Shown here: one piece after another, positions 1 to 64,000 of the stretch
Layout of the letters: every line of letters begins with the position of its first letter
Numbering within the stretch: the first letter of the stretch is position 1
DNA from: the human T2T-CHM13v2.0 reference genome, Homo sapiens
Reading direction: 5' to 3' (one strand)
NCBI RefSeq assembly: GCF_009914755.1
Contig: NC_060937.1
Length of the DNA: 64,000 nucleotides
Position numbers and translations under genes: made by a program
Notes under the pieces: model-generated
Told to the model about the DNA's origin: nothing
Databases searched by the model: none
Seen by the model: only the letters and a program-made list of their open reading frames with translations

Positions 1-3000
1 TTACTATGAATTATATATATGATTGGCTAACTGAAAGCAAAACCATAATGGAACATGACTGCAGACACGTATATATTCTCCCGGGGGTCCATGTTTTGTT
101 GGGGCAAACATATCTCACCAGGTGAATGGCCTCAATGGCTGAAGGCAGCATGAACCCTAAACTCTTAGATACTTGGATAATTCATTGGGAACAACAACAG
201 ACAGAGATGAAGCTAGTCTTTAAGAATATTCCCTACAAGCCAGCACAGACAAAAATCTTTCAGGTATAAAATTCTCTTCTTTCTTACTGTAGTGTATCTT
301 TGGCAACATGGGTACACAGACTATGGAAAACTTAAGAATGTAAGTTACATTTTAGTAGCTCTGTTGGTGGAATATATATGTGTCCAAAGAGCTTTCTTAA
401 TTGGATGTGGGCTTACCCTGTTCTACTTTAGTCCAGATTCCTTGTTATTAAGCTTTTTATTGCTGCAGCATATTCTCTAAATATAATTTACTCATGATAA
501 TAATTAACATTACAGAAGAAAACTATAAATATAAGGTGATAATATAACATAAAATATATATTTATATGTCATATATTACATAGTAAATAAAATACATGTT
601 AAATCAAAATAAAATAGTATTATAGGCTAAAATATATATGTACACATAAACATTTAGTGTAAATGTGCATATAAAAGGAGAAAAAAGGAAATACATTAAG
701 ATGATAATACTGTAGGTAGGTAGGGAGATTGTGGTAGTTTACTTTTTCACATATTCCAAAATATTTAATTACTATTTTATAACTTACATAAATTGTAGAA
801 TAACTTCTCTTGTTTAGTAGCAGCATAGAGAGGGGTAAAACTGGCAGAAATGGATATGTTTGATCAATGTTGATCCTTCAAACTACAGTGATCCACTTCT
901 GAGAACAGGGACTCACATTTAATGAGGGAGTAAGCCACGTTCTTACAGAGCGTGAGATTCAGCTTCTCCTGTCATGAGATGGGGTCAGGCTCTGGGCCAG
1001 GAGAGCAATGGCCAGCTTTGGAAGCTATATCTCAGGTCACATTCAAAAGCACACATTTCCAATTCTTTTCCCAACGCTGCTTTTGTCACATTAGAATGAA
1101 ATTTGCCCTCTGTGTTGAAATATTCTATAAAAAACACAATCTTGCCTAAGTTAAAATTTAAAGTTAGCTTGTCTGACAGCTGGGATGTAAAGAGACAGTG
1201 AAAGGATTCTGACTTTTGGCATTGTCAGCAGTTTCCCTTGAGAGTGGAGCCATGTCTTTCTGCAACCTGCAGCTCTCGCTTTCCTGCTGTGACTGAGCCA
1301 GTGGGATCGTCGGCCAGGAGAGGGCGCCTCACTCAGGTGAGACATAAATCCAACTGCACCCTATGAGGGCACTAGGAAGGTGAAACTCAATCCTCACCTA
1401 CACTTGCTCTGCTCTCTGCCGTTTCAGCATTCCACCTTAGGGCGTCAGGCTTAACTTTGCAGGTGTTAAATCTCCGTGTGTCCATGAAACACTTCAAGTA
1501 CTATTTCAGCAGCTTGGAGAAATCCCAAACACAAGTCAGGAAGTTATCTCCGTCAGAGGCTTGCCGCCTCACCCCTGCATGGCTCTCAGAGAAAGCTTCC
1601 TTTCTGTGAGACACATTCCAATCATCGCACTGTGGCTAAAAGCCTAAATATAGGAGAGACATTTGCCCAGATATAGCAAAGCCGATGTTGGTTTGCCTAG
1701 GCAATTTGATAAATGATGATTGTGTGCAAGTGTTGGCTAAATAGACCATAGACTACGTATTAAGATAACTTATGAGGTCTGCTGGAGAGAATGGGAAAGT
1801 GGGTGTGTGTGGATGTTTGGCACTGCCTGGGGCTATGGCTATAAGAACCTGAGTCTAGGATTTGCCATAGAATATTCTGTGAGCAAAAAAGACACCTAAT
1901 TCTCAGTTATAATCCTCATGAGAATTTTTATAATATTTTTTAAGCTGTGCAATCCACAGCTGTGTAACTGAGAAAAATCACTTAACCTGTCTGAACCTAG
2001 GTTTCCTCAAATATATTCAGTCTGCACTCCCAGGACCTCACTTTAAGAGAAACCTGAATCTCTTGAGCACGAGCATTTGGATGGGTGTTATTCCCTTCCT
2101 GCACACCTTCTGTGCTTCAAAGAGAGAACTTATGTAACCTTTTTCCTCATGTATCCCTGCTTTGAAACCTGTAAATTTCTATCTTTCTCTGCCCTTTTCT
2201 GACTTCTTTTATTATTATTTTCAACCTCATCGATTTCTTCAAACTACTTTCCATCCACTAAATATTTCTAATGAGCCCTGTACATTTTTCTGTACCACTG
2301 TGGAAAAAAAGTAAAATAATTTCTGTCTTAACAAAGGATTGCCGCACCCATCTAGCATTAAAAGGAAGAAGAAAAAGCGGGACACATTAAAAACAATAAG
2401 TGTTGATTTCTCTGGCTCTACCTACAGACCTGATACTGTGAGGCCTTTAATCCATCTTCACCGCCGCTTTCTTCCCTTGCTTTGTCTTTTAAAGTTTCAG
2501 GGGACTGTCACAAACAGGGTCTTACTCAGGGCCTCCTGCTGCTGCTCTGTGGCCTTGTTGAGCCCGTGGGGCTGGTTCCTGTGGCTCCTCCTGGCCAGTT
2601 GTCCACTGCAGGTGCCATGGATCCAAGAATAACCTCTGCTGGGCACCTCCCTCCCACACAATGACACCCTGCTTCCAGGACATGCTGAGTCCTATCTCAA
2701 GGCATTCTTGGTCTTCCCTCAATGTTCCAGAGTAATATTATTTTATCTAGAACATTCCTGTGTTGAAGCTCAGTAAATGTCAGCACAAGTAGGCAAAAGT
2801 GTATTGCTTTGGGTGGTAAACTTTCTCCATGTTCTCCCTGGACCCCTTCTTATCCACTTTACCAGCCATGTGAATGCATCCTATAGCTTCTCTGTGCTAT
2901 GTTCCAAATGGCCTGCCCCTGTGACCTTCTTCAGAGGCTGACCATGGGCCAGTCCATCCCTCCCAGAGAGAGCCTGGAATGCCTGGTAGTGTAGTTCTAG

Positions 3001-3432
3001 GGAAGCCTATAGCCAATGACTGTGCAAGATTCTGAAAGCCTGACTCCCTTTCCTCAAAATGGGGCAAATTCTGACATAATTTATGGTCTGGAGCTCCCCA
3101 AAGATCTGGCTAAGGCCAGGGAGTTGGCTAAAATTGTGCCTTTCTCTGTTCTTCATTTCCTTTTCTCTTGCATTCTTCTCCTGGCCCTTAATAAATACCT
3201 TGTTCATGATCTGTGTCTCAGAGTCGGCTTCTGGAGGTCCAGCCTTAGGTATTTGGTTAGGAGTGCAAGGATGATTTTTGGAGGCAGATTCTGAGGGTGG
3301 GATTCTAGAGTTAAGTCACCAGCTAAGTGGCAATAAATACCCCATCACAGGGGGTATGTGGAGCCCAGAAGGGCCCTGACACACTAGAGCATTGCAGTTG
3401 CTAAAACTTTTACCTGGAGCAAATTAAGATGA

Positions 3433-3845
3433 TGTTATGGGTTGAATTATGTAACCTCAAAAGATGTTGAATTTCACCCCCAGTACCTGGGAATGTGATA
3501 TTACTGGGAAATAAGATATTTGCAGATAATCCAACTAGAATGAGATCATTAGGGTGGGCCCTAATTCAATATCACTGTTGACCTCACAAAAAAAGTGAAA
3601 TTTGAACATGGAGACATACATGCTTAGAGGAAAGATGGTGTGAAGACACAGGGCATCCACAAGAACAATTTGAGGCCAACAGGGAGGTCATGGAACAGAT
3701 TCTTCCCTACGGTTCTCAGAACCAACCTTGCCGACACCTTGATTTTGGACTTCTAGTCTCCAGAACTGTGAGACAATAAATTCCTCATGTTCTATGCCAC
3801 CCAATTTATTGTATTTTGTTATAGAAGCCCTAGGAAACTAATATA
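3433..3845 (+). mobile_element. MaLR solo LTR (MLT1B/C-like)
   Basis: Begins tgttatgggttgaatt, contains gacaccttgattttggacttctagtctccagaactgtgagacaataaa, ends ggaaactaatata. Confidence 0.8.
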
Positions 3846-4095
3846 GAAGGGATTCTGACAGAACAGGTATGCTAGATTGTGCGATTTTCTTTGGCTTTTG
3901 ATGGTACAAGGTAAATGGTCATTACAAAGGCTGTGGATGGGTTCCATGATAAATAGACTCCAGTTGGTCAGCATAAGGCAAAGTGAGAAAGTCAGAAAGT
4001 CCCTTGGCAGCTCTTAAACAAACCCCCTTTTTCTATAGCCAAGGGAGACCATGCTGAAGACCAGGCCAGGACCAACTATAAGAACAGTGGACCTT

Positions 4096-4404
<309 letters not shown>

Positions 4405-4825
4405 AACAGTGGACCTTCAGGGATGCCCAGTTTACATCCTCAGCAATCCCATGCAACAGCCAGGACCTTGGTAAGGAAGAAATGGCTTCTTAAGACTTGG
4501 AATCAGAAAATGTGAATAGATGTCATTGATAAATGTGAAACTGCAGCTGTCCCTGAATCCTCTGGGCCTGCAGAATGGGCCCACATCTTCTTTCTAGAGG
4601 GCAGAGCTCTCTTGCTTGAAGATTGGAAGCAAGTGTACAAATGTAAGCAGAGAAGCCTAACAAGAGATTAATTTTATGGCTTATATCTTTATTAGAACTT
4701 AAATCCAATATGTTTGTTAGACCTTACAGTTCTGTCTGAGAGAAAAGAGGGATATGTTAAAGTCCTCACTCCACAAGATTTGTAACCATAGGCATAAAAC
4801 CTTTAAAGGATATACTTTATGGCAG

Positions 4826-4895
4826 TGCATTCCAAATTTACACATAAAACAGATTTCTGCTATTGCATTCCAAATTCAGACATAAAACAGATTTC
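4826..4895. repeat. Tandem duplication, period 38 bp
   Basis: tgcattccaaatttacacataaaacagatttc at 4826 and tgcattccaaattcagacataaaacagatttc at 4864. Confidence 0.8.
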
Positions 4896-5184
4896 CAACT
4901 TCTTTCATCTGTTGGGCTGGTCCCATGTCATATACTCAATGTGCAGTACTCACTTCTTTGAGCCTCAGTAACATGTGAGTAGAAATGGGATCCTTGTAAT
5001 AAATCTACTTGCATCAATATATGTTCCTTGTCTCATAACAGCCATTTCTCCCCAAACTTAATTAAATATTTCTGAAGGGTAACTAAAGAATACTGGATTG
5101 CTGTTGGTTTCAGATGAAATCTGTGCAGAGTCTGTGCCTTGAAGGGCTCTGCCTATATTTTGGTTACAAAAGTTATCTTATTTT

Positions 5185-5312
5185 GGCAGGGTGCGATGGC
5201 TCATACTTATAATCCCAGCACTTTGGGAGGCAGAGGTAGGAGAACTGCTTGAGCCCAAGAGTTTGAGACCAGCCTGGGTAACATAGCAAGATCCCATTTC
5301 TACAAAAAAAAA
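5185..5312 (+). mobile_element. Alu monomer (FLAM_C/AluJ left arm)
   Basis: Single Alu arm with cttgagcccaagagtttgagacc, ending in an A-tail. Confidence 0.85.
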
Positions 5313-5392
5313 TTAATTAAGAAAATTTTATAAATTTGTAAAGCTCTTTGTGCCAGCTCCATGCAGAGATCCTTAAAGACAGTCCCAGTTGC

Positions 5393-5690
<298 letters not shown>

Positions 5691-5793
5691 TCAGTTGCAG
5701 GCCTTCGGAAGCAAAGCACAAAGCAGCTGGAAGAGGCTTACAGAAAGAGCACAAGAATGCGGGGTATCTGTGTGTGCTGTCAACAGTGCTCAC

Positions 5794-6144
5794 TATTACT
5801 GCGAATGAATATCTGTGTCCCCCCAAAATTCATATATTGAAGCCTAACCCCCAAGTTGATGATATTTGGAGGTGGGGCCTTGGGGAGGTGATTAGGTCAT
5901 GAGTGTGGAGCCCTCATAGGTGTGATTCCTGCCCTTATAAGAAAAGATGATCTCTCTCTCCACCATCTAAGGATACAAGAAGACAGCATCTGCAAACCAG
6001 GAAGGGGGTCTTCACCAGTCACAGAGTCTGCTGACACCCTGACCCTGGACTATCCTAGGCTCCAGAACTCCAGAAATCAATCTCTGTTGTTTAAATCACT
6101 CAGTCTGTGGTATCTTGTTATAGCAGCCCAAACTGACTAAGACA
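5794..6144 (+). mobile_element. MaLR solo LTR (MLT1A/MST-like)
   Basis: ccccaaaattcatatattgaagcctaacccc ... gcagcccaaactgactaagaca terminus. Confidence 0.8.
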
Positions 6145-6524
6145 ATTATACATGTCAAAATCCTTTCTAATCTGTGGATCTGGGCTTTGCAATTTTGCAT
6201 GTCTCACAGCCAGTAGAGGATTCTATTATTAATGGTAATCCATGCCAAATTTAATACTATAAGAATTTTTCATAAAATCAATTTGTTTTTAACCTTTTGG
6301 CTATCAAACCAGTTGTGATTTGAAATCCAAGACAATTAAATCTTTGTAAAATGTGGGTCTTTTTGTAAGATGACTTTAACCACAGAGAAAATGTAAAATT
6401 TTAGGAAGCATAAGACATGTAGTTAGCACCGAGATTACTATGTGAGGCCTAATGTCATCTATGTGTAAGGCAATCATCAGTGTTACATTTCATTAGAAAG
6501 ATGGCTTTTAAAAAACAACTAGCA

Positions 6525-6788
<264 letters not shown>

Positions 6789-7175
6789 ACTAGCCAGCTT
6801 CACAATGGAGGCAGTTCCATAATTTGTTGGGATTTTGGGATGGCAGTGAGCTACTTATCTTTTCTTTCATGTTCTAACATATAGAAAACAAACTAAGTCT
6901 TTGTATATTAGCTAACTCAGCAGGACAGTCTGTGGGAGATTATATTGATCTTGAATACACAGTGCACACGTATTGGATATTGATGCATAATTTGGGTCTA
7001 ATTTCGTCTCGTATCTAAATACCTGTAAACATTTAGAATGGTTTAAATGTACAGGCTCAGAATGACTTTAATAGGGCCTTTAAAATTTATATTTATACAT
7101 TTAAATAAGTGCTGATGGCACTGTTGTTTATAATATTAGGTTTCTTGCTGACCTCTCAGAATTTTCCTTAGAGCC

Positions 7176-7712
7176 TGAGACAGGCCGACTGGTTGGTTCC
7201 CTATCTTAAGATTGTCTGAAGGAAAAGGATAAAAGCCCCTCAACTCAAGCTCTAGCTTGTCTAACTCTCAGCCAATCAGCAATAAAAGACCAAGGAAGCT
7301 ATTAATTGCAAATTTCTATTTCAGGGGGCTAGAGGCTTTCCCAGAGTCCCATATGTGGAGTCAGATTTAAACTCCAACCTAAAGTTATCTTTTCCTCATT
7401 TTAACACTAAAGTTCATGCCCAGGGGTGGAGATTTAAAACGCTAATGCTACATGCAATGTATGAAGAAACATGTTGAGCCATTTTGCAGGTGCTAGCAAA
7501 ACTCCCCCTATACATTCCCTGAGGGAACCCTTCCCTATGGAAAGACCCTATACCTAACCGAACCACACAGTATCTTCAGGGAACAGCCCACTCCTTTTTG
7601 CTTTCTCATGGCTGGCTCCCTGAGAGGTAATAAACTCTCTTCATTGCTGCCTCTGGTGAACTCTCTTGATTTCTATCCTGGGAAATCACAAGATCCCAGG
7701 GCACTGGTAAGA
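7176..7712 (+). mobile_element. Probable ERV1-class solo LTR (subfamily not determined)
   Basis: TG start, agccaatcag box, aataaactctct poly(A) signal and a MER4-group-like end (ttctatcctgggaaatcacaagatcccagggcactggtaa). Confidence 0.55.
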
Positions 7713-7749
7713 AGCTTATCACAGATTCTTTGAATTTCTTCAATGGTTC

Positions 7750-8578
7750 TGAAACAGGAGTGTTCCCTTGACCCCTTTGCGGGACTTGTGACATGAGTGA
7801 CTTGTTTACTTGTTTACCATGCTGAATCCCTTATGGAAGGAAGCACATGAGTGGATGGGTGTGGGAACCAGAGCAAATGAATGTGGAACTGGCCTGTGGC
7901 TCCTCTCCGGCGGGAGCAAGCTTTGTGTGGGTTCTGCAGCAGTGTCAAAGTGTGTTACAATGGTCTTTTAGCTCTGCGGTCTGGGAGGGGCTGTCTGCGA
8001 CCCCCAGAGCCCCAGAGGGCATGTGTTACAATCAGTGCTCCTTTAACATTTGCTGTCTGTGGATGGCTAAGTGTTAACCAGCTCAGTGGATGGTCAGGGT
8101 GACAGCCTTTTACACTTTGCTGTCTTGGTAACTGAGTTCTGATCCAGCGTCCAGGAAGAATCAGGTCACATGAACAAATTGAAGGTGGTGAATGTGGAGG
8201 ACTTTATTGAGTGGTAAAAGTGGGCCTCAGTGGGAAAGGGAGCTGGAAAGGGGATGGAGCAGGAAGATAATCTTCCCCTGGAGCCTGGGTGTCTCCAGCT
8301 GAACTCTTCTCTGACCATAGTCCCTGACCTCCAGCTGCTTCTTCTCATCTCAATATCCAGACACTTCTCTCTTCTGTGTGTGTGTCCACTGAGTCTAGGG
8401 CTTGGGATTCTTATGGGCACAGGATAGGGGGTGGTGTGGGGTGGGCCAAAAGGCAACAATCAGGTGGGAAAACAGGGATAGTTCTCACTTTGGGCTGCGG
8501 GTCCAGGCATGTGGGTGGAGCCCTTGCCAAAGATCCTGCCCTCTTCTACCAGTATTTGCCTGCCTTCTGTCCATTTCA
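7750..8578 (-). mobile_element. ERV1 solo LTR of the MER52/LTR1/LTR28 group
   Basis: Reverse complement starts tgaaatggacagaaggcaggcaaatactggtagaagagggc. TG...CA ends with 4-bp TSD gttc (7746-7749 and 8579-8582). Confidence 0.8.
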
Positions 8579-9760
8579 GTTCAAGACAGTTTGTGCAATT
8601 TGGAAACAGCCAGATCTAAACAGTGTAAAATCTGGATAGTCAGGCAGAATAAGGCTGGAAAAAATATATAATTATATAGAATAAAGCTGAAAAAATTCAC
8701 TGAGTAATACTGTGTGTGTGCACCTACATGCACATGTAACAAAGTGATAATTTCTATTTCCTTAGATGTTTCAAAATGTATCTTGAACATATGACAAATA
8801 TTTAATGTTTTCTGGGTGACTACATTGAAGCCCACCACTCACTTGGGACAGAAAAGTCATTTTTTGGTGTGTGATTATACTTGCTATCTTATGGTCACAA
8901 CTTTTAATACTACATAGAAGCATTAATATTTTTTATTTTTCCTTTAGATCCTTCACTGAATTCAACCCAGTCTGCTCAACAGTTCACCAAGAGTCTTGCT
9001 ATCTCTAATTTCAGGATATGCTTTCCATCACCAATACCCAGGTTAATGGACACTCCTCAACCCTTTGTCAGTCCCTGCCCAGCATTGCCTTTGAGACTGA
9101 ATTCTGGACGGCCTTTCCATGTTCTCTTTTCTGTAAAAATGAGACTTTTTATTTCTGGAAGCACTTGCCTAGGAGATAGCAAAGTTAAATGTTGTGTTTC
9201 ATCACAATCAGTCTCAACTAACTAAAACTAATTAAACACTAGGAATTTTGAGTAACCCACCTACCCTCACTAGACCCTTTCTGGATCTAACTGAAGATGT
9301 TCATGATCAAGAAGCAAGAGGCTGTTTCAGCTCTCATGTACAGATCTCAGCCTTGTATAGAAAGGTAGTTCTCAGTGCTTAATTAGCACCAGCAGCATGG
9401 CCCTACACTTCATAGCATTTAAAACCTTCAGTTTTGCCCTTAGGTCCACCTATGCAGTTGTCCCCTAATAAGCTCAGCTCAGCTCCAGGCCACCCCTGGC
9501 TCTGTGGCCCATGGTTTTTGTATTATTCTTTGTCATCTCTAATTAGCCTCTTCCGCCTCACCACTACTTAATTATTTATCCTTTTCAGAACTTCTGGCAT
9601 GTATTGTACTATATTTTACTTTTAAAATATGTTGCCAGTGTTCTCAGTTTGTCATTTATATGACATGTTCCATGACAAAGTACATCCCTAATACAAAGCC
9701 TTAAGCAATCTCATTAAGGACAGATTGCTGATATCTAATTTCTTTTCCCATTCGTAGAGG

Positions 9761-9935
9761 CAGTGGTCTTCAAAGTGTGGCCTCCAGACAGCAATATCAA
9801 TATCATCTGGGAATTTGCTAGAAATGTAAATTCTCAGGTCCCAGCTCAAATTCAATGAATCAGAAACTCTGGGTGTGGGGCCCAGCAGTCCTTCAGGTGT
9901 TTCTAACCACATATTCAAATTTGACAATCGTTTAC
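9761..9935. mobile_element. MER5A (hAT-Charlie MITE)
   Basis: cagtggtcttcaaagtgtgg ... gaatcagaaactctgggtgtggggcccagca. Confidence 0.75.
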
Positions 9936-10672
9936 GCAAGGTCTCACCCCTGGTAGTGTCTTAATAAATGCCTGTTAGGTTGACTTTGATAAGTCTTTCT
10001 CTCAAGCCATCTTAAAAAGCATGGAATCCAAAAATTCCAGAAAGAAATAAGGAAAAATGTTACAAAGAATGAAGTAGGGATTTTAGGTTTACGAGCAATT
10101 AGAGGGAACCGAGTCTTCACAAAGAAACACAATATCCTGATTTCCTATCTCATGCTTGATTTTCCTACATTGTCTCACCTCAGCTGCATGATTCCATGTA
10201 TCTCACTAACCCTTCTATTTGCCTTCTGTAAGGTTACATGTGGATTCTGAGAAAAATCTTTTTCAACTTTCTATCTCTTATTCCCATTTCAGTCTATGTC
10301 TTCACAGAAAATTATCACTGCAAAGCTGAGCGGTTTCTGGAGAATCTTGGCTCATTCACTGAATTCTTTGGGAAGGGCTGGTTCCCTTTGCGCATCTTCA
10401 CTAAACTTGGACCTTTTTGATGACTCTCATTTTCTATCACCACCATAGTCTTTAGATGTCCAGTGGAGCAGGGAAACTGATGGTTTCCTGCACAGGTTGC
10501 TCGGGGCAAAGATGGAAGTTGGAAGTAAGGAAAAGCATGGAGTTGGAATTGGATGCTGAATGCTGAAGCAAAAGAGTACTCAATGTCTCTATGGTTTTGC
10601 TTTGTGCTGGGCCTTCCTAAACCTTGTGAACACCTGATAAATGTTCATTTGATTATGTCAAGCTCTTTGGAG

Positions 10673-10811
10673 CAGTGGCTTTCAACCCTGATTAGGATGT
10701 CAGAATCCTTTGGAAGAATTTTTTAAAAATCTATGGGCATGGAACCCATCCATCAGTATTTTTAAAAATTTCTCAGGTGGTTTCCATGAGTAGCTAAGGT
10801 TGAGAACCGTG
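10673..10811. mobile_element. MER5-family MITE
   Basis: Inverted termini cagtggctttcaacc ... ggttgagaaccgtg. Confidence 0.6.
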
Positions 10812-11405
10812 GTTTTGGATTTCCCACTTGATGATTTTAAACCATAACATCACTTTGCCTATTTTTCTAAATATTCCTCTTTCTACAGTCAGCTTTCAAA
10901 AGTCAGACTACAACTGGATCAAAGAATTACACAAGAAAAGGGAAACTGAGCCATCCTTCAGCAACTCTAGGAACAAATCAAGGTACATATAATGATGGGG
11001 TAGTAAATGCTAATACCAGCTATCTCCTTCCCTTGTATTTATCCCTGTTTTTGTTCCCCTCTGTCCACTCTGGCTTCCTATTCTCCCTTTGTGGCAAAAT
11101 ATCCACTATTCTTGAAGAAAGCGAACCAGCAAACCTGCTAATATTAAAGCTTCAGTGACCCAATAGGTAGCTACACTTTGAGGAACATTTGCATTTCCAA
11201 AGAAATTATCTGAAGACAAAAATGTCTAATTCAATGGGCTAAAATGCAAATTGTTATATTTCAGGCTAGAAAGATATCTATCCCAAGGAACTTCCTTATC
11301 ATGCTCTGGGAGACAGTAGGCTGCCTCATGGAAGGCCGTTGTAGATGTCCAAGTAAACATTGCAAAAAACAGGTATAGAAGCATTGGCTTGGGACTGAGA
11401 AATGA

Positions 11406-11486
11406 TATTCATTTGGTGCAAAAGTAATTGCGATTTTTGCCCTTGAAAATGATGGTTAAAACTGCAATGACTTTTGCATCAACCTG
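11406..11486. mobile_element. MADE1 (Hsmar1-derived palindromic MITE)
   Basis: ttggtgcaaaagtaattgcg ... ctgcaatgacttttgcatcaacc, a hairpin of about 80 bp. Confidence 0.8.
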
Positions 11487-13967
11487 TGGATTAGTAATTG
11501 ATACACAAAGACATGACACATGAGAATACCAAGTGCACTGCTTGGCACATAGTAGACATTCAACAAATGCTTCTCGCTGACAACTTTTGCTTTCCTCCTC
11601 AATCACCCACTTTTTAGAATCCTTGAAAAAATCTTACAAATTTTTCAAATATTCAGGAAACTTAAATAACATCAGATTTAGAGAAGAATTATTGACTGTA
11701 GCCAACTTTTGGACCTATACATTTTTTTTAAACTATGTGATGGGAATCTCTTCATTTTTTAGAGCAACATGGATGCATATCAATTACAAACCTTGCTAAA
11801 TCATCCTTTCTATCTGTGAGGCAATAAAATTCATTATCCTGGTTAGTTTGAGGATATACTTAACCCATAAACACCAACAGCAAGTATAGATTCAGACATT
11901 TGTATCTATAATTTAGACAGTTTAAAATGCAATATTAAGTAATTCAAAAATTGTTCAAAGCTCAGTACCTTTTCACACATTAATACTTTGATTATTAACT
12001 TCCTTTTAAAGAGTAAGTGAGTAGAAAAGGGTAAGTAGAAAAGAGTAGAAGAGGCCTTTCTTTCACAATTTGCCAAGACATGCATCACTTATTTAAAATA
12101 AAAAAAAATGCTGTTTGAAAAACAAGAAGGATGGCAAGAATGAAGCTCCTTCATGCAAGATACCTCTGACTACCCTCTAAAGACAGATACTATGGCATGG
12201 TCATAGAATTACTGCAGGAAAAATTTGTCCACTGAGGCTGCTTCCTCCAGAGGTAAGGTTTAACTTATGGTAACTTGCTATGGATCAACAGCTCAAGATG
12301 AAGTGTGTGGCTGGCAATTTAAGTGTAAAATTAGATTTCCAGTATAATCAGTCATCTGATAGCCCATCTAAATGTATTCTGCATTTGCACATTTAATTAA
12401 TTATGTCTTAATTGAAAACATTTTGCTCATAACGATTGGTTCTAATTTTATTCCAAATTAAATTAGTAGGGGAGAAATTTAGTTTGGGAATTTATTGATT
12501 TTTATATATATTAAAGAAAAAGTAAAAATAATGGATTTTCTCTTTTCTTCTTAAAAGGAAATATCTTTCTGCTCATTTAGAGGTGCAAAGGAAAACATTT
12601 AGAACTTTCCAGATGAATAAATTGCATTTCATCTGAATGAACATCTAACTTTGGAGATGGAGAGAACATTCTTTCGTATTGTTGTAGATATGCCTAGTAT
12701 AATATTGGTATAATTAATTTTTCAGCTACAATGCAGATTCCTGGGTCAGTGCAAAAGACCTTGTTTATTTAGAAGTGATTATCTGAGAAAGTGGCTCATA
12801 AGTCTTAGATTCCTGGAATGCACAGTCTGGTCTGCAAATTAAAATAGCTATTTAAATTCCCTTTATGAAAATTATGCCTGATAGGGCACTTCCATGTGCA
12901 GTGAGGTTTGTATTTGCACATCTAGAGCATCCAGGAAATCAGCGAAGTTGCGTTTTGTGTCTTTAGATATGCTACAGTTGATAAACCCTAAGATTCAGAT
13001 ATTAACTATTGGATAAGCTCTTGCATTTCCCATAACTTTAGCTTTGAAGCCATTCATTACATTAATACTAAGGAAAGAATGTCAGAAAATCCAAAGAGAG
13101 AGAATTCACAGTTATGATTTTTGGACATATAATTGGAAAGAAGTCAGATTTGGCTTTTACAATTAGTGCCATATAATGTCACACAAAGTATTTCCTGCAG
13201 TGTGCTCAAAGAGGTCAATTTGTGATTTATTTGCAAGTCATAGTTCTGAAATTACTGACTTGTGTGTGTAACAATTTAGCTTTAACTTGGGCACTTAATT
13301 TAGCATTAAATATAGCTCCTCTTCAATATTGATCCTTGCCCTGAACAAGATATCATTTCATAAACCCAATTAAACATGGTGCCTACTGTGGTTTAAATAC
13401 CAAGACAGATTAAATGTATTGTCCAGTTTCACAGATCAGCAATGCTTCTCTTCCTGTATCACTAGCTCATGATTAACATAAGGGACCAGTCTGTGCCAGT
13501 GGATGGGCCAGAATTAAAAGAGGATAAATATTGATGTCCTGCCTGAAAGAAAATTGGGCACCCAAGGTGTCAGAGAGTTGTCTGATATACTGTGACATGA
13601 ATGTCCCATATGTATAAATTGCAGCCTTTTTAAAATAAGGTAGAATTGTTTGTGGAAGATTAAAAACTCTCTTTCTAAATTGTTGAATTAAAATATTTAG
13701 TTAATAAATAAATCACTGCTATTTTCATCAATATTGGAGTTGTTTCTTCAAGTTTGTGTGTTTTCTCAATTAGAAAAAAAGTCTAATTTGTTTAAATAGT
13801 GAGAAGTCAACATTGAACTGTTGTCTACTCAATAGCCACAATTCCTTATTTCTTGTTTACAATGACCATAGATTGTTTATGTTTGTATTGTTGCAACAAG
13901 TTCACAGACAATGGATTCCTCTCCCAATCTGGGAGGATGAGCCATGGTTAGTCTAGGCCATGAATAT

Positions 13968-14744
13968 TGTGGTAGATTGTATTGTGTGTTCATAATTCTT
14001 TGTTCTCTGGCCAGGTGCAGTGTCTCACGCCTGTAATCCTAGCACTTCGGGAAACTGAGGCGGGCAGATTGCCAGAGCTCAGGAGTTCGAGACTGGCCTG
14101 GGCAACATGGCAAAACCCCTCTCTACTAAAAATACAAAAAATTAGCTGGGTATGCTGGTGCGCACCTGTAATCCCAGCTACTTGGGAGCCTGAGGTGTGA
14201 GAATCACTTGAACCCAGAAGGCGAAGAATGCAGTGAGCCAAGATTGTGCCACTGCACTCCAGCCTGGATGACAGAGCGAGACTCTGTCTCAGAAAAAAAT
14301 AATTAAAAAAGATGATTCTTGTTCCCTCCCCATCCTTACCTTTTTTTAATGAGGAAAGAGAATATTTCCCTGTATCACTGACTTTGGGCTTGGCTATGTG
14401 ACTGCTCTACCCAACAGAATTTGGGTAGGTTAATAGTAATAGAAGTAACTAAGCAGAACTTTAAAGAAGCTTCTCCTCTTCAACTCTTGCTTATAAAGCA
14501 TTATAAAAATCAATATATATAAAGCATTATAAAAATCAAATGCCCTAAGTAGTCTGTGTCCTTCAACATGGGTCCAGGAATGAGAGACACCTGGAGCACA
14601 CCTGACTCTCATCTGTAGTCTAAGGTAGAACTGCTGCAACCAATTCACAAAATTCATGAGCAAGGAGTAAATGCTTGCTGTTATCGGTCAGTAACTTCTT
14701 GTCATGTTTCTTAAGCATTATTGGAGCAAAAGCAAACTAATACA
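13968..14744 (+). mobile_element. Old MaLR LTR (MLT1I/J-like) split by an Alu
   Basis: tgtggtagattgtatt start, gactttgggcttggctatgtgact core, aaactaataca end. Confidence 0.6.
14009..14310 (+). mobile_element. AluS
   Basis: Full dimer with degenerate A-tail; diverged TSD (attctt...gttc). Confidence 0.9.
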
Positions 14745-14984
14745 AATGTTAATGTAATTCCTTTGCTTGTGATTGATTTAGAGATGAATATTTGTCTTGT
14801 TTCCAGCTAATACAATGTATTTAGGAAGAATGCCAAAGGAGGGAGCTTATTAGTAGGATTTTGACCTCTAATGAAAATGATGGCCAAATATATGAAATTT
14901 TTTCTTTCTTTGGTTTTTATTGTTCAAAGACATAATTATTTAAGTTGTGTTAGTTGTGTGTGATCTTTTAACTGTGAGGAATTA

Positions 14985-15180
14985 CATAGAATGAAAATGG
15001 AATGTGCTGTGGTGGCAGAACAGAAAGAAGTTGGGTGATTGACACCATTGAGCTGCTGCAGGAAATCTGTTAGTCTCCATTTCCAGGGGTCTTGCTATGT
15101 AGAAAAATTGGATGACTTTATTGCTTAAGTCACTATAAGAATGTTTTCTGTTACCTGCAACCCAATGCACCCAACTAATA
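14985..15180 (+). mobile_element. Old MLT1 LTR 3' fragment
   Basis: cattgagctgctgca ... ttctgttacctgcaacccaatgcacccaactaata. Confidence 0.5.
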
Positions 15181-15307
15181 AAGTATGTTTCTAGAAATAC
15201 ACTTGCCTGCACTCATTTTTAAGACACACAGACCACATACACACGGAGAGATATTTTTAAAGGTCTTGTACTACATAAATTGTACTATTTTTTAATTTAA
15301 AAATATG

Positions 15308-15622
<315 letters not shown>

Positions 15623-16059
15623 TTACATTATAGCACATGTACAAGACTGAAATCTGTCTCATTTTTTAAAGTAACTGCCTAGTACTTTATGCATGAACAT
15701 CCTTTGCCTTCAAATTGAATTTGAGGATCAACCTCAGCTATTTTCATAAAATAAATTTAAAAATGTATAAAAAGATGAAAAATATGAGGGAAACATTAAG
15801 TGAAATGGAATTTGAATTCATAAGTTGTGATATCCATCTAAATGAGTCACCAAGAGATAAAAGATGAAAAATGAAAACAAATACAGAAATAATAGAAGAA
15901 AACTTTAAAAGGTAGAGAATAAAGAAACACATGCTGTAATGTCACTACCCACTCAGTGTTAATTTAAATGGATTTGTTGAGAAGACTCCAAAAGCAGGTA
16001 TAAATGTCGAGTATGTGTGTGCACATGTGTGTGTGTATGTGTGCAACCCTATATAAAAT

Positions 16060-16830
<771 letters not shown>

Positions 16831-16831
16831 T

Positions 16832-17315
16832 ATAGCTGAACAGAAAAAGCTTTGTCTTTTAACCTGGATATCTGGAGTTTTTTACTCTTGGTGAAGATAA
16901 CTGCAATGACATTTATCATGTATGATTTAAAGTCAGGAAATGCCTCCTGGTAACCTACAGGGTCAGTTTTTCACTGATGGGTTACAACTGGCCTAATTGG
17001 TTTGACAAACCTAGCTTGATTACATGGACAAGGAAACATAAAAGGCTTGTGGAGAATTTCTCCTCGAAGCCCTCCTGAAAGCATGATTCCTAGCACAGAA
17101 TCTTGGTGGTTGACACTGGAGACAGAATGCACACTCTGTGTCTGTGAATACTTGGAGCCCTGGGTAGCTTTCAACATGGGATGTCTTTCAGACTCCCAGT
17201 CCATGCCCGCACTCTCTTTCACTTGCTGCACCATATCCTTTGCCTTTAAATAAAAGCCCCATGTAAATATGTTCTATGGAATGTAGTGGTTCCTTTCAAA
17301 CATCCAAACAGGAAG
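16832..17315 (+). mobile_element. Probable old ERVL-class LTR
   Basis: LTR-like 3' part (tatcctttgcctttaaataaaagcc...) interrupting L1 sequence; family not determined. Confidence 0.35.
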
Positions 17316-17439
17316 CTTTTCAGTATGTATACATTTCTATTGAGAATACACCTAAGAATGAATTTGCTATTTGCCAGTTCATAAAAGTATATATATTTAT
17401 ATATTGAGCTTTAGACAAAATTTGCAAGTAAAATACAAA

Positions 17440-18420
17440 AAGAAATTTCTTCAACCATTAGAGAATAAGTTACTGACCTGATTCCCAATTACCACCAAAT
17501 ATTTTGGGGTTTATTCCTTACAAACAGGTTTCTACTACATGTTAACAACACAACTATCAGCATTGGTTGTATTCCCACTAACACCCTGTTACTGTCTAAT
17601 CCTCAGACCCCATTCAAGACCCTGGCACTCTACATTAAGCTACCCCTGTGTGTAGTTACCTTCTTCACTCTACTCTGACTCCAACACCTCATGCTTGGCC
17701 ACCGTCATTCTTGGATGCCATCCCTGGGCTCTGATCTACTCCCTAGATTATCATCCATTTCACATAGACACTCTTCTCATCCTTCCTGGGTTAAACCCAC
17801 ATGGGTGCTCACCCTACTCTGCTCAGTCAGGCTCTGACACTCCAACCTTGCTACATCACTGCGTGATGCCCTTTTCATCTTGCTTGGGTTCTGCCACCAC
17901 TTCTGTGTGGACTCCTTCTCCTGTTCTTTGGCTTTGATACCTGGCACCTTGGAGCCCTCCTATACAGATGCCCCTTTCAGTCTATTTACACCAGAAAATC
18001 CCACAGTGACCTGACTCTTCTACATGCAAATCCTTTTTATCCCATTCTGTGCCACTGCCTTACATGGGTGTTATCTTCCCACTAGCCTGAGGGGTTTAGA
18101 CACCAGGTGATGGATAATACTTCTGTCTGGATGCTCCCTCACCTTTTTTTGATTCTGACACCCCACGTGGGTCACCTACATGCATTGAAGCCCTTACTCA
18201 GCTGTGGCTTCAATCCAAATGAGGCAGCCTTCCTCTGTATATGGAGGAATTAACCATTTTTCCCTATTCTAAAAATTAATCATTTCCCCAAAGAGCACAG
18301 GTTTCTTTCATGGAGAAATAGTGTTTGGATACAAAGGTCTAGAGGCTAGGTGTTCTACTAGGGTGTCATTGCTTCTAGATTCTTTCACTTCACAAAGCTA
18401 AGAAATACATATGCATATAC
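17440..18420 (-). mobile_element. L1MC4/L1MC5-type 3' UTR fragment including its degenerate internal repeats
   Basis: Recurrent ggatgccc...gggctctgacacccca units and atttccccaaagagc...ggagaaatagtgtttgga...aggtctagaggctaggtgt. Confidence 0.5.
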
Positions 18421-19224
18421 CAAGCAAAGCACACCATAAGGGTAAAATGATGACTTTTTTGAGGTTGGAGGTTACTATCTGTCCATCCTGTCTTCCTTAG
18501 ATTATTTCCTTGAAATCTTAATAGGTCCAAATAACAGATTTATGCTTTTGATTTTGCAGTGGAAGAATGGGGACTTTCTGACCCTTGGAATTGTAAACAA
18601 ATGCCTCCAAAACTTACTTGGGAGTTTTTCACAAGAGGACTATCTTAGGATGTAGCCCTTTGTCTCTTGAGGAGATGAGAAGTTATTCTTACTTCTGCTT
18701 TGCTAAATAAATTATGTGAAAGTCTGCCTAGACATTTTAGTCACTTTTGTAGTACCTACGTGCATAGAAATCTGACCATGTTCATGTAGTAATAAACTGT
18801 GTTCTCTTTTCTATGTTGGTTCAGAGAGGTCTTTGTTAGTGTTATTTTATTTCCAACAAACACACGGCCTATATTTCTGTATTGTTACTTTCTAGAGATG
18901 GATGACTTTGGATGGTCAAATATTGATAGAAAGGCACTAGTGAAACATAATTCAGAAAAAACACATTTACAGATTTGGTGACAAGAAATGAAGAAATTTT
19001 TCATGTTAAGCTCCAATTATCTCCGAAAGGTAGAAGGAAAGTCATTAGTTGAGAGTATACATGGCATTGGAGTTGGAAGTTTTGAGAAAAGTGAAGGCTT
19101 ATAAAATTAAAATAGTTGTTTCCAATAAGATGAAATAGAACTGATTAAAGAACAAAGGAGACATGATTGCCGAGGAGTCTCTCAGATTATTTCACGTTGA
19201 TCACTGTAGTCTATTGTTTCACAA

Positions 19225-19401
19225 TAACTCATTCCAAAGCAAGCTGCATATTGGATTCACCTGGGATCTTTTAAGATATACCGATTCCTGGGTGCCACCT
19301 GCAGAGATTCTGTTGTAATCACTCAGGAGTCTGACATCAGCATCCAGATTTCAAAAGTTCCCCAAGTGATTCTAAAGTGTCCTGAAGATCAAGAACCATT
19401 G
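19225..19401. mobile_element. MER5B-like MITE
   Basis: gctgcatattggattcacctgg...agagattctg...ccccaagtgattctaa...agaaccattg. Confidence 0.6.
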
Positions 19402-19698
19402 ACCCAGATAGAATGTTCATCACCTTTATTGTTTTCCACAAAAACCTACCCATGTAAAGCATTTGTGAGGATAGAAAAGTTTACTGAAAATTAGAAATTG
19501 AGAGTTGAATTGGCAAACAAATTTAGTCAAATTAAATTCTGAGTTTTAATGCTTTCCTATGGCCAACCCAAGAGTGTGGAACTTTCCTTGGGCCTTCACC
19601 CCTTTGTCTGCAAACTCAAATCATTTCACTAACTCTTCTCCACCTTCCCAGTCTCTGCTTTCTGAATGCCACTTCCTAGTCTACCTGACTCTGGGAAC

Positions 19699-19782
19699 TA
19701 TCGGTTGGAGCAAAAGTAATTGCACTTTTTGCCATTAAAATTGATGTCAAAAACCACAAATTACTTTTGCACCAGCCTAATA
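19699..19782. mobile_element. MADE1 MITE
   Basis: ggttggagcaaaagtaattgc ... aattacttttgcaccagcctaata palindrome. Confidence 0.8.
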
Positions 19783-22419
19783 AAACTTCTCACTCCATAA
19801 CTCAGAGTGATTCAGCTCTCACTAACAACCTGGTGTTCTCCATTTTCCTTTAGCGTGGACTATAGCTATTCATCACTTTTGAGAATTTTTAAGAGGCAAC
19901 ATTCTTGCATGTGATCTGGTTTATACAACCAGGATAAAAGGCCAATGTTGACTCCAAAGTTTCCCAGGCCCAGGATCTCCTCAGAAATATGTGGCAGAGA
20001 CAGACCTGCAGGATAAAGACAAGATATGCAGTCTTTTCTCATTCACTCCATTGATAGCTAGTAACAGCCGACCATATCTCAGTTCAATGAAGGAAAAAGA
20101 CAGACAAATAGATACAGTAGAGTGTAGACTATATAATGGTTTAGTATACATAGGAAGTACACAAGTACAGTAACATCTGGACAAACTAGAGGATGAGAGA
20201 AGAAGGGAATTGAGAGAGCATTGCAAGAAGTGAAGAACCCAGGGTTTGAGCTAGCCTTCTGAATCCACATGTATAGAGTTGTAGAATTGGAGTACTACAA
20301 AGGATGTCAGAAATCGTCTAATCTAGTGACCCTTTGTTACAGACTAGAAAATAGAAATCTCATAGCCTAGGAGTTGAACTGAATTACAGAAAGTCCCATA
20401 ACAAGTCAGGGGCAGCACAAGGATTAAATTGGAATTGGCGTTCATTGACGACTGGCCCAGCAATACTCCCTCAACAGGTAACGAATTTCTAAGGTTCTAT
20501 GAGCACAGCTACAGGAGGGATTAGGCCAGCAATAGGGTCGCTGGTGGCAGTAGAGGCCTAAACCTGCATGGCTTACACCTCTGTCTGCAACGTAACTGAC
20601 TCATTCTAGCCCTATCTGTGCACTCTGCAGTACCTCTGCTCAGAAGGTGCCAATGGGGGAAAATGCTAGATAGATAATTTGGCTTGAGCATAGAGTGTGA
20701 GGGAAGGACACATACTGAAAACAGGAAGGAGAATGAGAAACCTGAATCAAGAACCAGCCTAACAAATATTAGGCCTTTGAATTATAAAGCAGGCATATGG
20801 TATGGCTTTAGGAAATTACAAGATCATAAAGATGAGCAAATAAGACTAGAAAATTATGACTTTGGGACCTTGTGTCTGAAGTAAATGGAGAGGCACTTTG
20901 GGGAGTGGCAGGCAATGAAAACATATCTACCACCTGAGGAGATGACTCACAGAAATTCAAAACAGCCTCTTTTTTTTAAGTCCAATGCAAATATAGTCAA
21001 GTGAGGGAGGGTACATCATTCATTCTCAACTCACTGTGTTTAGTTTCTTAAAAGATGGCCGAATTGTAAAAAAAGTTTTTGAATGGGGCAGTTCTAGTGT
21101 CAGTTGTTCTCTCTTTTCCTTTTTTACTTACCCACTACTATAAACTACCATAGATACATTCTTTACATTCAGTTAGTTAGTTTTACGTTTCCCAATTTCC
21201 ACATTTGTAATTATAGCCTAGGAAGCTTCTTTGCTTGGAGAAAGATGTTCTTATATTAAAACATAAAACTCTTCCCAAGCATCCACTAGTTCATCCAGTA
21301 AGCAATTTCATCATTACACACCAGAGGTCAGTATTGGATTATTAATTTACATGAGTGATTAATTTTTACTTTCCCAGTAATAAAGATGAGAAACAAAATA
21401 CCAAAGATTATTACTATATTAGAGCTTTGGTGTTAGTTCCTTAAGCAAGTATCATCAGTGCAGGCATGCACAGATCATGAATGGCTTAACAAAAATACAA
21501 AAGAAAAAGAAAAAAGCCATCACAATGAAGGTGGCCTTTGTTCTTTAGGAAGACATTCATAACTCATTCCAGGCATATTAATTATGCAACTTTTACACAA
21601 AAGTTACTTTATATTGAGAAATGTTCACAACTAGCAGTATTAACAGACATGCTGGCAGTGAATTAAAAAGATAACAATAGTTTTTAAAGCCTCATTCAAA
21701 TCTGCATATCTACAATAGTGTATCAATTTGGGATGGCCAAAGTTATAGATAATTTGGATAAATAAAATAAGGGCTCAGCAGTAAAATAATGACTATCTCC
21801 AGAAGCTTTAAGATTAAATGAAAAGAAGAAAAGACTAAAGGCAGACCAAGCTATCATGCTGACTACAGACATAGTAAAGGCTTTCCACAGAAAGAGAAAA
21901 TAGATTAGTCTTGTTTTACTCTGGTCAACAAAGGATAGAATTATAGAAATGGAGATTGCAGCTGCATATAGATAGAATTGTTAAGACTCATAGCTATTCC
22001 AACATCTTTGCTTAGGGGGCCATAGGGAGTGCCAACATCGAGTATCAGAACAAACTAGATGAATGCCAAAATCTCTTATATTCTAAGGTTATATGAGAAA
22101 GTGATTTTGATGCCAAAGAGTAAGTATTCCACAAATTCCAAACCTCCTTCCAGGCATATATATTCGGGTGGCACCTGCTTTAAGAAGTCTCCCTTAATCT
22201 GAGAACACAGTTTGCTTGTGCTTCTAATACTTTGACCATATATTGTCTTTTGTCATCTTTTGACCATATTGTACATTTATGTATTATTTAGCTTTGTGTT
22301 GTTATGTCTTATCTAAAACCAAGATTCTTCTTTTAGGAATACATGTTATTTTATCCTCTATGACACCTAGCACAATACAATGAAGTTAGTAGATACTCAG
22401 ATAATATCTGTAGTCTGAA

Positions 22420-22555
22420 CCTATTTCCTTATCTAAAAAGTAAGGAATAAAAGCACCCACTTTACCTGCCTCACTGAGCTGTTTTGAAGATCAGATGAAA
22501 TAATGTGCCTGAAAGCACTTTGAAAAGTATAAAATGTTATACAAATGTAAGGCAT
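22420..22555 (+). mobile_element. MIR fragment
   Basis: tttccttatctaaaaagtaaggaataa...gaagatcagatgaaataatg...aaagcactttg. Confidence 0.55.
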
Positions 22556-23026
22556 TCTAATTTCAGAGGGAGGTTTTTCTCAGTTATAACCTCCATGTCA
22601 GCTTGAATAAAGGAACATTTTTTAAAACTTAATCTGAAAAGAAACTTGTCCCTTCTGGGCACAAATTATAAAACTCCCCAAAAAATGTTTGTATATATTT
22701 TTGTTTGTTTGTTCCTAAATAGTATAACAAGCTATGGTCTTTCAGGGAAAATGTTGCTCTGATACTAGTTCACAATGTAGAAAATTGCCCTTATGTACTT
22801 TCAGGAAAGAATTGCAAACAAGTGAGCTATTTTCTCTTCTCGAGTAAAGGGACTTCCCAAGCATGGGTGGCAGCTGTTCAAGTCCATCTGGTCAAGAATT
22901 CACTAAGATCATAATGTGAAAGTTGCTCAAGTGCAGATTTGCATGACAGCCTGCAAATGTTCCTTTGGAGACGAAATGGTTTCTCAGGTCAATAATCTGC
23001 ATATTTAAAAGTCTCTAGGACACCCT

Positions 23027-23720
23027 AAGATGGCGGCGAGGGAGACGGTGAAGGTTGGCTCCCGCCTGTCTGGGCTCTGATCCTCTGTCTCCCCCTCCCG
23101 CTGCGGCCGGCTCACGGCCTGGCGGAGGCCCGAACCAAAGACCTCCGCACCGCCGTGTACAACGCCGCCCGTGACGGCAGGCTGCAGCTGCTCCAGAAGC
23201 TGCTCAGCGGCCGGAGCCGGGAGGAACTGGACGAGCTGACTGGCTAGGTGGCCGGCGGGGGGACGCCGCTGCTCATCGCCGCCTGCTACGGCCACCTGGA
23301 CGTGGTGGAGTACCTGGTGGACCGGTGCGGCGCGAGCGTGGAGGCCGGTGGCTCGGTGCACTTCGATGGCGAGACCGTGGAGGGTGCGCCGCCGCTGTGG
23401 GCGCGGACCACCTGGACGTGGTGCGGAGCCTGCTGCGCCGCGGGGCCTCGGTGAACCGCACCACGCGCACCAACTCCACGCCCCTCCGCGCCGCCTGCTT
23501 CGAGGGCCTCCTGGAGGTGGTGCCCTACCTGGTCGGCGAGCACCAGGCCAACCTGGAGGTGGCCAACCGGCACGGCCACACGTGCCTCATGATCTCGTGC
23601 TACAAGGGTCACCGTGAGATCGCCCGCTACCTGCTGGAGCAGGGCGCCCAGGTGAACTGGCGCAGCGCCAAGGGCAACACGGCCCTGCACAACTGTGCCG
23701 AGACCAGCAGCCTGGAGATC
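23027..23720 (+). promoter_or_regulatory. CpG-island-like segment with YY1-type motif, carried in by the FEM1A retrocopy
   Basis: High GC and many CpGs in an AT-rich neighbourhood; AAGATGGCGGC at 23027-23037. Activity unknown. Confidence 0.5.
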
Positions 23721-23772
23721 CTGCAGCTGCTGCTGGGGTGCAAGGCCAGCAGGGAACGTGGATAGCTACGGC

Positions 23773-25131
23773 ATGACCCCGTTGCTCCCGGCCAGAGTGA
23801 CGGGCCACACCAACATCGTGGAGTACCTCATCCAGGAGCAGCCCGGCCAGGAGCAGGTCACAGGGGTAGAGGCTCAGCCTGGGCTGCCCCAAGAAGGCTC
23901 CTCCACCAGCCAGGGGTGTAGGCAGCCTCAGGGGGCTCCGTGCTGCATCTTCTCCCCTGAGGTACTGAACGGGGAATCTTACCAAAGCTGCTGTCCCACC
24001 AGCCGGGAAGCTGCTGTGGAAGCCTTGGAATTGCTGGGATCTACGTATGTGGATAAGAAACGAGATCTGCTTGGGGCCCTTAAACACTGGAGGCGGGCCA
24101 TGGAGCTGCGTCACCAGAGGGTTGAGTACCTGCCCAAACTGGAGCCCCCACAGCTGGTCCTGGCCTATGACTATTCCAGGGAGGTCAACACCACCGAGGA
24201 CCTGGAGGCGCTGATCACCGACCCCGATGAGATGCGTATGCAGGCCCTGTTGATCCGGGAGCGCATCCTCAGTCCCTCGCACCCCGACAGTTCCTATTGT
24301 ATCCGTTACAGGGGCGCCGTGTACGCCGACTCGGGCAATATCGAGTGCTACATCCGCTTGTGGAAGTACGCCCTGGACATGCAACAGAGCAACCTGGAGC
24401 CTCTGAGCCCCATGACCGCCAGCAGCTTCCCCTCCTTCGCTGAACTCTTCTCCTACGTGCTGCAGGACCCGGCTGCCAAAGGCAGCCTGGGCACCCAGAT
24501 CGGCTTTGCAGACTTCATGGGGGTCCTCACCAAAGGGGTCTGGGAAGTAGAATGGGCCCTGCAGCTGCTCAGGGAGCCTAGAGACTCGGCCCAGTTCAAC
24601 AAGGCGCTGGCCATCATCCTCCACCTGCTCTACCTGCTGGAGAAAGTGGAGTGCACCCCCAGCCGGGAGCACCTGAAGCACCAGACCATCTACCGCCTGC
24701 TCAAGTGCGCACCCAGGGGCAAGAACGGCTTCACCCCTCTGCACATGGCTGTGGACAAGGACACCACAAACGTGGGCCGCTACTCCGTGGGCAGATTCCC
24801 CTCCTTGCACGTGGTCAAAGTGCTGTTCGACTGCGGGGCCGACCGGGACAGCAGGGATTTTGACAACACCCCGCTACACATAGCAGCCCAGAACAACTGC
24901 CCGGCCATCGTGAATGCCCTGATTGAAGCAGGGGCCCACATGGACGCCACCAACGCCTTCAAGAAGACGGCCTACGAGCTGCTGGAAGAGAAGCTGCTGG
25001 CCAGGGGTACCATGCAGCCCTTCAACTATGTGACCCTGCAGTGCCTTGCAGCCCAGGCCCTGGATAAGAACAAGATCCCTTACAAGGGCTTCATCCCGGA
25101 AGATCTGAAGGCATTCATCGAACTGCACTGA
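23773..25131 (+). CDS. Residual open frame of the FEM1A retrocopy (452 aa, C-terminal two-thirds; translation unproven)
   Basis: Native in-frame ATG (GGC ATG ACC) to the native stop without interruption. Includes the later ankyrin repeats and the C-terminal TLQCLAAQAL box. Confidence 0.3.
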   Translation: MTPLLPARVTGHTNIVEYLIQEQPGQEQVTGVEAQPGLPQEGSSTSQGCRQPQGAPCCIFSPEVLNGESYQSCCPTSREAAVEALELLGSTYVDKKRDLLGALKHWRRAMELRHQRVEYLPKLEPPQLVLAYDYSREVNTTEDLEALITDPDEMRMQALLIRERILSPSHPDSSYCIRYRGAVYADSGNIECYIRLWKYALDMQQSNLEPLSPMTASSFPSFAELFSYVLQDPAAKGSLGTQIGFADFMGVLTKGVWEVEWALQLLREPRDSAQFNKALAIILHLLYLLEKVECTPSREHLKHQTIYRLLKCAPRGKNGFTPLHMAVDKDTTNVGRYSVGRFPSLHVVKVLFDCGADRDSRDFDNTPLHIAAQNNCPAIVNALIEAGAHMDATNAFKKTAYELLEEKLLARGTMQPFNYVTLQCLAAQALDKNKIPYKGFIPEDLKAFIELH

Positions 25132-28100
25132 CCTGCCCAGAACATCTGCACCCTCACCTCTCCCCTCTCCTGCTGAGACGGGGGAAATCAGGCTGGGGTA
25201 TAGCAGATGCTCGTTCTTGCCTCCTTCAGGCACCAATCAGGAGAAGGGTTCTGCCTCCCATCCCCTTTACCTGAAGACAGGGTCTGAGGTGTTAGCGAGC
25301 CTTTGGTGCTAGAAGCCTTCAGGGTCACATGCCAAGAGGACAGTCTTTCTCCGGGAGCCCACTGACTCAGAAATTCTGAGTTAGGAAAAGACACAAGACC
25401 TTCCCCACATCCTGTCTGCCTGGGTTACGGAGGCCTTTGCCTTGTTACCTAGAGGCGGAGGGACTGAAGCCATTGCGTTCCTTCCCTGCTAGAAACACAG
25501 GAAGAAGTTGAGGACGGTCTGCCTTCCCTTGTCCTTTTACATGGCCAGGTAACTCCCCCTGCTGAATACAGTGTTAGGACTGGGGGCTCCCGAGATGAGA
25601 GTTTGAAAGTCAGGGAATGAAACCACCTCTCATTTCTTCCAGCATGATCACGACCTGCTCCTGTGCCACCGTAGTCCCTGGCAGACAGGCAGGGCTCTGC
25701 TCAGGGCAGCCTGTCACTTGCATAGCTTTTGGTTAGTTTGGTGTTCTGTTTATTTAATAAGTGGGAAGGTTGCAAGCATTGCACAGAAATTCTGAGATTT
25801 ACTGCCTTTTTTTTTTTTTAAAGAAAGTTGTTTGTTGGACTCCATAAGTGAATTTCAAGCAGTGAGGATTTTGTAGTGCCTGAGATGGCTGAGGCCACAG
25901 GGAGTGAGCTGTATGTGTGAGGAAGTTGGTGAGCGAGATAAAAGTCCATGGTGTCGACCCCTAAAACGGGTGACCGTACATTTTTATACATCTCCACTCT
26001 ACGGCCTTTTATAGGCTTTCCAATTTTACAGGCCCTTCCAATTTTCCATTCTCATTGGAAAGAGAACTGTGCTTCCAAACAGAAATCAGGAGTGACCACA
26101 AAGCCTGACAACACTTTGCCACCCAGCAAGAACTGGCACAATTGGTTTGGGTCTGCATTGCCATAGTGCCCGAGTTAAAACTACAGGCCACTCCACCTTG
26201 CAAACATCACGTGGCCTCTGATTTCATTGTGGGTGCATCCACAGGTGGCCCTAGCTCTTTTTTCAGCTGCTCCGAGGATTGGGACCCAAGTCATCATGAA
26301 AAAGGCCCAGGTACAGTCTTAATGTGAAAAATCCACTAGCTAAGACGTTGAGTGCCAAGACCAGCCTTCCAGCCAAGGTTTGGACAAAGTCTCAAGTTCC
26401 CATGACTCAGGGTAAGGTGCTGGGGCTGCCAGAGGACCTGCCCCAGCAAGATTTTTCTCAAGAGTGAGACTCCATCAGCCCGGGCAGACGGGAGCAGGTT
26501 CTTGGCCGGTGTAGACAGCAGCAAACAGCAGAAGGGAAGCCATTCTCACTACATCCTCCCTGCAGTAGCCACAGCCAGGCCCTTAGGAGGAGTAGCAACC
26601 GGGGGTGTCCAGAAACATCCTGTCCCTGGATGGAAACTAGGTCTCGTTTGGATTTTTTTTTCTTTTTTTTTTTTTGCTGTGTTAGTTAGGAAATTATTTA
26701 TTAATTTACAAGACAGGTTTTATCTCAGCCAAGGAGGGAAATGGCGTCCCTGTCCCTCCCAAAGCACAGAGCAGAGAAATGAGGCTGTTTACATCGCAAG
26801 TCTCTGCGCTGGTGTTTAAGTCATTAAAAAGATATTCAAAAAAAAAAGTCTCTAAATACAGGCTTATGGAATAATTCATAACAGCTTTAAGGAACTATCA
26901 TGGTACACTGGGAAAGTCACTCATATTGCAGGATAGATTTCTTCTGTTGGCTGGTGAGCATTTGTTTATAGTCGGCCTTGACTCTACCACAATTTTAGAA
27001 GTAGTTCTTTTATTTCTTTAAAAGAAACATTTTGGGACAAAATATTGTGAACAAATAAGGAATACGACTATATTTGTGAAACCCCTTGTTAATTTCCAAG
27101 TGACATTTTAAATCTTGAATAAGACATGAACGCTCATAAATAAAGAGGGAAAAGAAATAATTAAATCAATGTTCCTAAGAGCTTCTCAGAAAATAAGAGA
27201 TAAGTGATAGAACTATGATCTACAATCTACCCTAACAGTATATTTGCATCACTTCTTAAACTTTGTTTAGTATTTTAACACGCTGTTTCTTATTATATGT
27301 GAAGAATGCTGTGAGGTAGCATGTCAATGTTTTGCAGATTAATAAACTGATGTCAAAAGAGGTTAAGTGACTGATTTTGTACTTTCATTATCTCAAAAGT
27401 GCAACTAAAACTGCACTTAGGATTGCCACTCCTGTCGGGGGCCATGGCTTTGGTCCTATTTTCTGCAAGTCTCTGGATGATGTCTGTCCACCCACCGTCT
27501 CTGAGTGTTCTCCTCACCTCGGCCTTCCTCCCTTATTTTAGTCCCACAACTGTCACCACTCTTCAGAATCCTCATGAAACTTCAGGAAAATCGACTGGGT
27601 AGGGCTTGTTTCAGAATTATCATCCAGCATTCTAGGGCTGATTTAGAATTCAGAGAAAGAAGCAAAAGCACTTATCAAAGTGTGTGCTCTAGAGGTAAGC
27701 TCAGAGGCACCATGGCAATCCCCACATTTCCCTAGGATGTCTTCAGAAATACCTGATACTGTCATCTCAGGCCCAGATATCATCCACCAGCTGAAGGCCG
27801 TGGGCAACATTCACATCTCAGAGTAAAGAGTGTTTTAGAAGTCCATGGGCAATCACCAGTCACGCAGGGAGTTCCAGGGACCAGCCAGTTGTTCCTTTCA
27901 TGAGTTAGGAGGCAGTAAGGACATCACGGTGATCATTTCCACTGAAAACACAAATTTAAGTCCACTCTGCTACTCAGCAGTTAATGCTGACTTCTGAAAA
28001 TTATGAAGCATTTATCACTATGGTCTCCTTCTAGGTTTATCAGTGCAGTCAGCTCAGAAAACTTTCATTCCTTCAGTATATCCAGCTCCAGCTAATCAGG

Positions 28101-28549
28101 TAGGGAACAATGAAAACAGGCTGACATTTGATTCAGAGGTTCTGGAAAGAAAGTGGACCTGGCAACAAAGTGACTGCACTTACAATCCCCCAACCTAATG
28201 TCATCAGGGTCCAGGGTAGACCATCTGGGGCTACCGGGGAGAGAAGACAGTTTCAGAGGCTGTCTATTATAAGCAGCTCCGATTAACATCTTAGGACCAC
28301 AAGACAAATTATCATTGGTATTTGAAGGCAAAAGGTCAAGGATGATCTGGCCCTGGGTGAGTACCTGGGTCTAACTCACAATTCTCAGAAAGGCCCTCTG
28401 GGTCCATTCCCGATACATTAACAAAATGCCTGAAACACAGTGGGGTTTGAGCAAATGACAGAATGAATGTTTATGGAGGACGATTGTCTGACCTCTTCTA
28501 CTATACACTTTTGAGAAAGGTTCTCAGAATGTATGGTTAAAGTATTGTA

Positions 28550-28777
28550 TAGGATTAGGAGCATTCCTAATCCAAAAATCAGAAATTCACACTTTTTGAA
28601 TGCTGACATAATGTTCAAAGGTTATACTCAAAAGGAAATGCTCATTAAAGCTTTTTAGATTTCAAATTTTTGAATTTGGGGTGTCAACCGGTAAGTTTAA
28701 TGCAAATGTTGAAAAATTTTTTAAAAATCCAATATGCATCTTGTCCCAAGAATTTTGGATAAGGAATACTCAACCTG
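28550..28777 (+). mobile_element. Tigger4a/MER46-type MITE
   Basis: cctaatccaaaaatc...ggaaatgctcatt...caaccggtaagt...ggataaggaatactcaacctg. Confidence 0.75.
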
Positions 28778-28818
28778 CATTTCAATTGTTTGCTTGTTTG
28801 CTCTGTCATCAAAAATGA

Positions 28819-29118
28819 ACCAGGTGCGGTGGCTCATGCCTGTACTCCCAGCACTTTGGGAGGCTGAGGTGGGCGGATCACTCGAGGAGCTGGAGACCCA
28901 CCTGGCCAATATGGCAAAACTCTGTCTCTACTAAGTTAAAAAAAACTTAGTCTGGCATGGTGGTGGCAGGCTAATTTTGTAATCCCAGCTACTCAGGAGG
29001 CTGAGGCAGGAGAATCGCTTGAGCCCAGGAGACAGAGGTTGCCGTGAGCCAAGCTTATGTCACTGCACTCCAGCCTGGGTGAGAGAGTGAAACTCTGTCT
29101 CAAAAAAAAAAAAAAAAA
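28819..29118 (+). mobile_element. Alu (old S/J)
   Basis: Full dimer with poly(A); aatga on both flanks. Confidence 0.9.
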
Positions 29119-29224
29119 GAATGAGTTTCTTCAAGAGAGAAATTGTACCTTGTTCATGTCCATCATTCCCATGCATAACATGGTTCCATAAGAACTCAGT
29201 CCTTATGAAACTCCACTCAGTAAG

Positions 29225-29278
29225 GACTCAGTTTTTTCAGAATGAACAGACCAAGTAAGAGCAATTACTTATTGTCAT
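29225..29278 (+). repeat. 54-bp dispersed direct repeat, copy 1 (copy 2 at 33137-33190)
   Basis: gactcagttttttcagaatgaacagaccaagtaagagcaattacttattgtcat; 52/54 identical to copy 2. Confidence 0.9.
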
Positions 29279-30833
29279 GTAGCTCAGATGAGAAAGGGCT
29301 GGGATTTGAGAAAAGGCTCTATTACTGCATAGGATCCGGATGGATGGATTCCATCACAGATGTAAAGCAAGACTACAGTAGTGTGTCCAACAAGATCGAG
29401 TGATAGCAGGTTGTAGTGCAGGTAAGTAGATATCCACGAAGGGTGGCAAATGAAGTGTTGACCTGTCCAAACAGACGGATGCAGTACAAGACAATTTATC
29501 CTTACAAGAAAGATAGCAAATTGGAATTAGGAATATTTGTCATTTCAGAGGAGGGTCCAAGACAATGGTCCAGGATCCAGGACTGGGGAACCCCTTCCTG
29601 AGGACAATGACAGGTAACAAAAAAGGATCAAGCTGAAGCTCAGAAATCAGACTTGGGTGCCGGGAGAGGAGACTAAGGAACAGACTGAGATCCACTTACC
29701 AGACCCAGGGTATTGTCTCTGCATTAGCTCAGAGACAAAGAAAAATGATGAAACCACAGCTGGCAGACACGTAGTCATGTAAATCTCCTTAGCATCATTG
29801 CAGGATTCGTGCTGAAAGTCAAGGCAATGGTGAAGCTGCAGGAAGGCTGTAGGTGGTCATAGCTCAGGAAGGAAGGGTCTTTCAGAGACTAGAAACTAGG
29901 TCTGAGCTAAAACATTTGCAATCTTGGATTTCTTTGGGGATGTTCATTCTACTAAAAAACCAACACCAATTTAATTTCCTGATGTTTATTTTGGGAGGTT
30001 TACAAGAATTAATTTCCTTGGAACTGATTTTTTTAAACATCCATTATAGAAAATTATTTTTCTCACTTGTGAACACCTCTGAAAAAGAAGTATTATTTAT
30101 AAAAGTTGGTACCTGTTGAACTATTAGAGTTGTGGGGAAAAGCCTTTACAGGGTTCACAAGAAAAAGACTTCTCCAACTATGACTTACAGATGTACTCTT
30201 AAAATAATGACTTGACATATTTATATGTATACCGTTAGTTTAATGTCTTACCTAATCATCCAACAAACTAATTCAATGTTGTTTGCGATGCATTAAATGA
30301 ACAAAAGATAAACTGGGTATTAGAGAATCCAGAGAGCCTAGTGGCCCATGAAATCACTGGATTTGCAAAGTTATTTTCTCTTCAGCGCTGTGCACTATCT
30401 CAGAACAAAATCTGTTGGCAAAGCACTTTATTGGCAACCAATGGGTTAGAATATAGAGACATTAGGAATGCCACATGGGGTCCAACCAATGCTCCATCCA
30501 GGCCAGCCTAGTGCAAAAGCAACATGAGAGGATTTTGGAGAGCGAGGTTGCCCGATGTGGTATCAGTTTGTAGTGTTGGAATTATTTAAAATATCTTCCC
30601 AAAATCATTTTGTGAACTAACATGTAACTCTAATCTATCATTTCAGACAAATCCCTTGATTTTTTCCCACAGCTCTCCCTCTTTGTGTTAGAGTTCCATA
30701 AATGTAATGCCCACTATGTGAAGAGAAAATTAACATTCCCCTTTTTCTACTTGCAGACTTCCAAACATTTCCTGAAACCTTAAACTCTTACTGATTCTTT
30801 AAACTGTCCCCATTCCACTTTTCTCTGCAGCAA

Positions 30834-30997
30834 GTAGCTCTCAATGTGTAGTCCTCAGATGGGCAGCATCCACTGGAAAACTGCTAGAAATGCACATTCT
30901 CAGGCCTCACCCAAGATCTGCTGAATCAGAAGCTCTGGGGTGGAACCCAACAACCTGCATTTTAACAAGCCTTCCAGATGACTCTGAAGCATGCTCC
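30834..30997. mobile_element. MER5A
   Basis: gctagaaatgcacattctcaggcctcaccca...gaatcagaagctctggggtgg...ttttaacaagcc. Confidence 0.75.
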
Positions 30998-31201
30998 ATA
31001 CTGATAACTAATGCAATGCATTATGGTAAATTTGCCCACCCACCCTCTGGCAAAAATAACATCTAATTGCATTTACTTTTTAGTTTGATGAGTACTTATC
31101 TCGGTATCTTTTAATTCACCTGATGTTTCTGTTGGTAACAAAACCAACAAAAACATTGTAAATTTGGTACACTGAAATGCAAAATAAGAGTGAAGGAGAG
31201 G

Positions 31202-32656
31202 GCTCTCCCTCTCCCTCTCCTTCTCCCTCTCCCTCTCCCCATGGTCTCCCTCTCCCTCTCTTTCCACGGTCTCCCTCTGATGCCGAGCCGAAGCTGGACT
31301 GTACTGCTGCCATCTCAGCTCACTGCAACCTCCTTGCCTGATTCTCCTGCCTCAGCCTGCCGAGTGCCTGCCATTGCAGGCGCGCACCGCCACGCCTGAC
31401 TGGTTTTCGTATTTTTTTGGTGGAGACGGGGTTTCGCTGTGTTTGCCGGGCTGGTCTCCAGCTCCTAACCGCGAGTGATCCGCCAGCCTCGGCCTCCGGA
31501 GGTGCCGGGATTGCAGACGGAGCCTCGTTCACTCAGTGCTCAATGGTGCCCAGGCTGGAGTGCAGTGGCGTGATCTCGGCTCGCTACAACCTCCACCTCC
31601 CAGCCTCCTGCCTTGGCCTCCCAAAGAGCCGAGATTGCAGCCTCTGCCCGGCCGCCACCCCGTCTGGGAAGTGAGGAGCGTCTCTGGCCGGCCGCCACCC
31701 CGTCTGGGAAGTGAGGAGCGTCTCTGCCCGGCCGCCTATCGTCTGAGATGTGGGGAGCGCCTCTGCCCGGCCGCGACCCCGTCTGGGAGGTGAGGACCGT
31801 CTCTGCCCCGCAACCGCCGCGTCTGAGAAGGGAGGAGACCCTCGGCCCGGCAGCCGCCCCGTCTGAGAAGTGAGGAGCGTCTCCACCCGGCAGCCACCCC
31901 GTCCGGGAGGGAGGTGGGGGATCAGGCCCCGCCAGGCCAGCCGCCCCGTCTGGGAGGGAGGTGGGGGGGTCAGCCCCCCGCCTGGCCAGCCGCCCCGCCC
32001 GGGAGGTGAGGGGCGCCTCTGCCCGGCCGCCCCTACTGGGAGGTGAGGAGCCCCTCTGCCCGGCCACCACCCCGTCTGGGAGGTGTACCCAACAGCTCAT
32101 TGAGAACGGGCCATGATGACAATGGCGGTTTTGTGGAATAGAAAGCGGGGAAAGGTGGGGAAAAGATTGAGAAATCGGATGGTTGCCATGTCTGTGTAGA
32201 AAGAAGTAGACATGGGAGTCTTTTCATTTTGTTCTGTACTAAGAAAACTTCTGTCTTGGGATCCTGTTGATCTGTGACCTTACCCCCAACCCTGTGCTCT
32301 CTGAAACATGTGCTGTGTCCACTCAGGGTTGAATGGATTAAGGGCGGTGCAAGATGTGCTTTGTTAAACAGATGCTTGAAGGCAGCATGCTCGTTAAGAG
32401 TCATCACCACTCCCTAATCTCAAGTACCCAGGGACACAAACACTGCGGAAGGCCGCAGGGTCCTCTGCCTAGGAAAACCAGAGACCTTTGTTCACTTGTT
32501 TATCTGCTGACCTTCCCTCCACTATTGTCCTGTGACCCTGCCAAATCCCCCACTGCGACTTCCCTCCACTATTGTCCTGTGACCCTGCCAAATCCCCCTC
32601 TGCGAGAAACACCCAAGAATGATCAATAAAAAAATAAAATAAAATAAAATAAAAAA

Positions 32657-32691
<35 letters not shown>
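31202..32691 (+). mobile_element. Full-length SVA retrotransposon (SVA_C/D-like), about 1.5 kb
   Basis: (CCCTCT)n head, antisense Alu-like region, GC-rich VNTR (about 31640-32090), SINE-R, AATAAA and (AAAT)n tail. 16-bp TSD aagagtgaaggagagg at 31186-31201 and 32692-32707. Confidence 0.97.
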
Positions 32692-33136
32692 AAGAGTGAA
32701 GGAGAGGACACTGGTAGTGAAATCAACAACTATAAAGCAGTTTGGGGCAATTCAGTTTAGGGACAGGCATTATATCTCAAAAATCCAGTGAGCATCACAT
32801 TATAAAAGCACAGCTCCAAAGGTGATGATTTCATGTGAGGACCCTTCAGTCACAAAGAGAGGATTAGCTCACGTTCATTATTTCCAAATTTCCCTCACCA
32901 AAGCACAGATTATTAAGGCATTTTTGCGACATTTTTATCAAAATGAAAATGTGTTTGACAATGGAGCAAACTGAGATATATGAAATATTTACTTGTTTGA
33001 ATATCTGAAGATACTAGAAATGTGTCCTTAATTTACTCTGTCTTATATGAAATGTAAACCAATGCTATCCATTAGCTTCTAAACATGTTCCAACTGATGC
33101 ATGTTGCAACTGTTCCAGCCCTGTTGCATAGGACAA

Positions 33137-33190
33137 GACTCAGTTTTTTCAGAATGAGCAGACCAAGTAAGACCAATTACTTATTGTCAT
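33137..33190 (+). repeat. 54-bp dispersed direct repeat, copy 2
   Basis: gactcagttttttcagaatgagcagaccaagtaagaccaattacttattgtcat. Confidence 0.9.
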
Positions 33191-36179
33191 TGAAGTTTGT
33201 GGTTTTTGTTCAAATTTTATAAGCGTACAATATAATGTGTTTAATCATCATGGTGGCCACTTTTTATACATAGCTTTTTAAAAACTTAAATGCAAACTTC
33301 ACAACCTTTGCCTCATACTGAATGTGGCCTCATAACAAGCCCTCCAGATGAGTCAGTACTAGTAGAAGTCTGATTTCACATTCCATGAGTGTTTGCTGAA
33401 GGAGAATGTATGTGCCTGTGTTCTGCTGGGCATTTCTGAAGGATATTGACAAGCACAGCATATAAATCCTAGGCTAGCTGTGTCACAGATTGGCACAATA
33501 GCAGAAAGAATATCTCTGAGAATTTACATCCCGGCAGAGGCAAATCAATCAGTCAACTATGGAGTAAAACATTGTTAAATTCAATTGGAAAAAAAAGTTG
33601 AAATTTTCTCATATGCTTTGTCATCTAATATCTGTGTTTTTCTCCGTTCAGTTACTCTTCTCTGGATTTCAAATAGAATTTCTAATAATAAACGTGTACC
33701 AATTCTATCATCAAGCTGTTTATGTTCTTTACATTTCTGTTCTTGATAATTATATGCTAGTCTTTGAATATGAAGATAATGCTTCTGACCCAATATTCAT
33801 AATGCATGTGCCTCGAGTTGTTATTTTTTGCAAGAGAAATAAGTTTATTTTGATCTGATGCACTTTCTTTCCCAGTCTTCATGTGACCAGCAGCACCAAC
33901 TGCAAGACTGTCTGTCACCTGAGTGTGGCTTGCAACCAAGCACATGTGGGAATTCAGTGAAGGCCCCTGCCTTCACCTCATTATCAACAGGAACCAGCCA
34001 AAGACAGTGGTCACTCTTTATCCATGTAAATAGACACCGTAATTTATTTTCAAAAAAATCCAAAGGAAAAAATTTAAGGCCATTGTAATACCAGAAATCT
34101 GCACTGTGAGTACTTGGAAGATGACAGTTGATAAAGCTGGGAGGTTTACAATGACTAGATTGTCAGAAGGGGTTAAATGTATGTTCTAATAGTAAGAGAA
34201 CAAGAAAAAAGAATGACCTGGTGATGTGTAAATTTAAAATACAGTGGTACATTTTAGGAAAACCAAAAATCAATCCATGAACTTTGAAATGAAGGGAGAT
34301 AGTTCTGAGAGATCTAGAGGAACTGGACTTGAGATCCAAGATTACAATTTACTCAATTTTTTTATAGATACTTTAAGTATGGAAAATTTAATTTTATTCT
34401 TACAGATAGTAAGGTATAATACAGAATATAAAGTCCATTAAATTAAGGTGGTTATAGATCCTGGTTTTCTTGACACTCTTATATCATGCTGATGGTTCCT
34501 GTGTGAATATTAACATTACCCCCTTCAATTCACAAGTGTCTTGCGCTGTGTGTGTGTGTGCGTGCACGCATGCCTGTGTAGCTTTTGGTTTTATTCTGGT
34601 TTGTTTTGCAAAAATGAAATAATAGCAAACATGTGATCCTGAAACTTTCTTCACTGAATACGTATCTTAGAATCTTTATTTTTCTTATTATTCAAAATAA
34701 TTCATTTTTTAACCTACTACTTACTCATCATTAAATATAGTTATTTAATCCCCTTTTAAAACCATTTGAATTGTTTTAAATTTTGTCCTACTGCAAATAA
34801 TTTCATCATATTCTTTTAACCTATAACTGCACATATGTTTTAGTATTTCTGTAGGTTAAATTTTTGGAAATGGTATCAGATCAAAAAAGTTAACATTAAA
34901 GTCATAATCAATATTCCCAAATGTAGACACATTTTTGAATCTTCAATTTAATCACTTTCATAAAATTTCAACTTTCCTTAATAATACTTCCAATTTAAAC
35001 TAAGGAGCTTTAATTGTTTAGGACCACAAAGATTTCTATCAGAGGGAGGACAAAACATGAAATATTTTGTTTTGTAATTTATTTGTTGCAAAAAACATCA
35101 CTGCTGTTTGGAAATTGAGAAACTGTCCAAACAAGTACACTATGGACAACAAATGTCGTGAACTGCCTGTCCACACTGAGGTTTGAGAGCCACAGGAGAC
35201 TTGAGACTTCTTCTAAGACAGTTTAAAGAAGTCTCATTTATTTGTCTTTTTATACAACGTAGCAAATCAATATATTAAATAATATAAGAACATCAAGTTT
35301 TCTTACATATAAAACTAGAGTAACCTATCAAACAAAGCTGTTCCACGTAACTGAGAACTCATTAACCCTGAGGTCCTAGGACTATATGAAGTTAGTGCAA
35401 TAGCAGGCAATAGCCTGTCATGTGCAACTAGGGCTGCTGGTGGGGAAAAGTACAACATCCCAGATTCGTCAGTGATGTGGCTGGATTGTTGTGTGTGAGA
35501 AATGCACCAGCCCTGACTCAGAGATGCCCTCTCTTACTCATCTTCCTGTCATTCTGGTGCTGAACACCTGTGCCCACCCATAGTGACCTGTGACCAAGGG
35601 CATGGGCACAAACACCTTCCCTATCTCCCTGTCTTTTTTCTTTCCCTCTTTTCCCTTTATTCATTCCACTATCCTTCTTCCTCCCCCTGACAACCCCAAC
35701 TCTTTTCATATCATCAACAAATGGCAAGTACAGGCCCTGAGGAAGACACAGATGACTAAGACAGAGCTTCTGCCCTTGAAAAGCCCCTGATCTAGTCTGG
35801 GAGACTGACATATAATCAGAGGATCAGACAGCCTGATGAATACCATGATCATGTGCCTGACACCTTAGAGTAAAGAAAATGTGGCAACTCATGTTGCTAG
35901 GAGAAATCAGGACAGCTTTGCAGAGCACCCGGCGTTTGTGATGTGTCTGCAAGTTCATTGTCTTTGAGTGTAGGAAACCACCGTTGGAGCATATAGGCTG
36001 GACCTAGGAACACTGGGCTCTGCACCAAACACAGGCTCCTGAATGGAAGATAGGAGACATTGTCACTGTCCTTAGTCCCTGCCCTGGCTTGCCTAGAAGG
36101 CAATAAATTAAGTTGTTATAGGTGGTGTGTACTTGTACCTAAAGATGTCACTGCTAGCTGAGGGGAAATAAGCCCCTGA

Positions 36180-36490
36180 AGATTGTTAGGGCAGTGAAAT
36201 TATTCTTTAAGATACTGTTATGGGAAATATATGACATAATGCATTTAGCAAAGCCCATAGAACCGTACAACACAGGGACTAAATCCTAATATAAACTGTG
36301 GATGTTAGTTAATCATAATGCATGAATATTGGTTCATCAGTTGTAACAAATGTGCCACACCAACACAAAATGTTAACAATAGGAAAAACCAGAGGCTGGT
36401 TGGGGACGAGAGTATACAGGAACCCCATATATTTTGCTCACATTTTCTGAAAACCTAAAACTGGTCTAAAAATCAAAGTCTATTAATTTT
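36180..36490 (+). mobile_element. L1MC1/2-type 3' end
   Basis: agggcagtgaaattattct...cccatagaaccgtacaacac...gtaacaaatgtgccacac...aacctaaaactg. Confidence 0.7.
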
Positions 36491-36669
36491 TTTAAACACC
36501 TTGAAACAGTATATCTATTAGTTCCCTGCCTTTGTGAAAATAAGAGCAGACTTTTGGTTTTTCTTCTTTAGGACAAGAATTATATTTTTATAATAACTCC
36601 TCCATTACTTTTGATATATCTAATTATTTCTTTAATAACTGGATCAAACACTTTAATATTAATGAAGGT

Positions 36670-37570
36670 AGAGCCAATAGGATATCCTGGTAGATTGGAA
36701 GAGACAGTGAGAGAAACAGAGGCATAAAGGATGATGCTGAAGTTTTTGGCTTGAGCAAGAAGAAGCAGGGCTGCTACTAGGGTGAGCCAAGTGAGATGTT
36801 GAGGGCATACAATTTAAGGAGGCCCTTGCATAGCCATGCAAAAGCAAGGTCAGCACTTCCTTGATGCTCTGAATGCCTTAAAGTTTGTGCCTAAGTGGTT
36901 GGCTTACTTCACTCTTGTCCTAGTCCTGACTGGATCAATGGTATCACCATCCACTGAGTTGGGGCAGGCTGAGCAGAAGCAAATTTGGGGAGGCTGGATT
37001 GAATATAGAAGCTTGGTTCCGGACATGTTGACTTTGAGATGGCCATTGAACATTCAAGTGTAGACATCCGGTACTCAGCTGGATCTCTGAGTCTATATCT
37101 CAGGAAAGAGGCTGAGACTAAAGTTATGTATTTAGAAGTTATCACAAGACTAAATGAACTCATGAAGAAAGTGAGTGTGAATGGATAGTTAGATGGATAA
37201 GGGAAGAGTTTCAAGGCCTGAGCCATGAAATACTTCTATTTGTCAGAAAGAAAAAGAGGAGCCAGCAAGGAACCTTGAAAAAGAGCAGGCAATAAGAAAA
37301 GGAACACTGGCAGTGTGTATTCCTGGAAGACAAGACAATGCTTCAAGGAGTAGAGAGTAATAAGTTGTGTTTCATGCTGCTAGAGTTGAGTTAGACAAAG
37401 CTTGAAACTAGAACTTTGGTATTAGTAGCATTGAGGTCATCGACGATGTTGACTAAAACAGTTTTGGTGGAGGGATGACAACAGAAGCCTGGACAGAGTG
37501 CACTGAAGAGAGAAGAAGAGAGGAGAGAAATTTGATTCTGCATATACATAAAACTCTTTCAAGGTCTTCT
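36670..37570 (-). mobile_element. L2 fragment (interrupted by MER91)
   Basis: aggatgatgctgaagtttttggcttgagcaa...ggacatgttgactttgagatg...tgaggtcat...cagttttggtggagggatga. Confidence 0.65.
36766..36928. mobile_element. MER91-like hAT-Tip100 MITE
   Basis: Inverted termini cagggctgctactagggtgag ... cttgtcctagtcctg. Confidence 0.55.
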
Positions 37571-38376
37571 TTTAGAAAGAGGAAGGAAGATAGAGAGAGA
37601 GACAGACAGACAGAGTGAGAGAGATGAGAGAGAAGCCAGAGGGGGAAGAGAGGTCCAGAATTTAATACTTTCCCAGTTTTTCCAACTTGCATCTCAACCC
37701 CTTATGTCTGGGTTTTAGCAGTGGATACTTTGAGATTCTAATATTTATCTCCTCAGAAGGTGAGATGCAGAAGAAGAGATAGGAAATTGAGATAATAACT
37801 ACTTTCTTCTGATGGGTGGGAAAAATTCTATATGAGAATTTTTCTACCAAGACACATGTGAAAGGAAGTGGCAACATGTGGCAATTCATCTAAGATCAGC
37901 AACTTTTTTTCTCTGTTTGAATTTGTTGATTTGGAAGGTATTTGTCTAGCTCTGCAACAGAATCATTACTTGCTCTACCAACTTTTCTAAAGTCTCACAT
38001 GCTGATGCCAGTTAAGAAAGAATACATTTTAGTCTGTCAACTTTTGCTTACAAAAGAGGTTCTAAAAGTGTGTTCCAATGTAATTTGAACACTCTTTCAA
38101 GATGGTGCATATTTTAGTAGGTCCACAGAACAGTAAATATAACTTGATAATCACCCCAAACATTTCTTGAATTGGGAAATCGAATTGGCAGGTTTGCATA
38201 ATAAAGGGCTAAAATTATGAACCACACAAGATTTGCCTGAAACTTGATTGTTCAGGCTCACAATTCTCTACTGAATACTCTTGTGCTTGCTTTTGTATTT
38301 ATCCATTTTCATGTAACTGCTTAGAGCAGACATTTCTTTTTTAAATCTTTTTTCATAAAAATAAATTTTAATAAAT

Positions 38377-39594
38377 ATGCCGGCGGATGGTAGGGATGCC
38401 GACCCTACCGAGAAGCAGGTGGCAGAAACAGAGAGAAACGATGAGGAGCAGTTCGAATGCCAGGAACGGCTCAAGTGCCAGGTGCAGGTGGGGGCCCCCG
38501 AGGAGGAGGAGGAGGAGGAGGACGCGGGCCTGGTGGCCGAGGCCGAGGCCGTGGCTGCCGGCTGGATGCTCGATTTCCTCTGCCTCTCTCTTTGCCGAGC
38601 TTTCCGCGAAGACCGCTCCAAGGACTTCTGCAGGACCCGCAACAGCGCAGAGGCTACTATTCACGGACTATCCAGTCTAACAGCTTACCAGTTGAGAATG
38701 ATATACGTATGTCAGTTTTTGACAAGAATTGCAGCAGGAAAAACCCTTGATGCACAGTTTGAAAATGATGAACGAATTACACCCTTGGAATCAGCCCTGA
38801 TGATTTGGGGTTCAATTGAAAAGGAACATGACAAAGTTCAAGAAGAAATACAGAATTTAATTAAAATTCAGGCTATAGCTGTTTGTATGGAAAATGGCAA
38901 CTTTAAAGAAGCAGAAGAAGTCTTTGAAAGAATATTTGGTGATCCAAATTCTTACATGCCTCTCAAAAGCAAATTGCTTGTGATAATCTCTCAGAAAGAT
39001 ACATTTCATTCCTTTTTTCAACACTTCAGCTACAACCACATGATGGAGAAAATTAAGAGTTATGTGAATTATGTGCTAAGTGAAAAATCATCAACCTTTC
39101 TAATGAAGGCAGCAGCAAAAGTAGTAGAAAGTAAAAGAACAAGAACAATAACTTCTCAAGATAAACCTAATGGTAATTATGTTGAAATGGAAACTGAAGC
39201 TAATTTGGATACAAGAAAAAGGTCTCACAAGAATCTTTTCTTATCTAAGTTGCAACATGGAACCCAGCAACAAGACCTTAATAAGAAAGAAAGAAGAGTA
39301 GGAACTCCTCAAAGTACAAGAAAGAAAAAAGAAAGCAGAAGAGCCACTGAAAGCAGAATAACTGTTTCAAAGAGGCAACCGGTAACTCCTGAAAAACATC
39401 GAGCTAGAAAAAGACAGTCATGGCTTTGGGAAGAAGACAGGAATTTGAGATCTGGCGTGAGGAAATATGGAGAGGGAAACTGGTCTAAAATACTACTGCA
39501 TTATAAATTCAACAACCGGACAAGTGTCATGTTAAAAGACAGATGGAGGACCATGAAGAAACTAAAACTGATTTGCTCAGACAGCGAAGACTGA
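38377..39594 (+). CDS. Uninterrupted 405-aa TRF1/PIN2-like ORF (acidic region, TRFH, Myb/telobox); expression unproven
   Basis: No stop or frameshift; ATG supplied by the TSD with A at -3; Myb motif WLWEEDRNLRSGVRKYGEGNWSKIL...VMLKDRWRTMKKL intact. Confidence 0.5.
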   Translation: MPADGRDADPTEKQVAETERNDEEQFECQERLKCQVQVGAPEEEEEEEDAGLVAEAEAVAAGWMLDFLCLSLCRAFREDRSKDFCRTRNSAEATIHGLSSLTAYQLRMIYVCQFLTRIAAGKTLDAQFENDERITPLESALMIWGSIEKEHDKVQEEIQNLIKIQAIAVCMENGNFKEAEEVFERIFGDPNSYMPLKSKLLVIISQKDTFHSFFQHFSYNHMMEKIKSYVNYVLSEKSSTFLMKAAAKVVESKRTRTITSQDKPNGNYVEMETEANLDTRKRSHKNLFLSKLQHGTQQQDLNKKERRVGTPQSTRKKKESRRATESRITVSKRQPVTPEKHRARKRQSWLWEEDRNLRSGVRKYGEGNWSKILLHYKFNNRTSVMLKDRWRTMKKLKLICSDSED

Positions 39595-39942
39595 TTGTGT
39601 TTCTAAAAGCTTTATGAAAGGACAGTTAAGTATTTTGATCACTGCATTTTGTTTGAAACTTGTGTCATTGATGTATTTTAAAACTTCTGTTTAAAGCATT
39701 ACAGTATTTTTCTGTGACCATCAATTAATATGAGGGTTTGTGCTATAAGAGTTAAAGCATATGCTATCATTGTATTCTTTAAGAACTTTATTTTGATAAA
39801 ATGTAAATTTGTTGAACCCTGCCACATTTAGTATCCCCACCCCCAAAACCTGTTCCAATGAAAAAATTAAAACCTGTTATGAAAAAAAAAATTCAGTTAA
39901 CCTATTTTGTGTCTGTAGGCTGACCTCAACCCTGTAATGTAA

Positions 39943-40251
<309 letters not shown>

Positions 40252-40466
40252 TAAAATGAATTTTCTAGATGATTGAATAACAGTAGTCCTTTGATAGGAG
40301 ATAATGACTTGGTTTATGGCCTTAATATACTACTTAATTACTTAAGATGTTTATTAATAGAATGATAAATGTACAGAGTAACCTATAAGTGTGACATACT
40401 TTTGCTTTCAGTAGTTTCATGTAAAGAAAAAAACTTGAAAATAGATTACTATTAACCTGAGGACCC

Positions 40467-40672
40467 ATGGGAATAACAGACACTGGGGAGGTAGGGTGGG
40501 GAGCGGGAACAAGAGCTGAAAAACTACCTACTGTGGACTCTGCTCACTACCTGGGTGACAGGATCATCCATACCCTAAACCTCAACATCACACAGTACAC
40601 CCAGCTAACAAACCTGCCCAAGTGTTCCCTGAATCTAAAAAAGAATCAAAATAATTGTTTAAAAAAAGAAAA
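40467..40672 (+). mobile_element. L1PA(old)/L1PB 3' end within the TERF1 3' UTR
   Basis: aacagacactgggg...gaaaaactacctact...gctcactacctgggtgacaggatc...aacaaacctgc...cctgaatctaaaa. Confidence 0.75.
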
Positions 40673-43309
40673 AGACAATAGTATTACCCATGGGACAAAA
40701 TTTGTACTATTAGCAAGAATCATTTGTGTCTCATTTAGAAACAATTTGACTTTTGTTCCATTGTTTAAACTTTGACAAAAATGGTTTTGAATAGATCTTT
40801 ATAACCTGATGCCATAAATACAAGATTCTCTGATACCTTCATTTAATATATCAATATTGGGCCTAAAAGAGTATTCTATAAAGCTTAAATTGGTATTAAC
40901 TATGATCATCTTGATGTCTATGATAGATAATAAACAAGGTCATACATACCTTACTAAACAATTTTGGTTTCTCACCAACATTTTATCTAAAAGATTTAGA
41001 CTAATTGAATTATTTAGCATTTCGAGTCATGTGCTTTATTTAGCAAGTGAGTAAAAATATTGGAATATTGAAGTATTTGCATAAAAAATCAAATGGTAGT
41101 GTTTTGTGATCTCTATTGTATTTCCTATTAAGGTTTCATATATTACTTTCCCATTGTTCCTGAATTTGAAACATGGATGAGTACCATAAAAAATAAATAA
41201 ATAAATATGCCAAACTCACTCCAATAGCATCCATCATATCATATGTATTATATAAATACATATTTTACCATTATAATTGACAAACCAGCAATTATGAGCT
41301 TGATTTTTGTGGATGCATTAGGAGCAATGTTTCTTCATAGGATATAATATTTTGTAATTTCTTATTCTTTACTGCTTGCTGCACTGTAAAACATTTATAA
41401 AATGAGTTGCTTTTAGGGTGTGAAATGAGCAATCATCAGAGGAAAAGCATTAAGGACAAGAAAGTGGAGTGAGGATCATGAAGCACATGCATTTCTTTCT
41501 CAAGGTCGTGGGTAAATTTCAGCTCCATGGAAAATCTTGAGAAAGAATCCAGCAAGAATGAGATCATGAAATGTTAGTTTTCCCCAAGTAGAAATTCCAT
41601 AATAGAACTATAAAATTGCTGCTTACAAATTTTTTCTTCCAAATTCTACTTGAAATTAGGGAATTGAAAGGGCCAGGAGGGACCTTGGAATTCATCTAGT
41701 CTGAACTCATTATACATAGGAAAAGCTAAGCTGAGCCATTCTGCAAGTCACACTAATGTGACATAGAAAATACTAGAACCTAAGGTTCTGAGTTACTGTT
41801 TCAGGTGTTCATCTGCTACAACAAACATTTATCAAACACCTAGTAGGTATAAGAGATCATTTAAACCCACCCCAAAGGATACAAAGTTGAGGAAAGCACT
41901 CTTTGCCTTTGCAGAAACCACAATCTATTATCAAAGCATATGATAGAAATTTCAATATCTAAAACACAAGATCTAATGTGTTAAGTGCCATGAGAATGAT
42001 ATAAGAGTTTAAGAAGGGAGAGATACAACAAAGTTTGGGCAAGCCAGTATGTTTCTTGAAGGAATAGTACTTAATTTGTGATGTGAAGATAAAATCTCAG
42101 TAAAGAAAAATGGGGAAGAAGATGGTAAGCCTGGCAGAAGGAATATTATTAGCAAGTGCAGGAAAATATACTCTAATCAAAAAGAGCAAGTAGCCTAATG
42201 TGACTGGATTTCAATTTACCTTTACATTTTTCTATCATGTTATTTCATGCCCATAAATTATGGCAATAGTCTAAATGAACTTGAATATCAGACCAAATTG
42301 CCTTGTCTTATGTAGTAACCCACTCAAGTTTCTAAGCAGAAAATAACCTGACCCCCATTCTCTGAGATTTGAGAAAAAATTGTGTATCCTTCACTAAAGT
42401 TTGGAATGCATTTTGGAAGGAAAGAAGAAAACAGAATGAATATGTCCTGACCACGTGTATTACTCATTTGCTCTGAAAGCCATACCCTGCCCCTTTTTCT
42501 GCTCAGCTCTGAATGTTAGTCTCACAATTAGATTTAGCTAAGTGAAGGCAGAGGAGCGGGCATCCAAAGTGTGGGAGGGAAGGAGAAGCCAGACTATTTC
42601 TTCTCACTCTCTGTACTTGAGGTAGCATCTCTTCTCTGGTTTCGGTTCCTGTTGTGCAGTCTTTGCCATGCTTCCAGCCTGGCAGCCTCGGCATTTCCTA
42701 AGCAGTTCCTTCTCCATGATTCCAGGTCCTACTGAGGCCCCAACTCAAAGAATCCCGTAGTGCCACCGCCTCCCTTTGAGCTCCATTTCTGATATTACAG
42801 AGACTTTCTGTTGTTGCTAACCTCTGGGTGCTTCACATTTCCTTATTAACCTTTCCACTCTTCCAAAATAGGATATTAAAAAGCATATTACCGAAATGTT
42901 AAAAAGCATAACTGCCTTTAGATACGATTAAACAAAGGGCCTCAAACAAAGTCACCATGGACCTGCCTCTTTCTCCCTATTCCTGGACTCTTCTGTGCTC
43001 TTTTTGCATTGTCTTTGCTGTCAGGCTAGTTCTTTCTGTATAATTGGAAAGATGACTGTTGCTTGGCCCAAGTCTACATCCAAATGAAAAAGAGATTATC
43101 TATTTTCCAGAAACCCTGTATTAAATCTCAAATTTGAATTTGATTGATTTGCTAGAGGGTAGGGTGATGAAGTTCTCTGGTCCTGGTCATTGGAGAGGGG
43201 TAAATGTTATTTCAGCCTCATTCAAGTTTTATGGAGTGAGGCATAGCATTTACTCAAAAGAAGGGATACTGGGCAAACAACAGTCATCTAATACAGAGAG
43301 ATGCTGAAA

Positions 43310-43790
43310 ATTATCTATTTGTTCCTCCATATCCACTCTTCATCCTTTTCTAACCTGATTTTGTGCAAAGGAAGCTCACCTCCTTGGCCACTCTCTTCCT
43401 TTGTCCTCTGACTTTATGTCAAGTGCAGCCAATGGAACACATTGCCATGGGATTGAAAAGCAAGAGGAAAGAGCCTTAGTGGGGTTTATTCCACCCCGAC
43501 CTGGCCAGACAGTGATGTGGCAGTGGCAGTGGCAGCATCCCTCAATGAAGCAGCTCTTGCTGGGTAGTATCTCCCATGTGCAGGTTCCCCAGTGCTCTGA
43601 TAAGAGCTCCCACCTCCCCCATCCCTACAGGACTGATGGTAGGAATGGCCTTCACCACCTCTAGTCCCTGGGTGCCTCACCGCTTCTAATGGGTTCCTTA
43701 GCTTTGTCCATACCCTGAATGAACTCTTGATTAAACCCTCTTCAGTTATCCTTTTTTTAGCATGCCAACTGATCCAGCCAGGACCTGGTT
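43310..43790 (+). mobile_element. LTR33-like old ERVL LTR
   Basis: gttcctccatatccactct...cagccaatgg...ctagtccctgggtgcctcacc...attaaaccctcttca. A similar remnant lies at about 42490-42860. Confidence 0.5.
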
Positions 43791-45183
43791 CTTACGGGTT
43801 AAATGATTATTGCCACTTTCTAGCTGACAAAGCCAAGCTTAGACATTTTCAGAAATTTACTGAAGACCACACAATGAGGAGGAGGTGGGTTTGGGACTGA
43901 AATTTTGGTTTATTTGCCTTCAAAATCTGGTTCTTAAAAGAACAATTTCTCCCCCTTTGACAGACATAAACCCAAGAGCATCTGTGCCATTGTCATGTGC
44001 CTTGTCTGTCTACCTTCTACATACATCCGAGTGTGATGGGCCAGGTAGACAGGGATTTTGGCTTCCTTAGCAAAATTGGCTCTTAAGTTAAAAAGAAAAA
44101 CAAAATAAGATGGAGAATCCCCTCTCTTACATTCACAACTTCATGGCTGATTCCAGTTTGCTTTTTGATAATATACACATTCCATTTCTTATAGTCTGTG
44201 AGTAAATGGGCCTTTCATAAGCCCATCCAAAGGGTAGCTTATAATTTTCATGCTGTCCCCTCTCCTTGCACTTTTCTTAAAGTGAATTGCTAGTTAATGC
44301 CTGAGAGAGTAAAATTCCTGATCCAATTTTTTCACAAAATGTATGGTTTTATGTGGAAGAAAATAGGAGTCTGGAAGATACTCAGTCTCAATGAACTTTA
44401 CTCCTCTGAGGAAGGTTAGCAATGGGGATAGGAGTCAGTAGAGGCACCCTCATTAGTCACCAGCTCTGATTGTAAACAGTGGGATCATTGCTTTTAATTC
44501 TTTACCAAAGAACTTTCTCTGGCACCAGATTCATGTAAGTAGAATTCAGAAATGTAAGTGGATAAAGCTTATTGTCCAAGGCTCCCAAGGACCAAAAAAG
44601 AAGGTGCAAAAAATGCTTAAAAGTAGCCAAGTAACTCTGACCTGGAGTGCTGAAGTTCATTCCCTTTCTACATCATTTCCATAATATCTCCATATCCAAA
44701 TGGTATCCCAGAATACATGAAGGAATTAGGAAGTCTAAGAAGTTAAATGGAAAATAATAGCATGGGTAAAGTGCAATTAATGCCATAGGCAGGAAAGGCA
44801 AATACACTGATTTAGCTGAGATTTAACACAACTTTGGAATTCAGCTTGGCAAAGCAAGAGGGGACATTGGAAAAGCCATACCTTGCTAAGAGAAAAAGTA
44901 GCTTTCTATTCTGAAGCAGCTATATATGTGCAGTCATAGAAGGTCCAAACCATGAGAGAAATGAGCAGTCTGGTTTATGAGAAGAATCCAATGCAAGAAG
45001 GCATTTACATGTAGCTAAATCACTGATCTTGAGAGGTCAAGGATGATAGAAACCTTATTTAATGACAAGGTAACAAAAACAGAAATAATACTTTTTAAAT
45101 TATTTTTAAAATCTTACTTGTGATGCATACTAATGTCCCAGAGTTGTGTGGGCTTTTCTCCAGAAGTACAGATTCACAAAGCA

Positions 45184-45497
45184 TTATTTATTTATTTATT
45201 TATTATACTTTAAGTTCTGGGATACATGTGCAGAATGTGCAGGTTTGTTACATAGGTATACACATGCCATGGTGGTTTGCTGCACCTATCAACACATCAT
45301 CTATGTTAGGTATTTCTCCTAATGCCATCACTCTCCTAGCCCCTCACCCCATAATAGGCCCCACTGTGTGATGTTCCCCTCTTTGTGTCCATGTGATCTT
45401 ATTGTTCATTTCCCACTTGTGAGTGAGAATATGTGATACTTGGTTTTCTGTTCCTGTGTTAGTTTGTTTAGAATGATGGTTTCCAGCTTCATCCATG
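45184..45497 (-). mobile_element. L1PA (about PA7/8) 3' end
   Basis: tattatactttaagttctgggatacatgtgcagaatgtgcagg...ttccagcttcatccatg. Confidence 0.9.
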
Positions 45498-46402
45498 ATT
45501 ATTTTGAGAAAAGTTTAGAGTAAAACAAAGGATAGACCAAGGGCCTCTGTGGTCAGAGTTTGTGCTCTGAAAGGGGGTCCCTTTCTCCATGGTGCTAGGC
45601 AGTCACGGTGATACACAGACAAAACAGAAATGATCTCCCTATTTTCTTCAACCAAGTTCCAATTACTCCCAGCATCTTCACAATGGGTGAGAATGAACCT
45701 CTGTTGAGTGCAACATGCTCTGTGGTTTGTGTTTCTTTACTTTTTTGTTTTGCTGCAAGGTTGCAGGCTCCTTTGTAGTCTACAAACACCTTGAGAGCAG
45801 GGATGGCCTTTATTCATCATTGTTCTTATTCCTTAGCTCAAGGCCTGGACACATAACAGGCATTTAATAAAGTGAGTTCTGTTAACCTCATCTTTAAATG
45901 TTGATGTTGTTTTCTTTTCAGGGGAAAAACTTATTTAGGTCACACACATACACACATACCACATGCAGTCACACTCCAGAAAAGTAAATCCAACACATAC
46001 ACACACACAAAGAACAACTGATGTAAAAAATAGTAATGGTAAATTGAAGGCAATAAAACATTTATTTTTATACTAAAATTAAAAAATAAGATATGAAGAA
46101 AGCTGAGCATAAAAGACTGACATATACAGAAGCTACAAGAAAACAGACCCACAAAGCATTATTTCATGTCTTCATGTACTGATTTTTTTTCTCTAACATG
46201 GGGAATGAGGTAGGATTTCCATTGCCTCCCACTTTCTGTTGGCTGCTGATGGCTACATTTCCTTTTCTGAGAATCTCACATATTGACCATAGATATTGTT
46301 GTCACTAAATAAACCACAGGCACCATTAATCAAATAGGAATTCGTGAAAGGGAAAGAGGTATAGTGGGTTGAATAATTTTTCCCTAAATTTATACGCATC
46401 TG

Positions 46403-47088
<686 letters not shown>

Positions 47089-48594
47089 TCAGAATGTGAC
47101 CTTATTTGAAAAGAGAATCTTTGTAGATATATTTGGGATATAAAAAGGATTCTGGGATAAAACCATCCTGGATTTACAGTGCATACAAAAATCTAGTGTA
47201 ATGACTGGTGTCTGTATGAGAAGAGGGAAAAATACAGAGACACAGGGTATAAGGCCATTTGTAACCTCTGGCAGAGATTGGAGTTATCCTGCCACAGACC
47301 AAGAAATGCAAAGGCCCAGAAGAAGATGAAAGAGGCAAGGAAGGATTGCAACCTTCCAAGGAAGGGTGTCCCTGCTAACACCTTGATTTTGGACTTCTGA
47401 CCTTCACAACAGTGAGAGAATACATTCTTGTTGTTTAAGCCACCCGGTTTGTGGTACTTTGTTACAGTGGCCTCACGAAACTAATACAGGAGGTTTTTTG
47501 TTTAGCATATTACAGGATATTGACTTGAGTAGGAACTCAGATTTCACAGAGAGATAGTTGGATGAGGTCTATGTATTAACACCACATTGAATATAAACTC
47601 TATAAGTGGGAAGCATTGTTTCCAGGAAGAGCAAATACCACATTCCAACCATATTGATGGTCGTTGAGTCAGGGCCCTCTTCTTCTATGAGATTCCTGTC
47701 GAAACTACCTTATCAGCAACTGTCTGGCTGAGAGCAAGAATAATCTTTTGCCTCTTTTATACACAGATTTTATGTAGTTAATTAAATAAATGTTAATTTA
47801 AATTAATAAAAATCATACTAAAGCAATTTCTAAAAATATATTTATCAGCCACTTTTTTTTGTAGGTCTTCAATAGAAGAATGAAATCCATGAAAAATCCT
47901 CGGGTTTTCAGAGTTTCATCTTGATATCTTAGCATTCTGTCAAGCTATAGGCTGAGGGAGAAACATTCTGCAGCTTCCCTTAGAAGACCCACTTTGGATC
48001 CACCTTTCCTCAGAGGCATTTTTCAGGATTTCTGTGTCTAGATTTCTCCCTGGGAAAACCAGGGATAAAACCATCAGTCACATCACTTGCAGCCCAGGGA
48101 ATGTTCAGCTGGCACACGTGACTAGACCAGTGGTAGAAGGCATGCAGGACTTAGGATTTCACATTTCTTTACGTTTGACCTTTACATTTCTAACAAGAAA
48201 GGCATTGTTTATTAATGTCTTCATTTTACACAGGAAAAAAAATGAAGATCAGGATAGTTAAGGCAGTAATTTTCCTATGTTTTTCACTCTTTTGAGGAAT
48301 GGGCTGGCCCCGGGAGATGGGATGCAGTGAGAAGGAAGAAAAGGCAGCCTAGCTTTTATCTCATCAAAGTCAAAAGTCTTATGGACACACCTTTGCAATA
48401 CCTCCCCTGGAAGTGACTTAAGTGTTATGTATTTCCATATGCCCTTATTTTAGTAATTTTTCCATGGGAAAACAAATCCATGACTCAGTAAAATTTGACG
48501 AAGTAAATCGCCTAAAATTTCACAACAAAACTCCCCCTAAATGGCGGTGGGAAGCCACAGTTAGAAACAAATTTTGGCCTACTATTTTTCAACT

Positions 48595-49064
48595 AATTTT
48601 TAAAATAGTGGTAAAATACACATAACATAAAATTTACCATCTTAACCATTTTTAAGTGTGAAGTTCAATAGTGTTAAGTGAATTACATTGTTGTGTAATC
48701 AATGTCCAGAACTTTTCCATCTGTCACAACTGAAACTCTATCCCCATTAAACAACTCCTCATTTTCCCCTCTCCTCAGCTCCTGGCAACCATAATTCTAC
48801 TTTCCATTTCTATGCATTTTATTACTTTAGACACTTCATGTAAGTGGACTCATAGTATTTGCCTTTTTGTGGCTTGCTTATTTTACTTAGCATGTCTGCA
48901 AGATGCATCCACGTTGTAGTATTGTGTCAGAGTTTCATTCCCATTTAAGGCTGAATAATATATATATATATACAAATTTTGTTTCCATTCATCTGTAGAT
49001 GAACACTTGGGTAGTTTCTAATCTTGACTATTGTAAGTAATGCTGCTATGAACATAGGTGTACA
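48595..49064 (-). mobile_element. L1MB 3' end
   Basis: gtggtaaaatacacataacataaaatttaccatcttaaccatttttaagtgt...tgctgctatgaacataggtgtaca. Confidence 0.85.
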
Positions 49065-49168
49065 CTCTACCTACTACTTTTAATCACAATTTAAACCCTT
49101 CCATTTTGAGAAAAGTTGTAAAATAACAGAATATGTTTTATTTAGAAAATTAATCATTTTTATTCTCA

Positions 49169-49540
<372 letters not shown>

Positions 49541-49662
49541 GGAAGAAGGAAAAGAGAAGGAAGGAAGGAAGGAAAAAAAGAAAGAAAAAAGAGAAAGAGA
49601 AAAGAAAGAAAGGAAGAAAGGAAGGAAGGAAGGAAGGAAGGAAGGAAGGAAGGAAGAAAGAA

Positions 49663-49722
<60 letters not shown>

Positions 49723-49771
49723 GAAAGAAAGAAAAAAGAGGGAGGGAGGGAGGGAGGGAGGAAGGAAGGAG

Positions 49772-49825
<54 letters not shown>

Positions 49826-49880
49826 GGAGAAAGGGAGAAAGAAAGGAAAGAAAGAAAGAGAAAGAAGAAAGAAAGAAAGA
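49541..49880. repeat. Compound (GAAA)n/(GGAA)n/(GGGA)n purine microsatellite from the Alu tail
   Basis: About 340 bp composed only of A and G on the + strand. Confidence 0.97.
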
Positions 49881-50189
49881 CAAAATTTCAGAGTACGTTG
49901 CTGCTTTGAATTGAGTTGTGCATTGGGAAGCATCAGTCTCCCAGGGAGGGACAGAGAGCTGATAAGGTAGCATGCATTCTCCCAAATCTGTCCCACCCAG
50001 GGAATAATGTGCTAGATTTTTCTGACATGCTTCTGGAGGGTGAGAATGCTAAAAGTCCCTCGCAGAATCATTTCCCATTACTAAATTCACCTGGTTTATT
50101 ACATCTCATGAATGAAATTTTTCAATTAAGTCTTCCCCTTGTTTTTGTTGTGTTGTAACTAGTTTAGGATGACTGTTCTACTTAGAGAT

Positions 50190-50562
50190 GGTATCTTAGT
50201 CCATTTAGGCTGTTACAGAAATTTTTATTACAAAAACACCATAAACTAGGTAGGTTATAAACAACATAAATTTATTTCTTACAGTACTAGAGGCTTGGAA
50301 AGCTGAGATTAAGTCACTATCAGAATCAGTATCTGGTGAGGCCATTTCCTGGTTCACAGACAATGGCTGTCTTCTCACTGTGTCTTCTCCTGCAATTGAT
50401 TTCTCTTGCAGTGGATCTCTTGCATGTCTTTGATAAGAACACTAATCTCATTCACCAATTCATGAATCACTAATCACTTATGAAAGGCTCCATCTCCTAA
50501 TGCCATCATATTGGGAATTAGAATTTCAACATAGGAATTTTGGGGGAATATTAGTCTATTGT
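50190..50562 (-). mobile_element. MLT1A/MST-type LTR
   Basis: tatcttagtccatttaggctg...caccataaactagg...tttcaacataggaattttggggg. Confidence 0.7.
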
Positions 50563-50787
50563 TGATGGTTTGATGACCTAATTCTCATGGTGGTTTTAAC
50601 CCATGCTCCCTTTTAATAAACATAAAATGTTGTAAAATTATATACTTTTTCTCATAGACAACTCCCCCCCTTCCTCATACTTTATCCTCTTTAAAATCGC
50701 TGATATACTTAGAAGATGGTTTAGTTTCTAGGCATTTCTGCAGACTGATTAGGTAGAGCTTTTATTTTTCTTTGACCAAATATTATA

Positions 50788-51184
<397 letters not shown>

Positions 51185-51340
51185 TAAGGATCATATCATT
51201 TTAATTAGGAAGTTATTTGGCTACCTTCAAAATATGATTTGTCTTTATAAATATTGGACTAATAACTCCAATTTGTGCACACGACATCTGAAGAATGTTA
51301 CGAACATGTGTGAACTCTGTAAGGCTCCCAGTCCAACTTT

Positions 51341-51627
<287 letters not shown>

Positions 51628-51769
51628 CCGGTCCAACTTTTATTTCATTTTCATCTTTCCTAATCCAGCCTTGTGTTGGAAGCTTCTTCAGACTAAACCA
51701 AGAAAACCTTAGGTCTTCATGTTCATATGGGGACTTTAATGTTGATATGGCGTTTGTACACTTTAAAAT

Positions 51770-51960
51770 ATTTACACATATGTTAACCTTGTGGTGATTC
51801 TCTGAGGCATGACAGATACTATTTTCCTTGTTTTATAGAAGAGAAAACTTGAATTACAGAGAGGTGAAGTGACCGCCCTGAGGGCTTCCCCAGCTAGCAA
51901 ATTCAGGATAGGCTGAGCTGGATTCCAGGTTCTCTGGCTTCCAGTCTGGTACTCTTCCTG
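51770..51960 (-). mobile_element. MIR
   Basis: ttttatagaagagaaaact...cagagaggtgaagtgac. Confidence 0.55.
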
Positions 51961-53039
51961 CTATTCCATGCTGTGTTTTCTGATTGAAAAATCATAAGTC
52001 TTTGGTATTTCTCAGCTTGGTCAAATCTGTTTAAAGATCACTTAGCCCACTTTTGTCTGAGTCCATATGAACCAAGTGATCCTTTAATCTGTCTTACTGA
52101 GTAAATGCACCCTTCCTGAAGTAAGTGAGTGCCCTATGGAGTTAGGTGCTGAGCTGAGCTGCAGTCCTGGGTTATTTATTGCCAATTTGGCATCACCAAC
52201 TCTCCCTTCTAAGGGTTCCTCTGTCTTTCAGAAAAGTTGGGAGCTATATTTGCAGAACGCCCTTCCCATATGGTTATAGGTTGGTTTACCAAGAAGTCCC
52301 TTCCCTTGCTGAAGATTTGGAAGGCTGAAACGAATGACAGGCTAAAGGGGGTTAGAGGCAGAAATGTGGACAGCCATGAGATTCTAAGAGGCTCCACCAG
52401 AAAGCCACTCCCTTCATCACTGCAGACTGTGATGGTTGAAGAGAAATATCTAGAAGTTCAAGGACAATGGACAATGAACAGGAAACTATTCAGCTGGGAG
52501 CTGAGCTGAGGTTGTCCACCGTGGCTTCATTGACCTCAGCTTCCCCTAGTCTTCCAATGGTTGTATAGGCTTTTTGACATCTGCATTAAACCTTTTTAAT
52601 TTGGATTATCTAGAGCAACCAGTTTTTCTTGACTAAACCCTGACTGATAGAATCATTCCCATGCTAAGTGCTAACATTTTGATTATGACTTTTATTCTTA
52701 TTGCTAAAGTATAATTTCAAAAGATATAATTAGGACACTGATGCAAATATAATATGAATATATGGCAAGGATTTGTTCAACTCATTAGTTAGGTGGGGAA
52801 ACAATTAGATATTAAGACCAGTTCAAACAATATTTGAGGAGCTAGGTATTTATAGACCATTTAATTTTAAAATGTTAAGATAATTGGGTTATATATAAAA
52901 CTTGTTAATATCTTACAGAGCAATGCATAATAACATTTGGGGTTATATTTTCCACCAAATCATATGCCTTTCCATGGGACAAAAATCAACATGTTAAAGT
53001 AAAACTTCTGGGACCTTCAATAGATATTTTTTAAATTAG

Positions 53040-53270
53040 CATCATCATCATCATAATTTGCTATGCACTTGATAGGTTATAGACACTACAGTAACATGTT
53101 CTCAAACATGTAATTGTCCTTTCAACAATTCTGTGAGGTGGATTTTGTCATCCCCATTTTAGAGATTTGGAAACTGAGCCCAGTGAACCCACCTGACCTC
53201 CTCAAGGTCATGGACTGAGTTAGAGCTAGGATTTAAATCCAGATTTGTCTCACACTGAGGCCTGTGATTT
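53040..53270 (-). mobile_element. MIR
   Basis: caacaattctgtgaggtgg...ccccattttagagatttggaaactgag...aggatttaaatccag. Confidence 0.65.
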
Positions 53271-53507
53271 CCTCCTAGTTCACTATCACCTAATTAATTC
53301 AGATACTCCTGACTCTCTCTGTGTTAATTAATAAAATCAGCTTGGAGAATAACAAAGTTGAAAACTAAGCAAAGGAACATAACTGAATACAAAATGTTAT
53401 TACAAAAGATTAACGGCTTTGAAAAGTAAAAGCAGTATGAACTATGCCATGTAAACCTTGGGGGGATAAGGGCCTTAGATTATTCAAAAGATAAATATAT
53501 TTGGAAA

Positions 53508-53734
53508 TTTTTTTTAATTTTTTATTTTTTTAATTATACTTTAAGTTCTATGGTACATGTGCACAACGTGCGGGTTTGTTACATAGGTATACATGTGCCA
53601 TGTTACTTTGCTGCACCCATTAACTTGTCATTTACCTTAGGTATTTCTCCTAATGCTATCCCTCCCCGCTCCCCCCACCCCACAACAGGCCCTATGGTGT
53701 GATGTTCCCTGCCCTGTGTCCAAGTGTTCTCATT
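53508..53734 (-). mobile_element. L1PA (about PA4-6) 3' end
   Basis: attatactttaagttctatggtacatgtgcacaacgtg...tgtgtccaagtgttctcatt; atttggaaa on both flanks. Confidence 0.9.
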
Positions 53735-54164
53735 TGGAAAAATTTTAACAACTGAGATTAAAAATCCAAACTTGCCATTTCCACCAGATTATTTTTTCAC
53801 GGTCTGTGATGTGCCAAGTATAAAGAATAGGAGTAACATAAATGCAGGCCCCAACCAAGCAGAGTCTCTCAAACTTGAATAGAGCGTGGAACCTACTTAG
53901 TAGAGGGAGTGAGGGAGACAGAGTTCCCAGACTCTGAGCCCACGCCCTCTCATCCAAAAGTTTAGAGAGCACAGCTTGCGAGATTCATGGTCAGAATAGG
54001 CCTGATCATTTTTGGTGCTAGAATAAGATAAATTGTGTCTTTCAATTAACATTTTTCTATTTGCAACATTCTTACTTCATCCTCAGCCAGTGTAAAAATC
54101 AAAGTTTTATTGTAGATTAAAGAAAATAAATGAAAACATGGACAAAAAAGATAAATGAATTAGC

Positions 54165-54280
54165 ATGAGTTGTGGTTAAGGGCATAGACTCTGGAGTCAG
54201 AATGTCTGTGTTCAAATCCTGACTCTACTGTGTCCTGTGAAACTTTGGGTTGGTCACTCAACCTGTCTGTGCCTCAGTGT
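54165..54280 (+). mobile_element. MIR (resumes at about 54972-55012 after LTR8)
   Basis: gtggttaagggcatagactctggagtcaga...ttcaaatcctgactct...ctgtgcctcagt, then cttcatctataaaaacagggctaataa. Confidence 0.7.
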
Positions 54281-54971
54281 TGTAAACGTCCAGTGGGTTT
54301 ACCTTGGCCACTGCCTAGACAGAGCCAATTAATCAAGATGGGAATTGCAATAGAGAAAGAGTGAATTCACACAGAGCCAGCTGTACAGGAGACTGGAGAT
54401 TCATTATTTCTCAAATCCATCTCCCAGAGCTTTCAGAGTTTTTAAGGATAATTTGGTGCATGGAGGAAGGCCAGTGAGTCCAGAGTGCTGATTGGTTAGG
54501 TCAGAGATAAAATCATAAGGAATTGAAGCTGTTCTCTTTCACTGAGTCCGTTCCTGGGTGGGGGCCACAAGATCAGATGAGCCAGTTTATCGATCTGAGT
54601 GTTTCAATAAACTGGGTGCCAGCTGATCCATCAAGTGCCGGGGCTGCAAAATACCTCAAGCACTGATCTTAGGAGCAGTTTAGGGAGGATTAGAATCTTG
54701 TAGCCTCCAGCTGCATGACTCCTAAACGATAATTTCTAATTTTGTAGCTAATTTGTTAGTCTTACAAAGGCAGTCTAGTTCCCAGGCAAGAAGGAGGTTT
54801 GTTTTGAGAAAGGGGTGTTAATATCTTTGTTTTACACTATAAAGTAAGTTCCTCCCAAAGTTAGTTCACCCTACACCCAGGAATGAACAAGGACAGCTTG
54901 GAGGTTAAAAGCAGATGGAGTTGGTTAGGTCAGATCTCTTTCTCAGTTATAAGTTTGCAATAGCTGTTTCA
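54281..54971 (-). mobile_element. LTR8-type ERV1 solo LTR
   Basis: Reverse complement starts tgaaacagctattgcaaacttataactgag...gagatctgacctaaccaactccatct; TG...CA ends; about 690 bp. Confidence 0.85.
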
Positions 54972-55526
54972 TTGTCTTCATCTATAAAAACAGGGCTAAT
55001 AAGAATTATACCTCCGTTCATCAACACCAACATCTTTGCCAGGACCAAGATAGACCCCAGCGCCTTGGTGCAGAAGCTGGAGCTGGATGTGAGGAGCGTC
55101 ACTTCCATCAGGAGAGGTGCAGAGGCCAAGACCGTTTTGCCCAAGAAGGAGAAAATGAAGCTGAGGCGTGAGCAATGGTTGCAGAAAATCGAAGCCATAA
55201 AACTGGCTGAGCAGAAGCACAGGGAGGAGCGGAGGCGGAGGGCCACGGTGGTGGTGGGGGACCTGCACCCGCTCAGGGATGCCCTGCCCGAGCTGCTGGG
55301 GCTCGAGGCTGGCAGCCGGCGCCAAACCCGCAGCAGGGAGAGCAACAAGCCCCGGCCCTCAGAGCTCAGCCGGATGAGCGCAGCCCAGAGACAGCAGCTT
55401 CTCGAGGAAGAAAGGACCCGGTTTCAGGAGCTGCTGGCCAGTCCGGCCTACAGAGCCAGCCCTCTGGTGGCCATCGGGCAGACGCTGGCCCGGCAGATGC
55501 AGCTGGAAGATGGCGGCCAGCTCTGA
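54915..55526 (+). CDS. Chimeric 203-aa ORF: LTR8/MIR-derived N-terminus fused in frame to the SLX9 C-terminal part (about 169 aa); expression unproven
   Basis: The ATG at 54915 lies inside the antisense LTR8; the frame is open through the MIR remnant into SLX9 up to the native stop. Confidence 0.3.
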   Translation: MELVRSDLFLSYKFAIAVSLSSSIKTGLIRIIPPFINTNIFARTKIDPSALVQKLELDVRSVTSIRRGAEAKTVLPKKEKMKLRREQWLQKIEAIKLAEQKHREERRRRATVVVGDLHPLRDALPELLGLEAGSRRQTRSRESNKPRPSELSRMSAAQRQQLLEEERTRFQELLASPAYRASPLVAIGQTLARQMQLEDGGQL

Positions 55527-56798
55527 CCAGGGCAGCAGGCATGCCACTACTCCTCAGGACACATGTGTGGGCCAAGTAGAGAGCGCCGGCCCCTCAAGGA
55601 CCATGGCCTGAGCCTGGTGGACGCCCTTCCTTCTGGTCGGTTGTGGGGCTCAATAAATGGCTCTGTGAACTTCCCCTGCACCCCCAGGGCCGTTCCCATG
55701 AGCTGCTCCCTGATTCACAGGGCTGGGCCCACCCTGGGACAGCTGCCCCCACTCTCCTCAGGACAACAAGCCACATCCCTCCACTGGGGGCCCCAGACCC
55801 CACGCAGTCAGGGTGGACCGTGCACAGGGTTTGTGGGGACTGCAGTTGTGGAGGCCCCAGGTCCATCCCTGAGCAGGCACTGGTGCCCCAAGATAGCCTC
55901 CTGGCTGTGTTGGGAAGGAATTGTGCCCCAGCTGTGCCACCAGCTGCCCTGATTTGCTTCAGCCTCGGTTCCTTCTGCGGCCCTGGTGGGATCCAGGAGC
56001 ACTGAGGCCTGCAGGGGCTGCCGTGGGGGCTGGCTCGGGGCCCTCCCCACCTGGGGGTCTGTTTCCCTTTCAGTCTCCCCTGCCACCCTCAGTGACCAGG
56101 GACACAGATGGCCCTGGCAAGGCCCTCGGCCTGCTGCTCGCCTGTTGTCTGCACCCCCTGGGCTGCACCCCCCTACCCCACCCATTGCCCTCGCCCTACC
56201 CAGCTGCTCCAAACCCAGGCAGCCCACTGCATTGCTCTGGGGGTGGAAAGCAGAGGGTCCTTCTGCAGGGAGGAGATATGGAGTGGGCCCAGCCCTGAAG
56301 CTCTTGCTGACCCGGAAGTGAGAGAGGTCCTTCTTTGTTGCTGGAAGCCCTGGGATTTGGGGGTTGGTTTTTGGATTGTGAATCAGTGACTGATCAGTCC
56401 TTGTTTTCAAGTTGTGGAAAGCAAGGGGGTGGTGCGTCCCCAGGTCCCTGAGGCCCAGCTTGGCTCCCCCTGCCTGAGCTTCCCCCATCCCAGTGCTCTG
56501 TGGGGCCTCGCTGGCCCATGTCCTGCAGCAGGGCTGGGCAGGCTGGGTATGGTGGTGCACCCCACTGGGGGTGTCTGGGAAGTGCAGAGCAGGACCACTC
56601 TCAGCTCCCAGGCGGGGGCCCAGCACCCTGAGCCTTCCCAGGTTGCCTGGGGTGGGGGTGGTCCCAGGGACTTTATTAACTGGCTCAGTCCTTACTGAGA
56701 GCTCTGCACCATATCTCCTCCACACAGGTGCAGATTTTGCTTTTAGTTTTACAAAGATTAGAGCAAGAAAGAAGCTGCTTTTAAAACAAGAAAAAAAA
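55015..56798 (+). pseudogene. FAM207BP: SLX9 (FAM207A/C21orf70) processed retrocopy, 5'-truncated, with extended GC-rich 3' sequence
   Basis: Intronless FINTNIFARTKIDPSALVQKLELD...QMQLEDGGQL* (stop 55524-55526); AATAAA at 55652; GC-rich DNA continues to about 56730. The 3' boundary is uncertain and no clear TSD was found. The paralog name is inferred. Confidence 0.88.
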
Positions 56799-56895
56799 TC
56801 ACTTTCAGTGCACCGTCTCGTATAATATTATATCCTATTGTACCCTGCCGTGGTTTAGGCATCACTGTATTCTCTCATTGTGTCATGTATATATC

Positions 56896-56959
56896 AAGAG
56901 CTAAATAAATGTCTGTTTCATTGAATGTAAGAGCTAAATAAATGTCTGTTTCATTGAAT
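56896..56959. repeat. Tandem duplication, perfect 31 bp with period 33
   Basis: aagagctaaataaatgtctgtttcattgaat at 56896 and 56929. Confidence 0.9.
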
Positions 56960-57324
56960 AGTTCAGCTCTGCTTTCACCTCTTCTAATTAAACCAACACC
57001 ACATGCCACTTGCTACCTCCTGAACAATTACTACTTTTGTGTTTCTTCATTTATCCAACAAACAGCTCCAAAGATGGAACATTCAACTCTAACATAAACC
57101 CTGCTGCTTCCATGGGCTCTGCGCCCACCCCCTTGTTATGCTACACTGACATTTAGACCTACTAGAAGGTAACTGTTTTTCATTTATGTGTCCTTACAGG
57201 TCCCAATAAGAGTCCCTGAAGAGAAAAGGTACATTGCATACCCAACATCAATTACATTTATCTTCCTTCATATGCAAAGCATCGTATGTTTCCACATTCA
57301 AGAAGCAAACTCATGAGTCATCAT

Positions 57325-57520
57325 GGGAACACCATGACTTTTAGATTCAGACTGATCTATATTCAAATGTGGAACTGATTCCACATTACATGTCTAGCTG
57401 TAAAACTGGGAGTAATGCATGTATATGACCTTTGTAGATCTGTTTTTTTAATCGGAATAATAGCAATATTTACCTTGCAGGTTTGTTCTGGGAATTCAAT
57501 GAGATGACACACATGCAGTG
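57325..57520 (+). mobile_element. MIR
   Basis: gacttttagattcagac...ttcaaat...ggaataatagcaatatttaccttgcagg...aattcaatgagatga. Confidence 0.5.
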
Positions 57521-58511
57521 CGGCTGCAAATGTACTGATGTTAGAGTCAAAATGTGGGAAAAACAGGGGCCTTTTAGTGTTCTATATGCAGACTAGTCTT
57601 TGTAGACTTGCACCCCCATTGACAGTGGAGGCAGTCGTGCGATCTTGGTTTGATCTAGTAATTGACATGTCATTTAGTTAACACAATCTGTTTTAGATGC
57701 TTTTCAGACTTTCAGATTCTGTCTCCTACTCCTGAACTTCCCTGGAATGACACCAAGTTGTATGAGGGGTTTACTGTGTCCTTGTGATAGTGGAGAGAAA
57801 AAAAATTCAGATCATGTGGAATCCTTAGATGCCCTCTATGCCCAGCTGTGGACAGGCTGGTCCACCTCTCCTTGTCTGAGGATTGCTGAGCTCTGTCTAG
57901 CTCTGCCTATCCTTTTGGAGTGAAGCTTTAGCTTCCTGGAGTCCAAGGTTTCAGGCATTTGTGTGTATTCAAGTCCACCCCCACTTTATCCTATCCACTC
58001 TGACCCCAAGCTTCTGACAGTTGCCCACTCCTTTTTCAACACTTCCACATCCCTTCTGGAGCATTTGGGAAATCTTAAATCCCTGTCATAACAAGTGCAG
58101 ACAATGGAGAGCCAGGGCTCCATAGTGGACTCACCACCTGAACCCATTCTGCAGTCTTCCCACAGAATTGCTCTGGAGCCATGATGGATCTGGCATCCAG
58201 CTGAAGGCACAAGTTGTTCTAGGGGCCTGCAGACTCTGCCTTGGAAAATAATCTACTCCTCTGGTATTTGTGTATTGCCCCATACTTCTATGTTCCTAAA
58301 AGAATTTGCATTTGATGTATGATTCTTACGTGGGAATAGGAACATTTTTGTTCTACTTTTTTTTTTTCTGCCTCCATTATCTGACAGGATGGGAAGGGGT
58401 AAGCTTTCCTGTTACTTTCCCTTCCTGTCTGAATGCAACTGTCCTATATCATTTGCTCCTCATTCCTCTAAGATTTCAGTCTCAAAGTTCAGCCCAAATG
58501 ATGAAATTGGC

Positions 58512-58876
58512 TGTATCTTGGTTTATTCTGGCTACTACAACAAACTACCATAGACTGGGTAGCTTATAAAAAACAGAAACGTATTTCTCACCGTTCTCAA
58601 GTCTGGGAAGTCTAAGATGAAGGCACCAGCAAATTCCATGTCTGCTGAGGCCTGTTTTCTGGTTCATAGATGGTGCTTTCTCACTGTGTCCTCACATTGG
58701 TGGAAGAGGCAAGGGCTTTTCCTTGAGTGCCTCATAAGGGCACTAATCCCATTCATGTGGATCTGCCCCCATGACCTAATCACCTCCCTAAGTCTTCACC
58801 CTCTGATACCATCACCATAGGAGTTAAAATTTCAACATACAAATTCTGAGAAGGCAGAAACAGTCAGACCCTAGCA
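58512..58876 (-). mobile_element. MLT1A/MSTD-type LTR
   Basis: caaactaccatagactgggtagcttataaa...gggcactaatcccattcatg...atgacctaatcacctccc...cagaccctagca. Confidence 0.8.
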
Positions 58877-61681
58877 GGGTGCAAGGACAGAAATCAGCCC
58901 AACTGTAAGAAAACTTAGAAAATATATCTAAAACTTTATCCCTGTTATAGATGGAAAACACTTGGTGCAGAGCCTGGAATCTTCTATGAACTTGGATAGG
59001 TGAATAACACTGTACTACATGGTGATAGCTGTGAAAGATCCAAGTGTTACACTTAGAACTGACAAATTCAACATATTTTGTCAGACAAGCATTGGGCTCA
59101 TTCTGTCCATTCCACAGTCTATTGGCTGAACTCTGCTAAACCTATCTGATTAAATAAAGACATCTGTAAAAGTCTTAATAATGGTCACACTACAAAGCTC
59201 TTTGAGTAACTAATCCCAGTGTTAGCCAGCAATGAGTCTTAGGGAAGTTCTTCACATTGACCTGGATTCCAAATACCTAATAAAAAAGAGCAAGTGTCAA
59301 ACTCAGTGTGTGTCTCTCTCTTCCTGTTTATTTGTGAATGGCTTTTAGTGAATAGGAAAAGAACAAAAAGTATAAATGCAGCTTGTCCACCACAACAATG
59401 TGCTTTTTCAACTTTTAGCTGACTAAGACATAAAAAGTTATAATTTCACTACTTTTTATATAAACATAACTGCATATTTTCACATCTTTGCTTTAAGACT
59501 TAAGATCCTCCAGCTGATCATAAATTGCCAGGAAATGTCTGCCCAGTCTATCACAGTGTCTTAATTAAGCAAAGGCATAGAAATTATATGGGGGCCTTGG
59601 CCCGTGGGACTCACTAGGTGTAATGAATTCTGAAGAAGCAGTAGACACAGATTTCCCATAATAAATACTAGTGGAAGGACAACAGAAATAAAAAAAGTTT
59701 TTTCTCTTTTCTACCAATCTCTTCCTTTTGAAAAAGATAGCAACGAAGATAGCTTAAAGATAGATCTTTAAGCCTCAATTTTGAGGCCATTTCTTTCTAG
59801 AGAATTTTTGGTTTCTCCTTTCCACACTCCATTATAGGCTGTGCTAAGGGACCCTCCTCTGCACTCCTATTGGTAAACAACATTATTATTGCATTATTCA
59901 CACCTGCTGTAATTGTCTTGTTTATATATTTGTCTCCCCCAATAAGTCTGTGGCCTTGCCTTGTGTTTCCAATAATTCACTCCTCAGAGGGCTTTCCCAG
60001 GGGGCTGGGGGCAGCGAGGGGCCCACTGATAAACAGCAGATGCCCAGTAGGCCTGAGGCATGGATGATGAAGGAGATGGGAAAAAAGGAGCAGCAGCTCC
60101 TGGGATGATATAGTTAAGAGCCCAAGGAGGTGCATTGCTTTAAAATTACTGATCGTAAGAAACAGTTCCTGCAAATGGTGTGGGGCATGCACCCTTCTGT
60201 CCATGCGAATTCAGTTGGTAAACACCAGAAACAGAATTCTCATTGGGTACTTGAAGCTCATAGAAATGTCAAGAGTAAAAGGAATGGTGCAGTTGGAATT
60301 CCTGTGCAATTTGAAGCTCTCACTTGAAAATGAGAGTGGGACAAGGAACCAGGATGAACAGACCAGGGGATCAAGCAGGAATAATATATGGTTCAATACT
60401 TGTCCAGAGTAAGAGAGATGAAATATTCACTGCTTTAGAAAAACTGAAGTTCTCACCTTTCTGAGGTCATGGCCTTCCAAGAAGAGATATTTTAGTTGCA
60501 ATAAATGAGCTCTTTCTACATGAGGCTGAGGGTTTGGCTTCCTTAATTCTGCAAAAAAAAAATAATAAAAACAGAGAGAGAGAGAAATAAAACACACCCA
60601 CTGACGTTCAAAGAGGAAGAGCAAAAGCCTGAACTTGCCATATCAATGACTAACTACAGAGTTATTCATTGGAATAAGATACATAGGATTTGCATCCCAA
60701 GAGAGGGCACTGACCCTGTTTGAGAACGATCATTTGGTTAAGAATTGTTTAATTTCCTTCCTTTTTAGAATTTGAAACAACAAAATCTATTAAGCAAAAA
60801 GTGGTAAGAGAGCATAAGATGCAGGAGACTTTCTCTGTCCCAAAAGACCTTACAGACTTGTTGAGAAGATTGTATGAATAGGTGAAAATCACCAAACGAT
60901 GGCATATGTGCTTGGCACAGAGTGGAAAATTGGTTAATATCTGTATGGATTGCTGCTTAGCTAATGAAGTCTGTGGTGTATTTACTAGCCTTAAGTACAT
61001 AATGGTGACTAAACTATGCTCCACCCTGACAAACCATGAGGCCTGCTCTTCGCACCACTCCCACCTCGGGCCTGTGCAATGAATCCCTGAGCTCCCTGTC
61101 CTTAGGAGTCACTGCCCTTTGGTCTTGTGAGGCTTTTCAGACCACACCCCTCCTGCCCTAACCTTCTTCCCTAACCTTCTCACTTAATTGCCGCAATTTT
61201 AGTTTGTTTGCCAAAGGAAACGAATCTGTGTGACCGTGAAAGTAAGAAGTAATATGAAGTAATATAAACAAGTGGCATAAAGTGTTGTGATGATTTTGTA
61301 TTGAGATGAGAAGTTGATCAGCTCGAACACAGAAGGAAGGTAGTGCCCTTAGAGGCAGAAGTATAAATTGATGATCCAGGTCTGTCTCTTCGAAGTGTGC
61401 ACCCTTGAGCAACTTACCAATTCACAAAACCCAAGTTTCCTCATGTTTGCAGAGAAGGGATCCCAGCTGTGGCACAGGCTTTGTTGGGCCAGTGGGGTGA
61501 GCGCAGCTGGAGTGGACAGCCTTAAGTCTATTTTGCATGAACAATGGCTTGTTTGAACAGAAATGCTGGTAGGTCTTTTATTGGCGGTGAGAGAGAGCAA
61601 TAACAAGTAGAATGTAGGTGACAGTCAATCAATTATTTCAACTCATTGGTGACAGTCTTTTGGGAAATGCAGGTTACATAC

Positions 61682-61989
61682 TGTCAGGCCTCTGAGCCCA
61701 AGCTAAGCCATCATATCCCCTGTGACCTGCACTATACATCCAGATGGCCTGAAGCAACTGAAGAGCCACAAAAGAAGTGAAAATAGCCTTAACTGATGAC
61801 ATTCCACCATTGTGATTTGTTTCTGCCCCACCTTAACTGATCCCAAAACCTATAAGAACTAATGATGATCCCACCACCCTTTGCTGACTCCTTTTTTGGA
61901 CACAGCCTGCCTGCACCCAGGTGAAATAAACAGCCTTGTTGCTCACACAAAGCCTGTTTGGTGGTCTCTTCACATGGACACGCGTGACA
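61682..61989 (+). mobile_element. HERV-H solo LTR (LTR7 family), short (308 bp)
   Basis: tgtcaggcctctgagcccaagctaagccatc ... gaaataaacagccttgttgctcacacaaagcctgtttggtggtctcttcac...gtgaca; no tRNA-His PBS follows. Confidence 0.93.
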
Positions 61990-64000
61990 AAGGGAAATCG
62001 TTCCAGCCTTAGAACTGTGCCTTTCTCTGAGGAGGGAGCCACAAAGTGTTAAGGAGGGCCAGGCAACAGGAGCCTAGGCAAGAAGTTAACACTCCCAGAC
62101 CTAAGCAATCTAATCCCAATAGCGTTCCGGGAGAGAAGAGCACTAAATACTTCCTCAGCAGAGAACAATTGAGGGTCTCCAATGCCTTTTCCATCTCAGG
62201 CAGCCAAGTCTCTGCTTCTGACTCCACTGAAGAGACTGGAGGGGGCATCAAAGAAGAGGAGCTCCAGCCATAAAATCAGAAAAGCATGAAACATTTGGTT
62301 GGAGGATGAGAAAGACACATAAAAATTCTTGTTAGCATGCATGTTACCTTTAATGAATATTGATCTCTACCTTTACACGTGCTTATTAGCATGCATATTG
62401 GAGTAAAACAAATTGGCAGCCACCAGTTTTCAGGAGAGATCCTGAAAAGTTTCAATTAAGCTAAACACGGCAAGGGAAATAAATGTACATGCATTACTAC
62501 TAATTTAGTGTGAGAAAAGTCATCGATTGCCTATATTTGGTGTTTATTTTTGCAGTTAAATTTCCTTAATAGAAAAGTATTTGTAGGAGCTTTTAGATGA
62601 ATATTTCTGACCTTTGTCTTCATTCTATTTTCCCCCTTAAGGTCTTCATTTCCTCAAAAGTGAATTCTCTCACCACAGGAATTTTCCCGATCCTTTCTTA
62701 CTTCCCTGTATTAGTCAGCCACTTACACAGAAATAATGATATGGAAGGACAAAAAAAGATGAGACAACCCATTTTCCTTTCAGCCCTTCCTTAATCATCT
62801 GTAAGCCAAAGACAGAAAGCACTGATAGGATGTGCTGATATCAAGAAGTGAAAAGACAAAACATTGGAGATAATTCAGTGCTAGGTCTCCACTCTTCTGG
62901 TTAGAACAAAATACATATGTATCCATGAACTAACAAATACAATTTGTGAAGTTTTAGTGATTCTGCACACAGGTTAAATGTGTTAAATTAAATATTTAAT
63001 TTAAAATGGGGATTGCACAGTTGATTTGCAATCTAAGATATTCTATCGCTAGTTTATTACTTTGGGCAAGTTATCTAAAAATCTGTGATCCTGTATTCTA
63101 TCTTTAAAATGAAAGTAATAATATTTACTTTCCAGTGTTGCAGTGTGAATAACTGAAATACTCTAAGTAGTAGTTATTAATCTCAACAATCATTTATTTG
63201 GCTTCTGATATATACAAGAGCCCATTTGAAATTCAAAATAAAATATAGTTTCTGATCTCAAGAAATTCACCATTCAATGGAATAGACAAGATTATATACA
63301 TATAAATAGAATGAGATTTAGAAGTGCCAATAGAGGTAGGTACAAAATGCTGGGGAATATAGAAAAGCATCATTCTAGGGGATGGGTGAGATTTCTCCAG
63401 GTAGACAAAATGGGTAGTTGTTCCCATCATGGGAAGGGCAGTGAAAAGACGTGATGTGGTGCAGCAGCAGCGTGACACACTGCACAGCCAAGAGGAGGTG
63501 GAAAAGGCAACCAGGACCTGATCACATTCACCTGTTAAGAAATTTGAATTTCTATTGCAGTTTGTCTCTTAAATAGGCTCTTTCTCTGATACACCATGAT
63601 CAACTGGTTCACAAAATAAGAACTCTGAATCACCCAACTGAATTTTCCTGGTGGACAGATTTTCCAGATTTCTAAAAAATGGGTGTTTGAGCATAAAGTA
63701 GCTGGTATCCTCTGTATTGTCATTAACCCTGACACAGAAATTCACAAGGAATAACAACATCCAGAATTTTCTGTGCAGGCTATTTATAGACCAAAGCCAG
63801 AGCAGTTATAGGAGTTCTGTTATTCACCCAGGATGATATCCCAATTCGTTCATTCACTCATCCTGCAAAGGTTGCCTGGCCCTGCTCAGGCTGACATGCC
63901 CCCACCTCCAGATGTTGAGCTGCTTCATAATCACCAAGCAGTGGCACCTCACGCCGTCCCATTAGAGAGTAGCATGCAGCCCACTTGTTGGGCATGTTGA

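What the first reader, a model, noticed from the sequence alone, without database searches (positions are those of the whole stretch)
38370..39594. 5'-truncated TERF1 retrocopy rescued by an ATG in its own target-site duplication: intact 405-aa TRF1/PIN2 ORF
Seen in the sequence: the cDNA starts at about 38382, having lost TRF1 codons 1-15. The TSD aataaatATGcc (repeated at 41200-41211) supplies ATG CCG exactly in frame with GCG GAT GGT, with A at -3. The frame then runs unbroken to the native stop, covering TRFH and the Myb/telobox domain. Inference: this presumed pseudogene has the coding capacity for a near full-length telomere-binding shelterin paralog. Caveats: by my count against the TRF1 sequence as recalled there are about 25 amino-acid changes, compatible with neutral drift and chance ORF survival, and no promoter is visible upstream.
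Basis: partly seen in the sequence, partly recalled or inferred. Interest (0 to 1): 0.8.

Follow-up and report, generated by a model that had tools for sequence, protein, structure and literature searches.

The report
TERF1 retrocopy with chance-intact ORF
This is the annotated processed pseudogene TERF1P5, whose 405-codon reading frame really is open from an ATG in its insertion-site duplication, but its mutation pattern is that of junk DNA drifting neutrally, so the open frame is most likely luck.

Summary
Window 38377-39594 (+) is an unbroken 405-aa ORF. Its ATG lies in a 12-bp target-site duplication (38370-38381 and 41200-41211). It continues in frame into a TERF1 cDNA that starts at parental codon 16 and lacks exon 7, which is the PIN2 isoform.

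New here: the insertion was later copied by segmental duplication to chr18 and chr21, flanks and ATG included. The chr18 copy is also an intact 405-aa ORF. The chr21 copy has a stop and a 22-nt deletion. A gorilla protein model matches the chr13 copy.

Every test of constraint fails.
- Substitutions private to chr13 are 14 nonsynonymous to 2 synonymous, against a neutral expectation of 2.5:1.
- Both intact lineages together give 28:7, and four broken copies give 64:19 (Fisher p=0.81).
- The parental lineage gives 5:6.
- The ORF diverges from its chr18 paralog faster (3.27%) than the non-genic flanks (2.17%).

Estimated chance of an intact frame is about 0.20 for chr13 and about 0.05 for both copies. 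There is no CpG island upstream. The tankyrase-binding motif is lost.

Verdict: a known processed pseudogene whose ORF survived by chance. Expression could not be tested. Low interest.

The parts
38370..38381 (+). 5' target-site duplication AATAAATATGCC; it holds the ORF's ATG (38377-38379) and is preceded by TTTT
   Evidence: Exact 12/12 repeat of 41200-41211, and the only two exact copies in the window. The same TSD and flanks occur in the chr18 and chr21 paralogs.
38382..38382 (+). Extra G at the 5' junction, absent from both the TSD and the parent (parent has T here); it completes codon 2 (CCG, Pro) and keeps the frame
   Evidence: present in all 3 paralogs. Whether it is an untemplated or cap-derived addition or a mutated parental base was not resolved.
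38377..39594 (+). Intact 405-aa ORF (MPADGR...SDSED, then TGA)
   Evidence: Aligns to human TRF1 in PDB 8ox1_L at E=7e-242.
38383..41187 (+). Intronless TERF1 cDNA (PIN2 isoform) running from parental codon 16 to the parental poly(A) site
   Evidence: Nine parental exon blocks on chr8 are contiguous here, at 94.8-100% identity per block. 95.9% identity to the rebuilt mRNA over 2798 columns. RefSeq annotates TERF1P5 at 38383..41190 (finding text).
38563..39141 (+). TRFH (dimerisation) domain coding part, ORF residues 63-255
   Evidence: Pfam PF08558, E=2.4e-38. PDB TRFH chains such as 1h6o_A, E=2e-123.
39221..39222 (+). Exon 6 / exon 8 junction: exon 7 (60 nt, 20 aa) is absent, which is the PIN2-type splice form
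   Evidence: The independent chrX copy at C23:82.18 Mb carries the 60-nt exon here.
39412..39555 (+). Myb/telobox DNA-binding domain coding part, ORF residues 346-393
   Evidence: Pfam PF00249, E=1.9e-11. PDB 1w0t_A, E=5.4e-29. Two conservative chr13-private changes here, A382S and K389R in TRF1 numbering.
39595..41187 (+). 3'UTR-derived part, including an Alu (about 39957-40250) that is also in the parental 3'UTR
   Evidence: One continuous alignment to the last chr8 exon: 95.3% over 1762 columns, with 63 mismatches and 9 gap openings. A deletion near the 3' end, listed as 19 parental positions, is private to chr13.
41188..41199 (+). Decayed A-rich tail (aaaaaataaata) at the parental cleavage site
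   Evidence: The boundary with the TSD is ambiguous because both are A-rich.
41200..41211 (+). 3' target-site duplication AATAAATATGCC
34980..43721 (.). Minimum extent, limited by what was fetched, of the segmental duplication that carries the retrocopy and is shared with chr18 and chr21
   Evidence: Colinear at about 96.7% with chr18 (34980-42188 and 42179-43721) and at 96.6% with chr21 (34006-43999).

Best explanation
TERF1P5 is an L1-mediated processed pseudogene of the PIN2 splice form of TERF1.

Origin. It inserted once into a TTTT/AATAAATATGCC target. The cDNA began at parental codon 16, so the promoter, the start codon and the first three residues of the tankyrase-binding motif were left behind. 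By coincidence the duplicated target carries an ATG. With one extra G at the junction, that ATG is in frame.

Later history. The block was copied by pericentromeric segmental duplication to chr13, chr18 and chr21. Since then all copies have drifted neutrally. By chance the chr13 and chr18 copies have not yet been hit by a stop or a frameshift, and the chr21 copy has.

Shown here: the anatomy, the shared origin of the three paralogs, the absence of any amino-acid-level or rate constraint, and a chance-survival probability that is not small.

Inferred: the L1 mechanism, the dating, and that the locus makes no selected protein. Dating places the duplication well before the human-gorilla split, because the gorilla model shares 7 of 14 comparable chr13-private changes. 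It places the insertion roughly 1.5 times older than the duplication, from tree branch lengths.
For: Retrocopy hallmarks:
- Exon blocks are contiguous with no introns.
- There is an A-rich tail at the parental 3' end.
- The 12-bp TSD is exact and TTTT precedes it.

Single origin. The chr18 copy (C18:14540471-14541688, -) and the chr21 copy (C21:12120386-12121572, +) have the same flanks, TSD, ATG, extra G and 5' end at mRNA nt 46. The tree groups the three with 100% support.

No constraint:
- CDS substitutions private to chr13 are 14 N : 2 S. With the family stem this is 17:2.
- The chr18 lineage gives 14:5, and the union of the two intact lineages gives 28:7.
- The neutral expectation is N 0.686, S 0.271, stop 0.043. 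It comes from the empirical spectrum of 231 private substitutions.
- omega <= 0.5 is rejected for the union (P=0.0026) and for chr13 (P=0.002).
- The intact lineages do not differ from the four broken copies at 64:19 (Fisher p=0.81).
- The parental-lineage patterns give 5:6, omega about 0.33. This serves as a positive control.
- NG86 omega for chr13 against chr18 is 0.62. That lies inside the 0.42-0.70 range of the 6 pairs of broken copies.

Rate:
- chr13-private changes are 16 in the CDS and 17 in the UTR, about 1.3% and 1.1% of the roughly 1212 and 1583 comparable sites.
- chr13 against chr18: ORF 40/1224 = 3.27%, flanks 128/5895 = 2.17% (p=0.029, the ORF being faster).
- 1.87 gap openings are expected in the ORF and 2 are seen. 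Both are in frame and both lie in the Glu/Ala-Glu-rich stretch of the acidic region.

Chance survival. P(intact) is about 0.20 for the chr13 lineage. It is 0.26 for chr18 given chr13, and 0.05 for both.

Other full-length copies. All four are broken: chr21 has a CGA>TGA stop and a 22-nt deletion. chr4 has 1 stop and 2 frameshifts. One chrX copy (C23:73.76 Mb) has 2 stops and 1 frameshift. The other chrX copy (C23:82.18 Mb) has 1 stop and a 4-nt deletion.

Promoter. The 2 kb upstream has GC 0.38 and CpG o/e 0.09.

Motif loss. 13-RGCADG-18, described as essential for tankyrase 1 binding (PMC5397190, passages read), is reduced to M-P-A-D-G.

Literature context. In Carelli et al. 2016, only 271 of 665 intact retrocopy families showed purifying selection (PMC4772013, one passage read).
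Against: - Two of the three paralogs keep the full 405-codon frame. The a priori joint probability is about 0.05, or lower if the lesion rate is taken only from the broken copies.
- A gorilla UniProt model (P0035, G3SB61_GORGO, 370 aa) is the orthologue of the chr13 copy. It shares 7 of the 14 chr13-private changes that can be compared and none of the 10 changes seen only in the chr18 copy among the four sequences compared. It is open over 370 codons.
- DNA-contacting helix 3 of the Myb domain and F142 of TRFH are unchanged. The roles of these residues are recalled, not tested.
- TERF1P5 (ENSG00000226361) appears in one short-read differential-expression table at log2FC 2.195, p=0.029 (PMC11025590, table passage read).
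[quoted passage not shown] It also appears in an exosome proteome gene list in which TERF1 does not occur in the main text (PMC3407643).
- I recall, but could not verify, that LOC283523 is this locus. Cross-mapping from TERF1 is not excluded in any of these papers.
- Transcription, translation and human polymorphism could not be tested with these tools.
Confidence: 0.87

Rival explanations
1. Selected protein-coding retrogene. The chr13 ORF, and perhaps the chr18 ORF, would be transcribed from an unrecognised promoter, for example in germline, ES cells or tumours. It would be translated from the TSD-derived ATG into an N-terminally shortened TRF1/PIN2 paralog. That protein could dimerise through TRFH and bind TTAGGG through Myb, but would escape tankyrase.
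For: - Intact 405-aa ORFs in 2 of 3 paralogs.
- The gorilla orthologue model is open over 370 codons.
- TRFH and Myb domains score well above the Pfam cut-offs.
- There is an A at -3 and no in-frame upstream start.
- Joint chance survival is only about 0.05.
- An older NCBI model name, 'similar to TRF1 isoform 2', appears in print.
Against: - N:S is 17:2 on the chr13 lineage and 28:7 for both intact lineages. omega <= 0.5 is rejected and omega = 1 is not.
- The CDS evolves as fast as or faster than the UTR and flanks.
- 15 private replacements include T122M and S367R, at positions I recall to be regulatory phosphosites. My one search for T122 found 0 papers.
- chr13 has also lost M28, and chr21 is broken.
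- There is no CpG island upstream.
- RefSeq curates the locus as a pseudogene (finding text).
- After conditioning on how the locus was picked (because it is open), the surprise left is P about 0.26 for the chr18 copy.
Confidence: 0.04
2. A pseudogene that is transcribed but not selected as a protein. The locus would give low-level or tissue-restricted RNA, by read-through or as part of an unannotated lncRNA. Such RNA could cross-react with TERF1 probes, siRNAs or miRNAs. It might be sporadically translated without any selected protein function.
For: - TERF1P5 is listed in a differential-expression table.
- TERF1P3 and TERF1P4 are reported as decreasing on neuronal differentiation (PMC3168439, passage read).
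- An siRNA pool against the TRF1-like pseudogene LOC283523 was the top hit of a telomere-damage screen. The authors attributed this to 2 siRNAs of the pool matching TRF1 perfectly, with TRF1 protein reduced (PMC3121770, passages read).
- This reading is compatible with neutral sequence evolution.
Against: - None of the expression reports shows uniquely mapping reads, and the copy is about 96% identical to TERF1 mRNA.
- No promoter-like feature lies upstream.
- No transcript is annotated over the locus in the table supplied with the finding.
Confidence: 0.09

Closest known systems
TERF1P5 (RefSeq curated pseudogene, window 38383..41190)
   Same: It is this very locus. The annotated span equals the cDNA-derived part found here.
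   Different: The annotation row supplied with the finding does not mention the open 405-codon frame, the TSD-derived ATG or the chr18 and chr21 sister copies. Those details were worked out here.
TERF1 (TRF1), PIN2 splice form, chr8 parent gene
   Same: Same domain order: acidic N-terminus, TRFH, linker, Myb. 25 substitutions and one codon deletion over parental codons 16-419. Same stop codon. Exon 7 skipped.
   Different: - No introns and no promoter.
- Codons 1-15 are replaced by Met-Pro, so the tankyrase-binding motif 13-RGCADG-18 is destroyed.
- The parental lineage shows constraint (N:S 5:6) and the copy does not (17:2).
Sister copies from the same insertion: chr18 (C18:14540471-14541688, -) and chr21 (C21:12120386-12121572, +)
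   Same: Identical TSD, ATG, extra G, 5' end and flanks. About 96.7% identical over 7-10 kb.
   Different: - chr18 keeps an intact 405-aa ORF but with a different set of private replacements (8 N : 4 S).
- chr21 has a CGA>TGA stop at parental codon 147, a 22-nt deletion and a 3-nt deletion.
Independent TERF1 retrocopies on chr4, chrX (two) and chr2 (partial)
   Same: Same parent and similar divergence from it, 2.8-3.9% in the CDS. All are L1-type insertions with their own TSDs and A-tails.
   Different: They have different insertion sites and a different 5' end (parental CDS nt 24). All full-length ones are disrupted by stops and frameshifts. One chrX copy derives from the exon-7-containing isoform.
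Protein-coding retrogenes and translated 'pseudogenes', for example the Cx43 retrocopy cited in PMC5408686 (passage read)
   Same: An intronless copy with an intact ORF close to parental length.
   Different: [quoted passage not shown] The first was tested here and is not met. The second could not be tested.

Membership tests
L1-mediated processed pseudogene / retrocopy | Intronless copy of a spliced mRNA | tested here: met
   Nine chr8 exon blocks abut one another in the window with no intervening sequence. GT-AG boundaries were read in the parent.
L1-mediated processed pseudogene / retrocopy | A-rich tail at the parental polyadenylation site | tested here: met
   Homology ends at ..GAGTACCAT (41187) and is followed by aaaaaataaata. 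The parent continues with unrelated sequence. The chr4 and chrX copies end at the same place with longer A runs.
L1-mediated processed pseudogene / retrocopy | Target-site duplication flanking the insert, at a TTTT/AA-type L1 endonuclease site (consensus recalled) | tested here: met
   Exact 12-bp repeat, found only twice in the window. TTTT lies immediately 5' of the TSD, which starts AA.
L1-mediated processed pseudogene / retrocopy | Lacks the parental promoter and 5' end | tested here: met
   Homology starts at parental CDS nt 46. Upstream DNA is AT-rich with CpG o/e 0.09.
TRF1/PIN2 telomere-repeat-binding proteins (as an encoded sequence) | TRFH dimerisation domain | tested here: met
   Pfam PF08558, 132.5 bits against a cut-off of 25. 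PDB TRF1 TRFH chains at E down to 4e-133.
TRF1/PIN2 telomere-repeat-binding proteins (as an encoded sequence) | C-terminal Myb/telobox domain | tested here: met
   Pfam PF00249, 44.3 bits against a cut-off of 24.4. PDB 1w0t_A, E=5.4e-29.
TRF1/PIN2 telomere-repeat-binding proteins (as an encoded sequence) | N-terminal tankyrase-binding motif 13-RGCADG-18 | tested here: not met
   The ORF begins M-P-A-D-G-R, so R13, G14 and C15 are absent. An RG-to-AA mutant greatly diminishes TNKS1 binding (PMC5397190).
TRF1/PIN2 telomere-repeat-binding proteins (as an encoded sequence) | The protein exists and binds TTAGGG repeats at telomeres | not testable with these tools
   No expression, proteomic or binding data are available here.
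Functional protein-coding retrogene (criteria as stated in PMC7290577 and PMC5470649) | Intact ORF of length similar to the parental CDS | tested here: met
   405 codons against 419.
Functional protein-coding retrogene (criteria as stated in PMC7290577 and PMC5470649) | dN/dS significantly below 1 | tested here: not met
   N:S is 17:2 for the chr13 lineage and 28:7 for both intact lineages, against a neutral 2.53:1. P(N<=obs | omega=1) is 0.985 and 0.904. The ratio is the same as in broken copies. NG86 omega of 0.62 lies within the broken-copy range of 0.42-0.70.
Functional protein-coding retrogene (criteria as stated in PMC7290577 and PMC5470649) | [quoted passage not shown] | not testable with these tools
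   Only gene-list mentions were found, without mapping detail.
Functional protein-coding retrogene (criteria as stated in PMC7290577 and PMC5470649) | ORF kept open in orthologues and paralogs beyond chance | tested here: inconclusive
   - chr18 is open and chr21 is broken.
- The gorilla model P0035 is open over 370 codons but lacks both ends.
- Chance estimates are 0.20, 0.26 and 0.05.
- No ape DNA was available.

The most novel reading that the evidence does not exclude
The two intact paralogs on chr13 and chr18, each a 405-aa ORF starting at an ATG created by the insertion's own target-site duplication, might be translated in some setting such as male germline, early embryo or tumours. The product would be a TRF1/PIN2 variant that lacks the tankyrase-binding motif. 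It could heterodimerise with TRF1 through TRFH and make telomere-bound TRF1 resistant to tankyrase-driven removal. Such a product would be a hominid-specific modifier of telomere length control. Its function would have to be too recent, or too weakly selected, to show up in N:S counts.
Probability: 0.04. Interest if true: 0.65.

Novelty: already known. Interest (0 to 1): 0.15.

Why it matters
If the ORF were expressed and selected, humans would have an extra shelterin-like protein that tankyrase cannot bind. That would matter for telomere biology and for reading TERF1 knock-down, antibody and proteomic data.

The evidence here says otherwise. The locus behaves as neutral DNA. Its practical importance is as a confounder.
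- It is about 96% identical to TERF1 mRNA, and sister copies lie on chr18 and chr21. Short reads, siRNAs and peptides can therefore be mis-assigned.
- A published screen already hit a TRF1-like pseudogene for exactly this reason (PMC3121770).
- Automatic gene callers pick the ORF up.

It is also a worked example that an intact 405-codon frame, even in two paralogs, is not evidence of function.

Tried and rejected
I built no ancestral sequence. Instead I used pairwise NG86 counts, and counts of which copies carry the minority base at each column. These polarise changes only by majority, so recurrent CpG changes can be mis-assigned. Examples are R99C and the stop at codon 88, which occurs in both chrX copies.

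3. NG86 omega values taken at face value (0.62-0.63) would suggest mild constraint. I rejected that reading because pairs of demonstrably broken copies give 0.42-0.70 with the same method. A spectrum-aware expectation gives omega >= 1.

4. Two unnamed 'ena' proteins begin MPADGR: P0003 (403 aa) and P0030 (383 aa, a cluster of 141 members). I considered them as possible transcripts or human alleles. I rejected them as evidence because each mixes variants that are private to different copies (chr13, chr18, chr21, chrX). They look like chimeric assemblies.

5. A literature search for the TRF1 T122 / casein kinase 2 site found 0 papers. The functional comments on T122M and S367R therefore rest on recall only.

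6. Whether LOC283523 is TERF1P5 could not be established from the papers read.

7. CpG retention in the exon-1-derived GC-rich part was considered as a sign of an unmethylated promoter (20 CpGs against 23 in the parent). I rejected it because the broken copies retain 16-24.

8. No structure prediction, complex prediction or bacterial or viral collection scan was run. None would bear on the question.
Full report
**Observation**

The window holds an unbroken ATG-to-TGA frame at 38377..39594 on the + strand. It encodes 405 aa beginning MPADGR.

- The 12-mer AATAAATATGCC occurs exactly twice in the window, at 38370-38381 and 41200-41211. When one mismatch is allowed there are 5 hits, shuffles gave a mean of 0.49, and 0 of 100 shuffles reached 5.
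- The first copy contains the ATG. The second follows an A-rich tail.
- The ATG has A at -3 and C at +4. An in-frame TAA lies five codons upstream.
- PDB holds full-length human TRF1 (8ox1_L, 439 aa). The ORF aligns to it from residue 16 to the C-terminus at E=7e-242, with a 20-residue gap at the position of the alternatively spliced exon.
- Pfam finds TRF (E=2.4e-38) and Myb (E=1.9e-11).

**Parent gene and anatomy**

A search of the window's own genome found the parent on chr8 as exon-sized matches. I fetched the gene, read its splice sites and rebuilt the exon-7-skipped (PIN2) coding sequence. It translates to 419 aa.

- The window matches nine parental exon blocks back to back. The match runs from parental codon 16 (GCG at 38383) to the parental 3' end at 41187. 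An Alu at about 39957-40250 is also in the parental 3'UTR.
- Base 38382 (g) is in neither the TSD nor the parent. It completes codon 2 and sets the frame.
- TTTT precedes the TSD.
- These are the hallmarks of an L1-mediated processed pseudogene. The L1 endonuclease consensus is recalled, not tested.
- The span agrees with RefSeq's TERF1P5 row, 38383..41190.

**Sister copies**

Copies on chr18 (C18:14540471-14541688, -) and chr21 (C21:12120386-12121572, +) share several features with the window:

- the same 5' end, TSD, ATG and extra G;
- colinear flanks at about 96.6-96.7% identity over 7-10 kb.

This means one insertion, later spread by segmental duplication. A tree groups the three with 100% support. 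The stem is 0.0093 and the chr13 tip is 0.0166 substitutions per site.

- The chr18 copy also has an intact 405-aa ORF from the same ATG.
- The chr21 copy has a CGA>TGA stop at parental codon 147, a 22-nt deletion and a 3-nt deletion.
- Three further full-length copies (chr4 and two on chrX) have their own TSDs. All are broken by 1-2 stops and 1-2 frameshifts each.

**Where the 25 replacements come from**

Against the T2T parental PIN2 protein, the chr13 ORF has 25 substitutions and one deleted Glu codon.

- Fifteen are private to chr13: E26K, M28V, D92E, G93D, E96K, I108T, T122M, I125V, L168V, M216V, K349R, P363T, S367R, A382S and K389R (TRF1 numbering).
- Four are shared only by the chr13/18/21 family: L44R, E46K, H169Q and D282Y.
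- Six are shared with independent retrocopies: R99C, C118Y, H207Y, F210L, S279N and S434C. These are most simply changes in TERF1 itself, or recurrent CpG hits for R99C.

**Tests of constraint**

*1. Site-pattern counts*

| Lineage or pattern | N : S (plus stops) | UTR changes |
|---|---|---|
| chr13 private | 14 : 2 | 17 |
| chr18 private | 8 : 4 | 18 |
| chr13/18/21 family stem | 3 : 0 | 13 |
| chr18+chr21 branch | 3 : 1 | 1 |
| chr4, two chrX copies and chr21, private, pooled | 61 : 19, plus 3 stops | 85 |
| patterns involving the parent | 5 : 6 | not pooled |

*2. Neutral expectation and tests*

The neutral expectation on this ORF comes from the empirical spectrum of 231 private substitutions, with CpG transitions about 5 times other transitions. 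It is N 0.686, S 0.271 and stop 0.043, or N:S 2.53.

- The chr13 lineage (17:2) and the two intact lineages together (28:7) are at or above neutral.
- omega <= 0.5 is rejected (P=0.002 and P=0.0026).
- The intact lineages do not differ from the broken copies (Fisher p=0.81).
- They do differ from the parental lineage (p=0.051), which gives omega about 0.33.

*3. NG86*

omega for chr13 against chr18 is 0.62. That lies inside the 0.42-0.70 range of the six pairs of broken copies, so the method's downward bias explains it.

*4. Rate*

- chr13 against chr18 differs at 40/1224 ORF columns (3.27%) and at 128/5895 flank columns (2.17%). Fisher p=0.029, with the ORF faster.
- 1.87 gap openings are expected in the ORF and 2 are seen. 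Both are in frame and both lie in the Glu/Ala-Glu-rich stretch of the acidic region.

*5. Protein-level comparison with gorilla*

- The chr13 ORF differs from its gorilla orthologue model at 11 residues and 3 gap columns out of 373.
- A human TRF1 record (P0026) and gorilla TRF1 differ at 9 residues and 2 gap columns out of 439. Two of those 9 are peculiar to that human record when compared with the T2T translation.

**Chance of an open frame**

I used 0.043 stops per substitution. I used 5 frameshifts per 122 retrocopy CDS substitutions.

- The probability of an intact frame is about 0.20 for the chr13 lineage (19 substitutions).
- It is about 0.26 for the extra chr18 path (16 substitutions).
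- It is about 0.05 for both.
- Taking the lesion rate only from the broken copies would lower these figures by roughly 2-4 fold. That is my estimate and was not run as a call.

The locus was picked because it is open, so the remaining surprise is the chr18 copy. That surprise is modest. In Carelli et al. 2016, only 271 of 665 intact retrocopy families showed purifying selection (PMC4772013, one passage read).

**Apes**

A protein search returned G3SB61_GORGO (P0035, 370 aa, 96% identical).

- It shares 7 of the 14 chr13-private replacements that can be compared: E96K, T122M, I125V, M216V, S367R, A382S and K389R.
- It shares none of the 10 changes seen only in the chr18 copy among the four sequences compared, so it is the orthologue of the chr13 copy.
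- The chr13/chr18 duplication therefore predates the human-gorilla split. About half of the chr13 tip branch is older than that split.
- The model is open over 370 codons, but it starts at M28 and stops 18 residues short of the end. I had no gorilla DNA to see why.

**Function of the hypothetical protein**

- It would keep TRFH (F142 unchanged).
- It would keep a Myb domain with two conservative changes.
- It would lack R13-G14-C15 of the tankyrase-binding motif 13-RGCADG-18. That motif is described as essential for TNKS1 binding (PMC5397190, passages read).
- T122M and S367R fall on residues I recall to be phosphorylation sites. My one search for T122 found nothing.

**Promoter and expression**

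The 2 kb upstream has GC 0.38 and CpG o/e 0.09. The exon-1-derived part keeps 20 CpGs against 23 in the parent, but broken copies keep 16-24, so this says nothing about activity.

Print mentions:
- TERF1P5 appears in one differential-expression table (PMC11025590, table passage).
- TERF1P3 and TERF1P4 decrease in iPSC-derived neurons (PMC3168439, passage).
- 'LOC283523, similar to TRF1 isoform 2' is in a cerebellum mRNA-seq table (PMC2576459) and in an exosome proteome list (PMC3407643).
- The same LOC283523 was the top hit of a telomere-damage siRNA screen. The authors explained this by 2 siRNAs of the pool matching TRF1, with TRF1 protein reduced (PMC3121770, passages).

I recall, but could not verify, that LOC283523 is this locus. 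Searches for TERF1P5, TERF1P1-P4, 'TERF1/TRF1/PIN2 pseudogene', LOC283523 and ENSG00000226361 found no paper that discusses the open frame. Supplements were not read.

**Verdict**

The functional reading is not supported: this is a known processed pseudogene drifting neutrally, whose frame has survived by chance, as has the frame of its chr18 sister. What stays open is expression and human polymorphism, which these tools cannot test. I put about 4% on a selected protein and about 9% on unselected transcription with side effects.

Noticed in passing
L016 (G000:C18:14536001-14546000), ORF at C18:14540471-14541688, minus strand: The chr18 segmental-duplication sister of TERF1P5 also carries an intact 405-aa ORF from the same TSD-derived ATG. 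It has its own private changes (8 N: 4 S) and a 6-nt in-frame insertion.
   Followed up: yes
L019 (chr4), L018 (chrX, C23:73.76 Mb), L020 (chrX, C23:82.18 Mb): Three independent TERF1 retrocopies have different TSDs and A-tails, yet all begin at the same parental nucleotide: CDS nt 24, GGCCCCGAG.... This could reflect a template mRNA 5' end inside exon 1, meaning an internal start site downstream of the annotated ATG. It could also be a reverse-transcription stop in GC-rich sequence. The chr13 family starts 22 nt further in, with an extra G at its junction.
   Followed up: partly
Proteins P0018 (Pan paniscus) and P0020 (Pan troglodytes), 391 aa, 'telomeric repeat-binding factor 1-like': NCBI models in both Pan species encode an open PIN2-type protein starting at M28. 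It has L44/E46, D92N and K366Q-type changes that match none of the six human copies compared here. This is possibly a further intact TERF1 retrocopy, absent from the human assembly or strongly diverged from any human one.
   Followed up: partly
Proteins P0003 (403 aa, 5 members) and P0030 (383 aa, 141 members), source 'ena', unnamed: Both start MPADGR but mix variants private to the chr13, chr18, chr21 and chrX copies. They look like chimeric short-read assemblies of human-derived DNA or RNA in which ORF callers picked up this frame.
   Followed up: partly
Parent gene, G000:C8:73437924-73476780 (L011-L015): Used as molecular fossils, the retrocopies indicate that human TERF1 itself changed after the retropositions. 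All six copies carry Y118, L210, N279 and C434 where the gene now has C, F, S and S. All have a shorter Glu run. Gorilla TRF1 also has Y118 and C434.
   Followed up: partly
window 41168-41169, against the parent at C8:73476760-73476778: A deletion private to the chr13 copy, listed as 19 parental positions, removes the stretch TTATCCTATATATAAACAG. That stretch holds a TATAAA-like hexamer about 25 nt upstream of the parental cleavage site. The chr18 and chr21 copies keep it.
   Followed up: no
G000:C18:12202830-12203105 (L022), G000:C2:190406623-190407127 (L007) and G000:C12:19316578-19316641: Further partial TERF1-like matches: 80% over 263 nt on chr18, 93% over 504 nt on chr2, and 83% over 64 nt on chr12. 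They were fetched or listed but not analysed.
   Followed up: no

What the first reader, a model, noticed from the sequence alone, without database searches (positions are those of the whole stretch)
38377..38400. Predicted product lacks the tankyrase-binding motif (RGCADG becomes MPADG)
Established: tankyrase binds TRF1 through the N-terminal RxxADG motif (R13-G18) and PARylates it, releasing it from telomeres; the Arg is essential. Seen: the truncation falls inside this motif and removes the Arg while keeping ADG. Inference: a translated product would be a tankyrase-resistant TRF1 (as mouse TRF1 naturally is). It could stay on telomeres or heterodimerise with TRF1, affecting telomere length and resolution of sister-telomere cohesion.
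Basis: partly seen in the sequence, partly recalled or inferred. Interest (0 to 1): 0.7.

Follow-up and report, generated by a model that had tools for sequence, protein, structure and literature searches.

The report
Telomere-gene retrocopy with a borrowed start
This is a known, likely silent copy of the human telomere gene TERF1 that landed beside a pre-existing start codon, so its open frame would encode a TRF1 protein predicted to escape tankyrase control, but the copy shows no sign of purifying selection and nothing found here shows that the protein is made.

Summary
Window 38377-39594 is an open 405-aa frame that starts MPADG, where parent TERF1 (chr8) has RGCADG; residues 1-15, including Arg13, are missing. 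It is the annotated processed pseudogene TERF1P5, a copy of the exon-7-skipped mRNA. The Met and Pro codons are not TERF1 sequence. They lie in the target-site duplication and are already present at the empty ancestral site on chr2; an in-frame ATG is expected about 23% of the time. The chr18 and chr21 segmental duplicates share the junction; the chr18 frame is open and the chr21 frame is broken. Since insertion, chr13 has taken 21 nonsynonymous and 4 synonymous changes, against 6 and 6 in the parent, so no purifying selection is seen. There is no CpG island or TATA box upstream, and no TERF1P row in the long-read pseudogene tables searched. If translated, the protein would likely behave like the engineered TRF1.AA mutant, because TRFH and Myb key residues are intact. 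Expression is the missing step (about 6%). Side result: all four long TERF1 insertions start after the parent's ATG, three of them at exactly CDS nt 24.

The parts
38370..38382 (+). 5' target-site duplication (12 bp exact, 38370-38381; 13 bp if the G at 38382 is counted). It holds the ATG (38377-38379) and the Pro codon of the predicted product.
   Evidence: Direct repeat with 41200-41211. The uninserted chr2 paralogous site has one copy of the same 12 bp followed by G.
38377..39594 (+). Open frame, 405 aa plus stop: TRF1 residues 16-419 (short isoform) behind Met-Pro. Acidic region, TRFH domain and Myb domain are complete.
   Evidence: It is 379 of 405 residues identical to the parent.
38377..38400 (+). 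Cut tankyrase-binding motif: positions 2-8 read M-P-A-D-G-R-D, and position 1 (Arg) is absent.
38383..41187 (+). TERF1P5 retrocopy: spliced copy of nine TERF1 exons without the 60-nt alternative exon, from CDS nt 46 through the 3' UTR.
   Evidence: Exon-by-exon match to chr8 with GT-AG introns removed. 20-aa gap against PDB 8ox1_L. Hub annotation TERF1P5 38383-41190.
39948..40266 (-). Alu-like repeat (family name recalled) in the 3' UTR with its own 15-bp duplication, inherited from the parent mRNA.
   Evidence: D3. The parent's last exon aligns across it without a break (L006).
41188..41199 (+). Short, decayed A-rich tail.
   Evidence: Sequence. The parent continues with different sequence.
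41200..41211 (+). 3' target-site duplication.

Best explanation
This is the processed pseudogene TERF1P5, a spliced TERF1 copy starting at Ala16 whose Met and Pro codons come from the flanking target site, and it is likely silent and neutrally decaying, so the predicted tankyrase-resistant TRF1 is likely not made. Shown: intronless copy, target-site duplication, ATG present at the empty chr2 site, same junction in the chr18 and chr21 duplicates, 21 nonsynonymous to 4 synonymous changes. Inferred: L1 machinery made the copy in an early ape ancestor, after the ~9%-diverged duplication from chr2 and before the 2-3%-diverged 13/18/21 duplications. Also inferred: the 5' end fell inside the motif because the Arg13-Gly14-Cys15 codons form the 3' arm of a predicted 9-bp mRNA hairpin, or because the template RNA began there. 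The frame survived by chance.
For: The ATG pre-exists in the uninserted chr2 site, where it opens only a 4-codon frame. The chance of an in-frame ATG before a stop is 0.227. chr13 has 21 N and 4 S changes since insertion (omega about 1.4-2.2 under four mutation models), against 6 N and 6 S in the parent (omega 0.27-0.42); Fisher p=0.049. CDS divergence from sister copies exceeds that of flanks and UTR: chr13-chr18 4.21% vs 1.89-3.03%; chr13-chr21 3.81% vs 2.16-2.91%. CpG sites kept: 18 of 23, like broken copies (13-17 of 23) and unlike the parent (23 of 24). The upstream 1 kb is 36% GC with CpG o/e 0.09, and there is no + strand TATAWAWR between 32808 and the ATG. 4 of 6 long copies are broken. 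2 of 3 database proteins of this insertion family end inside the Myb domain (gorilla model P0035; unnamed P0030).
Against: 2 of 3 sister copies (chr13, chr18) keep a full 405-aa frame. Chance is 0.007-0.086 for at least 2 of 3, and 0.03-0.30 for at least 2 of 6. A third MPADG-type protein, P0003 (403 aa), is also whole. All 26 functional residues checked are unchanged in chr13 (5 from PMC12635197, 21 recalled). The ATG has A at -3. TERF1P5 is listed once as differentially expressed in short-read fibroblast RNA-seq (value 2.195, p=0.029; PMC11025590 passage). The N/S count is small and crude: a broken copy (chrXa) also gave a low omega of 0.36-0.57. No expression data could be analysed directly.
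Confidence: 0.85

Rival explanations
1. The chr13 (and chr18) copy is a translated ape-specific retrogene. It would give a TRF1 that dimerises, binds TIN2 and TTAGGG but cannot recruit tankyrase, so it stays on telomeres and delays resolution of sister-telomere cohesion, like the engineered TRF1.AA allele.
For: Open frame in 2 of 3 sister copies. TIN2-pocket residues R102, E106, Q127, R131 and F142 are intact. Only 3 differences lie in the Myb region. Adequate start context. Motif mutants accumulate on telomeres without recruiting tankyrase (passages). One short-read expression listing. A same-strand SVA-like element 5.7 kb upstream, absent from the chr21 and chr2 paralogues, could supply transcription.
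Against: No purifying selection. The ATG predates the insertion. 111 ATGs and 5 AATAAA hexamers lie between the SVA-like element and the start, two of the hexamers within 17 nt of it. No TERF1P row in 10 of 11 supplements of PMC8108447. The gorilla chr13-type model stops before the end of the Myb recognition helix (DNA not seen).
Confidence: 0.06
2. The locus is transcribed at a low level, by read-through or from the GC-rich first 270 nt, but makes no relevant protein. At most the RNA shares 3' UTR regulators with TERF1.
For: TERF1P5 row in one RNA-seq table. TERF1P3 and TERF1P4 reads are reported in iPS cells (PMC3168439 passage). 38383-38656 is still 64% GC with CpG o/e 0.73.
Against: At 96.9% identity to the parent CDS, short reads can cross-map. 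Absent from the long-read tables searched. A start inside the GC-rich part would lie downstream of the ATG.
Confidence: 0.09

Closest known systems
TERF1P5 (RefSeq pseudogene; hub annotation) and its segmental duplicates on chr18 and chr21
   Same: Same locus (38383-41190), processed copy of TERF1.
   Different: The annotation starts 6 nt after the ATG and gives no coding part. The target-site-derived start and the open 405-aa frame were not found described in the searches.
Human TRF1, 419-aa isoform lacking the 60-nt exon (name PIN2 recalled)
   Same: TRFH and Myb domains; 379 of 405 residues identical; TIN2-pocket residues kept.
   Different: Lacks residues 1-15 including Arg13. 25 substitutions and one Glu deletion, five of which are ancestral states that the parent has since changed. 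No parental promoter.
Engineered TRF1.AA, G18P and R13A/G18A alleles; mouse TRF1
   Same: Tankyrase motif disabled with the rest of the protein present (passages).
   Different: Those are expressed and tested. Here Gly18 is kept and Arg13 is lost by truncation, a combination not tested in the passages read, and expression is unshown.
L1-made full-length versus 5'-truncated processed pseudogenes (PMC11702581, section 6 read)
   Same: 12-13 bp duplication and no junction microhomology match the paper's full-length class.
   Different: The copy starts 45 nt after the parent's ATG. The junction G cannot be assigned to a cap, because the empty site also has G there.

Membership tests
L1-mediated processed pseudogene | Intronless copy of a spliced mRNA | tested here: met
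   Nine chr8 exons joined, GT-AG introns absent.
L1-mediated processed pseudogene | Target-site duplication and an empty ancestral site | tested here: met
   38370-38381 = 41200-41211; single copy on chr2.
L1-mediated processed pseudogene | 3' A-rich tail and TT/AAAA-like target | tested here: met
   Tail 41188-41199; target TT/AATA, one mismatch to the motif given in PMC11702581.
L1-mediated processed pseudogene | Loss of the parental promoter | tested here: met
   Homology starts at CDS nt 46; upstream is 36% GC with CpG o/e 0.09.
L1-mediated processed pseudogene | Frame-disabling lesion (common, not required) | tested here: not met
   No stop or frameshift in chr13 or chr18; present in chr21, chrXa, chr4 and chrXb.
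Functional protein-coding retrogene | Intact frame with a start codon | tested here: met
   405 aa.
Functional protein-coding retrogene | Purifying selection (dN/dS below 1) | tested here: not met
   21 N to 4 S, omega about 1.4-2.2; not significantly above 1 either, P=0.09-0.37.
Functional protein-coding retrogene | Frame conserved in orthologues | tested here: inconclusive
   Of 3 database proteins of this family, 1 is whole and 2 end inside the Myb domain; predicted proteins only, DNA not seen.
Functional protein-coding retrogene | Own capped transcript and translation | not testable with these tools
   No read data. Literature: one short-read listing; none in 10 of 11 long-read supplements.
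Canonical tankyrase-binding motif (R1-x-x-x-x-G6, no Pro at 7; PMC10706912) | Arg at position 1 | tested here: not met
   The frame begins at motif position 2.
Canonical tankyrase-binding motif (R1-x-x-x-x-G6, no Pro at 7; PMC10706912) | Gly at position 6 and no Pro at 7 | tested here: met
   A-D-G-R-D kept, so it fits the paper's 'unconventional' class in form only.
TRF1 shelterin subunit | TRFH and Myb domains with interface residues | tested here: met
   PDB matches E 7e-242 to 1e-29; 26 of 26 checked residues intact, 21 of them from a recalled list.
TRF1 shelterin subunit | Dimerises, binds TIN2 and TTAGGG | not testable with these tools
   Needs bench assays; no structure was predicted.

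The most novel reading that the evidence does not exclude
Apes carry a hidden TRF1 paralogue: a retrocopy that captured a start codon from its own insertion site, cut exactly through the tankyrase motif, spread to chr13, 18 and 21, and is translated in some germline or embryonic cell as a natural tankyrase-blind TRF1 that tunes telomere cohesion and length.
Probability: 0.06. Interest if true: 0.7.

Novelty: already known. Interest (0 to 1): 0.18.

Why it matters
As it stands it is an annotated pseudogene. The practical points are that TERF1 siRNAs, primers and short reads can cross-react with such copies (a TRF1-pseudogene siRNA pool scored through the parent in PMC3121770) and that two copies still hold full frames. 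If the frame were translated, humans would have a natural equivalent of the TRF1.AA allele, which holds telomere cohesion and is linked to protection from premature senescence (10.1101/2020.02.03.932145, title and passages). That would add an unrecognised shelterin variant. The shared 5' ends of independent TERF1 retrocopies also pose a cheap, testable question about where TERF1 transcription starts in the germline.

Tried and rejected
1) Idea that the G at 38382 is an untemplated cap G proving a full-length capped template: weakened, because the empty chr2 site has G at that position; it may be the 13th base of the duplication. 2) Idea of gene conversion from the parent, because chr13 shares Pro325 (short-isoform numbering) with human TERF1 while five other copies have Leu: rejected. 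The gorilla chr13-type model already has Pro, while the gorilla and bonobo parents have Leu, so it is convergent. 3) Positive selection on chr13: P(at least 21 N of 25) = 0.09-0.37, not significant. 4) Upstream in-frame extension that could restore an Arg: none; an in-frame stop lies a few codons upstream, and the only upstream in-frame ATG after 38100 (38311) stops after one codon. 5) A bacterial promoter scan is irrelevant to a human locus and gave chance-level hits. 7) Seven shorter TERF1-derived loci (L008, L009, L011, L012/L014, L013, L015, L016) and the Alu-type hits were left out of the codon analysis because they do not reach the 5' CDS. 8) Primary papers on the TRF1 pseudogenes (1997), the TNKS1-TRF1 crystal structure, the Myb-DNA structure and Eisemann 2019 could not be read, so the Myb and dimer residue lists are recalled. 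Whether LOC283523 is this chr13 copy was not established.

Full report
Observation. Window 38377-39594 is an open frame of 405 codons beginning MPADGRDA. It matches human TRF1 in the PDB from residue 16 on, with a 20-aa gap (8ox1_L, E 7e-242). The parent gene on chr8 reads RGCADG at residues 13-18. Homology starts at window 38383, the first base of the Ala16 codon.

What it is. The frame maps to nine chr8 exons with the introns removed and without the 60-nt alternative exon. It is followed by the TERF1 3' UTR, a short A-rich tail and a 12-bp direct repeat of 38370-38381 at 41200-41211. This is an L1-type processed copy, annotated as TERF1P5. The ATG lies inside the 5' repeat. A chr2 region that is 91% identical to both flanks lacks the insert and carries the repeat once, followed by G. 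So the Met and Pro codons are pre-existing genomic DNA; at the empty site they open four codons. From flank trinucleotide counts (73 ATG, 249 stops), an in-frame ATG is met before a stop 23% of the time.

Relatives. The genome search listed 64 matches. Six TERF1 copies reach the 5' CDS and were analysed; seven shorter ones and the Alu-type hits were left out. chr18 and chr21 carry the same insertion with the same flanks and ATG, at 1.4-3.0% divergence in flanks and UTR. chr18 also has an open 405-aa frame; chr21 has a stop at codon 147 and a 22-nt deletion. Three independent insertions (two on chrX, one on chr4) have other flanks and are all broken. The copy keeps Tyr207 and Asn279, which orangutan and gibbon TRF1 share and which gorilla, bonobo and human have changed. 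A gorilla model (P0035) shares eight chr13-type residues. The insertion and the chr13 lineage therefore predate the split from gorilla. With 4.0% 3' UTR divergence from the parent, an early-ape age is inferred, roughly 15-30 million years (rates recalled).

Is the frame under selection? Against a majority-inferred source sequence, chr13 has 21 nonsynonymous and 4 synonymous changes (5 N on the shared stem, 16 N and 4 S private). The neutral N/S is 2.4-3.7 over four mutation models, which gives omega about 1.4-2.2. The parent shows 6 N and 6 S (omega 0.27-0.42; Fisher p=0.049) and chr18 about 0.65-1.0. The excess in chr13 is not significant (P 0.09-0.37). The method is crude: broken chrXa also scored 0.36-0.57. 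The CDS diverges faster than the flanks among sister copies. CpG loss (18 of 23 kept) resembles the broken copies (13-17 of 23), not the parent (23 of 24). Against this reading: frame survival is 0.37 for stops alone and 0.05-0.18 with frameshifts. The rate seen in these CDSs, about 5 frameshifts per 180 substitutions (by hand), points to the upper value. Two of three sisters staying open has probability 0.007-0.086, and two of six 0.03-0.30. This is the best evidence for function, and it is weak. Of three database proteins of this insertion family, P0003 is whole, P0030 is frameshifted in the Myb domain, and gorilla P0035 ends before the end of the recognition helix (predicted proteins, DNA not seen).

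Is it expressed? The upstream kilobase is 36% GC with CpG o/e 0.09. The nearest + strand TATAWAWR upstream is at 32801. An SVA-like element (name recalled from its anatomy) at 31202-32691 lies on the same strand and is absent from the chr21 and chr2 paralogues, but 111 ATGs and 5 AATAAA hexamers lie between it and the start. The ATG context has A at -3. In print, 'TERF1P5' was found in 1 paper, as one row of a short-read table (PMC11025590, passage). 'TERF1P' with 'pseudogene' gave 3 papers, 2 listed; one passage mentions TERF1P3 and TERF1P4 (PMC3168439). A TRF1-pseudogene siRNA hit was attributed to knock-down of the parent (PMC3121770, passages). No TERF1P row occurs in 10 of 11 supplements of a long-read pseudogene survey, including its independent-pseudogene table (PMC8108447). 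Searches (listings only) showed no paper on this frame.

If it were translated. The TIN2-site residues named in PMC12635197 (passages) and 21 recalled dimer, TRFH and Myb residues are all intact. RGCADG is the site through which TRF1 recruits tankyrase. G18P, D17A/G18A and R13A/G18A mutants lose tankyrase, and the latter two were shown to stay on telomeres (passages of 10.1101/2020.02.03.932145 and PMC5397190). Mouse TRF1 lacks the motif (PMC9688111, passages). 110 of the 120 listed homologues keep R-G-x-x-D-G. Loss of tankyrase binding is thus likely but not certain. Arg-less motifs are reported (PMC10706912, passages). Positions 3-7 here (PADGR) equal those of the USP25 motif. The unverified RKYGEGNW motif is kept, while RAFRDGRS is lost through G93D. 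A heterodimer with normal TRF1 would still carry one good motif (inference).

Why the cut falls in the motif. The parent mRNA is predicted to form a 9-bp hairpin over CDS nt 22-45, whose 3' arm is the Arg13-Gly14-Cys15 codons (region z -1.84, 7 of 200 shuffles as stable; second most stable 30-nt window). This insertion starts at nt 46, the base after the stem. The other three long insertions all start at nt 24. None of the four includes the parent's ATG or shows junction microhomology, and the base before the homology is G in three and A in one. PMC11702581 (section 6) links an extra G and no microhomology to full-length capped templates. Two readings remain: reverse transcription ends at the hairpin's edges, or germline TERF1 RNAs start inside coding exon 1. 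I put them near even, since in two of the three G cases the G may belong to the duplication. Either way the position is explained without selection on the protein.

Verdict. Best reading (0.85): a silent, neutrally evolving processed pseudogene with a borrowed start codon. Translated tankyrase-blind paralogue: 0.06. Transcribed without relevant protein: 0.09. The locus is already known; interest 0.18.

Noticed in passing
L004, L005, L007/L010 (chrX 73.76 Mb, chr4 139.68 Mb, chrX 82.18 Mb) and window 38383: Three independent TERF1 retrocopies all begin at exactly CDS nt 24, and this one at nt 46; none includes the parent's ATG. Both starts are pyrimidine-G steps and sit at the edges of a predicted hairpin (nt 22-45). 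This suggests either germline transcription starts inside coding exon 1 (about even odds) or structure-bound reverse-transcription ends. RNAs starting there meet two out-of-frame AUGs before Met28.
   Followed up: partly
L002 (chr18:14538755-14541865, - strand): The chr18 duplicate also keeps an open 405-aa MPADG frame, with a 6-nt in-frame insertion and M419T in the Myb domain.
   Followed up: yes
window 31202-32691: SVA-like insertion (family recalled from its hexamer, Alu-like, VNTR and poly(A) anatomy) on the + strand with a 16-bp duplication (31186-31201, 32692-32707); absent from the chr21 and chr2 paralogues, chr18 not checked.
   Followed up: partly
L035 (chr2:138.36-138.37 Mb): A region about 91% identical to the window's flanks lacks both the TERF1 copy and the SVA-like element; likely the ancestral source of this pericentromeric duplication.
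   Followed up: partly
parent TERF1, chr8:73437924 onward (L031-L034): Human TRF1 differs from the listed bonobo, gorilla, orangutan, gibbon and monkey orthologues at Cys118, Pro325 and Ser414 (short-isoform numbering), so three amino-acid changes appear human-specific; the retrocopies keep the older state at 118 and 414.
   Followed up: partly
P0018, P0020 (chimpanzee and bonobo 'TRF1-like', 391 aa): Whole frames starting at Met28, close to the modern parent and lacking this family's shared changes; possibly a younger Pan retrocopy that also lacks the tankyrase motif. DNA not seen.
   Followed up: no
window 38383-39594: 10 of the 20 private chr13 substitutions are A>G or T>C; unexplained, small numbers. 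The Glu repeat is 7 long here, 8 in the parent and 5 in the other five copies.
   Followed up: no
L007 (chrX 82.18 Mb): This copy includes the 60-nt alternative exon and ends at an earlier poly(A) site; the other five long copies derive from the exon-skipped mRNA.
   Followed up: no
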